The notes below the pieces were generated by a model. That model saw only the letters and a list, made by a program, of their open reading frames with translations. It ran no database searches and had not been told where the DNA came from. The translations under genes were made by a program, and so were the position numbers. From Vulcanimicrobiota bacterium (GTDB lineage: Bacteria > Vulcanimicrobiota > Vulcanimicrobiia > Vulcanimicrobiales > Vulcanimicrobiaceae), in NCBI GenBank assembly GCA_963812155.1, contig CAWETW010000001.1, forward strand, positions 64,001 through 128,000: a DNA stretch of 64,000 nucleotides, read 5' to 3'. Of this stretch, positions 1 through 64,000 are shown piece after piece (the first letter of the stretch is position 1; each line of letters opens with the position of its first letter).

Positions 1-951
1 GCTGACGGCCTACGTGCTGCTCGACGGCTACGATCTCGGCATCGCCACCATTTCACCGTTCATCGCACACACCGACCGCGAGCGCGCAGCCACGATGGCG
101 GCCATCGGACCGTTTTGGAACGGAAACGAAGTGTGGCTCATCGCCGGCGGCGGCGCACTTTTTGCGCTCTTTCCGGCCGCGTACGCCTCGTCGTTCTCGG
201 GATTCTACCTGCCGTTCATCGTCGTGTTGTGGATGCTGATGTTTCGCGGCATCGCGATGGAACTGCGCGATCATTTGGATTCGCAGCTCTGGCGCCAATT
301 TTGGGACGCGGCTTTCTGGCTCTCGAGCCTGCTGCTCGTCGTGCTCTTCGGCGTCGCGCTGGGCAATCTGGTGCGCGGACTGCCGCTCGACGCGCACGGC
401 TATTTCACTGGTACGTTCGCATTCTTGCTCAACCCGTACGCGCTGCTGGTCGCGGTGCTGGCGGTGGCGTCGCTGGCGCAACACGGCGCGGCATTCGCGC
501 GGCTGCGTATCGACGGCGCGCCGGCGGAGCGTGCGGCGCAATTGATGGCACGATTGTGGTGGGTCGTGCTCGCACTCTACGTCGCGGTGAGCGCCGCGAC
601 GTTCGCCGTGCGCGGAACTCCGGCGGCGGTGTGGCTCTTCGTCGTTCCCGCAATTTCGCTCGTTTCGTTGATCGCGCTGCGGTCGCGTCGGGGGCGGGTC
701 GCAACGGCGTCGCCTTCGCGGCGTCGTCGCTTTTCATCGCCTCGCTGCTGGTCGAAACGGCCGGAACGCTCTATCCGTATTTGTTGCCCGCCTATCCGCC
801 GGGCCGCGGGGGCGTTTCGATCGTCGATGCCTCGCCGTCGCCGGTCGCGCTCACGGTCGGCTTGAGCGTCGCAATCGGCGGAAGCGTCGCGGTGCTGCTC
901 TACGCATCTGCGGTGTGGCGCGTGCTGGCGGGAAAGGTCCGCGTGGAGTGA
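1..951 (+). CDS. cydB: Cytochrome bd ubiquinol oxidase subunit II (5' partial, frameshift near 680)
   Basis: LDGYDLG, GPFWNGNEVWLI and FRGIAMELR motifs in ORF 14..865; the hydrophobic C-terminus (LYPYLLP...AGKVRVE) continues in the frame of ORF 115..951. Confidence 0.9.
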   Translation, partial: ADGLRAARRLRSRHRHHFTVHRTHRPRARSHDGGHRTVLERKRSVAHRRRRRTFCALSGRVRLVVLGILPAVHRRVVDADVSRHRDGTARSFGFAALAPILGRGFLALEPAARRALRRRAGQSGARTAARRARLFHWYVRILAQPVRAAGRGAGGGVAGATRRGIRAAAYRRRAGGACGAIDGTIVVGRARTLRRGERRDVRRARNSGGGVALRRSRNFARFVDRAAVASGAGRNGVAFAASSLFIASLLVETAGTLYPYLLPAYPPGRGGVSIVDASPSPVALTVGLSVAIGGSVAVLLYASAVWRVLAGKVRVE

Positions 952-2081
952 ACGATGCCGTTGCTCGCGCGCTCGCGTCGTACGATCGATCGCGCCTGAC
1001 CCTAACGTCGATCGGCAGCCATTCGGCGCTGGAGGTTGCGTCCGGTGCGCGCGCGCACGGCTTGCGCAATCTCGTCGTCACCGCGAAGGGCCGCGAGCGG
1101 ACCTACACCGAGCACTTTCTCGCCGGCGAATCGCCGCCGCGCGGCTGCGTCGACGCGGTGCTCGAACTCGACGCGTTCCCCGACATCCTCCGCGACGACG
1201 TGCAGCAGCGGCTGCTCGCCGAAAACGTGATTTTCGTCCCGAACCGTTCGTTCGAAGTCTACCTGCATCAGCGCTACTGCTACGACGAGATCGAACGCGG
1301 GATGCTCGTTCCGTTCTTCGGAAACCGCGGCTTGCTGCGCGCCGAAGAGCGCGACGAAGGGCGCAATCAGTACGCTCTCATGGAGCGCGCGGGCATCCGT
1401 TACCCAAGCGCTTTGCGGAGCCCGACAGAGATCGATCGTCTCGTGATGGTCAAAGCGCCGCACGCCACGGTGAGTTTCGAGCGCGCGTTCTTTCTTGCAT
1501 CGTCGCCGGCCGAGTACGAAGCGGCCGCCGCACGTTTGATCGACGCGGGCATGCTTGCTCGTAAGGGGCTTGGCGGCGCCGTGATCGAGGAGTATGCGCT
1601 CGGACCGTCGGTCAACCTCAATTTCTTTTATTCGCCGATCCTCGGCGAACTGGAACTGAGCGGCACCGACACGCGGCGCCAGACGAACCTCGAAGGCTTT
1701 CGCAACGTGCCGCCGTCGGCGCTCGCGACGCTGCACGACGTGCCGATGCGGCTCGAAGAGGCCGGCCACATCGCCGCGACGCTGACCGAATCGATGCTGG
1801 AGAAGGCCTTCGAGATGGGGGAGCGCTTCGTGGCGGCCGCGGCTGCCGAGTATCCGCCCGGCGTGATCGGGCCGTTCGCGCTGCAGTGCGTCATCGTCGC
1901 CGGACCGCCGAAGGAATTCGTCTGCTACGACGTTTCGCTGCGCATCCCGGGGTCACCGGGAACGCGGTATACGCCGTATTCGGCCTATCGCTGGGGCCGC
2001 GACGTCTCGGTCGGCGAGCGCATTGCCATGGAAATCGTCATGGCGCGCGACACCAATCGCCTCGAAGATGTTTTGACCTAG
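948..2081 (+). CDS. purP: PurP-family ATP-grasp protein (archaeal-type FAICAR synthetase-like, DUF1246/DUF1297)
   Basis: IGSHSAL, FVPNRSF, FGNRGLLRAEER, NLNFFYSPI, GPFALQ and ERIAMEI motifs; GTG start overlaps the cydB stop; next to purine genes. Confidence 0.85.
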   Translation: MNDAVARALASYDRSRLTLTSIGSHSALEVASGARAHGLRNLVVTAKGRERTYTEHFLAGESPPRGCVDAVLELDAFPDILRDDVQQRLLAENVIFVPNRSFEVYLHQRYCYDEIERGMLVPFFGNRGLLRAEERDEGRNQYALMERAGIRYPSALRSPTEIDRLVMVKAPHATVSFERAFFLASSPAEYEAAAARLIDAGMLARKGLGGAVIEEYALGPSVNLNFFYSPILGELELSGTDTRRQTNLEGFRNVPPSALATLHDVPMRLEEAGHIAATLTESMLEKAFEMGERFVAAAAAEYPPGVIGPFALQCVIVAGPPKEFVCYDVSLRIPGSPGTRYTPYSAYRWGRDVSVGERIAMEIVMARDTNRLEDVLT

Positions 2082-2138
2082 TATCCCGACTCGTGAGCCG
2101 GGACACTCACATACGACGATACCGTACGGAGGAAGAAG

Positions 2139-2677
2139 ATGACCACGCACAACGTCCAGGAGCGCACCGGGTTGGTGACCTTCAAAGGCAACCCGATGAC
2201 GCTGCACGGCCCGGCACTGCAGACCGGCGCGCCGGCGCCGGAATTTTTCCTCACCGCATCGGACATGGCGACGATGACGCTCGACTCGCTGGTAGATAGT
2301 GGGAACCGGGCCGCGATGCTCATCGTCGTGCCCTCGCTCGATACGAGCGTCTGTTCGCTCGAATCGCAGACGTTCAACCGGCGGCTCGGCGAGCTGCCCG
2401 CGGGCGTCAAGGCGTACGTCGTCAGCGTGGATTTGCCGTTCGCGATGGCGCGCTGGGCGGCCGCGCAAGGCGACGTGAACCTCGGGATGCTCTCCGACTA
2501 TCGCGATCACAATTTCGGTCTCACTTACGGTTTGTACCTCGCGAGCTCGCGCTGCTGGCCCGCGCGATCGTGGTGATCGGCAAAGACAAGAGCGTCAAAT
2601 ACGTCCAGATCGTTCCGGAGGTCGCGCAGGAGCCGGATTACGACGAGGCCTTGAAGGCGGCCGCCGCTGCCGCCTAG
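2139..2677 (+). CDS. tpx: Thiol peroxidase (frameshift near 2540)
   Basis: VTFKGNPMTL, VPSLDTSVC and SVDLPFA motifs; the tail ARAIVVIGKD...VPEVAQEPDYD is in a shifted frame ending at TAG 2675-2677. Confidence 0.9.
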
Positions 2678-4231
2678 TTCGCCGTCACCGCGCACCGTCT
2701 TCATTCTGGATTTTGGCGCGCAATACAGCCAATTGATCGCGCGCCGCATGCGCGAACTCGGCTCGTACTGCGAAATCGTTCCCTACGATACGCCCTGGAG
2801 CGCGATCGCCGGCGCGCGAACCTGCCGCGTTCATTCTGTCGGGCGGCCCCGAGAGCACGCTCGTCGACGGACGCGCCCGACATCGACCCCGCAATGTCTC
2901 GCTAGCGGCGTGCCGATGCTCGGAATCTGTTACGGCATGCAGCTGATGGCGCGCGATTTCGGCGCCGAACTCGTGAAGCTCGAGCACGCCGAGTACGGAC
3001 CGGCGACGCTGCACGTGGACGATCGCTCGACGCCCGCTCTTCGTGGGCGTTGCCGGCGACTCGCGCGTGTGGATGTCGCACGGCGATTCGGTCGTAAAGC
3101 TGCCGCCCGGTTTCGCGTGCTTCGCGCTCGACCCAGCGCTGCGACGTCGCGGCGATGGGCGACCCGGCGCGTAAGATCTACGGCGTGCAGTTTCATCCCG
3201 AAGTCGTGCACACCGAGCACGGCACGACGATCCTGCGCAACTTCCTGCAAAGCGTCGCTGGGCTGGCGGACGACTGGGAGATGGACTCGTTCGTCGACCG
3301 TGCGATCGCGGCGATTCGCCGCAGGTCGGCAGCGACGACGTCATCTGCGCGCTTTCGGGCGGCGTCGACTCGGCCGTTGCGGCGACGCTCGTGTCGCGCG
3401 CGATCGGCGACCAGCTCACCTGCGTTTTCGTCGATCACGGGTTGTTGCGCAAAGACGAAGCCGAGCAGGTGCTGGCGGCATTCCGCGACGTGCTGCACCT
3501 CAACGTCGTCGTCGTCGACGCGCGCGAGCGGTTCTTGAGCAAGCTCGACGGCGTCGTCGATCCCGAGGAGAAGCGCGTCATCATCGGGCACGAGTTCATC
3601 CGCGTGTTCGAAGAAGAAGCCGAGCGGCTTCCGAACGTGTCACTTCCTCGTGCAGGGCACGCTCTATCCCGACGTCATCGAATCGAAGACGCCGCAAAGC
3701 AAGGCCGGCCACAAGATCAAGTCGCATCACAACGTCGGCGGCCTGCCCGAGCGGATGAATCTGCGGCTGGTCGAGCCGCTGCGCGCGTTGTTCAAGGACG
3801 AAGTGCGCGAGCTCGGGCGCGTGCTCGGCTTGCCCGAACATATCGTAAGTCGCCAGCCGTTTCCCGGACCCGGCCTGGCGGTGCGCATCATCGGCGCGAT
3901 CACGCCGGAACGCTTGGAGACCGTCCGCGAAGCCGATGCGATCGTTCGCGAGGAGATCGACGCGGCGCCGCTCGATCCGCATCCGTGGCAGTATTTCGCC
4001 GTGTTGACGCCCGTGCAAAGCGTCGGCGTGATGGGCGACGGTCGCACCTACGCAAATCTGGTCGCGGTCCGCGCGATCACGAGCGAAGACGGCATGACGG
4101 CCGACTGGGCGCGCCTGCCGCACGCCCTGCTCGAGCGGATATCCACGCGCATCGTCAACGAGGTGCGCGGCGTGAACCGCGTCGCGTACGACATTACGAC
4201 AAAGCCGCCGGCCACGGTCGAGTGGGAGTAG
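2667..4231 (+). CDS. guaA: GMP synthase, glutamine-hydrolysing (several frameshifts; start uncertain)
   Basis: [56 protein letters not shown] and KPPATVEWE, spread across different frames. Confidence 0.92.
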
Positions 4232-4242
4232 GTCTAAGCGGC

Positions 4243-5506
4243 ATGCGGATACTCGTCGTCGGAAGCGGAGCGCGCGAAGACGCGCTCTCGTGGCGGCTCG
4301 CGCAATCGGCATCGTGCGAAGCGATATTCGCCGCTCCCGGGAACGCCGGAACGGCTTCGCGCGGAGAAAACTGGACCGTCGCGGCGACCGACGGTAAAGC
4401 GCTTGCGGAGCGCTGCCTGACCGAACGCATCGATTGTGCGGTGCTCGGCCCCGAGACGGCGATCGCCGCCGGCGTCGGCGACCGGTTGCGCGAGGCGGGC
4501 ATCTCGGTCTTCGGGCCGAATCGCTCGGCCGGGCGGCTCGAATCGAGCAAGGTGTTCGCGAAGCGCTTCATGGAGCGTCACGGCATTCCGACGGCGCGCG
4601 GCGTCGTCGTCCATTCGCTCGACGGTGCCGAAAAAGCGCTCGAGTCGTGGAGCGGCGGCGTGGTCGTCAAAGCCGACGGCTTGCCGCCGGCAAAGGCGTC
4701 GTCGTCTGCGATCGTCCCGTCGAACGCCCGAGCCGTGCTCGCCGAGTGGTACGCGAACAACAAAATTCCGGGCGGCGGCTCCGACGTACTGCTGGAGGAG
4801 ATGCTGGCGGGTCGCGAGGTCAGCGTCTTTGCGCTCGCCGACGGCCGCGCGATGGTGCCGATTGCCGCCGCGTGCGACTACAAGCGCGCCGGCGACGGCG
4901 ACACCGGACCGAACACCGGCGGAATGGGCGCGTACTCGCCGCCCGCGGGTTTCCCCGACGATCTCGACGACCAGGTGCGCGAACGCATCCTCGCGCCGGT
5001 GTTGCGCGGCTTGCTCGCGGAGGGCGAAGAGTACGTCGGCGTGCTCTACTGCGGCCTGATGTGGACGGCCGACGGTCCGTACGTCATCGAGTTCAACGTG
5101 CGCTTCGGCGATCCCGAGACGCAAGTGTTGATGCCGCGCGTTCGACGGCGACTTCGCCGCGCTGATCAAGTCTGCAGCCGACGGAGCGATGGATCTGTCG
5201 CTCGCGACGTTCTCTCCGGAGAGTTGCGTCGGCGTCGTTTTGGCGACGAGCGACTACCCGCGCAGCAACACGCCGCTCAAAGGGCTCAACGCCGACGTCT
5301 CGCTCGGAGACGGCGTCAGGCGTTTTGGGGCGGCTCGACGCTCGTCGGACGGCCACGTCAATACCGGTGGCGGCCGCGTGCTCACCGTCACGGCGCTCGG
5401 CGACGATCTACCGCAAGCTCGTGGGAACGCTTACGCTGCGGTGAAAACGCTCGCGTCACGCCTCGGCACAAACGCGTTGACCTACCGCACCGACATCGGC
5501 ACCTAG
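4243..5506 (+). CDS. purD: Phosphoribosylamine--glycine ligase (frameshifted)
   Basis: [40 protein letters not shown] and C-terminal TGGGRVL...YRTDIG. Confidence 0.93.
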
Positions 5507-5611
5507 CGAGCGCATTCGATCGTCACGCACAATCGCGCCCGCCGGTAGCGGGCGCGATTGATTGGAAGGGCATCCGTTTATCTCGTTGCTTGCCGCCGAG
5601 ACTTCGCCCCG

Positions 5612-6463
5612 TTACATGACGTAGAGTTGCAGCGATCCTGGATCGACGTAGTAGACGCCGCCCATGACGTACTGATTGGGATACGCGCACATCACGCCGT
5701 TGTTCGGCCCGTAGATGTATACGAGATCCTGCCGCCCGCACGCGACCGGCTGGAGGCCGTAGTTCTGGTACAAATACCATCCGGGGTACGCGTAGCTAGG
5801 CGCGGAGTAGTAGTTTTGGTCCCAGATCCCCTGACCGGCTAACAGCGAGACGGCCGCGAACGGACCCCAGAAACCGCCGCCCCAGTAGTTCGTCTGCGGA
5901 TACCACTGGTAGCCGCCGTTCCACGCCCAGTTGGACGCGTACGGACGCGGGTTGACCAAGACGTAGTTGGTCCGGTAGACCGTTGGGTGGTACCAGGCCG
6001 GACGCGGCGCGTAGGCCCAGGCGGGTCGCCGCCAGCCAGGTGCCGGCGCACGCCAATACGGCCTCCGGTTGGGATGCCACGGATTGAGCGTCGGCCTCGG
6101 CGTCGGCCGCTGACCTGGGCGCCTCGTCGGGGCAGGAAGCGTATGAACCGGGCGCGGCTTCATCGTTTCGATGGGTGGCTTCATGGTGCGTACGGGAGCC
6201 GGCTTCATCGTTTCGATGGGCGGCTTCATCGTGCGCATCGGTGCGGGCTTCGCGGTGTGCATCGGTGCCGGCTTCATCGTGTGAACCGGCGTTGGACTCT
6301 TCGGTGGCTTGGCTGCCGTATTCGGAGCCTTGTCGGGATTCTTGGGCGCGGGCGTCTGATCCGCGACGACTATGGAAGTGGGAATGCCGCGAGCGACGGC
6401 CGGGGCTGTCCCGGCGAACGCGACGGCGATGACGATTGAAGTAAGGCGAGCGTGCGTGTGCAT
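5612..6463 (-). CDS. Secreted Pro-rich hypothetical protein with TMKP repeats and a Trp/Tyr-rich C-terminus
   Basis: Signal peptide, upstream GGAGG RBS, repeated TMKPAP/TMKPPIE, C-terminal domain with a Cys pair. Confidence 0.7.
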
Positions 6464-6674
6464 CTATTTAAAAACCTCCGTCCGGACTTCTAGATACCCA
6501 GGAAGCCCGCAGAGTATGCCGCTTACCGCACGCTTAGTCTTAAACGTTCATTAGGGGCGCTGGGTAGCTGAACTGCGCGTCGATCTGTTCGGGCAAATGT
6601 CACGAGAGGCTAGTTGCTTCGAATAAATCTTGAAGGATAAAATTAAAGGGAAGGGTGAGCCGAGCGCAACGACG

Positions 6675-7109
6675 TTATTTCGAAGGCTCCACGCCGCCAA
6701 ACAGCGCGAATCGCGTCCGCTCTCTGAGTGTACGCCGCGACATGGCAAGTTCTCGTTCCGGATCAACAGAGCCGCGTACGAAAGACGGTCCTAGAGGCAA
6801 GCCGCTAACTTGAACGGCGCCGGAGGCGATCTCCCGGAGCGCCGTCATTGCCGGCTTTTCAGGGTTCGCATTCATTATCAGCGGCGGAGCGCCGCCGAGG
6901 AGCTGACGGGAGCGTTTTGCAATGGCGTTGACCGCCGTGAATGGAGAACCGCTCTTGTGGACGGCCTGTTCCGCCGAGTTGCGAATGATTTGAGGCGCTT
7001 CGCTCGACTTGACGTTGGAAGGCGATTTTACCACACGCTTGACGGCCTTTGGAATGCCTTCGGCCAACCTCTCATCGGGTTCCGCGAGCACATCGAGCAT
7101 GTCAGACAT
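6675..7109 (-). CDS. rpoZ: RNA polymerase omega subunit-like protein with N- and C-terminal extensions
   Basis: SPFTAVNAIAKRSRQLLGGAPPLI...EKPAMTALREIASG matches the omega core pattern (AKRARQL...KP..IALREI..G); RBS AAAGGGA. Confidence 0.7.
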   Translation of the reverse strand: MSDMLDVLAEPDERLAEGIPKAVKRVVKSPSNVKSSEAPQIIRNSAEQAVHKSGSPFTAVNAIAKRSRQLLGGAPPLIMNANPEKPAMTALREIASGAVQVSGLPLGPSFVRGSVDPERELAMSRRTLRERTRFALFGGVEPSK

Positions 7110-7219
7110 TGTGGGTTCCCTTTCAGTAAAAAAAGCTGCCTCGCGTCAGATACCCCTCAGAGAGCGGCAGTGACGATGGGCAGTCTTTTCATAGGTGCCG
7201 AGAGTTGCTGTGAGAGTTC

Positions 7220-7228
7220 AGTATAGCA
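7220..7228 (-). promoter_or_regulatory. Extended -10 promoter (TGcTATACT) upstream of the omega-like gene
   Basis: Reverse complement of agtatagca; about 110 nt upstream of the ATG. Confidence 0.5.
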
Positions 7229-7285
7229 TACCTTGCGGGGTTATCGGTCAGTCGCTGAGCTTGACATTGGAAAAGCCCACGTAAC

Positions 7286-7528
7286 TCACGAGCGTGAAGC
7301 CGTTGAAGCCGGCTGCAAGCATCGAGGGCTTATCCGGACCGTAATGCGTGGTTCCGGTGCGGAACCGGCTGTCGAACCCGCGATCAGAACTTTAGCTTTG
7401 TCCAGGATTTCCTCGAGAGTAGCGCCCTCGACGATCGAGCGCAACTCGGCACACAAACCGATCAAACGTCCACTCTCACGGTGAACGTACAGTCCAAACG
7501 TATTGCTTGATTGGAGCAACGTTTTCAC
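7286..7528 (-). CDS. Small HicB-like domain protein
   Basis: Beta-beta-beta-alpha pattern LIGLCAEL..IVEGATLEEILDKAK; strong RBS GGAGGAGGTG. Confidence 0.5.
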   Translation of the reverse strand: MKTLLQSSNTFGLYVHRESGRLIGLCAELRSIVEGATLEEILDKAKVLIAGSTAGSAPEPRITVRISPRCLQPASTASRS

Positions 7529-7553
7529 CGCATCACCTCCTCCGAGTTCAGCA

Positions 7554-8468
7554 TTAGGCGGGCGCGTGGGTTGCTTTCCCCTGCGGCGCTTTTCCCTGCG
7601 CTGACTTAGGTGCAGGTGCGGCCTTGCCGTTAGACTGTGCGCCGGGTGGTTTCATCGCGTGTTGTGGAGGCGCGGCAGCCTTCCCGGATTTCGCATTCGG
7701 TACCGACATATGTGCCGGTTCGGAAGCAGGCTTCGAGTACGTTCCGTGGCCGATCGATTTGAAGTCGGCCGGCCGATTCGTCGAGCTGAACGCGTGCGAG
7801 GTTACCACTGCGGCAGGTTTGCCGTGATTGACGTTCACGTATAGGTTGCGGTCCTGTTGGGCTTCGGCGATGTGCGCTCGCTGCATTGGGGTAGCACCAA
7901 TGTGGGGTTCGTGTGCCCACGCAAGCTGTTGCGCGTCGGGGTGCATGCGAACGCCGCCCGGGCCATTGTAGCCGTACCGATTGACGTTATGCACGACGAC
8001 CGTTTTGTTCACGTACACGTTTCGTATATAGCGCGAATTGACGCTCGTGACGGCAGTGTTATATCGGAACGCGTTGCCGTGCCAACCGCCGCCGACGTAA
8101 CCGGTACCATAGTATCCGGCTCCGTAGTTGACTCCGCCGTAGTAACCAACGTTACGTCCCCAGTAGCCGTCATTCCAGGCATAGTTGTTCTGCTGTTGCT
8201 GGTATCCCCAAAATCCGGGCGTCCAGAGAAGGCCCGCTTGCGGGGCGGCCATCCACGTGCCGGGTACCCAGTAGTAGCCGTCTTGGCCCTCGCCCCAGTA
8301 CCCAGGGATCCACTGGTAATTCGGGTCGGAAACCGGTGGTTGCTGATATTGGGGCATCAGCGGTGGAGCAGAGAAACTCACGTACACCTGGGCGTTCGTC
8401 GCCACGGGAAGCGCAAGCGAGGGAATAAGCGCGCAAATCGCGAGAAGTGACAGCTTGAAGAGCCGCAT
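7554..8468 (-). CDS. Secreted YXWGXW-repeat protein
   Basis: Signal peptide; YQWIPGYW, YYWVPGTW, LWTPGFW and YAWNDGYW repeats; low-complexity tail. Confidence 0.85.
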   Translation of the reverse strand: MRLFKLSLLAICALIPSLALPVATNAQVYVSFSAPPLMPQYQQPPVSDPNYQWIPGYWGEGQDGYYWVPGTWMAAPQAGLLWTPGFWGYQQQQNNYAWNDGYWGRNVGYYGGVNYGAGYYGTGYVGGGWHGNAFRYNTAVTSVNSRYIRNVYVNKTVVVHNVNRYGYNGPGGVRMHPDAQQLAWAHEPHIGATPMQRAHIAEAQQDRNLYVNVNHGKPAAVVTSHAFSSTNRPADFKSIGHGTYSKPASEPAHMSVPNAKSGKAAAPPQHAMKPPGAQSNGKAAPAPKSAQGKAPQGKATHAPA

Positions 8469-8659
8469 GGGGTTTGTTCCTTAGACTTTATCCGAATCGC
8501 CGCAAAGGCGAATTAGCTCGGGAGCGAGCTTGTGTTCTCAAGAGCATATCCGAACCCGTTGACCAAAGTCGGCACGCTTTCGCACCAGGAGTGCACTCTG
8601 GACTCGAAAAATGCTTTTCCGACACGCCGGCGATCAGGAGTCAGGAAGTATCCAAAAAC

Positions 8660-9394
8660 ATGAAGGCTGAGCGCGCTCTCCAACCGACCGAGACCATACT
8701 CAAGCAAAACGCGATTTTCGCTGGGTTGAGCGCGTCCATGATCGCAGAGGTCATGGAGGTCGGAAAGCTCATCGAGCTCGATACGCCGCAGCAGATTTAC
8801 GAGGCTGGGCGTCCGATACGAGAAGTCTATTTTCCGATCGACGCGGTGCTCTCAGTCGTAACGCAGATGCGCGATGGCGGCTCGATCGAGGTAGGAACGG
8901 TCGGCCGCGAGGGCGTGTCGGCAATTCCGCTACTACTCGGTGCGACGACCTCGGCCAACGAGAGTTATTGCCAGGTTCAGGGCCGCGCCGTGGTCATTAG
9001 CAGCGACCATTTCCGCCGGTTGCTTAGCGCCGGCGACGAGCAGCTTCGTAGCGTAATGGATCGATTTTTGCAAGCCTACGTGAATATGTTGGGGCAACTC
9101 GCCGCTTGCAACGGTATGCATAGCATCTACGAACGCTGTGCTCGCTGGCTGCTGCTAACCCACGACCGCGTAAATTCCGACGAAATCGCGCTCACGCACG
9201 AATATCTGGCGATGATGTTGGGAACACGCCGTTCCGGCGTTACCATCGCGGCCGCCACGCTTGCGCAAGCCGGATTCATTCGCTACGCTCACGGGCACAT
9301 CGTGATCTTGAATCGCGAAGGCCTGGAAAACGCCTCATGCGAGTGCTATGCCGTCGCGCGCGAGCAGTTTGGCACACTGCTGAACGTGCAATAG
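8660..9394 (+). CDS. Crp/Fnr-family transcriptional regulator
   Basis: cNMP-binding fold (EVGTVGREG); HTH region ERCARWLL...LTHEYLAMMLGTRRSGVT. Confidence 0.9.
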   Translation: MKAERALQPTETILKQNAIFAGLSASMIAEVMEVGKLIELDTPQQIYEAGRPIREVYFPIDAVLSVVTQMRDGGSIEVGTVGREGVSAIPLLLGATTSANESYCQVQGRAVVISSDHFRRLLSAGDEQLRSVMDRFLQAYVNMLGQLAACNGMHSIYERCARWLLLTHDRVNSDEIALTHEYLAMMLGTRRSGVTIAAATLAQAGFIRYAHGHIVILNREGLENASCECYAVAREQFGTLLNVQ

Positions 9395-9465
9395 AGTCGA
9401 GACTAGCAACGAGTGCGCGAAAGCGTACAGATTCGTGCGCTAGACCCGTGTTACGGTAAACTTTC

Positions 9466-9876
9466 ATGCATGCACTACGGACGGCATTCGCTGCAGCAAC
9501 GATCGTCGCAATCACTTGCGCCGTGGCTAGCGCTTACCCGTCAACTCTGAAGGTTCAACTATACGCTCAGAATCGACCGGGCGAAACCGGCACGGCGACC
9601 TTCGAGCAGATCCCAGGCGGCGTCCAGGTCGTCGTCAGAATGGCCGGCGGTCAAAACGGCACGCAGCCCATCCATATCCATACGGGTTCATGCGCAAACC
9701 TGAACCCGATACCCGCGTATACCCTAACCAACATCGTCCACGGAAGCAGCACGACGACGATATCGGGCATCGACCTCGGCGATCTACTCAAGGGCAATTA
9801 CGTTATCGACGTTCATGAGGGCAGCGCCGACATAGAAAAGTATGTGGCCTGCGCGGCAATTGCAATCTCGAAGTAA
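9466..9876 (+). CDS. Secreted CHRD/Cu-Zn-SOD-like domain protein
   Basis: Signal peptide; QPIHIHTGSC and YVIDVH...YVAC motifs. Confidence 0.6.
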   Translation: MHALRTAFAAATIVAITCAVASAYPSTLKVQLYAQNRPGETGTATFEQIPGGVQVVVRMAGGQNGTQPIHIHTGSCANLNPIPAYTLTNIVHGSSTTTISGIDLGDLLKGNYVIDVHEGSADIEKYVACAAIAISK

Positions 9877-10077
9877 GCGACTGCCACGTGAGAATGCCGG
9901 CTAAGCCGCATTTCTCGGCGAAGGGCCGCGCTCGATAGTCGAGATAGTTGGTTCCGACCGCTCGAGCAGTTTGGTTCCTTTGCCCGCCGTAGCGGGCATG
10001 CCGCCGGCTCCCGGGCCGAGGGCTCGCCCGCTGGTCGCGTGGAACTCCAACGCCGGACGGAGGTTCTCAAGCAGCGT

Positions 10078-10755
10078 ATGGCCTTTCGATTTCAGCAGCC
10101 GCCGCGCGCACCGTATGGCGGAGCGCTCGCACCCGCGATTCCAACCCATTCGCTGCTCGCCCAAGTGCTCGGCATCACCGCGCTCGGGCTCTGCATTACG
10201 GCGCTGGCTGCCTACGTCGCACAGGGCGTGTCGCCGGCCATCGGCCTCGTGGCGATGGTGGTCGGGTTCATTCTCCTGTTTTCCATTTATGGAACGCGTT
10301 CGAACGAAGCGCTATCCCTGACGTTGTTCTACGCCTTCACGTTCTGCGAAGGCGTGGGCATCGCGCCGGTGATCGGGCAGTACGTCCGGACCGTCGGGCC
10401 CGGCGTCGTCGTCAATGCGGCGATTACGACGGGCTTGGGCATGTTCGCGCTCGCGGCAATCGTCTATGCCACCGGTCTCGACTTGCGGCGATTCCAGGGA
10501 ATTCTGACGATCGCACTGCTCGGACTCGTGGTCGTGGGAATCATCTCGCTGTTCGTACGCTTCATTCATCCCGAAGTGTACGCGTGGATCACGCTCGTCA
10601 TCTTCGCGGGACTGGTCCTGGTCGATTTCGCTCGGATCCGTGCCGGCGGCGACGGGCTGACGCCGGTGCTGATGGCGGTCAGCATCTACCTCGACGCGAT
10701 CAACATCTTCCTGGCGCTGCTGCAGATCTTCGGCGGCCGGCGTTCGAGCGACTGA
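10078..10755 (+). CDS. Bax inhibitor-1/YccA family membrane protein
   Basis: About 7 TM segments; C-terminal AVSIYLDAINIFLALLQI. Confidence 0.9.
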   Translation: MAFRFQQPPRAPYGGALAPAIPTHSLLAQVLGITALGLCITALAAYVAQGVSPAIGLVAMVVGFILLFSIYGTRSNEALSLTLFYAFTFCEGVGIAPVIGQYVRTVGPGVVVNAAITTGLGMFALAAIVYATGLDLRRFQGILTIALLGLVVVGIISLFVRFIHPEVYAWITLVIFAGLVLVDFARIRAGGDGLTPVLMAVSIYLDAINIFLALLQIFGGRRSSD

Positions 10756-10782
10756 CGGATCGTACGTGAAGCCCGCCGGGAC

Positions 10783-10791
10783 TGGTATACT
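10783..10791 (+). promoter_or_regulatory. Extended -10 promoter (TGgTATACT) 8 nt before the purF ATG
   Basis: tggtatact followed by gtaaggac ATG. Confidence 0.5.
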
Positions 10792-10799
10792 GTAAGGAC

Positions 10800-12173
10800 A
10801 TGTGCGGGATAACGGGGGTCTATGCGCCGGGGCGCGATGCGGCCCGGCTCGCATTCTTTGCGCTCTACGCACTGCAGCACCGCGGCCAGGAGTCGGCGGG
10901 CATCGCCGCCGCGGACGGCGGCACGATCCGCTCCCACAAAGAGATGGGCCTGCTGGGGGCTATCTTCGATGAAGAGATCCTCGCCCGGCTGAGCGGCCAC
11001 GTCGCGATCGGGCACACCCGCTACTCCACGACCGGTTCGTCCATCGTCGTTAACGCGCAGCCCCTACTCGAGCGCACGGAACTCGGGGATTTCGCTTTCG
11101 CGCACAACGGCAATCTCACCAATACCGACGAGTTGCGCGAAACCTTGTCACCCACGACCGTGCTGCAGGCCTCGTCGGATTCCGAGGTCGTGGCTAAACT
11201 GCTGGTCGAGTCGGGCGGTTCGATGGTCGACCGGATCAAAGCCGTGCTGGCCGTGGCGCGCGGGGCGTACTCGGTCGTTCTTTGCACGCAAGACGAACTC
11301 TACGCTTTCCGGGATCCGTGGGGCGTGCGCCCGCTGTGTTTGGGATCGCTCCCCGAAGGCGGCTACGTCGTCGCCTCGGAATCGTGCGCGCTCGGTACCG
11401 TCGGGGCGCGCTACGAGCGCGAAATCGGCCGCGGCGAAATCGTGCGGATCGGTCCGTCCGGTCTGGAAAGCATTCAGACCGACGTGAGCGACGTCTCACC
11501 CGCGCTGTGCATGTTCGAATACATTTATTTTTCGCGGCCGGATTCGAAGTTCAGCGATCGATCGATCTACATGGCTCGCTACGCGATGGGGCGCGAACTT
11601 GCGAAGGAACATCCCGTCGAGGCCGACGTCGTGATGGCCGTTCCCGACTCGGCGGTGCCCGGCGGGATCGGGTATGCCGCCGAGAGCGGATTACCGTATA
11701 TCGAAGGACTCATCAAAAACCGCTACATCGGCCGCACGTTCATCAGCCCGGATCAGGCGATGCGCTCGCGCGGCGTGCACTTGAAGTTCAATCCCGTCGT
11801 CGAAAACCTCGCCGGACAGCGTGTCGTCGTGGTCGACGACTCGATCGTGCGCGGCACGACGACGCCTCGAATCGTGACGCTGCTGCGCGAAGCCGGCGCC
11901 ACCCAAGTGCATCTGCGCATCACGTCGCCGCCGATCAAGCACCCCTGTTATCTCGGCGTCGACATGGCAACCTACGATGAACTCATCGCAGCAAACTACA
12001 CGGTGGATGAAATTCGGCAGCGCACCGGTGCCGATTCGCTCGGCTATCTGAGCCTCGACCGCTTGATTTCGGCAGTCGGGCGCAACCGGGACGAAACCTG
12101 CCTCGGCTGCTTTATCGGAGAGTATCCCAACGTGCCAGCAGCCCGCGAAATCCGCAAAGTCGCATCATCCTAG
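10800..12173 (+). CDS. purF: Amidophosphoribosyltransferase
   Basis: MCGI N-terminus, LQHRGQESAG, GHTRYSTTG, HNGNLTN, VVVDDSIVRGTT. Confidence 0.97.
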   Translation: MCGITGVYAPGRDAARLAFFALYALQHRGQESAGIAAADGGTIRSHKEMGLLGAIFDEEILARLSGHVAIGHTRYSTTGSSIVVNAQPLLERTELGDFAFAHNGNLTNTDELRETLSPTTVLQASSDSEVVAKLLVESGGSMVDRIKAVLAVARGAYSVVLCTQDELYAFRDPWGVRPLCLGSLPEGGYVVASESCALGTVGARYEREIGRGEIVRIGPSGLESIQTDVSDVSPALCMFEYIYFSRPDSKFSDRSIYMARYAMGRELAKEHPVEADVVMAVPDSAVPGGIGYAAESGLPYIEGLIKNRYIGRTFISPDQAMRSRGVHLKFNPVVENLAGQRVVVVDDSIVRGTTTPRIVTLLREAGATQVHLRITSPPIKHPCYLGVDMATYDELIAANYTVDEIRQRTGADSLGYLSLDRLISAVGRNRDETCLGCFIGEYPNVPAAREIRKVASS

Positions 12174-12188
12174 CTGCGCGGGTTACGC

Positions 12189-13040
12189 TCAGCGTGAGAG
12201 GTCGTGTGCCGGCGCCGGCGTCGAGGCGACGTCGCCGGGCGGGAAGATGCCTTCTTTAACTTCGCGCGCGTAGGCGCTCAGCGCTTCGGTTGCGAGGCGG
12301 CCGATCTCCGCGTAGCGTTTGGCGAATGAGGGCGAATGGCCGTACATGCCGAGAATGTCGTGCAGCACGAGTACCTGCGAATCGCAGTGCGGTCCCGCAC
12401 CGATGCCGATGGTCGGGATCGAAAGCAGTTCGGTGATTTCGCGCGCGATGCCGTGATCGACGACCTCGAGCACGATGGCATAGGCGCCGGCGGATTCGAT
12501 CGCCTGCGCGTCGGCGACGAGCCGGTCGCGATGCGTTCGCATTTTGAACCCCGGTCCAAGACCGGCGGTTTGCGGCGTGACGCCGATGTGTCCCACGACC
12601 GGAATGCCGGTGCGCGCGATCGCGCGCACGCGGTCGGCCTCGTAGACGCCGCCTTCGAGCTTCACCGAACACGCGCCGCCCTCTTTGATGCAGCGTATCG
12701 CCGCGCGAATCGCATCCTCGTTACTCACTTGATACGATCCGAACGGCATGTCGGCAATGACGTGCGCGCGATTGGAACCGCGAACGACGGCTTGCGCGTG
12801 GTGAATGATCTCGTCGAGCGTGACGGGCGTCGTCTCGTCGTAGCCGAGAACGACGTTGCCGACACTGTCGCCCACGAGAATGACGTCGATTCCCGCGTCT
12901 TCCACGAATTGCGCGAAGGGAGCGTCGTAGGCGGTGGCTACCGCAAAGGGCGCCTTCCCTTTTCGCCGTTTGATCGCGCCCGCGGTGAGGCGGCGAATCG
13001 CCGGGTTCTTCTCGGGTTCGTAGGAGCGGGCATCCGACAT
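12189..13040 (-). CDS. panB: 3-methyl-2-oxobutanoate hydroxymethyltransferase
   Basis: TAYD, LVGDS, ADMPFGSY, VKLEGG, IGIGAG and QVLVLHD motifs. Confidence 0.96.
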   Translation of the reverse strand: MSDARSYEPEKNPAIRRLTAGAIKRRKGKAPFAVATAYDAPFAQFVEDAGIDVILVGDSVGNVVLGYDETTPVTLDEIIHHAQAVVRGSNRAHVIADMPFGSYQVSNEDAIRAAIRCIKEGGACSVKLEGGVYEADRVRAIARTGIPVVGHIGVTPQTAGLGPGFKMRTHRDRLVADAQAIESAGAYAIVLEVVDHGIAREITELLSIPTIGIGAGPHCDSQVLVLHDILGMYGHSPSFAKRYAEIGRLATEALSAYAREVKEGIFPPGDVASTPAPAHDLSR

Positions 13041-13109
13041 GCCGTTGCGCGCTCTCTTGCCTGACGTGTACACGGGAATGCGCTTCGCTAGCGCCTCTTC
13101 AAGGCCCCG

Positions 13110-13679
13110 CTACTGAAAGGCCATCGGGGCGGTCGTCGATTGTTTGTGCGATCCGCACGTGACTTTGCCAGTCAGCGTCGCCGGTCCGGAATACGTTTCG
13201 GGGTTGCGATTGGTGCCGTAGAGATACCATCCGCCGGCTTGCGGGATTTTGACATTGGCACTGAACGTGTCGATCGTTTTGGCGCCGTTGGCGATCGTCC
13301 ACGTGAGCGTGCACGATCCTTTGTAACTCACGTCGGTGAACGCCAAAGTGTATTGCCAGGCAACGTGCTTCGGAACCAGATTCGACGGCCCGGTCAATCC
13401 GATGCTGTCCCGACTGGACACGCCTTCGACGCAGCCCGTGCACGGCACGCCGCTTTGTGCCGGTCCGGTCGCGACGAAGTCGAGCAAAATCGCTTGAGTA
13501 GCGTGCGGCGTAAAGGCGAGCGGATGGAACAAGATGCGGCTGGGCGCCGCGAACGATGCGCCGGCGACGGGCGCGGCAACGGGAACGGCCGCCGAGCCGG
13601 AATTTTGGGCGGTCCCGTAGCACGCGCCGAGCCCAAAGAGCGGCAACGCAAGAACGCCGAGGCGAGAGAATAGACGCAT
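13110..13679 (-). CDS. Hypothetical lipoprotein or secreted protein
   Basis: LGAC lipobox-like signal; CxxC; RBS GAGGTG. Confidence 0.6.
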   Translation of the reverse strand: MRLFSRLGVLALPLFGLGACYGTAQNSGSAAVPVAAPVAGASFAAPSRILFHPLAFTPHATQAILLDFVATGPAQSGVPCTGCVEGVSSRDSIGLTGPSNLVPKHVAWQYTLAFTDVSYKGSCTLTWTIANGAKTIDTFSANVKIPQAGGWYLYGTNRNPETYSGPATLTGKVTCGSHKQSTTAPMAFQ

Positions 13680-13715
13680 GACACCTCACTGACGGAAGTG
13701 GAAACGCGTCGAGGA

Positions 13716-15254
13716 TTACTTTGCGGTTAGGGCCGCTCCTGCGCCATTGCCTGCCGCCGAGACCACCGGCGTGCCGGCGAGCGCTTCGGTGAGCGCGACG
13801 AAACTTCGCACCGGAATTCCGGTCGGTCCCTTCGCTTGCCAGCCCGACTCGCCGTCGAGATAGGCCGTGCCGGCGATGTCGAGATGCAGCCACGGCGTTT
13901 CGTCGTCCACGAACGCGCGCAGAAACGCGGCTGCCGTGAGCGTTCCCGCGGCGCGGCCGCCGGTATTCTTGAGATCGGCGATATCGCTCTTCATCTGCGT
14001 CGAGTAATCGTCGTAGTACGGCATCTGCCAGAAACGCTCGCCCGCGGCTTTCGCGGCCGCGAGGAATTCCGTCGCAAACGCGTCGTCGTTCGAAACTGCC
14101 GCTGCGGCAGCGTGTCCGAGCGCGATGACGACCGCGCCGGTGAGCGTCGCGACGTCGACGATCTTCGTGGCTCCTAGTTTTTTCGCGTAGCACAGGCCGT
14201 CGGCGAGAATCAGGCGGCCTTCGGCGTCGGTGTTGATGACCTCGATGGTCTTGCCGTTCATCGCTTTGACGATGTCGCCGGGTTTGGTGGCCTTTCCGCC
14301 AGGCATGTTCTCGGTCGCCGGCACGATGCCGACGACGTTGAGTTTCGGTTTGAGTTTTCCGATTGCCGACATTGCCGCGATCACCGCAGCGCCGCCGGAC
14401 ATGTCGTATTTCATCTCTTCCATGCGCTCGGCCGGCTTGATGGAGATACCGCCGCTGTCGAACGTGATGCCTTTGCCGACGAGCGCCAGCAGTTCTTTGC
14501 TGCCCGGATCCCCTGCGTAACGCAGGACGATGAACTTCGGCGGCTGCGCGCTGCCTTGGGCGACCGAGAGGAACGATCCCATACCTTCGCGGCGCGCCGC
14601 GTCTTCGTCGAGCACTTCGATCTGCAGCGATGCGTCTTTCGCAGCCTCCGTGGCGCGCTCGGCCAAGATCGCAGGCGTCATGTCGTTGGCGGGCGTGATT
14701 GCCAAGCGGCGCGCGAGGTTCACGGCTTCGCCGATCGCGGTGCCGCGCGTTACGCCGCGCTCGAGCGCAGCCGTGTCGAAGCCTTCCGACAACACGGTGA
14801 CTTCCGAAACGGCGATCCGCTTTTCCGGCGAATCTTGATAGACGGTCGTTTCGAACGATCCGGCGATGGCGCCCTCGGTAACGAAGGATGCGGCTTCGGT
14901 TTCACGGCCGCGCACGCAGTCGGGCAACACCAGCGCGAACGAACGAACGTTGCGACGTCCGAGCTGGCGAACGGCGATGGCCGCGTAGCGCGCCAGCGAG
15001 GGGATTTCGAACTTCGCCGCCGTGCCCAGCCCGATGGCGAGCACGCGCCGGAACGGACGATCCGCCGCATACGCCAGAACGGTTTCTCCGAATTTTCCCT
15101 TGACTTCACCCGCGGCGAGCGCGCCCGAAACGGCGGAGCCGGCCAGGCCGTCGATGCTTTTGGCCGTTCCGTCGACGGCCCCGTCGAAGAATGGAACGAC
15201 GAGGGCTTCGGTGCGCACGTCCCGCGGCGCATCGTGGGCTAAACGTATTTGCAT
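13716..15254 (-). CDS. pepA: Leucyl aminopeptidase (M17)
   Basis: VGKGITFDSGG, MKYDMSG, NTDAEGRL and WLHLDIAG motifs. Confidence 0.96.
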   Translation of the reverse strand: MQIRLAHDAPRDVRTEALVVPFFDGAVDGTAKSIDGLAGSAVSGALAAGEVKGKFGETVLAYAADRPFRRVLAIGLGTAAKFEIPSLARYAAIAVRQLGRRNVRSFALVLPDCVRGRETEAASFVTEGAIAGSFETTVYQDSPEKRIAVSEVTVLSEGFDTAALERGVTRGTAIGEAVNLARRLAITPANDMTPAILAERATEAAKDASLQIEVLDEDAARREGMGSFLSVAQGSAQPPKFIVLRYAGDPGSKELLALVGKGITFDSGGISIKPAERMEEMKYDMSGGAAVIAAMSAIGKLKPKLNVVGIVPATENMPGGKATKPGDIVKAMNGKTIEVINTDAEGRLILADGLCYAKKLGATKIVDVATLTGAVVIALGHAAAAAVSNDDAFATEFLAAAKAAGERFWQMPYYDDYSTQMKSDIADLKNTGGRAAGTLTAAAFLRAFVDDETPWLHLDIAGTAYLDGESGWQAKGPTGIPVRSFVALTEALAGTPVVSAAGNGAGAALTAK

Positions 15255-15289
15255 GGTGAACCTTTCGCGTGGTGAACTACTGCCCAACG

Positions 15290-16363
15290 ATGGACGAGCC
15301 CTGCGAAGGCACGCCGGCGAACGACGGCGGCCGCCCATCCGACGCGTATGCGCGCGCCGGAGTCGACATTGCCGCCGGTAGTGCGGCAGTTGCGCGCTAT
15401 CGCGACGTACTAGGCGCCTGGCGGCATCCCGAACAGCTCGACGCAATCGGCGGCTTCGGCGGCGTCTTTCGACTACCCGGCGATGAATGCCGGGCGTTGG
15501 TCGCTTCCAACGACGGCGTCGGTACGAAGCTGCTCATCGCCGCCGAACTCCGGCGCTACGATTCGGTCGGCGCCGATTTGGTGAACCACTGCGTGAACGA
15601 CATCTTGGTCGTGAACGCGTCGCCGCTGTTCTTTCTCGATTATCTCGCGGTCGGCAAACTCGATCCCGACGTCGCCGCGCAAATTGTCGCGGGTTGTGCG
15701 CGCGCGTGCCGCGCGCACAACTGTGCGCTGCTGGGCGGCGAAACCGCCGAGATGCCCGGCCTCTACGCGCCGGAGCATTTCGATCTCGCCGGAACGATCG
15801 TCGGCATCGTCGACGTCGCACAGCTGCCGGATCCGGGGAGCGTCGCGCCGGGTGACGCGATCGTCGGCTTGCCGGCGGTCGGGCTGCACACGAACGGTTA
15901 TTCGCTGGCGCGCGCGCTCGTCACACGCGACGAGTGGGATGCACCGCTTCCCGGGACGGCTGGCACGTACGCCGACGCGCTCTTGTCGCCGCATCCGTCG
16001 TACTACCAAGCGGTACGCGCCATTCAAGCCGTCGCGCGCGTAAAAGTCATGGCGCACGTTACCGGCGGCGGCTTACTCGAAAACGTGCCGCGCACGCTGC
16101 CGGCCAACATGAAGGCGATCTTCGAGCAACGGCGCTGGTCCATCCCGGAAATCGAACGGGTGCTGGTATCGCGCGGCAAACTCGGGGTCGAAGAACGCTA
16201 TCGCACCCTGAACATGGGGGTCGGATACACGCTCGTCGTTCCGCTTGCAGATGCCGAACGCGCCGTCGCTGCAGCGCCGGGCGCCGCGGTCGTCGGTTGG
16301 ATCGAAGCGCGGGAAGGCGACGAGCCGCAGTCGATCGTCCATCCGGAGCGCGACGCGGCGTGA
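15290..16363 (+). CDS. purM: Phosphoribosylaminoimidazole (AIR) synthetase
   Basis: YARAGVD, DGVGTK, GGETAEMPG, GLHTNGYSL and HVTGGG motifs. Confidence 0.96.
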   Translation: MDEPCEGTPANDGGRPSDAYARAGVDIAAGSAAVARYRDVLGAWRHPEQLDAIGGFGGVFRLPGDECRALVASNDGVGTKLLIAAELRRYDSVGADLVNHCVNDILVVNASPLFFLDYLAVGKLDPDVAAQIVAGCARACRAHNCALLGGETAEMPGLYAPEHFDLAGTIVGIVDVAQLPDPGSVAPGDAIVGLPAVGLHTNGYSLARALVTRDEWDAPLPGTAGTYADALLSPHPSYYQAVRAIQAVARVKVMAHVTGGGLLENVPRTLPANMKAIFEQRRWSIPEIERVLVSRGKLGVEERYRTLNMGVGYTLVVPLADAERAVAAAPGAAVVGWIEAREGDEPQSIVHPERDAA

Positions 16364-16764
16364 GCGAGGCAACGCTGCACGATATCGCGGCGTCCCTCGA
16401 CACCACCGACATGCGCGACGTGCGCGCGCGCCGCGCGCTGGAGATCGTGCGCGCCGGGCGCGACTTCCGGTGGGCCGGAATTTACGACGTCGACGACGAT
16501 CGGATCGAATCGATCGGACACAGCGGCGTGCAGGCACCGGTCTTCATCGAGCTTCCCGCCGATCGTGGGACGATCGGTGAGGCGGTGCGAACGCGCGCGA
16601 CCGTGATTCGAAACGCACAAATGATCGTCCCGATTCTCGGCGCGGAGAGCGGCGTTCCGATCGGTACGCTCGTCGTGGAGCGCGACGCAACCGCCCGCTT
16701 TACCGAGGAGGACCAAGCCTTCGTCGAGCGCTGCGCGATCGCGCTGATGCCGCTCTTCGAATAG
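16360..16764 (+). CDS. GAF domain protein (fRMsr-like fold)
   Basis: FRWAGIY, IVPIL...IGTLVVE...FTEEDQAFVE; GTG overlaps the purM stop. Confidence 0.7.
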   Translation: MSEATLHDIAASLDTTDMRDVRARRALEIVRAGRDFRWAGIYDVDDDRIESIGHSGVQAPVFIELPADRGTIGEAVRTRATVIRNAQMIVPILGAESGVPIGTLVVERDATARFTEEDQAFVERCAIALMPLFE

Positions 16765-16773
16765 ACGGCGCGC

Positions 16774-17874
16774 GTGGCGGAACTGCTCAATCTCGTCGTC
16801 GATCTGGACGAGGCACTAGCGCCCGCGCCGGATGCAGGCCTCGAGGTGCGCGCGTCCGGCGATGCCGGAGACCGGACGCTGGCGTGGATCGACGAATGTT
16901 TCGGCGGCTGGTGGAGTTCGGAAGCATACGCCGCGCGCACGGTCGTCGCGCTTCGCGGCGACGCTCCGGCCGGCTTTGCCGCATTCGACCCGAGCGGACT
17001 GCGTTTTCGCTGGCTGCGCGGACTGGCGCGCGAACCGGGCATCGGCCTCTTCGGACCAATCGGCGTCGCGCCCGCGGCGCGCGGCCGGCGCTTGGGGCGC
17101 AGGCTGCTGCAACGGGCGCTTTGGGAGTTACGGACGCGCGGCTATGCGCGCGCGCTCATTCCGGCCGTCGGCGAACGCATTGCGCCGTTCTACGTTTCCG
17201 CCGGCGCGCGCGTCGCGGAACGGTTCGATCGCGCCGCCTTGCTCGCGCCGGCGCCACGCACGCTCGTGTTAGCGTCCGGAAGTGGAAGCAATTTCCAGGC
17301 CGTCGCCGAGCGCGCCGCCGCGGGATCGCTTCCCATCCGATTGCTCGGCGTCGTGACGAATCGTTCCAACGCAGGCGTCGTGGCGCGCGCTCGCGATGCC
17401 GGATTGGATGCCGTCGTGCTGCCGTGGAAGCGAGCCGAGGAAACGCGTGACGCCTACGACGCGCGCTTGCTGAAAACGGTTTCCGAGATGGCTCCCGAGC
17501 TCGTCCTGCTGCTCGGATGGATGCACCTGCTCGACGAACGCTTCGTGACGGCGTTTCCAAATCTCGTCAACGTGCACCCGGCATTTCTTCCGCTGGATCC
17601 GCAGCGCGACGAGGTCGGGCTTCCGGACGGATCGAGGATGCCGGCCTTTCGCGGCGTCGCCGCCGTTGCGGACGCACTGGCCGCCAATCAGGGATGGATC
17701 GGCGCCACCGTGCATCTCGTCACGCCGCAAACCGATCGCGGACCCGTGCTCGCGCGGCGCCCGCTGAAGTTGCGATTAGGCGAGGACGAAGCCGGCGTGA
17801 TGCAGCGCCTCCATCCGTTGGAACACGAACTGGTCGCCGCCGCGGTGCTGCGCCGGCTCTACGAGCGCGAGTAG
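16774..17874 (+). CDS. purN: GNAT acetyltransferase fused to phosphoribosylglycinamide formyltransferase
   Basis: N-terminal FGPIGVAPAARGRRLG (acetyl-CoA motif A); C-terminal LASGSGSNFQA, NVHPAFLP, ATVHLV..TDRGP. Confidence 0.88.
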   Translation: MAELLNLVVDLDEALAPAPDAGLEVRASGDAGDRTLAWIDECFGGWWSSEAYAARTVVALRGDAPAGFAAFDPSGLRFRWLRGLAREPGIGLFGPIGVAPAARGRRLGRRLLQRALWELRTRGYARALIPAVGERIAPFYVSAGARVAERFDRAALLAPAPRTLVLASGSGSNFQAVAERAAAGSLPIRLLGVVTNRSNAGVVARARDAGLDAVVLPWKRAEETRDAYDARLLKTVSEMAPELVLLLGWMHLLDERFVTAFPNLVNVHPAFLPLDPQRDEVGLPDGSRMPAFRGVAAVADALAANQGWIGATVHLVTPQTDRGPVLARRPLKLRLGEDEAGVMQRLHPLEHELVAAAVLRRLYERE

Positions 17875-17878
17875 CGGC

Positions 17879-18352
17879 GTGGCAATCGAGGTGCAGCGAG
17901 CGACCAACGCCGAGGAGTTCGAAGCATTTCGCGCCCTCGCGGAAGAGTACGAAGCGACCCTTCCCGACGATCTCAAACACGCCGACTTCGCCGCGCAGTA
18001 TGCCGATGTCGCGGCGCATTTCTCGTCGCCGCACGCGGCCTTCGTCGCTCGCGCCGGCGGCGCGCCGGCGGGGTGCGTCGCCCTGACGGCGCACCCGGCC
18101 GACCGCACCGCCGTCGTGAAGAAGCTGTACGTCGCACCGGCTTATCGCAAGCGCGGCGCGGCGCGCGCGCTCATGAACGCGCTGATCGCTTACGCGCGCG
18201 AACGCGGCGTCGCACGGCTCGTGCTCGACACCGAGCGCGCGCGAATGGCACCAGCCTATGCGCTTTACCTCGCGCTTGGATTCCGGGAGTGCGCGCCCTA
18301 CGGCGAGGTTGACTACCGGTGCGCGACGTTCATGGATCTGCAGATCGAATAA
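17879..18352 (+). CDS. GNAT N-acetyltransferase
   Basis: KKLYVAPAYRKRGAAR, LDT, AYALYLALGF. Confidence 0.88.
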   Translation: MAIEVQRATNAEEFEAFRALAEEYEATLPDDLKHADFAAQYADVAAHFSSPHAAFVARAGGAPAGCVALTAHPADRTAVVKKLYVAPAYRKRGAARALMNALIAYARERGVARLVLDTERARMAPAYALYLALGFRECAPYGEVDYRCATFMDLQIE

Positions 18353-18355
18353 GCG

Positions 18356-21300
18356 ATGGTTCAGGTTCAGATTTTTCTTCCCGAACTCTGGAGTCTGCTC
18401 GGCGGCGTTTTGGCGCTCCAGGGCCACGTCTATCGCGAAGCACTTTCGTTCGAGGGCGCGATTCCAGCTGCAATCGCGATCGTGCTGGCCGCCGGTCTGA
18501 GCGAAGCATTCGGGCAGAGCATCGTTCTCTTCGCCAACCGCGTCAAGCCGGCGCGATTCATCTTCAGTCTCTTCGTCGATGCGCTGCTGTTCGCGTTCGG
18601 TTACGTCTTTCTCGTGCTCAGCACGTGGCTCGTGTGCCGCTTACCGGGCGCGCCGCACCTCTCGCTACGCGATTTCGCGCTCGTGCTGGCGATGAGCTAC
18701 GCGCCGGTGCTGTTCGCGTTTCTGAGCGCGCTGCCGTACCTCGGCTCGGCGGTGATCAACGGGCTGCGCGTATGGCACTTGCTCGCAATGGTCGTCGGCG
18801 TTGCCGCCGCCGGCGGCATCGACGTGTTCGCGTCGGCGACGTACGTCTGGCTCGGGTGGCTCGTGATGATGCTCGTGCAGCGCAGTTTCGGCAAGCCGAT
18901 CGTGGCGCTCGGATCCAAGGTGCTCGATGCGGTCGCCGGCGTTCGCGTGATCGACGACGCACAAGTCATCGTCGGCCGCGCCGAATCCGGAACGGCGAAT
19001 GTGTCCGACGCGCCGAACGTCGAGGTCGCACAGAAGGCCCGCGCGCATCCGCGCGGATGGATGGCGCTCGCTGGGATTGCCGGCATGGCGCTGCTCGGCG
19101 TCATCGTCGCGCTGGCGCTCGAACCGGTGCGGCGCGGCATCTTCGGATGGCAAGAACATCTTCCCAAGCTCGTGCAACTTCCGTTCGATTTGCTGTGGAT
19201 CGGCGTCATTGCGATCATCGTGGCGGCGTTCATGGCGCCGCTCGAAACGCTGGGCTGGTGGGCGGGCTGGTATGGCGACGAGATCGACACGAGCGACGAG
19301 ACGCGGCCCGAAGCCGCGGCGCCGCGTACCGGCGTCGCGCGTTACGTGCTCTATCTGGACGGCATCGCGCAATCCAGCGGCTCGTACACGTCCGACATCG
19401 AAACCTTTCTCGACGCGTTGTCGCCCGAACTTCCCGCCAACGTGATCCTCGTCCGCGGTGTAATGGCCTATTCCGTGCTGAACCGGCCGCTCGAAGACGA
19501 TCCGATTCTCTCGCGCTTTTGGAAACTCGTGGACGCGCAGCGCAGCCGCAGCCTCAACTCGCTGCTCGGATGGTTCATCAACATTCGCAACGTCACGATC
19601 GTCGCCGTGTCGGCCGATCCCCGTTACGGTCCGATGTATAACTTCGGCATGGCCGACGTCATCTATCGGTCGTTGCTTGCGCAAGGGTATCGCAAGGGCA
19701 GCGGCACCCCCGTGACGCTCGTCGGATACAGCGGCGGCGGACAGATGGCGTGCGGAAGCGCGTCGTTCCTCAAGCGCGCGCTCGACGCGCCGGTCGACGT
19801 GATCTCGCTCGGCGGCGTAATCAGCGGGACCGATCCGATCTTGCAACTCGAACATCTCTACCATCTCGTGGGCGATCGCGACAAGGTCGAAAAAATCGGC
19901 CCGGTCATGTTCTCGTCGCGCTGGCCGATTGCGGTGCTCTCGTATTGGAACCGGGCGAAGCGACTGGGATCGCTTACGCGCGTTTCGCTAGGGCCGGTAG
20001 GGCATCAAGTGCCGGGCGGGATGCTCGATCCGGCAGCGACGCTGCCCGACGGCCGCACGAATCTCCGGCAAACGCTCGATTACATCGGCAGCATCGTCCG
20101 GGATCGTTTCGTTCCCAAAGACGAACCGCCGCGCTTGCCGACCAATTACGCCCGATACATAGAAGCCACTGGTGCACTCTGGGCATTTCTCGCGTCGAGC
20201 GCGAGCGATCCGGGCGAACGTGAGCGCGCGAGCGGCCGTTACGCCGCCGCGGCGCCGTGGATGGGGCGCCTCATTCTTCCGGCACGCAAGGAGCGGTTCG
20301 GGGGCGCCCTTTTCGAGGTCGGCGGAACGCCGCCCGAACGTGCGGATCTGCTCGGGAAAACAGTGCGCCTGCGCTGGAACGACGAGACCGACGTGCGTAA
20401 CCGCGTGCGCACGGCGATCCGCGACGTCAACTTTAGCGCCGAAGCGGCGTCGGCCGGCATCTACGGCGGACTCGTGATGCCCACTCGCCTCAACCGATGG
20501 CGTTTGGTCGATCCACTGGAATCCCTCGCCGGCGCACATCCCATGGACGACGTCGTCGTAAAACTCGACGGCGACGTGCGCGTCGTTGACGCCGGCAACA
20601 CCGTGGAGTTGCGCGTCGACCGCGAGCCCGTGCAGATCACCGGCCGGTTTCGCGCGCTGCTCACGTTCCTCGGGCGCGCGCCCGAGAAAGACTGCTATCG
20701 CGTCCTCCACTTCGACCGGGCGACGCGCACGTTCGCCGGCGATGAAGATGTCGTGGAGATGCCGGCGATCGCCGACGACCTCGACGGGCGGCCAAACTCG
20801 ATTGCCGAGGGCATCGAGCGTTGGCCGCTCAATGCCGGCGGATGGTATGCGACGGGCGCGTTTCGCGACGGTCGATTCGTCGTGCAGTCGCTCGCTCCGC
20901 GCGATCTGCTGAGAGCCGATGCGGCGCGTACGCCGCTCGATAGCGCGAAGACCGCGGCGAAGTACGTCCGCCGCGACGCGTGGCGCGACATCGTCGCGGC
21001 ACGCGGGGGAATCGCCGCGGCGCAGATGGTTCCTTGGAAAACCGGCGACACCGGATTGGTCGTGCACAGCTACGGCGGCATCGGCGGCCCCAATCGAGAG
21101 AAGGCGGCATCCGGTCCGATCTATTTCGGCCATTTCGCGTACGGCATGGCCGAGGTCGTTGACGATCCGCTCGGCGACGAACCGCGCTTCGAGATCACCT
21201 ACCATCAAGTCTACACGCAAAATGGCGACGGCCTCGTTGCCGGAGCGCTCGACTGGTCGCGCTACATGGGCGACCGGCAATACGGCTGGTCCGGCGTGCG

Positions 21301-21787
21301 CCCGGTCTGCGATGCGCTGCTGCGCCTGGATACCTTTCCGCTCGACGCGCTGCGGCGGCAGCTCGAAGTGATGACCGCGCGCTACCGAATCGGCGATGGA
21401 ACGGGCGGCACGTTCGTCGGCGCCGCGAACAACTGCTCGCAGGACTCCAATCGCGCGCTCTTCGCAGCGCTTTCCTCGGCGAAGTTTTCGCAATCCGATG
21501 CGCTGCGCGCGCTGGCGAAAGACTTGCGAAAGAAGCTGCAGCTGTTCGGCACGTCACGGCGCGACTGGAGTCCTAACGTCTACAATCTCGGCACCACGAT
21601 GGAAGACGCGCCGCTGCGCAATCTCGTTTCCGCGATTGGGAGCTGGCGATGCATCTTTCCACGCGTCGCGTTCAACGCGATCGTCGGAACGTTTCTGCGC
21701 CACGGCGCCACGCTGACCGTGCTCGGAACCGATCAAATCGGCGGTCCGCGCGACGACGTTGCGCCGGTTGCGCCGTCGTCGTTTTAA
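18356..21787 (+). CDS. Large fusion protein: multi-TM N-terminus, alpha/beta-hydrolase-like domain, C-terminal domain of unknown function
   Basis: About 7-8 TM segments in the first ~310 aa; YLDGIAQ and GYSGGG; later GHFAYG and NNCSQDSN. Single 1143-aa ORF. Confidence 0.75.
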   Translation: MVQVQIFLPELWSLLGGVLALQGHVYREALSFEGAIPAAIAIVLAAGLSEAFGQSIVLFANRVKPARFIFSLFVDALLFAFGYVFLVLSTWLVCRLPGAPHLSLRDFALVLAMSYAPVLFAFLSALPYLGSAVINGLRVWHLLAMVVGVAAAGGIDVFASATYVWLGWLVMMLVQRSFGKPIVALGSKVLDAVAGVRVIDDAQVIVGRAESGTANVSDAPNVEVAQKARAHPRGWMALAGIAGMALLGVIVALALEPVRRGIFGWQEHLPKLVQLPFDLLWIGVIAIIVAAFMAPLETLGWWAGWYGDEIDTSDETRPEAAAPRTGVARYVLYLDGIAQSSGSYTSDIETFLDALSPELPANVILVRGVMAYSVLNRPLEDDPILSRFWKLVDAQRSRSLNSLLGWFINIRNVTIVAVSADPRYGPMYNFGMADVIYRSLLAQGYRKGSGTPVTLVGYSGGGQMACGSASFLKRALDAPVDVISLGGVISGTDPILQLEHLYHLVGDRDKVEKIGPVMFSSRWPIAVLSYWNRAKRLGSLTRVSLGPVGHQVPGGMLDPAATLPDGRTNLRQTLDYIGSIVRDRFVPKDEPPRLPTNYARYIEATGALWAFLASSASDPGERERASGRYAAAAPWMGRLILPARKERFGGALFEVGGTPPERADLLGKTVRLRWNDETDVRNRVRTAIRDVNFSAEAASAGIYGGLVMPTRLNRWRLVDPLESLAGAHPMDDVVVKLDGDVRVVDAGNTVELRVDREPVQITGRFRALLTFLGRAPEKDCYRVLHFDRATRTFAGDEDVVEMPAIADDLDGRPNSIAEGIERWPLNAGGWYATGAFRDGRFVVQSLAPRDLLRADAARTPLDSAKTAAKYVRRDAWRDIVAARGGIAAAQMVPWKTGDTGLVVHSYGGIGGPNREKAASGPIYFGHFAYGMAEVVDDPLGDEPRFEITYHQVYTQNGDGLVAGALDWSRYMGDRQYGWSGVRPVCDALLRLDTFPLDALRRQLEVMTARYRIGDGTGGTFVGAANNCSQDSNRALFAALSSAKFSQSDALRALAKDLRKKLQLFGTSRRDWSPNVYNLGTTMEDAPLRNLVSAIGSWRCIFPRVAFNAIVGTFLRHGATLTVLGTDQIGGPRDDVAPVAPSSF

Positions 21788-22791
21788 TCGAAGGAGAAGG
21801 GAAGATCCGGATCGGCCGTGAGGGCCAGCGGATCGGCGCGCGTTGCGTCGAGTTGGTGAAAGGCGGCCGCGGCAATCATCGCGGCGTTGTCGGTGCAGTA
21901 CTTCGCCGGCGGAATAAAGGCGTCGACGCCGTGGCGTGCGCTCCACTCCGTAACGGCGCGCGCGAGGCCGGAGTTGGCCGCCACGCCGCCGGAAAGCACG
22001 ACGGCCCGATAGGGCGCGCCTTCGTAGGCCATCCCCAATCGAGCCATCAGAACGTCGACGACGGCGGCCTGAAACGACGCCGCGACGTCCTCCGGCGGTG
22101 CGTCGCGGCCGGCGGGAGATTCGAGGAAGTACCGGACCGACGTTTTCAGCCCCGAAAACGAGAGATCGAGCGTGCCGGGTGCCGGCTTGTGGCGCGGAAA
22201 GGCGTAGGCCCGCGGATTGCCGGCGAGTGCCATGCGGTCGAGTTCGGCGCCTCCGGGGTAGGGAAGCCCGAGCAGCCGCGCCGTCTTGTCGAAGGCTTCG
22301 CCCGCCGCGTCGTCGCGGGTGCGTCCGACGATCCGCAGTGCCGTCGCCGACTCCACGGCGACCAGTTGGGAGTGTCCGCCCGAAACGAGCAACGCGAGAA
22401 AGGGATAGGGCGGAGCCTCCGGACGGTCGAGAAACGGCGCGAACAGGTGCCCGTGAAGGTGGTTGATGCCGTAGAGTGGCTTGTTGAGGGCGAAAGCCAG
22501 CGCCTTGGCGGCCGCGACGCCTACGACGAGACTGCCGATCAGCCCCGGCCCGCGCGTGACCGCGATGCCGTCCACGGATTCGAGGCTCGCGCCGGCTCGA
22601 GCGAGCGCATCCTCGACGGCGGCCGAAAGCAGGGCGACGTGGCGGCGCGACGCGATCTCGGGGACGATGCCGCCGTAGCGTGCGTGAAACGCATCCTGAT
22701 TGGTCGAAACCGACGAGAGGACGTCGCGGCCGTCACGCACGACCGCGGCGGCCGTGTCGTCACACGAGGTCTCGACTCCCAGCAACATCAT
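21784..22791 (-). CDS. tsaD: tRNA N6-adenosine threonylcarbamoyltransferase
   Basis: LGVETSCDDT, GGIVPEIASRRH, NHLHGH, DDAAGEAFDK and CTDNAAMI motifs. Confidence 0.97.
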   Translation of the reverse strand: MMLLGVETSCDDTAAAVVRDGRDVLSSVSTNQDAFHARYGGIVPEIASRRHVALLSAAVEDALARAGASLESVDGIAVTRGPGLIGSLVVGVAAAKALAFALNKPLYGINHLHGHLFAPFLDRPEAPPYPFLALLVSGGHSQLVAVESATALRIVGRTRDDAAGEAFDKTARLLGLPYPGGAELDRMALAGNPRAYAFPRHKPAPGTLDLSFSGLKTSVRYFLESPAGRDAPPEDVAASFQAAVVDVLMARLGMAYEGAPYRAVVLSGGVAANSGLARAVTEWSARHGVDAFIPPAKYCTDNAAMIAAAAFHQLDATRADPLALTADPDLPFSFD

Positions 22792-22853
22792 AGGGTCGGG
22801 CCTTCGCTTCCGGCGCGCCAGGAACCGCGTCGAGGCCGCGAAAAGCGTTGCGC

Positions 22854-23498
22854 ATGCACGATGTCAACGAAACGATGCGCCTGCCGTCACCGGCGCCACG
22901 GCCCCAGTCGATCGCGTTCGACGGTGAAAAACTTTGGATGGGGTCGATTGAAACGAGCCGTATTTATGCGATCGACCCGCATCACTGGACGGTCAGCGAA
23001 GAAGAGCGCGCCCCCGGCAAACCGTGGGGCATGACCGTCGTCGGTGACGAGTTGCGCGTCATTTGCGGCGAAGGCGATGACGATTCGCGGGTGATTCGGC
23101 GCTTCGTGCCGGGCCACGGTTTCAAAGGAGCCGATGCGATCGGCTGTCCCGACGATACCGGATCGCAACTCAGTTACGACGGCGTGCGCCTCTACGTAAG
23201 CCAGTGGTATAACAAGCGCATTCTCGGCATCGACGAGCACGGCGCGGTCGTGCGCACCATCGACGTTCCCCGCGGGATTTGCGGGCAGTGCTATTCCGAA
23301 GGCGCCTTCTACATCCTCAATACCGACGACGAAGACTCGAACGAGTATTTCCTCACGCGCGTCGGCGTCAACGGCGGGCAACCGCACTGCGAAGACTTGG
23401 CCCGCGTGCCGTTCGCGGCGCGCGCGCTGGCGAGCGACGGCACGCGCTTTTGGACGAATCACCGCGAGCACAACGAAATCGTCGCCTTCACGGTGTAA
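22854..23498 (+). CDS. Small cytoplasmic beta-propeller protein (glutaminyl cyclase/YncE-like)
   Basis: Repeated blades (IAFDGEKLW, LSYDGVRLY, LASDGTRFW); no signal peptide. Confidence 0.6.
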   Translation: MHDVNETMRLPSPAPRPQSIAFDGEKLWMGSIETSRIYAIDPHHWTVSEEERAPGKPWGMTVVGDELRVICGEGDDDSRVIRRFVPGHGFKGADAIGCPDDTGSQLSYDGVRLYVSQWYNKRILGIDEHGAVVRTIDVPRGICGQCYSEGAFYILNTDDEDSNEYFLTRVGVNGGQPHCEDLARVPFAARALASDGTRFWTNHREHNEIVAFTV

Positions 23499-23505
23499 GC
23501 GCGTC

Positions 23506-24531
23506 ATGCCGCTGCGGCAAGCGGTGGCCGTTCTTGCAACGGTTGCCGTACTGGGAACCGGGCCGAGCGACCTCGAGGCCACGTTGCGCTCGACGGCCGC
23601 AACGTACTACGCGCACGCCGGGCAGGTCGCCATCGTCACCGGCCGCGACACGACGATGGACTACTATCAACGCCTGCTCGACGATGCCGACGCGGTCACG
23701 CAAGTGCCGCCCGAAGGCTATGCGCCCGACGTCTGGCACGGTGCGCTGAACGCGACGGCGCAACTCGACATCAGTCTGGCGCAGCAACTCCTGCAACGCT
23801 CGTATCGTCCGATGGCGTCGATTCGCGGCCTGGGCGAAACGCTGATTCGCTCGTCCAAAGACGGTACGATGCAGCCCGTGGCGGTATACGTGCCGGCGAC
23901 CTACGTACCGGGACGCAAAGCGCCGCTGCTCGTTTTCCTTCACGGCCACCCGCAGTCGGAGACGTCGCTGATCGCGCCACCGTACCTCGACGATCTCGCC
24001 GAACGCAGCGGAACGATCGTCGTAGCGCCGTACGGGCGAGGCTACTACGATTTCCAAGGCTCGCAGAGCGACGTCTACGATGCGCTGGCCGCCGCGGAGC
24101 AAGCCTTTACCATCGATCCGCGCAAACGTTATCTCGCCGGCTACTCGATGGGCGGGTTTTCGGTGTTCCTCGTCGCTCCGATGAAGCCGAATGCGTGGTC
24201 GGCGGTCATGTCGATTGCAGGTGCGCTGCTCGGTTCCCGGGCGCGCGAGGTCACGTCGATGCTGCCGAACACGCCGTTCTACATTCTCACTGGAGTTCGC
24301 GACGAAAGCATCCCCACGCAGTATCCCGCCGCCACCGCCGTCTTCCTACGCAACTCCGGGGTTCCGGTGACGTTCTACTCCGATCCCAACGCGACCCACC
24401 GTCTCTACACGCTGCGCACGATTCTCGCGCAGGCGTGGAGCGACATGGAGAACGGCGTCGTGCGCACGCCGTGGACGTTGAGCGTCACGACACCGCTGAT
24501 CGGGGCGCCGCCGCAGGGATTAAAAATCTAA
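23506..24531 (+). CDS. Secreted esterase / PHB-depolymerase-like alpha/beta hydrolase
   Basis: PLLVFLHG, IDPRKRYLAGYSMGG. Confidence 0.8.
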   Translation: MPLRQAVAVLATVAVLGTGPSDLEATLRSTAATYYAHAGQVAIVTGRDTTMDYYQRLLDDADAVTQVPPEGYAPDVWHGALNATAQLDISLAQQLLQRSYRPMASIRGLGETLIRSSKDGTMQPVAVYVPATYVPGRKAPLLVFLHGHPQSETSLIAPPYLDDLAERSGTIVVAPYGRGYYDFQGSQSDVYDALAAAEQAFTIDPRKRYLAGYSMGGFSVFLVAPMKPNAWSAVMSIAGALLGSRAREVTSMLPNTPFYILTGVRDESIPTQYPAATAVFLRNSGVPVTFYSDPNATHRLYTLRTILAQAWSDMENGVVRTPWTLSVTTPLIGAPPQGLKI

Positions 24532-24534
24532 GGG

Positions 24535-25164
24535 TCAGAGGTTGGGCGCGCCCGGTTTGACGAGCGTCGGATATTTCGCGCGCAGATGTTGCAGTTTGGG
24601 GACGTCGTTCGCCGCGATGTACGGATTGTTGGGATTATGCACGGCGAAATCTTGATGGTACGCCTCGGCAGCGTAAAAGCCGTGCAGCGGGGCGACGACC
24701 GTGACGATCGGCGAGGAAAAGACGCGATCGTGCTCGAGCTTTGCGATCGCGGCCAGCGCTTCGCTGCGTTGTTCGCCGGTCGTGTAGAAAATCTCGGAAC
24801 GGTACTGCGTGCCGTCGTCGGGCCCTTGACGGTTCAACTCGGTCGGGTCGTGCGCGACGCGAAAATAGACGTCGAGCAGTTGCTTGAACGAGACCACCGA
24901 CGGATCGTACGTAATGTCGACCGATTCGGCGTGTCCGGTCGTGCCGGTGCTCACGATCTCGTAGTGCGCCGTTGCGGCGTTGCCGCCGGCATACCCGGCG
25001 ACCGCGGAGCGTACGCCTTTGACGGACTGGAAGACGAGTTGCATGCCCCAAAAGCAGCCGCCCGCTAAAACGACGCGCTCGGATTGGGCCGCCGCGGCCG
25101 GAGACGCGGTCGCCGGAGCGGCGACGGCGAGCAGCGCGATGAGGAGCGCGAAAAAACGTGTCAT
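24535..25164 (-). CDS. msrA: Exported peptide methionine sulfoxide reductase A
   Basis: GGCFWG, GHAE, QYRSEIF and AEAYHQD motifs; signal peptide. Confidence 0.95.
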   Translation of the reverse strand: MTRFFALLIALLAVAAPATASPAAAAQSERVVLAGGCFWGMQLVFQSVKGVRSAVAGYAGGNAATAHYEIVSTGTTGHAESVDITYDPSVVSFKQLLDVYFRVAHDPTELNRQGPDDGTQYRSEIFYTTGEQRSEALAAIAKLEHDRVFSSPIVTVVAPLHGFYAAEAYHQDFAVHNPNNPYIAANDVPKLQHLRAKYPTLVKPGAPNL

Positions 25165-25201
25165 AAACCGTATAACGCTTTGCGGCGTAAAATGGATGAC
25201 C

Positions 25202-27250
25202 TCAGATTTTCAGGTGCTCGTCGAGCCACCCAAGCCAGAAGCGCGTCAGGTCGGCGGTTTGCACCGGGTTCTCCGGTCCGTGCGTCGAGGCCGGGAAGAC
25301 GAGGAATCGCACCGGCACGTGATTGTCGGTAAGCGCGTGAAAAAGCGCGTACGACAGCGGAATCGGCACGGTCGAATCCAGCGTCGTACCCCAAATGAGG
25401 GTCGGCGTCGTGATGTCCTTGTAATACGTGATCGGCGATTGCTCGGCGTAAATCTGCGCGCCGTTGCCGACGTAGGGCGACGCGAGCAAATAGTACCGGT
25501 TCTGCACGTTGGAGATCGAGAGATTGTACTCTTCGGTCTCGTCGTTCACGGCAGCCCCCGAAACTGCGGCCCGCCAGGTGTGATAATGACCGATCAGCCA
25601 CGTCGTCAGCAGTCCGCCGTACGACCATCCGGAAACGGCGACCCGCTGGGCGTCGACGTAGGGCTGCTTTTCGAGCTCTGCAAGCCCCGCCATGATGTCG
25701 TTGGCCGGTCCTTGCGCGGTGTCGCCGACAATGGCAACCATGTAGGCGTTGCCGAGGTTGTCGCTGCCGCGGTAGTTCGGCTGGAAGACGATGTATCCGT
25801 GCGACGCAATCGTTTGTGCGAGCGGCCACTGTTCCCAGACGAAATCGAGCGCGTTCGAGAGGCCCGGGCCGCCGTGAATGAGCAGCACGACCGGGAACTT
25901 CGCGTCCGGATGCGCGGCCCGCACCGCGTCGAAATGCGGCGGATACGTGACGACGCCGTCTTCGGCAAAGCCGTTCGGACCGTTCCAGTCGAGCGTCGTC
26001 ATGCGTCCGACGGATATGCCGCCGATGAAGTCGTTGAAGTGTGTGAGCCGGCGCGGGGCGGTCGAGCCGGAATCGAGATAGTAGAGTTCGCGCGCGTGCC
26101 GGGCGTCGGTTGCCACAAATGCGATGTCGCCGCGCGCGTCGATCGACCCGGCAATACCTGCATCGAACGTGCTGCTCGAATACGGATCGCACACGACGTT
26201 CAGGTCGCCGAGTTGGAGTTGCGTCAGGCGCCCGGACGTCACCTCGAGACTCCATGCGTTCACGCGCGTCCGATCGCTCGCACAGAGCAGCAGCCGCTTT
26301 CCGTCGGGGAACCACAGCGATGCGGCAACGTTGCGGTCGAGGGAAGGTGCGAGCAGGTCGTCGCGCGTGCCATTGAATGCGTGCACGGCGTTTTCGGCAA
26401 GGTAGTTGCCGTCGCGAGGATACCAGTAGATGAGGTCGTCTGCGCTGCGGCCGTAGGCAGGACTCAGTTCGAAACGATCGTGCCCGGTGACGAGCTTCAC
26501 CGGCGTTCCGCCGTTGGACGAGACTTGCCAAAGCGTCGAGTTTTCGTCGTTTCCGCCAAACGTATCGGCGACCCGCGTGAACGTGATGTGCCTGCCGTCG
26601 GGCGTCCACGCGATTTGCGGAGAGAAGATGCCTCCGGGGTCGGTCGGCGCAATCGTCCACGAGCCCTCGGTGAGACGGCGCTCGCGCCCGTCGCTCAGAT
26701 TGACCACCCACAAGTGATCGGGCGGCGTCAGCGCCGTGGCCGTGTAGTCGTTGTTGCCCGCGAAAAAATAGTCGTGATGGTGCGCGAGCGCCTCGCGATT
26801 GGCAGGCAGATCGGCGGCGACGAAGGCAAGCCGGCGACCGTCCAGGCTCCAGGCGGCATCGATGACGTCGGCGGGTACGTGCGTCAGTTGCCGCGTCGTG
26901 CCGCGTGCGTCGCGGAGGTAGGCTTGCATGACGCCGTTGGACGCTCGCGCAAGGTAGGCTAAGAGCCGCCCGTCCGGCGACCAGCGCGGGACGGCCACGT
27001 CGCGTCCGCGCACGAGGACTCGCAGGCGCCCGGTCGAGACGTCGAGGAGTTCGAGCGAATCGACTTCCGTCGCCGCGGCCATGTTTTGCCGGACGGCAAT
27101 CAGCGCGACCGATCGGCCGTCGGGCGTTATCGCTGGTTCCTCGAGATTGACGATGCGACCCATATCGGCAATTTGCAGCGTTCGCGCCGGCGAATGCACC
27201 GGTGTGAACGCGACGAGCGCCGGTAGCAGAACGGCCGGAAGGATGCGCAT
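25202..27250 (-). CDS. Secreted S9-family peptidase
   Basis: Beta-propeller (WSPDG), IHGGP, GWSYGG nucleophile. Confidence 0.92.
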   Translation of the reverse strand: MRILPAVLLPALVAFTPVHSPARTLQIADMGRIVNLEEPAITPDGRSVALIAVRQNMAAATEVDSLELLDVSTGRLRVLVRGRDVAVPRWSPDGRLLAYLARASNGVMQAYLRDARGTTRQLTHVPADVIDAAWSLDGRRLAFVAADLPANREALAHHHDYFFAGNNDYTATALTPPDHLWVVNLSDGRERRLTEGSWTIAPTDPGGIFSPQIAWTPDGRHITFTRVADTFGGNDENSTLWQVSSNGGTPVKLVTGHDRFELSPAYGRSADDLIYWYPRDGNYLAENAVHAFNGTRDDLLAPSLDRNVAASLWFPDGKRLLLCASDRTRVNAWSLEVTSGRLTQLQLGDLNVVCDPYSSSTFDAGIAGSIDARGDIAFVATDARHARELYYLDSGSTAPRRLTHFNDFIGGISVGRMTTLDWNGPNGFAEDGVVTYPPHFDAVRAAHPDAKFPVVLLIHGGPGLSNALDFVWEQWPLAQTIASHGYIVFQPNYRGSDNLGNAYMVAIVGDTAQGPANDIMAGLAELEKQPYVDAQRVAVSGWSYGGLLTTWLIGHYHTWRAAVSGAAVNDETEEYNLSISNVQNRYYLLASPYVGNGAQIYAEQSPITYYKDITTPTLIWGTTLDSTVPIPLSYALFHALTDNHVPVRFLVFPASTHGPENPVQTADLTRFWLGWLDEHLKI

Positions 27251-27256
27251 GCACCG

Positions 27257-28624
27257 TTGAGTTCGAATGGACTCGACGTGCCCCTTCGCGCCTCACCCTC
27301 GCGACTGGTTACCGTTGCGACCGTCGCGTACGCCGCGGTCTTTTTCGCGCTTGGAGCGGATCGCTATCTCACCTATCACGCGGGCGCGGATCTCGGGCTC
27401 TTCACACAGAGCATCGCAAGCGCGTTCCACGGCTTCGACAATACCGTGGAGCGCACGTCGCATTTCGCATATCACTTTTCGCCGATTTTGTATCTGCTCG
27501 CGCCGCCGCTGTGGCTCGCGCCGTCGCCGCTCGTGCTCGTTTTCGTCCAAGCGCTCGCCACGGCGCTGGTCGCGCCTGCAATCTACGCGATCGCGCGCCG
27601 CCGCACGGACGATTGGGGCGCTGCGGCCATCGCGTGCATTGCGCTGCTGTATCCACCGCTGCAAGGCGTCACGTTCACGGATTTTCACGAAACCGCGTTC
27701 TTGCCCGCGACGATCGCGTGGCTGCTGTGGGCGCTCGACGCGCGGCGGTTCGGCATCGCCGCAATCCTCGTGCTCGTCGCGCTCGCGACGAAAGAAGATC
27801 AAGCGCCCGCGATGGCATTTCTCGGCGCGGTTGCGTTTGTATATTTCGGCCGCTCGCGTGCGACGCGCGGCGTGCTGTTCGGGGCTGCCGCCGTCGTCGT
27901 CTCGGGGCTGACCATGTGGGGTTACTTCTTCGTGGTGCGGCCGCTCGCCGGCGCACCCGAACACTGGGTGCCGAGTCACTTTTACGCCTGGCACGGTTAT
28001 CCGGTGCGTTCCATCGGCGTCGAGCTCGCCGGTCGCCTAACGTATCTGCTCGAGGCCTTTTTGCCGTTGGCATTCCTTCCGCTGCGGACGCCGGTCGTGC
28101 TGTTGGCGCTTCCGGGATTGGTCGAGGTGCTGGCATCGCGCGAGCCGCTGACCTATACCATGGGACAGCATTACGCGGCGGCGTGGGTGCCCTACGTGCT
28201 GGTCGCGTTCGCCGTGGCCGGTGCCCGCGTGTGGTCGGCGGGCACCCTTGCGGCGCGCCGGTGGATCGGCGCGGCCGCGATCCTCTGCGCGCTGACGCTC
28301 GCGTTCTTCAGCCCGCTGCACCTGGGGCATTTTTTGGGCATGCCGAGCCGAGCCGATGCCGCGGTAGCCGCCTTGGCGCATGAGATCCCGCCGAACTCGA
28401 GCGTCGGCACGTACGACGAGATTTATGCGCACCTGGGCTTTCGTCCGCGCGCGCAAATCGGATTGCGAGGCATGCCCGAGTACGTGCTGTACGACCGCCG
28501 CTATGTGTCGGCGGCGTGGAACGCGCGTATGCTTCCCGCCATCCGGGCCGGACTCGCCGGCGGGACGTATCGCATCGCCGACGTGCGCGATGGAGTCTTT
28601 CTGCTCGAGCGCGCGAAACCGTGA
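27257..28624 (+). CDS. DUF2079-family membrane protein
   Basis: ADLGLFTQ, HFSPIL, DFHE and KED motifs; many TM segments. Confidence 0.75.
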   Translation: MSSNGLDVPLRASPSRLVTVATVAYAAVFFALGADRYLTYHAGADLGLFTQSIASAFHGFDNTVERTSHFAYHFSPILYLLAPPLWLAPSPLVLVFVQALATALVAPAIYAIARRRTDDWGAAAIACIALLYPPLQGVTFTDFHETAFLPATIAWLLWALDARRFGIAAILVLVALATKEDQAPAMAFLGAVAFVYFGRSRATRGVLFGAAAVVVSGLTMWGYFFVVRPLAGAPEHWVPSHFYAWHGYPVRSIGVELAGRLTYLLEAFLPLAFLPLRTPVVLLALPGLVEVLASREPLTYTMGQHYAAAWVPYVLVAFAVAGARVWSAGTLAARRWIGAAAILCALTLAFFSPLHLGHFLGMPSRADAAVAALAHEIPPNSSVGTYDEIYAHLGFRPRAQIGLRGMPEYVLYDRRYVSAAWNARMLPAIRAGLAGGTYRIADVRDGVFLLERAKP

Positions 28625-28648
28625 CCCGACGACGATAGGAGTCTACCG

Positions 28649-30691
28649 ATGCACTTTTTACTCGGCTTGCTCTTCACGCTGCGCCAAGCGTTGAGTTTCC
28701 CGTTACCGGCCGCGTTGGCCGCAAGCCCCGACGGTTCGGCGGTTGCCTACGTGCTCGACGAAAGCGGCATTCGAAGCGTGTGGTTCGCGCGCGCGCCCGA
28801 CTTCGTTCCCCGGCGGCTCTGGGCGTCGGCATCCGACGACGGGCAGGAGCTGACTAACCTGCACGTTTCGAAAGGCGGCGCGTACGTCGTATACGTTCGC
28901 GGCGGCGCACACGACGCGAACTGGACGACGCGTCCGTGGCCGGATCCCGATTCGGGAACCAAGGACCCGGCGATGACGGTCGTGGCGATTGCAACGCAAG
29001 GCGGGGCGGCGCCGGTCGTGCTGGGCGAAGGCGACGCGCCGGCGATTTCACCCGACGGCGCGCGCGTCGCGTTCGTTCACGATCCGGACGACGCGATCTG
29101 GTCGTCGCCGGTCGACGGCAGCAAGCCTGCAGCGCAACTGTTTTTCGATCGCGGGAAAGACGGCGATCTGCAGTGGTCCCCCGATGGGGCGGCGCTGGCA
29201 TTCACGTCGGACCGCGACGATCATTCGTTCGTCGGCATCTATCGCAACGACGCGACGCCGATTCAATACCTGGCACCGTCGACGTCGCATGACTCGTCGC
29301 CGCAATGGTCGCCGCAGAGCGACCGCGTCGCGTTCGTCCGTTCGCCGGGAGATGGCGGCCCGCCGCAAGATCCGCTCCTGCAATATCCGCAACCGTGGCA
29401 GATCGTCGTCGCCGACGCGGCTACCGGTGCCGGGCGCACGGTTTGGCAAAGCGGCAACGGACTACGCGACTCGCTTCCCGGCATCAACGGGCCGCAACTG
29501 CGCTGGATCGCCGGCGAACGCCTTGCGTTTATTTCGGAACGATCGAACTGGCCGAATCTGTATTCGGTCGCGGCAAGCGGCGGGAATGCGAGCGTGCTCG
29601 CGGGCGGTCCGTTCATGATTGAAGACACGACGATTTCGCCCGATTTGCAAACGCTGTACTATACGGCCGATACCGGCAACCGTGCGGGCGACGACGCCCG
29701 GCGGCACATCTTTCGCGTCTCCGCGAGTGGCGGAACGCCGTCGCAAGTGACCGAGGGCGAGAACAGCGAGTGGTGGCCGGCAGCGACCGGCGGCGGCGTC
29801 GCCTACGTGCAGGCCGGCGCCAAACGTCCGATGACGATCGCGGTCGACGGCCACACGATCGATGCCGATCAAATTCCCGCCGACTTTCCGAGCGATGCCC
29901 TCGTAACGCCGCGCGAGGTCACGTTCCGTGCGTCGGACGGACTGCTGATCCACGGTCAGCTCTTCGACGCGCCCGGCGGCCCCGCGAAGAAACCGGCGGT
30001 CATCTTCGTGCATGGCGGCCCCGAACGGCAGATGCTGCTCACCTGGCACTATATGGATTACTACTCGTACGCGTATGCCACCAACCAGTATCTAGCCAGC
30101 CGCGGGTTCGTGGTGCTTTCGGTGAACTACCGGCTGGGAATCGGGTACGGTCACGACTTCCAGAATCCCGACGCGGCCGGACCAGCCGGCGCGAGCGAGT
30201 ACCGCGACGTGCTTGCCGGCGCAGCGTTTCTCGGCTCGAATCCGCGTGTGGACGCGCAGCGCATCGGCATCTGGGGCGGCTCGTACGGCGGCTATCTCAC
30301 GGCAATGGCGCTGGCGAAAAACTCGAACGTCTTCAAAGCCGGCGTAGACTTTCACGGCGTGCACGATTGGTCGATGTTTCCCGAATGGTTCGAAGGTCAA
30401 GTGAAGCGCTACCAAACGATCGATCAAAAGAAGTTCTTGAAAATCGCGTGGTACTCGTCACCGGACGCGTACGTCTCGACGTGGCGATCGCCCGTGCTGC
30501 TCATTCAGGGTGACGACGACCGCAACGTCCCGTTTCATCAAATGGTCGATCTCGTGGAGCGCCTGAAGCCGGCGCACGTCCCGTTCGAGCAGATCGTCAT
30601 CCCGAACGATATCCATGGCTTCTTACGCTGGCAGTCGTGGCTCGAAGCCGATCAGGCGACGGCGGAATTCTTCGAGCGCCATCTGCACTAG
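28649..30691 (+). CDS. S9-family peptidase
   Basis: SPDG repeats, VHGGP, GGSYGG, QGDDDRNV, DIHGF. Confidence 0.92.
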   Translation: MHFLLGLLFTLRQALSFPLPAALAASPDGSAVAYVLDESGIRSVWFARAPDFVPRRLWASASDDGQELTNLHVSKGGAYVVYVRGGAHDANWTTRPWPDPDSGTKDPAMTVVAIATQGGAAPVVLGEGDAPAISPDGARVAFVHDPDDAIWSSPVDGSKPAAQLFFDRGKDGDLQWSPDGAALAFTSDRDDHSFVGIYRNDATPIQYLAPSTSHDSSPQWSPQSDRVAFVRSPGDGGPPQDPLLQYPQPWQIVVADAATGAGRTVWQSGNGLRDSLPGINGPQLRWIAGERLAFISERSNWPNLYSVAASGGNASVLAGGPFMIEDTTISPDLQTLYYTADTGNRAGDDARRHIFRVSASGGTPSQVTEGENSEWWPAATGGGVAYVQAGAKRPMTIAVDGHTIDADQIPADFPSDALVTPREVTFRASDGLLIHGQLFDAPGGPAKKPAVIFVHGGPERQMLLTWHYMDYYSYAYATNQYLASRGFVVLSVNYRLGIGYGHDFQNPDAAGPAGASEYRDVLAGAAFLGSNPRVDAQRIGIWGGSYGGYLTAMALAKNSNVFKAGVDFHGVHDWSMFPEWFEGQVKRYQTIDQKKFLKIAWYSSPDAYVSTWRSPVLLIQGDDDRNVPFHQMVDLVERLKPAHVPFEQIVIPNDIHGFLRWQSWLEADQATAEFFERHLH

Positions 30692-30714
30692 TGACACGAC
30701 ACTAGCGGCCTCGA

Positions 30715-32340
30715 TCAGGGCGCCGGCGACGCGAGCGACCACGCGCCGACGTTCCAAAATGCTCCCGACAGCGACGTCGTCTGATTGCGCAGCTGGTCGG
30801 TGAACGCATTGATCTGCGTCCGGCGGTAGATCAGCGCGATCGGAAGCTGCCGATAGAGCAGCGCTTCGAGCGCGTGGTAGGTGACGGTACGCGCGACGGG
30901 ATCGTAGGTGCTCAAACCGCGCGCGAGCAGCGCGTCAATTTGCGGGTTGCAGATGCGCGATTTGTTATAACCGCGCGGCGGAACGTTGGCGCAGGCGAAC
31001 TGATCGGTCGTATCCGGATCGTCGCCGTTTTCGAACGAGTAGAGCGCCATCTGAAAGTTGCCGCTATAGACGGGGCCGTGCTCCGAGGCCGGCGCGACGA
31101 ACTGCGTGATGTTAAACTGCTTGAGCGTCACGCGGACGCCCACGGCACTTTCGTACTGTACGACGTTATCGGCGACGATGGCGTCCCCTGGCGTAGCGGC
31201 CTGCAGAATGAGCAGGAGATCGAGAGGGCGCCCGTCTTTCGTACGAATGCCGCCGGGGCCAACGTGCCACCCGGCGAGATCGAGCAGCCGTCGCGCCGCG
31301 GCCGGGTCGTAAGGAATATCGGGATACGCATGCGGGTCGTATGCCCAGAGAAAGAGTCCCGCGCCGGCCTGGCGGCTCGAGAGCGCACCGCGATACGCCT
31401 TCGTAATGAGTGCCGGAATGTCGATGGCCTGTGCGAGCGCGTGCCGAACCCGCGGGTCCGCCGTTAACCGGTCTTGCGTGTTGAAGATGATTGCGCCGAC
31501 GGCGTTCTGCACCGTGCTCGTGACGCGGTAGCCGCGCAGCGTCAGCATCTGAGCGTACGTCGCATAGTCTTGGGCGTCGAAGTATCCGTCGACTTCGTGC
31601 GTTTGCAGCAGGTTGAGCGCGGTTTGCGAGTTCGCGATGAACTGCACCGTCATGCGCTTGATGGCGACCGGTCCCTTCCAGTAGTAGGGGTTTGCGCTCA
31701 ACTCGACGCGATCGCCCCGCAGCCAGCGATCGACCCGATACGGCCCAGATCCGAACGGAGCGCCGTTGAAAGGCACTTGGTTGAAGTTGGGAAACGTCGC
31801 CAGCGCGCGTTTGGGAAAGATGGGGAATCCCTGCGGCGCTTCCACCACGACGATCAACGGCGGAAACGGCCGTTTGAGGTGAAGAACGAGCGTCGTCGGC
31901 GTGGGCGCCTCCGCCGCGGCGACGTCGTCATAGGCAAAACGGCTCTGCACGTTGTTGTTCGGATTGTTTATCGCCTCGATCGACCAGGCGCAGTCTTCGG
32001 CCGTGAGCGGCGAGCCGTCCGCAAACCGGATGCCGCGCCGAATGTGATAGACGATCGTCTTTCCGTCGGGACTGATTCCGCCGTTGCTCAGCGTCGGCAC
32101 CGCCTCGGCGACGTCGGGCACGAGCTGCCCGCGATCGTCGTACTTCACGAGGTAGGAGAAGACCAACATCGACCATTCGGTCGACGACGTGCCGTTTTCG
32201 AGGGCTGGATTGAGCGATCGCGGTTCCCATTGCTGCGCGACGACGAACGCGCCCCGACCCTCAGGCCCGCGGGAACACGCGCTGCAGACCATCGCGACGG
32301 CGAAGGTGAGAGCGACGAGAAGTGCCTTTGTGACCGTCAT
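30715..32340 (-). CDS. Peptide ABC transporter substrate-binding lipoprotein (family 5)
   Basis: Lipobox-like SACS, SPDGKTIVYHIR, PFGSGPY, DPRVRHAL. Confidence 0.9.
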   Translation of the reverse strand: MTVTKALLVALTFAVAMVCSACSRGPEGRGAFVVAQQWEPRSLNPALENGTSSTEWSMLVFSYLVKYDDRGQLVPDVAEAVPTLSNGGISPDGKTIVYHIRRGIRFADGSPLTAEDCAWSIEAINNPNNNVQSRFAYDDVAAAEAPTPTTLVLHLKRPFPPLIVVVEAPQGFPIFPKRALATFPNFNQVPFNGAPFGSGPYRVDRWLRGDRVELSANPYYWKGPVAIKRMTVQFIANSQTALNLLQTHEVDGYFDAQDYATYAQMLTLRGYRVTSTVQNAVGAIIFNTQDRLTADPRVRHALAQAIDIPALITKAYRGALSSRQAGAGLFLWAYDPHAYPDIPYDPAAARRLLDLAGWHVGPGGIRTKDGRPLDLLLILQAATPGDAIVADNVVQYESAVGVRVTLKQFNITQFVAPASEHGPVYSGNFQMALYSFENGDDPDTTDQFACANVPPRGYNKSRICNPQIDALLARGLSTYDPVARTVTYHALEALLYRQLPIALIYRRTQINAFTDQLRNQTTSLSGAFWNVGAWSLASPAP

Positions 32341-32466
32341 GGCGGCAGGCATTCGCGCGCGGGGACCCCGAGCCCGGCGTTGGACGTAAGGAAGGAGGCG
32401 CTCCTCTTGGCGGCCTACAGAGTGGCACAGGCCTGCGGGCCATCGATCGAAGAAAGGATCCATTTC

Positions 32467-33021
32467 ATGAATCGTCCCGTACTCTACGCGCTCGGGTGTG
32501 CACTTCTCGCGGCCGGCTTTGCCGCCGCTCCAGTCGCGACGACAGCTCAAATGCCGTCGGCGACGCCGACTCCGGTTCCGATAACGAAGCCGGATTTTTC
32601 GCCCATGAACTTCTACATGGGGACGTGGACCTGCACGCAGCCGCTCCGCGGCGGAACTCGCAGCGAGACCGATGTCTACACGATGAGCAACGACGGCATG
32701 TGGATGATCGATACCGCGACCTCGCCGCCGTTCGACGCATACCGCACCGTCCCGCAGAACTCGATGACGTACATGACCTACGATCCGACGGTCAAACAGT
32801 GGGTCCAGGTGTTTATGGACAACTTTGGCGGATACGGCATGGGATCGTCAAGCGGATGGCAAGGCAACGCCGCAACGTGGTCGGCGACCGGCCTCGACGG
32901 CACGAAGGTCGGCGACGTCGTGACGAAGATAAGCGAAACTCAAACGACCGACGCCAATACGATCACCGATCCTCAGGGAAAGGTGACGACCGTAACGATC
33001 ACCTGTAAGAAGTCGATGTAG
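32467..33021 (+). CDS. Secreted hypothetical protein (beta-barrel-like)
   Basis: RBS GAAAGGA; signal peptide; FYMGTWTC...C. Confidence 0.65.
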   Translation: MNRPVLYALGCALLAAGFAAAPVATTAQMPSATPTPVPITKPDFSPMNFYMGTWTCTQPLRGGTRSETDVYTMSNDGMWMIDTATSPPFDAYRTVPQNSMTYMTYDPTVKQWVQVFMDNFGGYGMGSSSGWQGNAATWSATGLDGTKVGDVVTKISETQTTDANTITDPQGKVTTVTITCKKSM

Positions 33022-33044
33022 CGTCCTGGGACTTCGGGCCTTTC

Positions 33045-33689
33045 CTAGGGTCTGAAGTTGACGATCTGGCTGCCTTCACGGTAATTCGTCCACCACGCGC
33101 TGCCGTCGAAGGTCAATCCACGCGCATCGTCGTTGAGCGCCGCGACCGGATTCGGTTGCGGCGCTTCGTCGTTGAGGTCGAACGTCGCAAGTTTCAGGTT
33201 TTCGAATTCATCGTCGGCCGCGATCATGTAAAACGCGCCGCCGGGCCCGAAGGCAATACCAAGGCAGCGGGTCGGCAACGGAACTTCACGCGTAATTGCA
33301 GCCGCATCGTCGAGCGTGACGATGCGGCGCTTGCCGAGCTGCGTCATGTACAACGTCGACCCGTCGGACGCGAGGTAGGAACCGGTGAGGTCGGGCAGCG
33401 CCGTTTTGCTGGCGCCGTCGAAGCCCTTACTGGGTGTGAAGCGGTAGATGTAGCGATCTTCGTCTTCGCCGATGGCGATCACGATCCGAAATTCTTCGCC
33501 GATGGCCGCGATGCCGTAGGGGCGTCCGGGTGCCGCAAACTCGGCCGAAACCGTCCAGTTGCGCGGATCGATCGCGTAAATCTTATCGGTGTCCCACGCG
33601 CCAACCCAAAGCGTTCCGTTGTGGTAGCAGAGCGGCTGCGGCCGGCCGCCGGGCGATGCGTGCCGCTGTAGTTCTTGTGCCTCGTTCAT
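33045..33689 (-). CDS. Small beta-propeller protein, paralog of 22854..23498
   Basis: SPGGRPQ...LWVG..DTDKIYAIDP.NWTV aligns with SPAPRPQ...LWMG..ETSRIYAIDP.HWTV. Confidence 0.65.
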   Translation of the reverse strand: MNEAQELQRHASPGGRPQPLCYHNGTLWVGAWDTDKIYAIDPRNWTVSAEFAAPGRPYGIAAIGEEFRIVIAIGEDEDRYIYRFTPSKGFDGASKTALPDLTGSYLASDGSTLYMTQLGKRRIVTLDDAAAITREVPLPTRCLGIAFGPGGAFYMIAADDEFENLKLATFDLNDEAPQPNPVAALNDDARGLTFDGSAWWTNYREGSQIVNFRP

Positions 33690-33753
33690 AGCTGCGACGA
33701 CCGGAAAGCGCCCGAAAGGGTTGCACCGATGCGGCTTCGCAGAAAGGAACCTC

Positions 33754-34452
33754 ATGTTTCGCAACCATCTGCTGTTGGCCGCAGCTTTCGTCATGGCGAC
33801 CGGTGCGTGCGCCGGCCGGCCTCCTAACAGCAACGCTTTCCGCGCGAACGTGAGCGAAACGTTGAACGTGCGCTTGGCGCCTGCATTGGTGCCCCAGGCC
33901 ATCCGCGCGCTTCAGGAAAGTGCAACGCTCAACGACTCAAACGTTTCGCTGCAGATACAGCCGACGAGCGCCATGCGCCACACGAGGAACGTAGCGACGG
34001 ACGTGTACACGGCGGCGCTCGATGATGCGCGTACGAAGGCCCAAGCCATCGCCGCCCACGCGCAGGTCGCGTTGGGCAGCGTTCAAAGCGTGATGGAAAT
34101 GGCTCCAGAGGGCAACGGAGCTGAGTATGTCGGGTTTCCGCGACCCGAACGCGTGCCGCTTAAAAGCGTATCCGTCGCTGCGCCCGCCTCCGGCGTCGTT
34201 ACGCTGGCGGTAACATATAGCGCAGGTAACGCGTCGATTTCGGTTTTCGGGACACACGCCGCGCCCGCGCGGCAATATGGTATGGACGACGCCAACGGCC
34301 TTTCGGTTACCATTCGGTCCCGCGACGCGAACCTGGCCGCGGCTCAGCAGCAAATGGCCGGCGCCGAACGGGTCATACGAGACGTCGCTGCACGGTACGG
34401 AGCGACGGCGAACGACATCGTAATAACGACGGCCGATGTCGCGACCTATTGA
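33754..34452 (+). CDS. SIMPL (DUF541)-like lipoprotein
   Basis: AALDDARTKAQAIA....LGSVQSV pattern; GAC lipobox; RBS GAAAGGA. Confidence 0.6.
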   Translation: MFRNHLLLAAAFVMATGACAGRPPNSNAFRANVSETLNVRLAPALVPQAIRALQESATLNDSNVSLQIQPTSAMRHTRNVATDVYTAALDDARTKAQAIAAHAQVALGSVQSVMEMAPEGNGAEYVGFPRPERVPLKSVSVAAPASGVVTLAVTYSAGNASISVFGTHAAPARQYGMDDANGLSVTIRSRDANLAAAQQQMAGAERVIRDVAARYGATANDIVITTADVATY

Positions 34453-34900
34453 CGCCCGGATGCGTGCGCACGCGCTCGCAGATCTCGTTGAGCGCCGCAT
34501 TGCGTCAATGGACGGCCACGAAAAACCTCGTTTGCGTTTTGACAAGGTTGCGTTGCGGTTCGTCGACACGCTGAAAGGCGCCTTAGGTGACGCGGTGCCC
34601 GACGGCGCAACCGTCGCGTTCACGATCGCCGCACCGATACGCGTCGCGTCCAAAACGGCTGTCGAGTTGGAGGAGAAGATTAGAAGGCACCTCGAGCGCC
34701 GCTCGCCTCTGGCGGATATTCGAGAAGCCATTCAGGGAAACGATATTCGAGTTCGGATTCTCAAAAGTCCACGCGGAACACCCAAGGCCGTCGGTTTTGT
34801 CCACACTGCCGAGCCTTCAGCCGCGAAGACCCTTCTCGATATGACGGAATCGGTATTGAAGCCCGTTGATGCTACCAAAGGTATCCATCAAAAGCCGTGA
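34436..34900 (+). CDS. Hypothetical protein
   Basis: Protein-like ORF coupled to both neighbours; start could be 34460. Confidence 0.5.
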   Translation: MSRPIDARMRAHALADLVERRIASMDGHEKPRLRFDKVALRFVDTLKGALGDAVPDGATVAFTIAAPIRVASKTAVELEEKIRRHLERRSPLADIREAIQGNDIRVRILKSPRGTPKAVGFVHTAEPSAAKTLLDMTESVLKPVDATKGIHQKP

Positions 34901-35628
34901 GCGAAGACCCGGACATCGACTCGGGCGGGTGGGATGAATCCGCAGCAGCGTGGATCGGCCAGGTCGGGGACAAGGGTGATTTTGGGCGTCAATTCGTGCT
35001 GGATGAGCCGATGCTCGCCCATATCCGAGGGCGCAGCTTCTCACGAGCGTTGGACGTAGGCTGCGGTGAAGGCAGATTTTGCCGGATGATGCAGAGCGAG
35101 GGAATCGTGACGGTCGGCATCGATCCAACCGTCGCGCTCATAGAGCGTGCGCGCGCGCTCGATCCGGCCGGCGACTATCGAATCGAAAGCGCGGAGAGTT
35201 TCGATTGCGAAGAGAGCGCGTTCGACCTCGTCGTCAGTTATTTAACGCTCGTGGACATCGACGATATCGACAGGGCCATTAGCAACATGTCGCGGGTGCT
35301 CCGGCCAGGCGGTGCCCTGCTGGTAGCGAACCTCACGAGCTTCAATACGGCCGGTATTCCGGAGGGCTGGCGCCGCTGCGGCGTCAGCACTCACTTCTCG
35401 ATCGACCGTTACCTGGAACAGCGATCTGTTTGGGTGGAATGGAATGGAATACGGATCCGCAACTGGCACCGGCCGCTGGAAACGTACATGCGAGCGTTCT
35501 TGAAGGCCGGTCTGCTTCTGCGTGATTTCATCGAACCGTCACCCAGCGGAGGCAATAGAAAAGATGTCGAGCGCTATCGACGCGTACCTTGGTTCCATAT
35601 GATGGAATGGCAGAAACCTGCCCTTTAA
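34897..35628 (+). CDS. Class I SAM-dependent methyltransferase
   Basis: LDVGCGEG, FDLVVS and RVLRPGG motifs. Confidence 0.9.
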   Translation: MSEDPDIDSGGWDESAAAWIGQVGDKGDFGRQFVLDEPMLAHIRGRSFSRALDVGCGEGRFCRMMQSEGIVTVGIDPTVALIERARALDPAGDYRIESAESFDCEESAFDLVVSYLTLVDIDDIDRAISNMSRVLRPGGALLVANLTSFNTAGIPEGWRRCGVSTHFSIDRYLEQRSVWVEWNGIRIRNWHRPLETYMRAFLKAGLLLRDFIEPSPSGGNRKDVERYRRVPWFHMMEWQKPAL

Positions 35629-35664
35629 GACGACTGCTGCAGAACGCCTCTACTCGACGGATTC

Positions 35665-38600
35665 CTAACTACATCCGCTGGTTGCGCCGCAGGAGTCGCA
35701 CTTTTCGCATGCGCCGTTGCGCACCATCGTCAACTGACCGCACTCTGAGCAGGCGTTACCGGTGTAGCCCTTCGCCTTGGATGCGTTGATGGCTTCCGTG
35801 CGTGCTAGGGTCGCGGTTGCGGTGCCCCCCGATCCTCCGGGCGTTATCGTGCCAATCGTTGGAACGGGCGGCGCGGCGATCGCCGCCGCCGAGCCTAGCG
35901 GTTGCTCTGCGGAATGGCCGGGATGCAAATGCGTGCTGACGGGATGCAGCCGTTCGTCGACGCCTGCCGGCCGAACGCGAACGTCACCTTCCTCTTCGGC
36001 GATGAAATCGTCGTGGGGCTCCGGCCCCATGGCGTCCATCTGCATCGACGGCTGCACGTGCGCGAGGTCGTAGCGGCCAAGATAACTGACGGCGAGTTCG
36101 CGGAAGATGTAGTCCAGAATCGACGTTGCCATCTTGATGTGGTCGTGCCCGCTGACCGGACCGTTGGGCTCGAAGCGCGTGAACGTAAACGCTTCCACGA
36201 ACTCCTCGAGCGGAACGCCGTGCTGAAGACCGAGCGAAATCGCGATCGCGAAGTTGTTCATCAACGAACGGAAGGCCGCGCCCTCCTTGTGCATGTCGAT
36301 GAAGATTTCGCCGAGTTGGCCGCCTTCGTATTCGCCGGTCCTCAGGTACACCTTGTGTCCCGAGATGACGGCCTTCTGCGTATAGCCGCTGCGCCGTTGC
36401 GGCATGCGGCGCCGCTTTGCAATGTAGCGGTAGACAATCTTTTCCGCGACTTGCATCGGTGTAGTGAACGGCTGTGTCGGCGCTGCGGACTGCTCTTCCG
36501 TCGTGTCTCCTCCGAGATCGTAGCTGGCAGCCAGAGGCTGCGACAGTTTCGATCCGTCGCGATAGAGTGCGACCGCCTTAATCATGCGCTCCCACGCATA
36601 ACGATAGGCTTCCTTGACATCCGCAATCGTCGCGGTCTGCGGGTAGTTAATCGTCTTACTTATGGCTCCGCTCACGAAAGGTTGTGCCGCTGCCATCATA
36701 TCGACGTGTGCAAGCGGGCGAATGAAACGAGACCCGTAGCGGCCGCAGGGTGTCGCACAGTCGAAGACCGCAAGATGCTCGTCCTTGAGGTAGGGCGCAC
36801 CTTCGACCGTCATGCGTCCGCAAATGTGGGCGGATGCTTCTTCGATCTGCTGCGTCGAAAAGCCAAGCGCGTCGCGCAGGATCGAGAAGCTCCAGTCGTT
36901 CAAGTTCTCATCGGTGATACCAAGTTTTTGACGGCAAAACTCTTCGCCGAGAACGAACTTGTTGAAGACGAAAGGCAGTTCAAAGGCGCTCGGCAGCGCC
37001 GTCTCGATGCGTGCGATGGCCTCGTCGTCGAATCCCTTTGCCTTGAGCGTCGCACGATTAATATGCGGCGCTTCCTCGAGGGTACCAGTTCCCTTAGCGT
37101 ACGTTTCAATCGCTCGGACCTGTTCCTCAGAATATCCGAGCTTATGCAGGGCAGCATCCACGGAATCATTGACTATTTTGAAATAACCGCCGCCCGCAAG
37201 CTTCTTGAAATTTCACGAGCGCAAAGTCCGGCTCGATGCCGGTTGTATCGCACCCCATAACCAGGCCGATTGTTCCGGTAGGTGCGATCACGACAGTTTG
37301 TGCGTTTCGGAAGCCGGCAACTTCGCCGATCGACAGCGCATCGTCCCACATCTTGCGCGCCAACGCCCACGTTTCTTGCGTGAACAGCGTAGGCGCGTGC
37401 GTAACCGGCTTTGTAGATAATTGTTCGTACTCGGCGTCTCGTGCGTTGTACGCAGCGCGCCTATGGTTGCGTATAACCCGCAGCATCGGATCTCGGTTCG
37501 CTTCAAAACGCGCGAACGCGCCCAGTTGTTGCGCCATTTCAGCCGACGTTCGATACGCGGTCCCGGTCATCAGCGCAGAAATTGCAGCGCACCAGCCGAA
37601 ACCTTCCTCAGAATCGTACGGCAAACCCATACGCATGAGCAGCGTGCCGAGATTCGCGTAGCCGAGGCCGAGGGTACGGTACAGGTGATTTTTCTCGGCG
37701 ATGCTTTTCGACGGCATCTGTCCCATGGTGACGGAGATTTCGAGGGTCGTCGTCCACACGCGAGCAGCCTCGGCGAAGCGATTCGCGTCAAAGTTGCCGT
37801 CATCGTTGAGGAATTTAACCGAAATTCAGGCTGCTCAAATTACACGCGGTATCATCTATGAATATGTATTCCGAGCAATTATGTATTCGCAGTCCATTTG
37901 CAACGAAGTGTCCCGTGTCCGATTCGGTTAGATCAAAGACCGCGCGTTCGCCAAGCGGTTCCAGCGCGAGGAATTCGTCAACTAGCGGGTCCGCATAGCA
38001 TCCTACCGAAGCGTTTAATATGCGTAGCGCCTCGGCTTTCAATGATTCTGGATGGAAGCCGATCTCGCGCTCGAAGGTGCGACGCGCAGAACGCGACACT
38101 CGAAGCGAGTGCATCTGCACGACAGCGTACTCTGAATGGCTCCCTCTCCCGTCGGGGCAGTTCGTAGTAAGAGTCGTACGCCGATCGGTATAGAGTTTAG
38201 ACTTGATTCCAAAGGACAGAAGAAGATGCTGCGTTTGGCGAAGTAATGTAATTGACGACGAATCTATCGAAACGTACTGCGACTTGTCGCCATAGTTCGC
38301 CACCGTTCCATCAGCGGTGAATAGTCCCCGAAGAACTTTCGCCGTGGACTCGCGGTCCAACGCGTAGATCGCATCTCTAAAGCGCTTGAGAGCGCTACCT
38401 TCGTTAAGCACGGCATAACGTTGAAAGAACGCAACGATCGAAGCATTTCCGGTCGAAATACGAGCGCCGGTCCCTCTCAACGGTAGCGTAACTGTCGTCG
38501 TCCGCCGGGCCCGGCCGTCAGGCGCATCTGACTTGACTAGATTGATCGCAGCCGCGACGGTTTCAAGAACCGGTTCCTCTTCGGCCGCCATCGTGATGAT

Positions 38601-40392
38601 CAACCCGGGCGTCCGAGAGTTCGTCACGCATCCGTCACCGACAGCTAACCCGATGCCCATCGCAAGACCGGGCTCGATTCGTTCCGTTCCAAACCCCGAG
38701 CCGTGTAGAGCAAGTATGTCGCCGCGTTGGAGTTCGCCGGCCGGCACATCGCCGCGATTTTCTGTCCAAACCTTATGATCGGAAGTAATGTGAACTTGAT
38801 AACCCGACTTCGTTGACAGCCTGTAGACCGGTTTCGATGCCCGTTGGGAAAATGCGATTGACGAAGTGCGGGCGGCCGTCGGCGCCGATGACGAAGGCCG
38901 CCTTGCCGACCAAATCCTCGATCCGCTTGGGACCGTCTGCGGTCGCAACGAGCGTGTCGCCGGTTACGCACGGATTTGTTGCGTTGATGCGCTCGTCGGC
39001 GGCGCAGGTGTGCCACTCTTGTATCGTGTCGTCGAACTGCAAACCGGGGTCGGCCGATTGCCATGCGGCGAGACCGATTTGCTCCCAGAGATCGCGCGCT
39101 TTGAGCGTCTTCGCGACGCCTCCGTTGGTGCGCCACGTAAGATCCCAGTCGGCGTCGTCGTCGACGCGCTTAAAGAATTCATTCGTCAGCCGTACCGAGT
39201 TGTTGGAGTTTTGACCGGATACGGTGATGTAGGCTTCCGAGTCCCAGGCCGTGTCGTATTGCTCCACTTCGAGGTGCGTGTAGCCTTGGCGCGCGTAGTC
39301 GAGCGCGGATTGCGTGGCACCCGACGGAATGCCGAGCGCGATCGCCTCGCGAATGGCGTGCCGCAACCTCGCGTTGAGCGCCGGATCCATGCGCGCGTGT
39401 TCGGGTACGCGCGTGTCGTGGGCGGCCGCGATAATCGCGTTGACGTGCTTTTCGAACATGCGCGACCCGACGACCAAGTCCGCAACCTTACGCTCTTCGC
39501 GCACTTTCCAATTGACGAAACTCTCGATATCGGGATGATCCGCATTGAGGACGACCATCTTGGCCGCGCGGCGCGTCGTGCCGCCGGATTTGATTGCCCC
39601 CGCCGCACGATCGAAAACCTTGAGGAACGACATCAAGCCGCTCGACGTCCCGCCGCCCGTGAGTTTTTCGCCGGCGGCACGCAGCTTCGAAAAATTCGCA
39701 CCGGCGCCGGAGCCGCCCTTAAAGATGCGCGCCTCCCGAATAACGCCGTCGAAAATGCCGCCTTGGTTGACGAGGTCGTCTTCGATTCCCAAAATGAAGC
39801 ACGCGCTGACCTGCGGGTGCGTGAACGAATCCGCCGAGGGCAGCGTTTCGCCGCTGGCGGCATCCACGAAATAATGTCCCTGCGCCGGGCCCGAGATACC
39901 GTACGCCCAGTGCAAGCCGGTATTGAAAAACTGCGGCGAGTTCGGCGCGCCGATTTGACGCGCGAGCATGGCCCGCATTTCGTCGTGATAGATGCGCGCG
40001 TCGTTTTCCGAGTCGAAATAGCCGTGCTTCCAGCCCCAATACGTCCAGCAGCCGGCGAGACGGTCGAAGACCTGGCGAGCGTCGCGTTCCGGGCCGAACT
40101 GTTCGTCGCGCGGAGTTCCGGCGAGCGCGCCCTCGTCGGCGACGGAGCGGCGCAGCCACTCCGGCACGTCGGGCTCCTCGACCCGCGTCGTCGCTTTGGG
40201 CACCCCGGCTTTGCGGCAGTACTTCTGGGCGAGGACGTCGACCGCGACTTGGCTCCAGCTGGCCGGCACCATCACGTCGGGCGCCTCGAAGATCACCGAT
40301 CCGTCGGGATTGACGATTCGGGACGTCCGCGGCTCGAAGTTGATACCTGCGTAGGCGTCGTCGGGGGTCGAGTACGTGCGCTGAAACTTCAT
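35665..40392 (-). CDS. nrdJ: Adenosylcobalamin-dependent (class II) ribonucleotide reductase with intein; frameshifts near 38840, 37830 and 37210
   Basis: [63 protein letters not shown]-like domain; C-terminal CSECG..CDSCG. Confidence 0.93.
37878..38970 (-). mobile_element. Intein with LAGLIDADG homing endonuclease (about 364 aa)
   Basis: Begins [13 protein letters not shown] and ends [10 protein letters not shown] before +1 Cys; block B TSDHKV; endonuclease motifs GLAVGDG and LRGLFTADG. Confidence 0.93.
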
Positions 40393-40526
40393 CTCTACTC
40401 CTTGCCTCTCGCGCGTGCCGGTCGGCGGACCGTAAATCTTCGCCGGCGGCGATACGAACACCTGTTCGCATACAATTGCAATCAACCCCGGTTCCGGACA
40501 CCCATTGTGTCACAGTCCGCCGGGTA

Positions 40527-40565
40527 CCACAAGATATTGGGGTCGCGACCCACAAGTCCTTGTGC
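40527..40565. promoter_or_regulatory. Putative tandem NrdR boxes upstream of nrdJ
   Basis: ccaCAAGATATTGggg (40527-40542) and ccaCAAGTCCTTGtgc (40550-40565) resemble the consensus acaCwAtATaTwGtgt. Confidence 0.55.
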
Positions 40566-40681
40566 GCAGACTGTGGGTAAGGGGAGAAACCGGGGGATGA
40601 AACGGCCGCATTAAGGCCGGCGGCGGAGGCGGTGTGGAAAGGTTCGAGGATACCGGGGATAACCGGTGCAAGCCAGCGCGA

Positions 40682-41167
40682 ATGTTCGGGCCAAACCGAT
40701 TCGCCCCACGGCTTCACGACGTGCCGCACGAAGAGCTCGAAGCCGAGGGCATTCGCGGCCTCATCGTGGACCTCGACAACACGTTGCTCGGCTTTCGCGA
40801 GACCGAACTGGCGCAGGAGCACCTCGAATGGGTGGCTCGCGCCCACGACCGCGGCTTCCGGATCGTCATGCTATCGAACAATTACCGCGCACGCGTGTCG
40901 GCGATCGCAGCGCAGTTGAACGTCGCTTGCATTCCTAACGCACTCAAGCCGCTGCCGTTCGGCTTTTTGCGTGCGGTGCGCGGCTTGGGCCTGCGGCGCC
41001 GTGAGATCGCCGTCGTCGGGGATCAACTCTTCACCGACGTTCTGGGCGGTAAGCTCTGCGGTCTCTATACCATTCTTACCGAACCGATCGAAGCGAAAGA
41101 CTTGGCGCTCACCGGCTTTTTCCGATTTTTCGAGCGCTTGATGCTGCCGAACCGCCGCACGCCGTGA
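40682..41167 (+). CDS. yqeG: YqeG-family HAD IIIA phosphatase
   Basis: DLDNTL, LSNN, KPLP and VGDQLFTDVLGG motifs. Confidence 0.9.
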   Translation: MFGPNRFAPRLHDVPHEELEAEGIRGLIVDLDNTLLGFRETELAQEHLEWVARAHDRGFRIVMLSNNYRARVSAIAAQLNVACIPNALKPLPFGFLRAVRGLGLRRREIAVVGDQLFTDVLGGKLCGLYTILTEPIEAKDLALTGFFRFFERLMLPNRRTP

Positions 41168-41895
41168 AGTTCGCGCTCGTCGGCGACCCGGTCGAACACA
41201 GCGCGAGCCCGCGACTGCATCGAGAGTTTCTCGAAAACGCCGGAATCGACGGCAGTTACGTCGCGCTGCACGTGCCGCGCGGCAGTGCGGTCGACGCGAT
41301 CGCGCGGCTGCGCGCGGAGAACTTCACGGGATGCAACGTCACGTATCCGCTCAAGGAAGAAGCGGTTGCCGCCTGCGACACGCTTACGGAAGAAGCGCGC
41401 AGCGCGAGCGCCGTCAACACGATCTACTTCGGACCGCACACGATCGGCGCGAACACCGACGGCATCGGTGCACGCACCGCAATCGAGTCGCTGCTCGACG
41501 AACCCATCGCTTTGGCGCGCATCGGGGTGCTCGGCTACGGTGCGACCGCGCGCGCAATCCTCGCCGAACTGCACGGCAACGACGCCTATGCCTACGTCTG
41601 GGGCCGCGATGCCGAACGGGTCGGCGCAACGTGTGCGCGCTACGAAGCCGCAGCCTGGCCGGCATCGAACCCACCCGAGATCGTCGTCAGCACGCTGCCC
41701 CCGAATGCCGATTTGCCGTCCGAAGTCATCGCCGGTCTCCAAGCGGCCGACGTGGTCATCGATGCAAACTACGGCCCCCGCGCGACGCTCGAACGCACGC
41801 TCGGACGCGAAGTCGTATCCGGGATCGCAATGCTGGAGGCGCAGGCACGCTCCAGCTTCGATTTTTGGCTCGCCCACGTAACGGGAATCGACTAA
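41164..41895 (+). CDS. aroE: Shikimate dehydrogenase
   Basis: GDPVEHSASP, NVTYPLK, AVNTI, NTDG and GIAMLEAQA motifs. Confidence 0.9.
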   Translation: MKFALVGDPVEHSASPRLHREFLENAGIDGSYVALHVPRGSAVDAIARLRAENFTGCNVTYPLKEEAVAACDTLTEEARSASAVNTIYFGPHTIGANTDGIGARTAIESLLDEPIALARIGVLGYGATARAILAELHGNDAYAYVWGRDAERVGATCARYEAAAWPASNPPEIVVSTLPPNADLPSEVIAGLQAADVVIDANYGPRATLERTLGREVVSGIAMLEAQARSSFDFWLAHVTGID

Positions 41896-41903
41896 CCAGC
41901 GGC

Positions 41904-41957
41904 TTTGTATCACCCTATTGACACAAACTGTTGCTTTGTATTAGACTCCTAATACAA
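41904..41957 (+). promoter_or_regulatory. Promoter (TTGACA 41918-41923, TAGACT 41942-41947) overlapped by two YtrA-type palindromic operators
   Basis: TTGTATTAG-actc-CTAATACAA (perfect, 41936-41957) and TTTGTATCA-ccctat-TGACACAAA (41904-41927). Confidence 0.75.
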
Positions 41958-42757
41958 TGGGTATTGAACACATCCCTAAAGAGGAACTGGCCCGCATCTT
42001 CACTGCGCTCACGCTGGGCCTGCTAGGAATCCTCGAGATCACCATGCCGAGCTGCTTCGGCAGCATTCGTTTCTATTTTCGCGGGGCGCGCGCGTGCCTT
42101 GGCCCCGACGAACGAGCGCGCTTGACGCGCGTCGTGGATGCGCGGGCCGGCGCCGAAGGAACGGACCCCTACACCCGTGTCGCCGGCATCTTTACCATCG
42201 TAATGGCGCTCGTCGCGCTGCTGCCGAGCGTACCGTACGTGCTCCCATATGCGGCCAGTTGCGCCGGGTTAGCAATCGGCGTGTTACTCGCGTACCTCCG
42301 TTTTCGCCGGACCACCGAACGGCGCGTCGCGCCGCTCACGCAGCGAAACCCATGGACGTCTCTGCCGCCGCTCGTCCTGGCATGTGCCGGGGTTTGCATC
42401 GTGGCCGCCGCATCGCTCGCCGTTTACCCGCAATACCGAATCGCCGCAATCGCCGCCGCGGCGTGCGGCATCGGTTTATGCGCCATCGCCTGGCGCGTCG
42501 CCATCGCACCGGCCATGCTGTTCGGCGACGATCCCCAGTTGGAGTATCTCGTCGACGAACACGTGCGATTCTGCCGCGCGACCGGTTTGGTGTCGCTGGC
42601 ATGCGCCCCGCCTACCGTGCTGGTGATTTTCGCCTGGTCGGAACTGCAAGTCGTACCGCCGGTGCTGCAGGCGATTACGATGGCCGTCGTCGCGGCATTC
42701 GCCGTCGTCATGATCTTTAGCATCAACCCGACGCGAAAGCGCATCATGGTCGCATGA
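41957..42757 (+). CDS. Hypothetical integral membrane protein
   Basis: About 7 hydrophobic segments; ATGA overlap with the GntR gene. Confidence 0.7.
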   Translation: MGIEHIPKEELARIFTALTLGLLGILEITMPSCFGSIRFYFRGARACLGPDERARLTRVVDARAGAEGTDPYTRVAGIFTIVMALVALLPSVPYVLPYAASCAGLAIGVLLAYLRFRRTTERRVAPLTQRNPWTSLPPLVLACAGVCIVAAASLAVYPQYRIAAIAAAACGIGLCAIAWRVAIAPAMLFGDDPQLEYLVDEHVRFCRATGLVSLACAPPTVLVIFAWSELQVVPPVLQAITMAVVAAFAVVMIFSINPTRKRIMVA

Positions 42758-43140
42758 CGACGTCGTATCTCGTCGTTGACGAGTCGTTGGAGACTCCGCC
42801 CTACCGGCAAATCGTCGAGCAGGTGCGCTCGTCGATCGAGCGCGGCGAACTGTCGCCGGAGATGCCGTTGCCGCCGGTGCGCCAACTCGCCGGCGATCTC
42901 GGCGTCGCCCCGAATACCGTCGCACGTGCCTATGCCGAACTCCAAGCGGAGGGCTGGATCGTCGCGGACGGCCGGCGCGGAACGCGCGTCGCTCCGCAAA
43001 TCGCCCGGCCGAGCGAAAAGGAACGGGCGCGAACGCTGCGCGACACGATCGAACGGTTCGTCATCTCGCTGCAGCATCGGGGCTTTACGTCGGAGGAGAT
43101 TTCACGCAGCCTGAGCGACCGCGTCGCCGGCAGCAGCTAG
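42754..43140 (+). CDS. GntR-family regulator (YtrA subfamily)
   Basis: PPYRQI, LPPVRQLAGDLGVAPNTVARAY; short C-terminal domain. Confidence 0.92.
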   Translation: MTTSYLVVDESLETPPYRQIVEQVRSSIERGELSPEMPLPPVRQLAGDLGVAPNTVARAYAELQAEGWIVADGRRGTRVAPQIARPSEKERARTLRDTIERFVISLQHRGFTSEEISRSLSDRVAGSS

Positions 43141-43161
43141 CAACTGACGGCCGCTGCGCTT

Positions 43162-43249
43162 CGGAGAGGGAGGGATTCGAACCCTCGGAACGCTTATCAC
43201 GTTCGCCCGCTTTCCAAGCGGGTACATTCAACCGCTCTGCCACCTCTCC
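43162..43249 (-). tRNA. tRNA-Ser(GGA)
   Basis: GGAGAGG acceptor stem, anticodon loop TTGGAAA, long variable arm, GGTTCGAATCC. Confidence 0.95.
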
Positions 43250-43371
43250 GCGAGGTAGGCGCGGGATTCGCCCGGCGCGCCGGTCATCCCGCCCGGGCGG
43301 CTGCAAGAGGAAACCGAATCTTGGGAAGAAGGGTTATCAGACCAACCCTCGGGTTGAAGAAAGGATCGATT

Positions 43372-43914
43372 GTGAGTACTGCAAGCCAGCCGTTTCTCAG
43401 CGACGTTAAAGAGCTGCGCCGGCGCGCCCGCGAGAACATCGAGCGCGGCGCCATTACCGATAGTTACGGCCTCGACTCGAACGTCGTCTGCGACATCTTG
43501 AATCAGGCGCTGGCGACCGAAATCGTCTGCGTGTTGCGCTACAAGCGACACTACTACATGGCAACCGGACTGAACAAGGACGCGGTCGCGGCCGAGTTTC
43601 TCGAACACGCCAACGACGAGCAGGGTCATGCCGACCGCATCGCCGAGCGCATCACGCAACTGGGCGGCGCGCCCGACTTCAACCCCAAAGGCCTCGCCGA
43701 GCGCAGCCATAGCGAATATCAGGAAGGCAACACGCTCGTCGAGATGATCAAAGAAGATCTCATCGCCGAACGCGTGGCGATCGAGTCCTACAACGAGATC
43801 GTAAAGTTCCTCGGCGACAAAGACACGACGTCACGGCGGCTGATGGAAGAGATCCTCGGGGTGGAAGAAGAGCACGCCAACGACATGCACGACCTCCTGC
43901 AGAAGGTGCAGTAG
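43372..43914 (+). CDS. Ferritin-like / bacterioferritin-like protein
   Basis: LATE, DEQGHAD, DLIAE and EEEHA di-iron pattern. Confidence 0.88.
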   Translation: MSTASQPFLSDVKELRRRARENIERGAITDSYGLDSNVVCDILNQALATEIVCVLRYKRHYYMATGLNKDAVAAEFLEHANDEQGHADRIAERITQLGGAPDFNPKGLAERSHSEYQEGNTLVEMIKEDLIAERVAIESYNEIVKFLGDKDTTSRRLMEEILGVEEEHANDMHDLLQKVQ

Positions 43915-43920
43915 CCTCGG

Positions 43921-45381
43921 TTACTCGCCTTGGGCGAGCGAGTATCCGCGCTCGCCGTTGAACGTGTAGAGTCCCTCGGTTTTGATGACGTCGAAACCCG
44001 CGCGGTCGGCGGCCTCGAGCAGTTTCACGACGTGCTGCGCCGTGAAGAGCTCGCTGCCGTCGGTTTCGAAGCGGCACGACCAGTGGTCGCTCCAGTACGT
44101 ATCGGGATTGGGGTCCGGCCAGACCTTCGTGCCGCGATTGCTGATGACGCTCAGTTTTGTGCCCGGCACCTTCAACAGATTCATCGCATCCGCGATGATG
44201 TCGGGGTTTCCGTCCCGGCGATCGATGAAGAGATCGACGCCGACGCGCATTTTCATCGGCGGCTTGCCGGCGGGTCGAATCGCCAGGTTCATGTGAACGC
44301 TCTTATTGTATTCGACCGGCGCGAGCTTCGCGGGAAGTTTTCCGATACGCTCGATCACGGCGTCGGCAAACTCGCGGGTGCCGACCTTGCGCTTCGAAAC
44401 GCCCTCGCGATAGATATCGTAGGTGTGGATGCCTTCCTCGATCGTACGGAGCCACGCGTTGTGCGCGCGCTCGGCGGCGTCAGGTTGCCCAACGTGCACG
44501 AGCATCAGTAGCGCGCCGTGAAGCAGGCCCGACGGATTCGCGAGATTCTGACCGGCGCGGCGCGGCGCCGAGCCGTGAATGGCCTCGAACATCGAGCAGT
44601 AGTCGCCGATGTTCGCCGAGCCGGCTAAACCGACCGACCCGGTGATCTGCGCGGCGACGTCGGAAAGCACGTCGCCGTAGAGATTCGGCATCACGATCAC
44701 GTCGAATGCTTCCGGCGTGTCGGCCATTTTGGCCGCGCCGATGTCGACGATCCAATGCTCGGACTCGATCTCGGGATACTCTAGGGCAATCTCGTTGAAC
44801 GTCCGGTGGAACAAGCCGTCCGTGATCTTCATGATGTTGTCTTTGGTGAAGCACGTGACTTTCTTACGGTTGTTGGCGCGCGCGTATTCGAACGCATAGC
44901 GCACGATGCGCTTGCTGCCGGGCCGCGAAATGAGCTTGAGGCACTGTGCGACCTGATTGGTCTGCCGGTGCTCGATGCCGCCGTAGACGTCTTCCTCGTT
45001 CTCGCGCACGATCACGATGTCCATGTTCGGGTGTTTGGTCGAAACGTACGGGTGGAGCGACGCGCAGGGGCGCACGTTGGCATACATCCCGAGCGTCTTG
45101 CGCACGGTGACGTTGAGGCTCTTGAAACCGCCGCCTTGCGGCGTCGTGATCGGCGCCTTGAGGAAGACCTTGGTCCGCCGCAGCGACTCCCACGACGACG
45201 GCTCGATGCCGTTACTGAGACCTTTGTGGTAAATTGCCTCGCCGATTTCGATGCGTTCCAGATCGAGCTGCGCACCGGCCTCGGTGATGATGCGCAACGT
45301 CGCGTCCATGATCTCGGGGCCGATGCCGTCGCCGTGGGCGACCGTGACCGGCACCTTCGTCGCAATAGCGGTGGTGCTCAA
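43921..45381 (-). CDS. icd: NADP-dependent isocitrate dehydrogenase
   Basis: GDGIGPEI, KSLNVTVRK, RENEED, NLYGD and FEAIHGSAP motifs. Confidence 0.95.
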   Translation of the reverse strand: MSTTAIATKVPVTVAHGDGIGPEIMDATLRIITEAGAQLDLERIEIGEAIYHKGLSNGIEPSSWESLRRTKVFLKAPITTPQGGGFKSLNVTVRKTLGMYANVRPCASLHPYVSTKHPNMDIVIVRENEEDVYGGIEHRQTNQVAQCLKLISRPGSKRIVRYAFEYARANNRKKVTCFTKDNIMKITDGLFHRTFNEIALEYPEIESEHWIVDIGAAKMADTPEAFDVIVMPNLYGDVLSDVAAQITGSVGLAGSANIGDYCSMFEAIHGSAPRRAGQNLANPSGLLHGALLMLVHVGQPDAAERAHNAWLRTIEEGIHTYDIYREGVSKRKVGTREFADAVIERIGKLPAKLAPVEYNKSVHMNLAIRPAGKPPMKMRVGVDLFIDRRDGNPDIIADAMNLLKVPGTKLSVISNRGTKVWPDPNPDTYWSDHWSCRFETDGSELFTAQHVVKLLEAADRAGFDVIKTEGLYTFNGERGYSLAQGE

Positions 45382-45422
45382 GATGTCCCTTCCTTAAGTG
45401 CGCCCGGTGGATTCGCCGCGCG

Positions 45423-47054
45423 CTAGCGGCTCCACTCCTGGGCGTTCCAGCTCTCGGTGGTGCCGTTCGGGACGAAGTTCCGCAAATCGGCGGCGTGCCC
45501 GTAGCGCAGCGATTGATAGTAGATAAACGCCCCCGGCGCGTCGCGCAGCAGCAGCGACTGAATCGTCGCGTACGCGCGCATACGGACCGCGCGGTCGAAG
45601 GTCGAAAGCGCGAGCCTTTGCGCGGCTTCCATCTCGCGCGAACAATATCGTGAGATATTATTTCCGGCGGGCGGCACGGCCGCACACGTCCATTGCGACG
45701 AGTCGTCGGGGTCGGATCCCGATATCCACGAGTACATGGCGAGGTCGAACTTCCCGCTGTTGAGGATTCCGCCGTTTTGCGCCGCGGCATAGAGCACGGC
45801 ATAGTCGTAACCCTTGAGTTCCAGCTCGACGCCGAGCGCTTTATACATTTGCTGCACCTGCGCCGTGACCGTTCGCACGAGTTGGCTGCCGTTACCGTAC
45901 GCTATTTGCAACGATAGCCGCTTGCCGTCGCGCACCCGCACGCCGTCGGGTCCCGGGTGCCACCCCGCCGCGTCCAGCAGGGCTTTCGCTCGCGTCAGCT
46001 CGTAGGGCACCGGCGCGAGCGACGCATCGAAGGCCCAGTAGAACGGCGAGAGATCCGCCACGGCGAGTTTTCCGGTGCCGTACGTGTCGTCGTGCACGAT
46101 CGCCGCGCGATCCATGCCGAGGACGAGCGCTTGCCGGACGCGGACGTCGTCGAGGGGCGGGCGCACCGTGTTGAAAAGGATCGCCGTATACGCGGGCGCC
46201 TCCGCGAGTTGCCTAACGAGCGCGGTGCCGCGGATAACGTCGCGATAGACGGGAGACGGTATCTCAATCGCAAGATCGACTTCGTGCGAAAGCAGCTGCG
46301 CGAGCGTCGTGTTATCGTCCGGTATGATCTTGATCGTCAGCTGTTTGAAGTGCGGCGCGCCGCGGAAGTAGTTGGGATTGGCACGCATGATGATGCGGTC
46401 GCCGCGTAACCAGCGGACGAACTCAAATGGTCCGGTGCCGATTGGTGCGGCATTGAACGGCACCTGGTTGAGGTTCGGATACTTCGCCAGCAAATGTGCC
46501 GGAAGTATCCGCAGGATGGTGTCGCTCTCGCCGAAGATCGTGTCGATGGCGGGAGCGAAGACGCGCTTCATATGCATGACGACGGTGTAGTCGTCGGGCG
46601 TATCCATCGAGGCGACTTGATCGTAGCCCCTGCGAGAAATGACGTTATTGTTTGAATTGAGGATCTCTCGCCAGGTAAACACCACGTCCTTACTGGTGAA
46701 CGGGGCACCGTCGTGCCACTTGACGCCGTGGCGCAAGTGATACGTGATCGTCAATCCGTTCTTGCTGATGCCTCCGTTTTGCTGCGTCGGGACGATGGTA
46801 GCCAACTCGGGAATTTGATGATGGTGCTGGTCTTGGGTGACCAACAGATCGAACGTCAAGCCGGCGAGAAAATTCTCGATCGCGTTCTGCGGCAGAATCG
46901 GATTGAGTTGCATGGGATTGATGTTGATTGCAATCCGAAGCTCGTCGCTCGACGCGGCGTTCTGCATGCCGCTGCGCGAACACGCGGCGGCCGCCGCGAG
47001 CGCCAACAGCGCGAAAAGACTAAGAAGCTTGCGCAACGCAGCGGAACTTTGCAT
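45423..47054 (-). CDS. Peptide ABC transporter substrate-binding lipoprotein (family 5)
   Basis: AACS lipobox, GVKWHDG, PIGTGPF, DVRVRQAL. Confidence 0.9.
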   Translation of the reverse strand: MQSSAALRKLLSLFALLALAAAAACSRSGMQNAASSDELRIAININPMQLNPILPQNAIENFLAGLTFDLLVTQDQHHHQIPELATIVPTQQNGGISKNGLTITYHLRHGVKWHDGAPFTSKDVVFTWREILNSNNNVISRRGYDQVASMDTPDDYTVVMHMKRVFAPAIDTIFGESDTILRILPAHLLAKYPNLNQVPFNAAPIGTGPFEFVRWLRGDRIIMRANPNYFRGAPHFKQLTIKIIPDDNTTLAQLLSHEVDLAIEIPSPVYRDVIRGTALVRQLAEAPAYTAILFNTVRPPLDDVRVRQALVLGMDRAAIVHDDTYGTGKLAVADLSPFYWAFDASLAPVPYELTRAKALLDAAGWHPGPDGVRVRDGKRLSLQIAYGNGSQLVRTVTAQVQQMYKALGVELELKGYDYAVLYAAAQNGGILNSGKFDLAMYSWISGSDPDDSSQWTCAAVPPAGNNISRYCSREMEAAQRLALSTFDRAVRMRAYATIQSLLLRDAPGAFIYYQSLRYGHAADLRNFVPNGTTESWNAQEWSR

Positions 47055-48288
47055 ACATGTACGGATAATCGCGATAGAACCAGTTGCGAAAACTGCGCCG
47101 CACCAGTTCGACGGCCGTTACCGGCGAGGCGCCTTTCATCACGTAGTGCTTACCGTCGAAAAAGTCGGCGGAATATTGCGGATACGATGCCATCGGCTCG
47201 AAGCCGGGAAACGGCGCGAACGGCGTTTGCGTCCACTCCCAGCCGTTGCCGATGAGGTCGCACACGCCCCAGGCGCTAGCACCGTCGGGATGTGCGTCGA
47301 CCGGCTCGGGGTCGAAACGTTGAAAGCCGAAGTTTCCGTGCCGGCGGCCGGGCGGCTCGTCACCCCACGGATGGGGCCGCTCGCCGGCGCCGGAGCCGAA
47401 GGCGGCACGGTGATACTCGGCCTCGCTGGGAAGCCGCATTCCCGCCCAAGCGGCATACGCTTCGGCCTGCGCGTGCGAAACGTACACCGGCCACGAATGT
47501 GGCAGCGGCAACTCTTCGAAAACTCCGCGCAGCCGCCATTCGCCGTCGTGCCGGATCCAAAACGGCGGCGGCTCGCCCCCCGCATCCACGAACGCGCGCC
47601 AATCGCCGTTGGTTACGGGAAACGTTGCAACGTCGAATGCCGGCACCGCGACTTCGTGGCGTCCGAACTCGTTGTCCCAGCCGAAGGCGAGGTCGGCGGG
47701 ATCGGCCCCCAGCGTTGCAATGCCTGCCGGAATCGAGCGCATGTCGAACGCCGGCGGTGCATGGTCGTCGAAGGTTTGCGCGACGCGGCGCTTCTTATCC
47801 GAATCCAGCCGATGCACGATGTAAGTCAGCGTTTCGTGGTGCATCTGTTCGTGCTCCAGCACGGTATACGCCGCTTGCCCCCGCACCAGGCGCGGTACCG
47901 ACGGGTCCTCGATGCGCGCGTGCGCGATCGCTCGCTCGACCCGCTCGTCGCAGGCGCGACCAAAGGCGGCGATTTCTTCGCGTGACGGCCAGTCGCTGCG
48001 TTGGTGACGCTTGGCGTCGTCGAGCGAGCCGGGATCGATGCCGCGTTCGAAGAGCCGCTCGAGGCGTTCGTCAAGCGGCCGTTCCTTCAAACCGCGCTCG
48101 TTGAGCGTGAAGAAACTGAACGCCGGAATGTGCCCTTCGTAAAACGCAAACGGGTGGCGCAGCGGAATCGGCCCCTCGTAAAACGCTTGGGGCGCGATCA
48201 GGTCGAAAAGCTCGGCCGAACGCGCGCGGTTGCGGCGGTACCAGTCGAGCAAAAAGGCGCGGTCGAGTTTTTCGATCGTTTGTTGCAT
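47020..48288 (-). CDS. EgtB/OvoA-like non-heme iron sulfoxide synthase (DinB_2 plus FGE-sulfatase domains)
   Basis: LRHPFAFYEGH, EHEQMHHE iron motif, FGWDNE, RLPSEAE, GNGWEWT, RRSFRNWF. Confidence 0.82.
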   Translation of the reverse strand: MQQTIEKLDRAFLLDWYRRNRARSAELFDLIAPQAFYEGPIPLRHPFAFYEGHIPAFSFFTLNERGLKERPLDERLERLFERGIDPGSLDDAKRHQRSDWPSREEIAAFGRACDERVERAIAHARIEDPSVPRLVRGQAAYTVLEHEQMHHETLTYIVHRLDSDKKRRVAQTFDDHAPPAFDMRSIPAGIATLGADPADLAFGWDNEFGRHEVAVPAFDVATFPVTNGDWRAFVDAGGEPPPFWIRHDGEWRLRGVFEELPLPHSWPVYVSHAQAEAYAAWAGMRLPSEAEYHRAAFGSGAGERPHPWGDEPPGRRHGNFGFQRFDPEPVDAHPDGASAWGVCDLIGNGWEWTQTPFAPFPGFEPMASYPQYSADFFDGKHYVMKGASPVTAVELVRRSFRNWFYRDYPYMYAKFRCVAQAS

Positions 48289-48314
48289 GGAATTGTCCTT
48301 GCCGGCAGTCTGCC

Positions 48315-49431
48315 TTACAGCGTTCCGCGCTTCTCCTGTTCGCGCTCGATGGAAACGAAGAGCGCTTTGAAGTTCCCTTTTCCGAACGAGAGACTGCCCT
48401 TGCGCTGAATGATCTCGAAGAACACCGTCGGCCGGTCCTGAAGCGGTTTGGTGAAGATCTGCAGCATGTAGCCCATGTCGTCGCGATCGACGAGAATCCG
48501 CTGTTCGCGCAGCATATCGATCGCCTCGTCGATGCGGCCCACCCGCTGTTCGAGCATTTCGTAATACGAATCCGGCGTGTCGAGAAATTCGACGCCGTTG
48601 GCGCGCAGCGCGCGAATCGTGGCGGCGATGTCGTCGGTGCGGATCGCCATGTGCTGGACGCCGGCGCCGCGATAGAAGTCGAGATATTCCTCGATTTGCG
48701 ATTTCTTCTTACCCTGCGCGGGCTCGTTGATCGGGAACTTCACGCGATGGCGCGCGTCGGTCATCACTTTCGAGCGCAGCGCGGTGTATTCGGTGGAGAT
48801 GTCCTTGTCGTCGAACGACACGAGTTGCGAAAAGCCGAAGACGCGCGCGTAGAAGTCGCCCCACGCGTCCATCTCGCCCCAGCCGACGTTGCCGACGCAG
48901 TGGTCGATGAAGAGCAGATCCGGCTTCACGGCCGCGTCAAGCGTCTTGCGCTGTTCGACGAAGCCGGGCATGAAGCGTCCCGCGATAGTTGCGGCGTTCG
49001 ACGAACGAATGCACGGTGTCGCCGTAGGTGGCGATTTTCGCCTGCAGGATGTGCCCGCTCCCGTCGCGCGACTCGACCGGTTCCTGGACGGCGCGAGCTC
49101 CGCCCGCGATCGCCGTGTCGAACGCGGCGCGCGCGTCTTCGACCACGATGGCAATGTCTTTGATGCCGTCGCCGTGTAGCGCGACGTGCCGCGCGATGTC
49201 GTCGTCGGGCAGCAAGCTGGCGGTAAGGAGGAAGCGCAGCTTATTCTGTTCGAGTAAGTAACTGACGCGATTTTTCACGCCCGTTTCCGGGCCGGCGTAC
49301 GCGATCTGATCGAAACCGAACGCCGACATGTAGTAGTGCGCCGCCTGCTTGGCGTTCCCGACGTAGAACTCGACGTAATCCCAATCGATCTCCGCCAGCG
49401 GATTGCTGCGCGATTCGGTCACCGTACTCAT
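48315..49431 (-). CDS. hppD: 4-hydroxyphenylpyruvate dioxygenase (frameshift near 48985)
   Basis: [28 protein letters not shown] and [19 protein letters not shown] motifs. Confidence 0.95.
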
Positions 49432-49495
49432 GCGCCTGGCCTTGGCGAGGCGCCCGAGGCGCCCCTGTTCGGCTGCGCGAAGAAGCGCGCCACGC

Positions 49496-50449
49496 ATGAA
49501 TTCACGCAGCGAGGCCGCGGCGCGGGCCGCATTCGAGGCACTCATTGACTACGCCGGCCTCTATCCGCCGGCCGAACTCGGCATTGATGCCGCCGTGGCC
49601 GAATACGGCGCGGCCGGCGCGAGCGCGGCGGCGTGGATGCTCGGGCGCTTCATTGCCGGCACGCCGCAAATCGCAGGCGTCGTCTCCGCCTGGAGGGCGC
49701 GCGGTACCGGCGACGCCCTTCGGCTTTCGGTCATCGCCGCGGTGGAACGCGATGCGCGACGCTGGTTCGACTCGCTGCGCGGCGCGCTCGATGCGATCGT
49801 GACGTTGCGAACCGAGCCGGGCGTCGTGGTGGAAGCGCTCGAGATTCCGCTCGCGGCGCCGGTCAGCACGCGTGAGACCTTCGAAGCGCCGATCGCGCAG
49901 TTGCGGGCGGCCCTGGATCGCGCGAATCTCGGCGACCTCCCGGTCTACGTCGAACTTCCGGAGCATTCGCGCCGCGAGGAACTCCTGCCGCAGGCGATGG
50001 CGGCGCTTGCACGGGTGCACTTGCGTGCCAAGCTTCGCTGCGGCGGCATCGTCGCGGAAGCGTTTCCGAGCGTCGACGCGGTTGCCGGATTCATCGCGAC
50101 GGCGGCGGCCGAGCGCGTCGCGTTCAAAGCGACGGCGGGGCTGCACCATCCCGTGCGCCATCTCAATGCCGCGACGGGCTTCGTGATGCACGGGTTTCTG
50201 AATCTGCTGGCCGCCGCAACGTTTGCGCCGGCGTCGAGTGCCGACGAACTGCGGCTCATCGTTGCCGAAGAAGATCCGCGGGCCTTTGCCATCGGCGAAT
50301 CCGGCTTTGCATGGCGAGACCGGCGCGCGGGCCTCGACGAACTCCGGCGCGCGCGCGCGCAGGCGTTCGTGGGATACGGAAGTTGCAGTTTCAGCGAGCC
50401 GGTCGACGATTTGACGGCACTGGGCATGCTGCCGGCCGCACTCGCGTGA
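49496..50449 (+). CDS. Conserved hypothetical protein coupled to fahA
   Basis: LIDYAGLYPPA, AKLRCGG, FKATAGLHHP, MHGFLN and GSCSFSEP motifs; GTGA overlap with fahA. Confidence 0.75.
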   Translation: MNSRSEAAARAAFEALIDYAGLYPPAELGIDAAVAEYGAAGASAAAWMLGRFIAGTPQIAGVVSAWRARGTGDALRLSVIAAVERDARRWFDSLRGALDAIVTLRTEPGVVVEALEIPLAAPVSTRETFEAPIAQLRAALDRANLGDLPVYVELPEHSRREELLPQAMAALARVHLRAKLRCGGIVAEAFPSVDAVAGFIATAAAERVAFKATAGLHHPVRHLNAATGFVMHGFLNLLAAATFAPASSADELRLIVAEEDPRAFAIGESGFAWRDRRAGLDELRRARAQAFVGYGSCSFSEPVDDLTALGMLPAALA

Positions 50450-51744
50450 TCGACGCACGCGAAACGACGTCGCCCGAGCTGGAGTCGTGGCTCGACGTCG
50501 AGCCCGGCAGCGACTTTCCGATTCAAAACCTGCCGTTCGGCATTTTCGTCCGCGACCGCGAGACGACCGGGCGCATCGGCGTCGCGATCGGCGACCGCAT
50601 CCTCGATCTGCGCGCGGTAGCGGAGAGCGGCTTGCTCGACGAGGCGTGCGAACGGCGCCTGCTCGAGCGGCAGCGTCTCAACGCGCTGTTCGCGCGCGGC
50701 CGGGAAACGTTGAGCGCGCTGCGCCGCCGCATTTCAATGCTGTTGCGCCGCGACGGCGACCCCGCGCTGCGTCTCGCCAACGCCGATTTCTTTTTCGTGC
50801 CGCGCGACGGGACGCGCATGCTGATGCCGGTCGAAGTGGGCGATTACGTCGACTTCTACTCGTCGCTCGAACATGCGACCAACCTCGGACGGCTGTTCCG
50901 GCCCGACGCCGAGCCGCTGCTGCCGAACTGGCGCTGGATGCCGATCGGCTACCATGGCCGTTCGGCGACGATCGTCGCCGGCGGCACGCCGATCGTGCGG
51001 CCTTCCGGACAGCGCAAGCCGAAGGACGCATCCGTGCCGGTCTTCGGCGCATCGACGATGCTCGACATCGAACTCGAAGTCGGCTTCATCGTCGGCCGCG
51101 GCAATGCGCTCGGTATGCCGATCCCGGTCGATGCGGCACTCGACCACGTGGCCGGATTCGTGCTCGTGAACGACTGGAGCGCGCGCGACATTCAGGCGTG
51201 GGAATATCAGCCGCTCGGGCCGTTCCTGGGCAAATCGTTCGCGACGACGATCTCGCCCTGGGTGGTCACCCTCGACGCGCTCGAGCCGTTTCGCGTCGCA
51301 AGCCCCGCGCAACAGCCGCCGCCGCTGCCGTATCTTCGCGCCGAGCAGCCGGGAGGGTACGACATACAATTAGCGGTCGACTTGCAAACCGCGCGCATGC
51401 GCGAAGCGGGAATCGCCGCACACACGATCTCGCGCACGAACTTCAGCGGCATGTACTGGAACCCAGCGCAGCAGCTCGCGCACGCAACCGTGAACGGAGC
51501 CCGCACGCGCGCCGGCGACCTCTTCGCTTCGGGCACGATCTCAGGCCCAACGCCCGAGAGTTACGGGAGCCTCATCGAACTGACGTGGCGCGGCGAGCGG
51601 CCCATCGAACTCCCCGACGGCGAGCGGCGCGCGTTTCTGAGCGATGGCGACGAAATTACTTTGCGAGGCTGGTGCGAAAAACGCGGCGCGCGGCGCATTG
51701 GATTCGGCGCCGCGCGCGGACGTATCGAGCCTACGATAGGCTAA
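50446..51744 (+). CDS. fahA: Fumarylacetoacetase
   Basis: DFPIQNLPFG, DFYSSLEHATN, DIELE, NDWSARDIQAWEY and SGTISG motifs. Confidence 0.96.
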   Translation: MIDARETTSPELESWLDVEPGSDFPIQNLPFGIFVRDRETTGRIGVAIGDRILDLRAVAESGLLDEACERRLLERQRLNALFARGRETLSALRRRISMLLRRDGDPALRLANADFFFVPRDGTRMLMPVEVGDYVDFYSSLEHATNLGRLFRPDAEPLLPNWRWMPIGYHGRSATIVAGGTPIVRPSGQRKPKDASVPVFGASTMLDIELEVGFIVGRGNALGMPIPVDAALDHVAGFVLVNDWSARDIQAWEYQPLGPFLGKSFATTISPWVVTLDALEPFRVASPAQQPPPLPYLRAEQPGGYDIQLAVDLQTARMREAGIAAHTISRTNFSGMYWNPAQQLAHATVNGARTRAGDLFASGTISGPTPESYGSLIELTWRGERPIELPDGERRAFLSDGDEITLRGWCEKRGARRIGFGAARGRIEPTIG

Positions 51745-51750
51745 GGCGCG

Positions 51751-51856
51751 TCCTTCGACTGCGCTTCGCTTCGCTCAGGATGACACGAGGGAGCGCTTCG
51801 CTTCGCTCAGGATGACACGAGGGAGCGCTTCGCTTCGCTCAGGATGACACGAGGGG
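51751..51856. repeat. Three tandem 32-bp REP-like units between convergent genes
   Basis: GCGCTTCGCTTCGCTCAGGATGACACGAGGGA at 51761, 51793 and 51825 (last base of the third copy differs), preceded by TCCTTCGACT. Confidence 0.9.
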
Positions 51857-51857
51857 G

Positions 51858-52820
51858 CTAAGGCTTGCTGACGAGTGCGTCCCACGGCATGTTGAGGCCG
51901 GTCGTTATCGTATTGACCGCCGTTCCACCGTGCGGATACTTGAAGACCAGAACCTGGTTTGCGAACGCATCGGCGACGATGACGCGCTTGGCCGATGGAA
52001 CGGTAAAACCGTTCGACGACGAACCCGGCATGCTGACGTTCACGATGTGTGAAACCAAGTTCGGCGTCGCTGCCGGTATCTGATAGATGCTCGTTGCGAA
52101 GTCCCCGATATCGATGAAGTTGTTGAACGGGTCGTAGTACATCGGTCCTGCCGAGCCCGGCGTTCCGCCCTGCAGCGCGATCTGCTGGAACGTGCTCTCC
52201 GGGGCGTCGAGCTTGGCGTAGTAGAACGTATCGCTGGCGCTCGAGTACCCGTTGACGTAAAGATTGTTCAGCGAGTCGTACGCGACACCGCTAAGGAGCG
52301 AGGCATTGCGATCGTAATAGATGTGCGGCGTCCCCGTGGCGTGATGATACACGGCAACGTAGCCGATATGTTCGCTGGAATTTTCGATGTTGCCCACGAC
52401 GGCGAGATCCTTCGTTTGCTTGTCGTACGCGCATTGATACGGCAGCGTCAGGCCCGTGAGCGTGTAGTTTGGTGACGTCGCGGCGTGGTTGTAGTTTGCG
52501 ACCTGCCCCGTGGCGTAGTCGACGACGAAGACGCTGTTGTTCTTGCCGAGGCACATGAAGAGCGGCTCGGTGAAGCCAGTGATTTGACCGACGTAGGCGA
52601 GGGATGGGTAGAGGTACGTCTTGACGGTGCCGGATCCGGAATCCGTGACGTAGAGTAACGGCTGCGAAGCGACGTCCGGCTTCATACTCGCCGCGCTCTG
52701 TTGGAATTGGGGCGCGGCCGGCAGTGCAGCCTGCCCACCCGACGTATTCGAAATGCCGCTTCCGCAGCCGGAAAGGACGAACGCCGACAGAACCGCCGAC
52801 GCATAAAGGGCGTGACGCAT
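51858..52820 (-). CDS. Secreted beta-propeller lipoprotein
   Basis: LSGC lipobox; LLYVTD and NHL-like blades; RBS GAGGAG. Confidence 0.7.
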   Translation of the reverse strand: MRHALYASAVLSAFVLSGCGSGISNTSGGQAALPAAPQFQQSAASMKPDVASQPLLYVTDSGSGTVKTYLYPSLAYVGQITGFTEPLFMCLGKNNSVFVVDYATGQVANYNHAATSPNYTLTGLTLPYQCAYDKQTKDLAVVGNIENSSEHIGYVAVYHHATGTPHIYYDRNASLLSGVAYDSLNNLYVNGYSSASDTFYYAKLDAPESTFQQIALQGGTPGSAGPMYYDPFNNFIDIGDFATSIYQIPAATPNLVSHIVNVSMPGSSSNGFTVPSAKRVIVADAFANQVLVFKYPHGGTAVNTITTGLNMPWDALVSKP

Positions 52821-52917
52821 ACGAAGACTCCTCTAGAAAAGGCCAGCAAAGGGCCGCATCAAGCGGCCGCCGGCTAAGATACCTCGGGGACGGAGGGCCT
52901 CCCTCTCTGGGGGGCGG

Positions 52918-54081
52918 CTAAGCCGGCGCTTGGATCCAGGAGCGGAAGTACTGCGGGTCTTCGCACGTCAGCGCGGATTCCGCCAGCATCAACGGCCGGA
53001 ACGTGTCGACCATGATCGCAATTTCGTCCGTCGAGGTCTTCCCAAGGCTCGCCTCCACGGCGCCGGGTTGCGGGCCATGCGGCGCACCGGCCGCGTGCAG
53101 CGTGATCGATCCCTCCTCGACGCCGCGCCGGCTCATGAAGTTTCCGCTCACGTAGTACAGCACTTCGTCGCAGTCGACGCTGGAGTGATTGTACGGCACC
53201 GGAATTGCCAACGGATGATAGTCGAACATCCGCGGCACGAACGCGCAGAAGGCCGCACCCGGCGCTTCGAACGTCGCGTGGGCGGGCGGGGGCTGGTGCA
53301 GTTTTCCGGTGATCGGCGCGAACTCGTCGAGATTGAACGCGTATGGATAGCAGTAGCCGTCCCATCCCACGACGTCGCACGGATGGTTTTGCACGACGTA
53401 GATCGCGTTACGGTCGCCGTTGGTAACGCGCACTTCGTACTCGCCCTGTTCGCTCGCGGGCGCTTTCAAGACGGGCGCGCGAAAGTCTCGCTCGTAGTAG
53501 GGCGCCTGTTCCTCCAGCTGCCCGAAGTCGTTGCGGTACCGGCGCGGAATTTTTACGCTCCCGGCGCATTCGTGGACGAGCATCCGTGTGGGCGCCGACG
53601 GAATCACGCGATAGGTCGTGCCGGTTGGAACGATCACGTAGTCGTTTTCGCGATATGCCAGTTCGCCGAACTGCGTCTCGAGGACGCCGCTGCCGTGATG
53701 AATGAAGAGCAGCTCGTCGCCGCCGGTGTTCCGGTAAAAATACTCCATCGGGCGATCGGCTTGCGCGACGCTCACCGTGATGTCGCCGTTGCCGAGCAGC
53801 GGCCGGCGCGATTCGATCGCGTCGCCGCCGTTCCCGTCGAGCAACGCCGTTTTGAAATGGCGGTTGCGCAGCGGCTCGTTCGACGTCCACTGCGTCGCCG
53901 GACGATCCCACGCGCGAACGTCGAGCGTCGCGGTGGGTGGGCGCAGGTGATAGAGCAGCGAGTAGACGCTCTCGAAACCTTTGGTCGAGAGCAGTTCCTC
54001 GGCGTACAGGCCGCCGTCGGGACGCCGAAATTGAATGTGTCGCTTGTGCGGGATCGAGCCCTCGCGTACGTAGGACGGCAT
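52918..54081 (-). CDS. hmgA: Homogentisate 1,2-dioxygenase
   Basis: PHKRH, RNTGGDEL, DVVGWDG, HQPPP, PYNH, DEVLYY and LH..G.PHGP motifs. Confidence 0.93.
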   Translation of the reverse strand: MPSYVREGSIPHKRHIQFRRPDGGLYAEELLSTKGFESVYSLLYHLRPPTATLDVRAWDRPATQWTSNEPLRNRHFKTALLDGNGGDAIESRRPLLGNGDITVSVAQADRPMEYFYRNTGGDELLFIHHGSGVLETQFGELAYRENDYVIVPTGTTYRVIPSAPTRMLVHECAGSVKIPRRYRNDFGQLEEQAPYYERDFRAPVLKAPASEQGEYEVRVTNGDRNAIYVVQNHPCDVVGWDGYCYPYAFNLDEFAPITGKLHQPPPAHATFEAPGAAFCAFVPRMFDYHPLAIPVPYNHSSVDCDEVLYYVSGNFMSRRGVEEGSITLHAAGAPHGPQPGAVEASLGKTSTDEIAIMVDTFRPLMLAESALTCEDPQYFRSWIQAPA

Positions 54082-54305
54082 TACGAAACCTCGATCGGCG
54101 GGTCGGTCGCGCGAGCGGTTGCGCTGAAGCCGTTGGTCTTGTGCGATCCGTCGCAGAACGGTTTAGTCTCCGAGCCGCCGCAGCGGCACAGCGCGACGTT
54201 CTCGCCCTCGAGCGTATACTGATTACCGTCGGCGTCGGTGATCGTGACCGGGCCTCGAACTAAATACGGCCCGCTGTCGCGAACCTTGATCGTTACGTCG
54301 TCCAT
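54081..54305 (-). CDS. CDGSH iron-sulfur domain protein
   Basis: ALCRCGGSETKPFCDGSH; TAATG overlap with hmgA. Confidence 0.93.
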   Translation of the reverse strand: MDDVTIKVRDSGPYLVRGPVTITDADGNQYTLEGENVALCRCGGSETKPFCDGSHKTNGFSATARATDPPIEVS

Positions 54306-54349
54306 GGTTCTACAGGCATTCGACGCACCGGCGGCGCACTCCGGTCGTC

Positions 54350-55348
54350 ATGAAGTGGACGCTCGTGGCTTTAGGGATGCTCGCGGCCGTTGCTTTTCTG
54401 GCGCCCGCCGCGCACTGGGGTTCGTCGCCGGTTGCGGCAGCGACCGCGACGCCGGCGGCGCTGCAATACGACGAGATTTCGCGCCCGCTGGTGCCGCCGA
54501 ATACGCCGCCGCCGCCCGGGAATTTTGCCGCCGATTACCAGGCGGCCGCGACGGCCCAAACCCCGAAACCGCATGGATTCAATCCGTTCACCGCGATGCA
54601 CGACGCACAAGAGATGATGAAGGCGGTGAGTGCCGGCCGCGTGACGCGTTACGCATTCTACAACGGATGGATTCGGCGCGATGACGTGAACGCGCAGACC
54701 GCGACGATCGAGAAGTGCGATCGTCACCAGTACATTACGCTCGATCTCGCTAAGAGAACCTACAGCATCTCGACGCAGACCCCGCCTTGTCCGACGCCGG
54801 CGCAGTATCCCGGCGCACCGCCGACCCAAGGTGGAGGCGGAGCCGGCACGGTCGACATCACGATGAAGCTGACCACGAACAGCTTAGGGCCGATGACGAT
54901 CGAGGGCCTCGATACGACCGGCCTCGACCGTGCAATCGAACTGAAGATGTCGAACGCAACCGGATCGTGCCGCAGCGGCATGAACGGCATGGACGTCGTC
55001 ATGAACTCGCGCTCGTACGTTTCGCAGGTTGCGGTGCCGCGCAGATTCTGCCCGCTGCCGCAAAGCACGTCGCTGACCGATATGTTTACCCGCTACGGGA
55101 TGGGGAACGGGTGCAAACCAAGTTTCCATTCCGAACAAGGGGGCGACGCCGCTGCGCCTCTGATGGGATTGGATTCGGGCGGAAAGACGCTCGTTTTGTA
55201 CTCGAGTTCGACGCTCGGCGTGCCGAACGCGCCCAAACAGGCCGGCGGGTTTGGGATGCTGCTCGAACGCGGAAACGTCAAGTGGCTTACCGGCGCGCAG
55301 GCGCAGGCGCTGTTCGAAATACCGGCCGGATTTACGCAGGAGGGGTAA
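54350..55348 (+). CDS. Secreted hypothetical protein
   Basis: Signal peptide; C-terminal LFEIPAGF; several Cys. Confidence 0.65.
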   Translation: MKWTLVALGMLAAVAFLAPAAHWGSSPVAAATATPAALQYDEISRPLVPPNTPPPPGNFAADYQAAATAQTPKPHGFNPFTAMHDAQEMMKAVSAGRVTRYAFYNGWIRRDDVNAQTATIEKCDRHQYITLDLAKRTYSISTQTPPCPTPAQYPGAPPTQGGGGAGTVDITMKLTTNSLGPMTIEGLDTTGLDRAIELKMSNATGSCRSGMNGMDVVMNSRSYVSQVAVPRRFCPLPQSTSLTDMFTRYGMGNGCKPSFHSEQGGDAAAPLMGLDSGGKTLVLYSSSTLGVPNAPKQAGGFGMLLERGNVKWLTGAQAQALFEIPAGFTQEG

Positions 55349-55450
55349 TCGCTGAGTTGCCTCCGACTTTTCCCTGAGGTGGCCGCCTCCGAAGGGTGCG
55401 ACTTCCCGGGGCTGAGGGGCGGCCGCCCTGTGCTATCATGGCAGGGCCAT

Positions 55451-55558
55451 GATGGGGGTTGGGCTTCACGCGGCGTAACCTCGTGAACCCCGCCAGGTTC
55501 GGAAGAAAGCAACGGTAAGCGAGCCCTTACGGGTGCCGTGATCCACCTGACTCTCGTC
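55451..55558 (+). ncRNA. ffs: Signal recognition particle RNA (4.5S)
   Basis: Domain IV motif GCCAGGTTCGGAAGAAAGCAAC; ends pair (GATGGGGG...CTCTCGTC); extended -10 TGcTATCAT at 55431. Confidence 0.85.
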
Positions 55559-55585
55559 GTGGTATCTACTTTCCGAAAGCATTCG

Positions 55586-56083
55586 ATGTCGAATACTGCG
55601 ATTTATGCGTCTGCGGGTGCCCTTGCCGGTGCGCTCATTGCGTTGCTGCTGTACCACCTCGCCGTCGTGCGGCCGATGTTGTCGTCGCTCCATCGGCGGG
55701 TGGCCACTCACGACGAACTCATTGCCGGCGGCGACGGCAGCGCGGCCGACCGGCTGGGGGAACTCACCGCCGGACGGGCCGAGGACCGGGCGGCGATCGG
55801 ACGCTTGGGAAGCCGCTTGAGCGAGCTGGAAGCCTTGGCGACGGGGGACGTTTCGCAGATCGGTTTCGTTAGATACAACGCGCTGGACGACACCGGCTCA
55901 GACCTGTCGTACGCTCTCGCCCTGCTCAATCGACGCGGGGACGGGGTCGTGCTCTCCAGCATTTACTCGCGGACCGACACTCGCACGTACGGCAAGGCCG
56001 TCGCCGGGTACAGGCCCGCCGCCAACGCTTCCGAGGAAGAAATGCACGCCATCGAACGCGCCCGCGCGTCTACGGATTCATGA
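55586..56083 (+). CDS. DUF4446-family protein
   Basis: N-terminal TM; GFVRYNALDD.GSDLSYALALL...SIYSR..RTYGK. Confidence 0.8.
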   Translation: MSNTAIYASAGALAGALIALLLYHLAVVRPMLSSLHRRVATHDELIAGGDGSAADRLGELTAGRAEDRAAIGRLGSRLSELEALATGDVSQIGFVRYNALDDTGSDLSYALALLNRRGDGVVLSSIYSRTDTRTYGKAVAGYRPAANASEEEMHAIERARASTDS

Positions 56084-56991
56084 TTCGCGACCGCTACTAC
56101 GTCAAAATCGTTCCGCAGCAGGGCGATCGCATCCATCGCTTTCGCGTGCGCAAGCGCTATCTCGCCGCCGTCATAGGGACGGTCGCCGTGGCCGTGCTGG
56201 GATCGATGCTCTTTGCCGGCGCGCAGGTCGTGCACGCCCGCGCGCAGGTCAATGCCCTTCGCACGCAGGCCGCAAGCCAGCGCAACACGCTCGTCACGAT
56301 AGACGCAAAAACCGAAGCGCTCCGCCGCCAGTTACAGCGCGTACAGAAACAGAACCAAGAAATTCGACAGCTGATCGGCGCGCCCGCGCACCCGTTGGTG
56401 CAGAAGACGTCCTGGCGGCGCACCGGGCCGCCCCTGGCCGTCGTTCAGGAACACTTACGCGTGCTCAGTTCGGTGTCGTCGGCGACGCTGCGCGATGCCA
56501 ACGGCGTAAAAACGCTCGCGATGCGCGTGCTCAACATCCGGCACGTGCGCGACCTCGCGCGGGCTGCCGAAATTGCAGCGATTCCGTCGATCGATCCGGT
56601 CGACGGCGCGGCCGTCGTCGGCTGCTTCTGCTATCGCAGCGCGCCCGACGCTGAGTTTCACGAAGGCGTCGACCTCGGCGCCGATTACGGCGAAACGGTG
56701 CGGGCCGCCGCGGCGGGCACGGTCGTCGCGGACGGCTACGACGGCGGGTACGGCATCAAGGTCGACATCGACCATGGCAACGGTTACCACACGTGGTACG
56801 CGCACCTCTCGCGCGCTGCCGTCAGCGTCGGCGAGCACGTCTACAAAGGTCAGGTCATCGCGGCAGTCGGCGCCACTGGTTTTGCGACCGGACCGCACCT
56901 GCATTACCAAGTCATGTTTCAGGGCCGGGCGGTCGACCCGGCACCGTTTTTGCACGGCATACCGGCGAACGCCCTCGCCGCGCTTCCCTGA
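56080..56991 (+). CDS. M23 metallopeptidase
   Basis: TM plus coiled coil; HEGVD, YAHL and TGPHLHY motifs. Confidence 0.92.
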   Translation: MIRDRYYVKIVPQQGDRIHRFRVRKRYLAAVIGTVAVAVLGSMLFAGAQVVHARAQVNALRTQAASQRNTLVTIDAKTEALRRQLQRVQKQNQEIRQLIGAPAHPLVQKTSWRRTGPPLAVVQEHLRVLSSVSSATLRDANGVKTLAMRVLNIRHVRDLARAAEIAAIPSIDPVDGAAVVGCFCYRSAPDAEFHEGVDLGADYGETVRAAAAGTVVADGYDGGYGIKVDIDHGNGYHTWYAHLSRAAVSVGEHVYKGQVIAAVGATGFATGPHLHYQVMFQGRAVDPAPFLHGIPANALAALP

Positions 56992-57012
56992 CGCGTACGG
57001 GAACCACGCGCC

Positions 57013-57300
57013 ATGAACGGCATCCTCTGCAACCTCACGCAGCTGCTCAACGTTCTTTTGACCGTTTATACCCTCGTGCTGTTCGTGTATGCGATCGCGT
57101 CCTGGTTTCCGGGCGCACGCGGCCGATGGCTCGACTACCTCGCGGCGATCGTCGAACCGGTTCTGTGGCCCGTGCGGCGCGTGATTCCTCCGATCGGCGG
57201 CTTCGACATCGCCTTCCTCGTCGTGATTTTGGTCCTGCAGCTCGTCGTGCGGCCGTTCGTCCAAGGTGCGGTCGTCAATACGTGCTACCGCATCTTCTGA
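57013..57300 (+). CDS. yggT: YggT-family membrane protein
   Basis: [22 protein letters not shown]. Confidence 0.9.
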
Positions 57301-57319
57301 TGCGGGCCGGCGCGCTGCG

Positions 57320-59143
57320 ATGAAACTCGAGCATCCGCACCGGCTGGAGGTGGCCGAGAACGTCCGCAACTTCTGCATCATCGCGCATATCGACCACGGC
57401 AAGACGACGCTTTCGGATCGCCTTATCGAGAACACGCACACCATCGCGCAGCGAAACCTGAGCGAGCAACAGCTCGACGCGATGGACCTCGAACGGGAGC
57501 GCGGCATCACGATTCGCATGCACCCGGTGACGCTCAACTACACCGCGCGCAGCGGTAACGCATACCGGCTCAATCTCATCGACACCCCGGGACACGTCGA
57601 TTTCTCGTACGAAGTGTCGCGGTCGCTGGCGGCCTGCGAGGGCGCGCTGCTGATCATCGACGCGGCGCAGGGCATCGAGGCGCAGACGCTGGCAAACTAC
57701 CACCTTGCGCTGGAACATAATCTCACGATCGTTCCGGTCATCAACAAGATCGATCTTCCGGCAGCCGATCCGGAACGCGTGATGGGCGAGGTCGAGGAAC
57801 TGCTCGTCATGGAGCGCTCCGAGTGCATCCTGGCCAGCGCTAAAAACGGCATCGGCATCGACGAGATCCTCGAGGCTATCGTGTCGCGTATCCCGGCGCC
57901 GCGCGGACATCGCGATCACCTGCGCGCGCTGGTCTTCAACGCGCAGTTCGATCCGTATCGCGGCGTCGTCAGCTACGTGCGCGTCGCCGACGGCGAACTC
58001 AAGGCCGGCACGCGATTCATGTCGATGGCCCACCAGCGCGTCTTCGAATGCACCGAGGTCGGGATTTTCGCGCCCGAGATGCGGCCGGCCGACAAACTCG
58101 AAATCGGCGGGGTCGGCTACGTCATCGGCAACATCAAGTCGCTCGGCGAGATCGACGTCGGCGACACGATCACCGGACAGACCAATCCGGCACACGTCGC
58201 GCTCGTCGGCTATCGCAAGGCCGTCCCGATGGTCTATTGCGGGCTTTACCCGAACGAAGGGGCCGAGTATGACGAGCTTCGCGACGCGCTCGAGAAGCTC
58301 AAGCTCAACGACGCGGCGCTCGTGTACGAGCCCGAGAGTTCGGTCGCGCTCGGCTTCGGATTCCGGTGCGGCTTTCTCGGCCTGCTGCACATGGAGATCG
58401 TGCAAGAGCGCCTCGAACGCGACTACGGACTCGATCTCATCGCGACGTCGCCGTCGGTGGTGTTTCGCGTCGTCAAAACCGACGGGAAGGTGGAGACGAT
58501 CGACAATCCGTCGCGCCTGCCGGCGCCTTCGTACGTTCGGAGCATCGAAGAACCGTACGTCAAGGCGACGATCATCGCGCCGCCCGACTACGTCGGCGCG
58601 ATCATGGAGATCACGCAAAGCCGCCGCGGCACCCTGGCGAACATGGAGTACATGCACGACGGGCGCGTCATCATGACCTACGAGATGCCGCTCATCGAAA
58701 TCATCGTCGATTTCTTCGACATTCTGAAATCGCGCACGAAGGGATATGCGTCGCTCGACTACGACGTCATCGGTTACCGTGAAGGCGAACTCGTGAAGCT
58801 CGAGATTCTGCTCAACGGCGAACCGGTCGACGCGCTCTCGTTCATCGTGTCGCGCGATAAGGCGGCGCAGCGCGGACGAACGCTCACCGAGCGCCTGAAG
58901 GAGCTGATTCCGCGGCAGATGTTCGACGTGCCGATTCAAGCAGCGATCGGCGGAAAGATCGTCGCGCGCGAGACCGTGAGCGCGATTCGCAAGAACGTGC
59001 TCGCCAAGTGCTACGGCGGCGACATCACGCGCAAGCGCAAACTGCTGGAGAAGCAGAAGGTCGGAAAAGAGCGCATGAAGCGCGTCGGCAGGGTCGAGCT
59101 GCCGCAGGAAGCCTTCATGGCGGTGCTCCGGCTCCAAGAGTAG
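57320..59143 (+). CDS. lepA: Elongation factor 4
   Basis: [28 protein letters not shown] and [14 protein letters not shown] motifs. Confidence 0.97.
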
Positions 59144-59155
59144 CCGGTCGGCGCC

Positions 59156-59755
59156 GTGAAGACCTACGTTGCAACGAAGAATGCCGGCAAACTCGCGGAG
59201 TTGCACGCGATCTTCGCCGGATCGCCGCTCGAGCTGCATACCTACGACGCGTACCCAGATGTCGCGGAGGCCGCGGATTCGTATGGGGGAAACGCGTTGC
59301 TGAAAGCGCGTGCGCTGGCGGCACAGTTACGCGACGCAGGCATTGCGGCGCCGGTGCTCGCCGACGACAGCGGTCTAGAGGTCGACGCGCTCGGCGGCCG
59401 CCCGGGCATCTACTCGGCTCGCTACGCCGGAGCCGATGCGTCGTGGAAGCAACGGCGCGCGCTGCTGCTCGAGGAACTGCACGGCGTGCCGCGCACCGAA
59501 CGTGGCGCGCGATTCGTCTGCACGATCGCATTCATCGACCGGAGCGGAAGTGAAACGGCCGCCGGCGGCACCGTAAACGGATGCATGACGGAAGAAGAGC
59601 GCGGAGGCGGCGGCTTCGGCTACGATCCGCTCTTTTACTATCCGCCGCTCGGGTGCACGTTTGCCGAACTCGATCCCGCCGTGAAGAATGGCGTGAGCCA
59701 CCGCGGCGCCGCTGCGCGGTCGCTGCTGAAGGCATTACAGTCCTTGCTATTCTAG
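59156..59755 (+). CDS. rdgB: Non-canonical purine NTP pyrophosphatase
   Basis: ATKNAGK, ADDSGL, GFGYDP and SHRG motifs. Confidence 0.95.
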   Translation: MKTYVATKNAGKLAELHAIFAGSPLELHTYDAYPDVAEAADSYGGNALLKARALAAQLRDAGIAAPVLADDSGLEVDALGGRPGIYSARYAGADASWKQRRALLLEELHGVPRTERGARFVCTIAFIDRSGSETAAGGTVNGCMTEEERGGGGFGYDPLFYYPPLGCTFAELDPAVKNGVSHRGAAARSLLKALQSLLF

Positions 59756-59768
59756 TATCGGCGAAGCA

Positions 59769-59846
59769 CGGGGCGTAGCTCAGTTTGGTAGAGCGCCCGC
59801 TTTGGGAGCGGGAGGTCCGCAGGTTCAAATCCTGTCGCCCCGACCA
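59769..59846 (+). tRNA. tRNA-Pro(TGG)
   Basis: Cloverleaf, anticodon loop TTTGGGA, encoded CCA. Confidence 0.93.
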
Positions 59847-59862
59847 TGTCCTCCGTCCGCGT

Positions 59863-59936
<74 letters not shown>

Positions 59937-59957
59937 TGGTACAATCCACCCCATTGT

Positions 59958-60035
59958 GGTGACTGTAGCTCAGTTGGTTAGAGCGTCGGTCTGTGGCACC
60001 GAAGGCCGCGGGTTCGAGCCCCGTCAGTCACCCCA
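59958..60035 (+). tRNA. tRNA-His(GTG)
   Basis: G-1, anticodon loop CTGTGGC, encoded CCA. Confidence 0.93.
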
Positions 60036-60092
60036 CGCAGCGCAGGACGTGGGTTCCGCGTGTGCGTATGCTGCAAAGCCGAAACGGCATAA

Positions 60093-60165
60093 GCGCCTTT
60101 AGCTCAGTCGGTAGAGCAGCGGCCTTTTAAGCCGTTGGTCCCGGGTTCGAGTCCCGGAGGGCGCA
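60093..60165 (+). tRNA. tRNA-Lys(TTT)
   Basis: Anticodon loop CTTTTAA, GGTTCGAGTCC. Confidence 0.93.
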
Positions 60166-60207
60166 GTTTTTTTGGTCCCCGAGCGATCGAAGATCGCTTG
60201 GGGCTAA

Positions 60208-60279
60208 GCACCGCTAGCTCAATGGTAGAGCAGGTGACTCTTAATCACTTGGTTGGGGGTTCAAGTCCCTCGCGGTGCA
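60208..60279 (+). tRNA. tRNA-Lys(CTT)
   Basis: Anticodon loop CTCTTAA, GGTTCAAGTCC. Confidence 0.93.
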
Positions 60280-60288
60280 AGTCTTAGA

Positions 60289-60330
60289 AAACCCTTGTAG
60301 AAGTTGCACTCTGCGAGGGTTTCTCTCATT
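60289..60330 (+). terminator. Hairpin after the tRNA cluster, probable terminator
   Basis: AAACCCTTGTAGA pairs with TCTGCGAGGGTTT; pyrimidine-rich tail. Confidence 0.55.
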
Positions 60331-60464
60331 TTCTTGCCTCTGGACTGTGCGCCGCCATGTGCCGCCGGTCCATCGCCTCGGCCGCGCCGGCCCACAGCCG
60401 CGGGACCCCGACTAGATGCCGGGGCCCCTGCAGACGTGCCGCTGATTAAGACGGCGTTCGACGC

Positions 60465-60926
60465 TTACGACGCCTCGGTTCCCTCGATCGCCGCTGCGAT
60501 CGCGCTTGCGGTTGCCTCCGGATGCTGGATCATGCTTGGATGCGATCCGTTTACATGCGTTATTTGCGCCCTCGCACGTTCAGCCATCATAAGCTGATCA
60601 GGCGGCGGAATCACGAGATCGCCATCACCGACGACGTCGATGTAAACGAGAGCCTTAACGTTAGTATTGCTTGGCGAAGCGACGCTGATAATCGCCCCTC
60701 CGTAAGAGTGCCCCACCAGGATAACCCGACCCGGGATTGACCTGAGAAACGCCGAGATCGTTGCGGCATCAGATGCTAGTCCAGGCAATGGATTCGACGG
60801 GGCATAAACCGTGTATTCGTCGGCTTGTAATTGCTTGATGACGCCATTCCAGCGAGACGCATCGGCCCACGCGCCATGCACCAAGACAATTGCCGGTTTC
60901 GCGCCATCGCGCGTTTGCTCGGACAT
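60465..60926 (-). pseudogene. Alpha/beta hydrolase with an internal in-frame deletion
   Basis: VLVHGAWAD, GHSYGG, DLVIPP and GSHPS are present, but the cap region is missing after ALVYID. Confidence 0.65.
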
Positions 60927-61106
60927 CGTTGCCTGCCCTCAAGGCATTGCGCTGAGCGTATTCTTAATTTGCGCGTCGCTTACCAAGCCCAGTAAGTTGA
61001 GACTCCGCACTTAAGTTGTGTCGGAACTCATTTCAGAGGACGCATAATGTTCTCTTGACCCGCATTCCCCGGATGGTGCTCGAAAATTAATGGCAGATCA
61101 ATCGCG

Positions 61107-61586
61107 TCACCCGTGTTTATCGGGCGCATGTTTTGGCTGCACTGACCAAGCCGCTGGCTCGTCGTCTTTGTCGGCTTCGGCCGCCGCCGCCGTCGCCTGC
61201 ACCTTGCCGGGCGTGTGGTGGGCGGGCGCGTAGATCGCATAGATCTGCATTGGCGTCGCCCCGATATTGGTGATGTTGTGCCAAGTCCCGGCCGGAACGA
61301 GGACGCACCAACCGTCTGAAACTTCCTTTTCAAAAGTCAGCTTGTCCTTCGCGGCTCCCATCTGCACTCGGCCGCTGCCAGCGTCGAGGCGCAGGAACTG
61401 ATCGGTCTCCGGATGCGCTTCAAGACCAATGTCGCAGCCGGCGGGGATCGACATCAGCGTCACTTGCAGATAGCGCCCGCTCCAGGCGACTGAACGGTAA
61501 TTTGTATTTTCCTTCGTCGCGCGTTCAATGTCGAACGATTGCGGCTGTGGCCCAATGTCTTTGATCCTGTCAGCAGCGCTGCCCAT
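61107..61586 (-). CDS. Cupin domain protein
   Basis: IGLEAHPETDQF, VPAGTWHN, IYAPAHH; RBS GAGGAG. Confidence 0.9.
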   Translation of the reverse strand: MGSAADRIKDIGPQPQSFDIERATKENTNYRSVAWSGRYLQVTLMSIPAGCDIGLEAHPETDQFLRLDAGSGRVQMGAAKDKLTFEKEVSDGWCVLVPAGTWHNITNIGATPMQIYAIYAPAHHTPGKVQATAAAAEADKDDEPAAWSVQPKHAPDKHG

Positions 61587-61602
61587 GACTGATCTCCTCT
61601 AA

Positions 61603-62470
61603 GCCGGGATTCTCCATATGGCGGTCCTATTCGAGATGGCGGCCCAATTCGAGTCGCCGCCGGAGGATTCCGGCGGTTTTGGGGCACTTTGGCAGCCGTC
61701 TTGGTCGCCTCGGCACGAAATCCGCCAGCGTTTTGGGCTCCGCCCGCTAAACAAGCCGATGGAACGCGCATAAGGGCGCAGCTCTCCCGTCGTTGTCGCG
61801 CGCACACGACCGCTGGAACGTTCACGTTGCCCTCGCCATTGGCGGCGCTTGCAAAGCAGCGATTCTCTCCATGATCGCAGCGAACAGTTTGCGCGGGATC
61901 GCGACCTCGGCCACCTGAAACGCGACGTACCGGCCGTGGCTGACCACCTTGGCGCCGATCTTGATCAGCTTCTCGCGAAGCGTTGTCAGCGACCACTCGG
62001 CAATCGCCTCTGGAATCGCCAGGGTCCGAAGGAAGTTGCCAAGATTATTGGCTAGCGCGTGAAGCTGGTGACGAACCGCGTTCGCATCGAACGACCGGCA
62101 TGAAAGCCGCGTCCCCTTTAGTGCCACCTTCCACTCGATGCTTTCGCCAGATTCTCGATAACGCGCAACGACCGGCTTGAGCACCGCTTCCCAGCCGTCG
62201 GCGCTATGCAAGTTGCCAGGGCGAAGGCGCATCGCTTCAGATCACCATTCTGATTGAAGACGAAGAGCGGATGGTAACAGGTGCAGCCAAAATGCCCATT
62301 CCAAAGGCTACGCTCGATCGCCGTGCGCGCATCGGCGAGAAGATCACCGGCCGACGTTGTCAATCCAAGTGCATCGTCGAGTTCGCGATATGCGAGCAAC
62401 CCTGCATCCGAGGTGACGACGGAGCCGCGGAACTGCATCATGACGCGGCGGTCGAAATCGAGTCGAAGAA
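61603..62470 (-). mobile_element. IS1380-family remnant (transposase deleted and frameshifted)
   Basis: [47 protein letters not shown] and TLREKLIKIGAKVV; candidate terminal sequence CCGGGATTCTCCATATGG near 61604. Confidence 0.85.
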
Positions 62471-63008
62471 TGCCCCCGCCCTAGAGGAGCGCTTTTTTGG
62501 CGTGCATGGAGACCGCCGGGTCATACACTGTCGTGACTTCGGACCGGCAGATCGAGACGAACGCGGATCAGGAGCGACGGGCGAATGACGCCGTCTTCGA
62601 CGGAATTCCGCGAGACGGGCAGATCTGCGCGAGCGCCACGGATCGCGGATATGCGCCCGCAGGAGTATGCCGCCAGCCGTTTCCCTCGGCTCTCACGCTA
62701 AAACTTTAAGTTTGAGTCCCTCGCGGTGCAAGTCTCACAACTTTGCAAAATATGAACGTTGCTGGGGGATAGAGGCAATCGCTTGCGTTCCGGATGGTAA
62801 GATTGCCGGTATCGATTTCCGGACTTATGCCTATTCATCGGGCCGTTCGATGTAGACGAAGCCCGTGTCCCCAGCAATTCAGTGAGAGGTTTGTGGATTT
62901 CCCTAACACGTAGTGTGACGAGGGATAGCGTACCACACTGCATAACGGGCGATGGTGTCGGCGCCGATCGTTACGGTCGTGCTTTAACGCCGATATAAGG
63001 AATATTGA

Positions 63009-64000
63009 GTGCAGTTGCGCCGGAATCTTCTACCGCTGGCCCGCCGATTTCGAGGGGTCCTGTTGCTCGGTACTCTGATGGCTACTGCTGCTTGCTCTGC
63101 GAACTCTTCGGTCTCGCCTCCGGCTAGCGCGCAGTTCGGCACGCAGCCGGCAAACGTTCGTCGCAGCCTTCTGCTCTCAGAGGGGTTCGGTACGGTACCG
63201 ACTACACCAACTCGAGCAAAAAGCTGGATCGCGCCGGACGTGAAGGGAGAAGGCCTCAATATCTACTGGGGTGACTACTACAACAACACGATTGCGATCT
63301 ATCCCAGAAGCGGGACCAATCCGCCGGAAAAGGGGCTCATCACCAAAGGCGTTTCGGGCCCCGAGCGGCTTTTCGTCGACAGCGCGCTCACCGTCTACGC
63401 GACCAATATCGGCAACAACACGATCACCGCATACAAGCGACACAGAACGAGACCGAGTCTACGAATCAGCTCGGGCGTCGCGGACCCAACCGGAATTACC
63501 GTCGACGCCGCCGGCACGATCTACTGCGCGAACACGGGAACCAAAACGATCACGGTTTATCCGAAAGGGCAAACCACGCCGTCGCTGACCATTCCGATAC
63601 CCGGCACACCGGAATATCTCGCTATCGATGGCTCCGACAATCTGTACGTGTCGTATTTTGGCGGCCCGACGGGAACCGCGGTCATGGAGTTTGCCCCCGG
63701 ATCGACCACGGGCAAGGATCTCGGACTCGACATGGGCGGAGGGGGAGCCTTGGAAGTCGATCGCTCCGGCAATATTATCATCGCCGATAACTACGGTTCG
63801 ACGCTCGATTTCTTTCCTGCGGGTCAGACCGAGCTGAAGAAACGAATCGGTATGCCCGGCGGCGGCGAGATCTTCGGGCTCTCGCTGAGCGAGACGGAGC
63901 ACAAAATGTTTCTCAGCGTCTGGACGAACGGCACGTTTTCAATACAGCAGGTCAACTACCCCAACCTCACTTCTTTGACGACGAAACTTTCGACCAACGC
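63009..64000 (+). CDS. Secreted NHL-like beta-propeller lipoprotein (3' partial)
   Basis: My translation from GTG 63009: ...LMATAACS...KSWIAPD...GVSGPERLFVD...DPTGITVDAAG. No stop codon seen before the window end, so it is absent from the ORF track. Confidence 0.7.
   Translation, partial: MQLRRNLLPLARRFRGVLLLGTLMATAACSANSSVSPPASAQFGTQPANVRRSLLLSEGFGTVPTTPTRAKSWIAPDVKGEGLNIYWGDYYNNTIAIYPRSGTNPPEKGLITKGVSGPERLFVDSALTVYATNIGNNTITAYKRHRTRPSLRISSGVADPTGITVDAAGTIYCANTGTKTITVYPKGQTTPSLTIPIPGTPEYLAIDGSDNLYVSYFGGPTGTAVMEFAPGSTTGKDLGLDMGGGGALEVDRSGNIIIADNYGSTLDFFPAGQTELKKRIGMPGGGEIFGLSLSETEHKMFLSVWTNGTFSIQQVNYPNLTSLTTKLSTN

Follow-up and report, generated by a model that had tools for sequence, protein, structure and literature searches.

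In the homogentisate route of tyrosine and phenylalanine breakdown, the steps of HmgA and FahA have to be linked by an isomerase. The one maleylacetoacetate isomerase that is well known requires glutathione, which most bacterial phyla and the archaea do not make. This raises the question of which protein takes this step in a genome that codes for relatives of HmgA and FahA and for no recognisable isomerase. Such a case is found in the window analysed here, a stretch of 64,000 nucleotides from a Vulcanimicrobiota bacterium with a genome of 2.96 Mb (5 contigs, 83.85% complete). In the first-pass annotation, the cluster had been described as containing hppD, hmgA and fahA and as lacking known isomerase genes, and this description holds. 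HppD, an HmgA-like dioxygenase and FahA are encoded, and no protein in the genome matches GST_N (PF02798), MDMPI_N (PF11716) or the maiA model TIGR01262, where DinB-type isomerases were covered through PF11716 alone. We consider it fairly probable that the gene upstream of fahA codes for a glutathione-independent maleylacetoacetate isomerase (EC 5.2.1.2), which would replace MaiA (GST-zeta) where the latter is missing.

The candidate gene is located on the plus strand at positions 49496-50449, with an ATG at 49496 and a TGA stop at 50447-50449, and codes for a protein of 317 aa. All motifs by which it had initially caught attention (DYAGLYPP, KLRCGG, KATAGLHH, HGFLN, and GSCSFSEP) are found in the translation. 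The fahA gene (fumarylacetoacetase) follows on the same strand at 50446-51744. It exceeds the cut-off of TIGR01266 (517.5 versus 375.3 bits) and carries the Pfam domains FAA_hydrolase_N and FAA_hydrolase. The TGA stop of the candidate overlaps, as GTGA, with a GTG at position 50446 that fits the N-terminus of FahA. This overlap of the stop with the likely start of fahA suggests translational coupling, and the candidate, which from the gene arrangement appears to be co-transcribed with fahA, is probably also coupled to it translationally.

On the other side, hppD (4-hydroxyphenylpyruvate dioxygenase) is encoded divergently on the minus strand (48315-49431). In this assembly it is broken near 48973-48982 into two pieces in different frames, both of which match Glyoxalase_5 and Glyoxalase from Pfam. 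A tblastn search with the HppD of a relative places the frame change between YRG and FMPGF, and the gene is intact in each of three genomes of the same genus. The 64 bp between the starts of hppD and the candidate (49432-49495), as read from the sequence, presumably form a shared promoter region. After fahA, two genes on the minus strand code for an NHL-repeat lipoprotein (51858-52820) and for a short HmgA-like homogentisate 1,2-dioxygenase of 387 aa (52918-54081). The latter scores 46.4 bits with HgmA_N (cut-off 20.2) and 67.8 bits with TIGR01015, far below the cut-off of 510.75, and is presumed to be the source of maleylacetoacetate. Beyond hppD, also on the minus strand, there is a sulfoxide synthase of the EgtB/OvoA/SenA-like type (47020-48288) with FGE-sulfatase and DinB_2 domains, which stays below every NCBIfam equivalog cut-off. 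We do not judge it to be part of the system but regard it as a neighbour only.

The candidate ORF is a genuine, strongly conserved protein. A word-indexed search, in which 8000 proteins were scored, gave 5181 homologues at E<=0.001, and an exhaustive HMMER search found matches in 4353 representative clusters (50% identity), of which 1019 reach E<=1e-30. By the names of its close matches, the genome falls into Eremiobacterota. No model from Pfam-A or NCBIfam matches the candidate at E<=0.01. The named members of the family are all annotated as "hypothetical" or "uncharacterized", including RefSeq entries from Bacillus sp. J33 (WP_026582852.1) and Chlorogloeopsis fritschii (WP_016877714.1). A search of the ESM Atlas yielded unnamed "hypothetical protein" clusters and no usable named one, while the best match in a sequence-profile search of the PDB (E 0.056) is unrelated, with no aldolase among the matches. 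No paper on the family was found in full-text searches of literature outside the subscription journals, and the family may have been described earlier elsewhere.

As a measure of how general the gene order is, we scanned one genome per prokaryotic species, which gave 580 confirmed stretches, and analysed the best 80 loci, with neighbours identified by tblastn using the proteins of this window. These 80 loci span about 16 lineage labels, among them Eremiobacterota, Acidobacteriota, Chloroflexota, Planctomycetota, Verrucomicrobiota, Cyanobacteria, Bacillus sp. J33, and Poseidoniia archaea. In 71 of the 80, a fahA gene follows the candidate on the same strand, and in 66 of these the aligned ends of the two genes are at most 150 nt apart. 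Within 8 kb, hmgA is found in 41 and hppD in 35 of these best 80 loci; hmgA lies immediately upstream of the candidate in 13. Three loci, from Krumholzibacteriia (L028), Chloroflexi (L030) and a Poseidoniia archaeon (L034), have the arrangement hppD-hmgA-candidate-fahA, which equals the order of the reactions.

The remaining 9 loci have no adjoining fahA. Two of them stop shortly past the candidate (122 and 827 bases left), while a third has 1349 bases left. We checked the genomes of 7 of the 9 (all but those of L037 and L047) and found fahA elsewhere in 6, in two of these in pieces. For the seventh, G173, fahA was not found anywhere in the genome. The seven loci contain no gentisate dioxygenase and share no other context. 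In these 7 of the 80 loci the contigs run well beyond the candidate, and its separation from fahA counts in favour of a hitch-hiker outside of tyrosine breakdown or of a non-catalytic FahA partner with a stabilising or regulatory role. The presence of fahA elsewhere in six of the seven genomes argues against this, as do two further lines of evidence described below.

The association with FahA is also seen as a gene fusion. A search for longer proteins with the candidate gave five matches, three of which bear FAA_hydrolase domains. One of these, P0292 (771 aa, encoded on a contig of 248 kb), consists of a whole candidate (residues 5-310) fused to a whole FahA (340-761), the latter being 52% identical to the FahA of this window. 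P0292 is a single-member cluster, and thus an assembly artefact is possible in this case.

The phyletic distribution was analysed in four taxa with 151 genomes each (604 in all), where each sample was built around a centre genome chosen because it carries the candidate, and the related genomes within a sample are not independent. Pseudomonadota, where maiA is common, are outside the four samples. Taken over all four, fahA is present in 106 of the 108 candidate carriers. In Eremiobacterota, 74 genomes carry the candidate and 78 have a fahA above the cut-off, with two additional ones split across contigs. All 74 carriers also have fahA (E<=4.4e-90), and in six genomes fahA is found without the candidate (G018, G039, G045, G126, G130, and G090). 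Eight other Eremiobacterota, all of one genus, have an FAH-like gene that is below the cut-off and outside of any hmg cluster, and do not code for the candidate. In Bacillales, the identical seven genomes carry both genes, which are adjacent, and the other 144 have neither. A hitch-hiker would not be expected to follow fahA so closely. Candidate and fahA are found in seven Planctomycetota each and occur together in six; G508 has only fahA, and G173 has only the candidate. Among Acidobacteriota, 20 genomes have the candidate and 22 have fahA, with 19 having both; G701, G736 and G759 code only for fahA and G712 only for the candidate. The two carriers without a detected fahA, G173 and G712, are both metagenome bins. 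In a sample of Cyanobacteria searched for fahA, the gene is present in one of 151 genomes, which is the centre genome.

For the preceding step, 50 diverse carriers were searched with HgmA_N. A match above the cut-off is found in 44 of these, 11 of the canonical type and 33 of the short type that is encoded in this window. Phylogenetic profiling had been suggested as a check on the proposed function, with the expectation that the candidate would be present together with fahA and hmgA, and this is the distribution observed.

The same proposal expected an anti-correlation with maiA, and this part is borne out less completely. No genome exceeds the cut-off of TIGR01262 among the 151 Eremiobacterota, the 50 diverse carriers (46 of which lack any GST-zeta-like match), the four planctomycete carriers or the two acidobacterial carriers. 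Routine co-occurrence of homologues with maiA, or their routine occurrence without hmgA, had been named as observations that would speak against the proposal, and neither is seen in the 50 diverse carriers. The reverse situation is found in the planctomycete G508, which has fahA, lacks the candidate and codes for a maiA with 217 bits (cut-off 171). A replacement of one enzyme by the other would give such a pattern, whose positive side rests on this one genome. However, both the candidate and maiA are missing from nine genomes that have a strong fahA, namely the six Eremiobacterota and the three Acidobacteriota listed above. For G045, G126 and G130 the absence of the candidate is real because these assemblies consist of only 1 or 2 contigs. 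In the genomes without the candidate, no substitute isomerase is encoded in the neighbourhood of fahA, where an Rv2179c-like exoribonuclease, SpoIIE, a Phe hydroxylase and similar proteins are found. MDMPI_N matches in one of five fahA genomes that lack the candidate, with a marginal score of 23.9 bits. It follows from the genomes with neither enzyme that the isomerase step is dispensable or has a third solution. In addition, most of the carrier lineages lack GSTs altogether, and thus the missing maiA is partly a property of these lineages.

For insight into the type of enzyme, the structure of the candidate was predicted with AlphaFold2 from an alignment of 40 sequences. The model has a mean pLDDT of 96.2 and a pTM of 0.93. 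According to DSSP, it has eight barrel strands with intervening helices and thus is a (beta/alpha)8 barrel, with an extra small beta-meander at residues 264-278. In a structural search (VIA, all-against-all), six deoxyribose-phosphate aldolases (DERA, class I aldolases) rank first. The top five rows are all DERA (Z 15.3-16.2, rmsd 3.1-3.8, 215-238 residues aligned), the sixth DERA has a Z of 13.4, and the first other fold, pyruvate kinase, follows at 13.3. FMN- or metal-dependent barrels (Z 11-13 in this search) are below DERA and were rejected as the nearest fold. Foldseek also reports a DERA as top match (3ng3, E 8.7e-5). The sequence identity between the candidate and its structural matches in DERA is only 10-17%.

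Residue conservation was evaluated in an alignment of 134 sequences, which comprises the query, three named proteins and 130 full-length representatives. These were drawn from 149 sequences (P0121-P0269), of which 19 with a length outside of 285-350 aa were left out. Ten residues are invariant in all 134 sequences: P24, P25, E153, R181, P191, K211, T213, G215, H217, and R287. K179, C297, E116 and N236 are kept in 133 of them, and D18 (132), H218 (132) and H232 (131) are also strongly conserved. C297 is the only cysteine that is conserved throughout the family; the cysteine of the GSCS motif, to which a possible catalytic role had been assigned at the outset, is thus retained in all sequences but one. 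By DSSP strand order, D18 is placed on barrel strand 1, E116 on strand 4, E153 on strand 5, K179 and R181 on strand 6, K211 on strand 7, and C297 on strand 8. In the model, the conserved charged and polar residues are situated at the C-terminal ends of the strands, which is the typical location of the active site in TIM barrels. Invariant residues in such an active-site-like position are difficult to reconcile with a protein that lacks catalytic activity. Together with the whereabouts of fahA and the distribution in Bacillales, this makes a non-catalytic FahA partner or a hitch-hiker highly improbable.

The resemblance to DERA extends to some of these residues. A DeoC comparison set was collected from four genomes, with sequences that show the lysine motifs KTSTG and K.SGG, and three of these sequences were aligned for a comparison with hhalign. 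Against this three-sequence alignment, the 40-sequence candidate alignment gives a probability of 0.5% and an E value of 0.11, which is not significant. The sole local alignment, itself non-significant, pairs K179 with the lysine of KTSTG and K211 with that of K.SGG. In DERA, the counterparts of E116, K179 and K211 would be D102, K167 and K201. Based on the model, the candidate resembles DERA in its fold and apparently in how two lysines and an acid are placed. It was not accepted as a member of the DeoC family (TIGR00126), as there is no match to Pfam or NCBIfam and as the hhalign probability is so low. The candidate and DERA, its closest structural match, appear to have the same spacing between the strand-6 and strand-7 lysines, but the candidate has additional conserved His, Arg and Cys residues as well as the beta-meander insert at 264-278. 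The gene contexts also differ, being aromatic catabolism for the candidate and nucleoside catabolism for DERA.

The DERA-like lysine pair speaks against an isomerase. As judged from the model, it points to the Schiff-base chemistry of an aldolase or decarboxylase. To our knowledge, such chemistry is not used by any known maleylacetoacetate isomerase, and we know of no TIM-barrel enzyme that catalyses the cis-trans isomerisation of a C=C bond. The candidate might thus catalyse another reaction on the substrate or the products of FahA, either as a keto-enol tautomerase for maleyl- or fumarylacetoacetate, as a decarboxylase or aldolase that acts on the beta-keto acid through a Schiff base, or in the processing of acetoacetate. 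A DERA-like fold with lysines on strands 6 and 7 is a hallmark of Schiff-base C-C chemistry, an adjoining or fused FahA is equally compatible with any neighbouring step, and the nine fahA genomes mentioned above cope without the candidate as well as without maiA. However, the canonical pathway has no such additional step. If there were one, it would be expected in lineages with maiA too, yet no tested carrier has maiA and the planctomycete G508, which has fahA and maiA, does without the candidate. Also, in operons the candidate is found between hmgA and fahA. We therefore consider this alternative unlikely.

The assignment as a new glutathione-independent isomerase, as proposed in the first-pass annotation, thus gains from the gene order, from the fusion to FahA, from the co-occurrence with fahA and from the lack of maiA in carriers, while the nine genomes that have fahA and neither enzyme do not fit it. 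Taken together, the comparative data suggest that the candidate acts beside FahA in homogentisate breakdown, in lineages without the glutathione-dependent isomerase.

If the candidate is an isomerase, the pathway would proceed as follows. HmgA would open homogentisate to maleylacetoacetate, the candidate would convert the cis double bond to trans, and FahA would then split the product into fumarate and acetoacetate. As a dicarboxylic enone, the substrate has two carboxylates, which may be held by the conserved arginines R51, R181, R221 and R287. The C4 carbonyl could be activated by a lysine, through an iminium or simply by polarisation. A nucleophile of the enzyme, either C297 or a lysine, would add to C2 and thus play the part that glutathione has in MaiA. 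Rotation around the C2-C3 bond would follow, after which the nucleophile would leave. We infer this iminium/nucleophile mechanism from the predicted structure, and more weakly than the reaction as such. Its most specific version, a cofactor-free isomerase on a DERA-like TIM barrel that combines a lysine iminium with Michael addition by Cys297, and that would represent a new fold, a new mechanism and the main glutathione-free route, is put forward only tentatively.

Instead of a residue of the enzyme, the nucleophile might be a diffusible thiol such as cysteine, bacillithiol or ergothioneine/ovothiol. This is a variant of the mechanism only, and the confidence that we have in it, which is quite low, overlaps with that in the isomerase assignment. 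The maleyl-substrate isomerases known to us all use a thiol, and an EgtB/OvoA-like gene is located two genes away from the candidate in this window, which had led to the suggestion that the neighbouring sulfoxide synthase makes the thiol. This suggestion finds no support in the wider survey. Among the best 80 loci, 16 have a sulfoxide synthase as a neighbour, and all 16 belong to the Eremiobacterota type; with a synteny that is limited to one lineage the enzyme was rejected as a functional partner. In addition, the carriers differ in their thiol chemistry (Bacillales, Cyanobacteria, archaea, and Acidobacteriota), while the cysteine borne by the enzyme itself is nearly invariant.

The candidate was also compared to the known isomerases. 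With MaiA/GSTZ1 (HmgC, TIGR01262) it shares the proposed reaction, the position between HmgA and FahA, and the frequent clustering with fahA. In MaiA the fold is that of GSTs (thioredoxin-like) and the nucleophile is glutathione. In contrast, the candidate matches no GST model, is predicted to be a TIM barrel and is found in genomes that lack maiA. As its sequence has no match to Pfam or NCBIfam at E<=0.01 and its model is a (beta/alpha)8 barrel, an assignment as a GST-zeta MaiA was rejected.

The DinB-type isomerases are likewise glutathione-independent, act on a maleyl substrate and occur in bacteria without glutathione. Both the maleylpyruvate isomerase of Corynebacterium glutamicum (MDMPI_N) and BagL, which depends on L-cysteine, adopt a DinB four-helix fold. 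Their substrate comes from the gentisate pathway, and they require an external thiol. The C. glutamicum enzyme was reportedly described as mycothiol-dependent by Shen et al. in 2005. The candidate differs in having no match to MDMPI_N, and with PF11716 being unmatched in the whole genome and no Pfam match to the candidate, a DinB-type enzyme was rejected as well.

The nearest precedent for the proposed chemistry is the maleate cis-trans isomerase of the Asp/Glu racemase superfamily. This enzyme is cofactor-free and uses its own cysteine as Michael nucleophile on the maleyl double bond, but its fold is unrelated and its substrate is different. An assignment of the candidate to this type was rejected, as there is no Pfam match, as the model is a TIM barrel, and as there is one conserved cysteine in place of two catalytic ones.

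A further unannotated protein from a tyrosine-degradation cluster, HmgX from Aspergillus fumigatus, is required for the pathway (PMC3203155). HmgX has a transcript of 771 bp and is found only in ascomycetes; it pairs with hppD and is required at the HppD step, in a cluster that has maiA (PMC3203155). The candidate pairs with fahA and occurs without maiA. An equivalence with HmgX was set aside because of length, taxon range and partner gene.

In summary, comparative genomics gives good support to the view that a known enzyme activity is probably provided here by a new, non-homologous type of enzyme. If this is true, a function would be assigned to a family that comprises at least 4353 sequence clusters and is outside of Pfam and NCBIfam, and a textbook reaction would have a non-homologous enzyme, probably with new chemistry. 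A pathway gap would be closed in reconstructions for Acidobacteriota, Eremiobacterota, Chloroflexota, Planctomycetota, Verrucomicrobiota, some Bacillales, and the marine Poseidoniia. Should the more tentative reading as a cofactor-free, DERA-like enzyme also be true, it would represent the main route by which glutathione-free bacteria and marine group II archaea degrade tyrosine.

Two Eremiobacterota genomes, G045 and G126, possess fahA without the gene of the candidate maleylacetoacetate isomerase, and in both the gap between hppD and fahA is filled by a gene for an Rv2179c-like 3'-5' exoribonuclease (locus L088, 5501-6580, in G045; locus L089, 5345-5956, in G126; both on the minus strand). 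Eight further genomes (G048, G052, G060, G068, G080, G094, G096 and G102), all from a single genus of the Eremiobacterota sample, carry a FAH-like gene scoring 328-355 bits, slightly below the TIGR01266 (fahA) cut-off of 375.3 bits. In the three neighbourhoods inspected (G052, G060 and G094), this gene is neither surrounded by an hmg cluster nor accompanied by the candidate, and in all eight genomes it may represent a hydrolase of other specificity.

Candidate and FahA were also found within one long protein, namely in P0292 (771 aa), P0294 (1033 aa) and P0295 (558 aa), with P0294 additionally containing glyoxalase (HppD-like) domains. Each of the three is a single-member cluster, and they may be true fusions or may result from gene-calling read-through. 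The record of locus L053 (genome G173) is titled "uncultured Alcaligenaceae", which is at odds with its phylum placement. The phylum sample centred on G173 includes G184, the genome of L066, which is titled Planctomycetota bacterium, and a DUF1571 gene is also present on the L053 contig.

The hppD gene of the window (48315-49431) shows a single switch of reading frame at 48973-48982 (minus strand), between ...YRG and FMPGF.... In three of three genomes from the same genus, hppD is unbroken. This frame change could be an assembly indel or could mark a very recent pseudogene. The genome of the window has a completeness score of 83.85%, compared to 93-95% in its relatives. The gene next to hppD (47020-48288, minus strand) encodes a sulfoxide synthase that combines an FGE-sulfatase domain with a DinB_2 domain. 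Its scores against the OvoA, EgtB and SenA models (237, 200 and 188 bits) are all far under the respective cut-offs (400, 360 and 420 bits). Synteny of this gene with the hppD cluster is seen in 16 of the 80 related loci, every one of them of the Eremiobacterota type.

Between fahA and hmgA, the window codes for an NHL-repeat lipoprotein (51858-52820, minus strand), which is seen in just one of the 80 related loci. Past hmgA lies a 332-aa ORF (54350-55348, plus strand) with a hydrophobic stretch at its N-terminus and no match in Pfam. HmgA itself (52918-54081, minus strand), at 387 aa, is of a short type; it has only a weak match to HgmA_N and none to HgmA_C, and it reaches 68 bits on TIGR01015, the homogentisate 1,2-dioxygenase model, against a cut-off of 511. 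Among the 44 diverse candidate-carrying genomes with an HgmA_N match, the short type accounts for that match in 33, and it may constitute a distinct subfamily of homogentisate dioxygenases.
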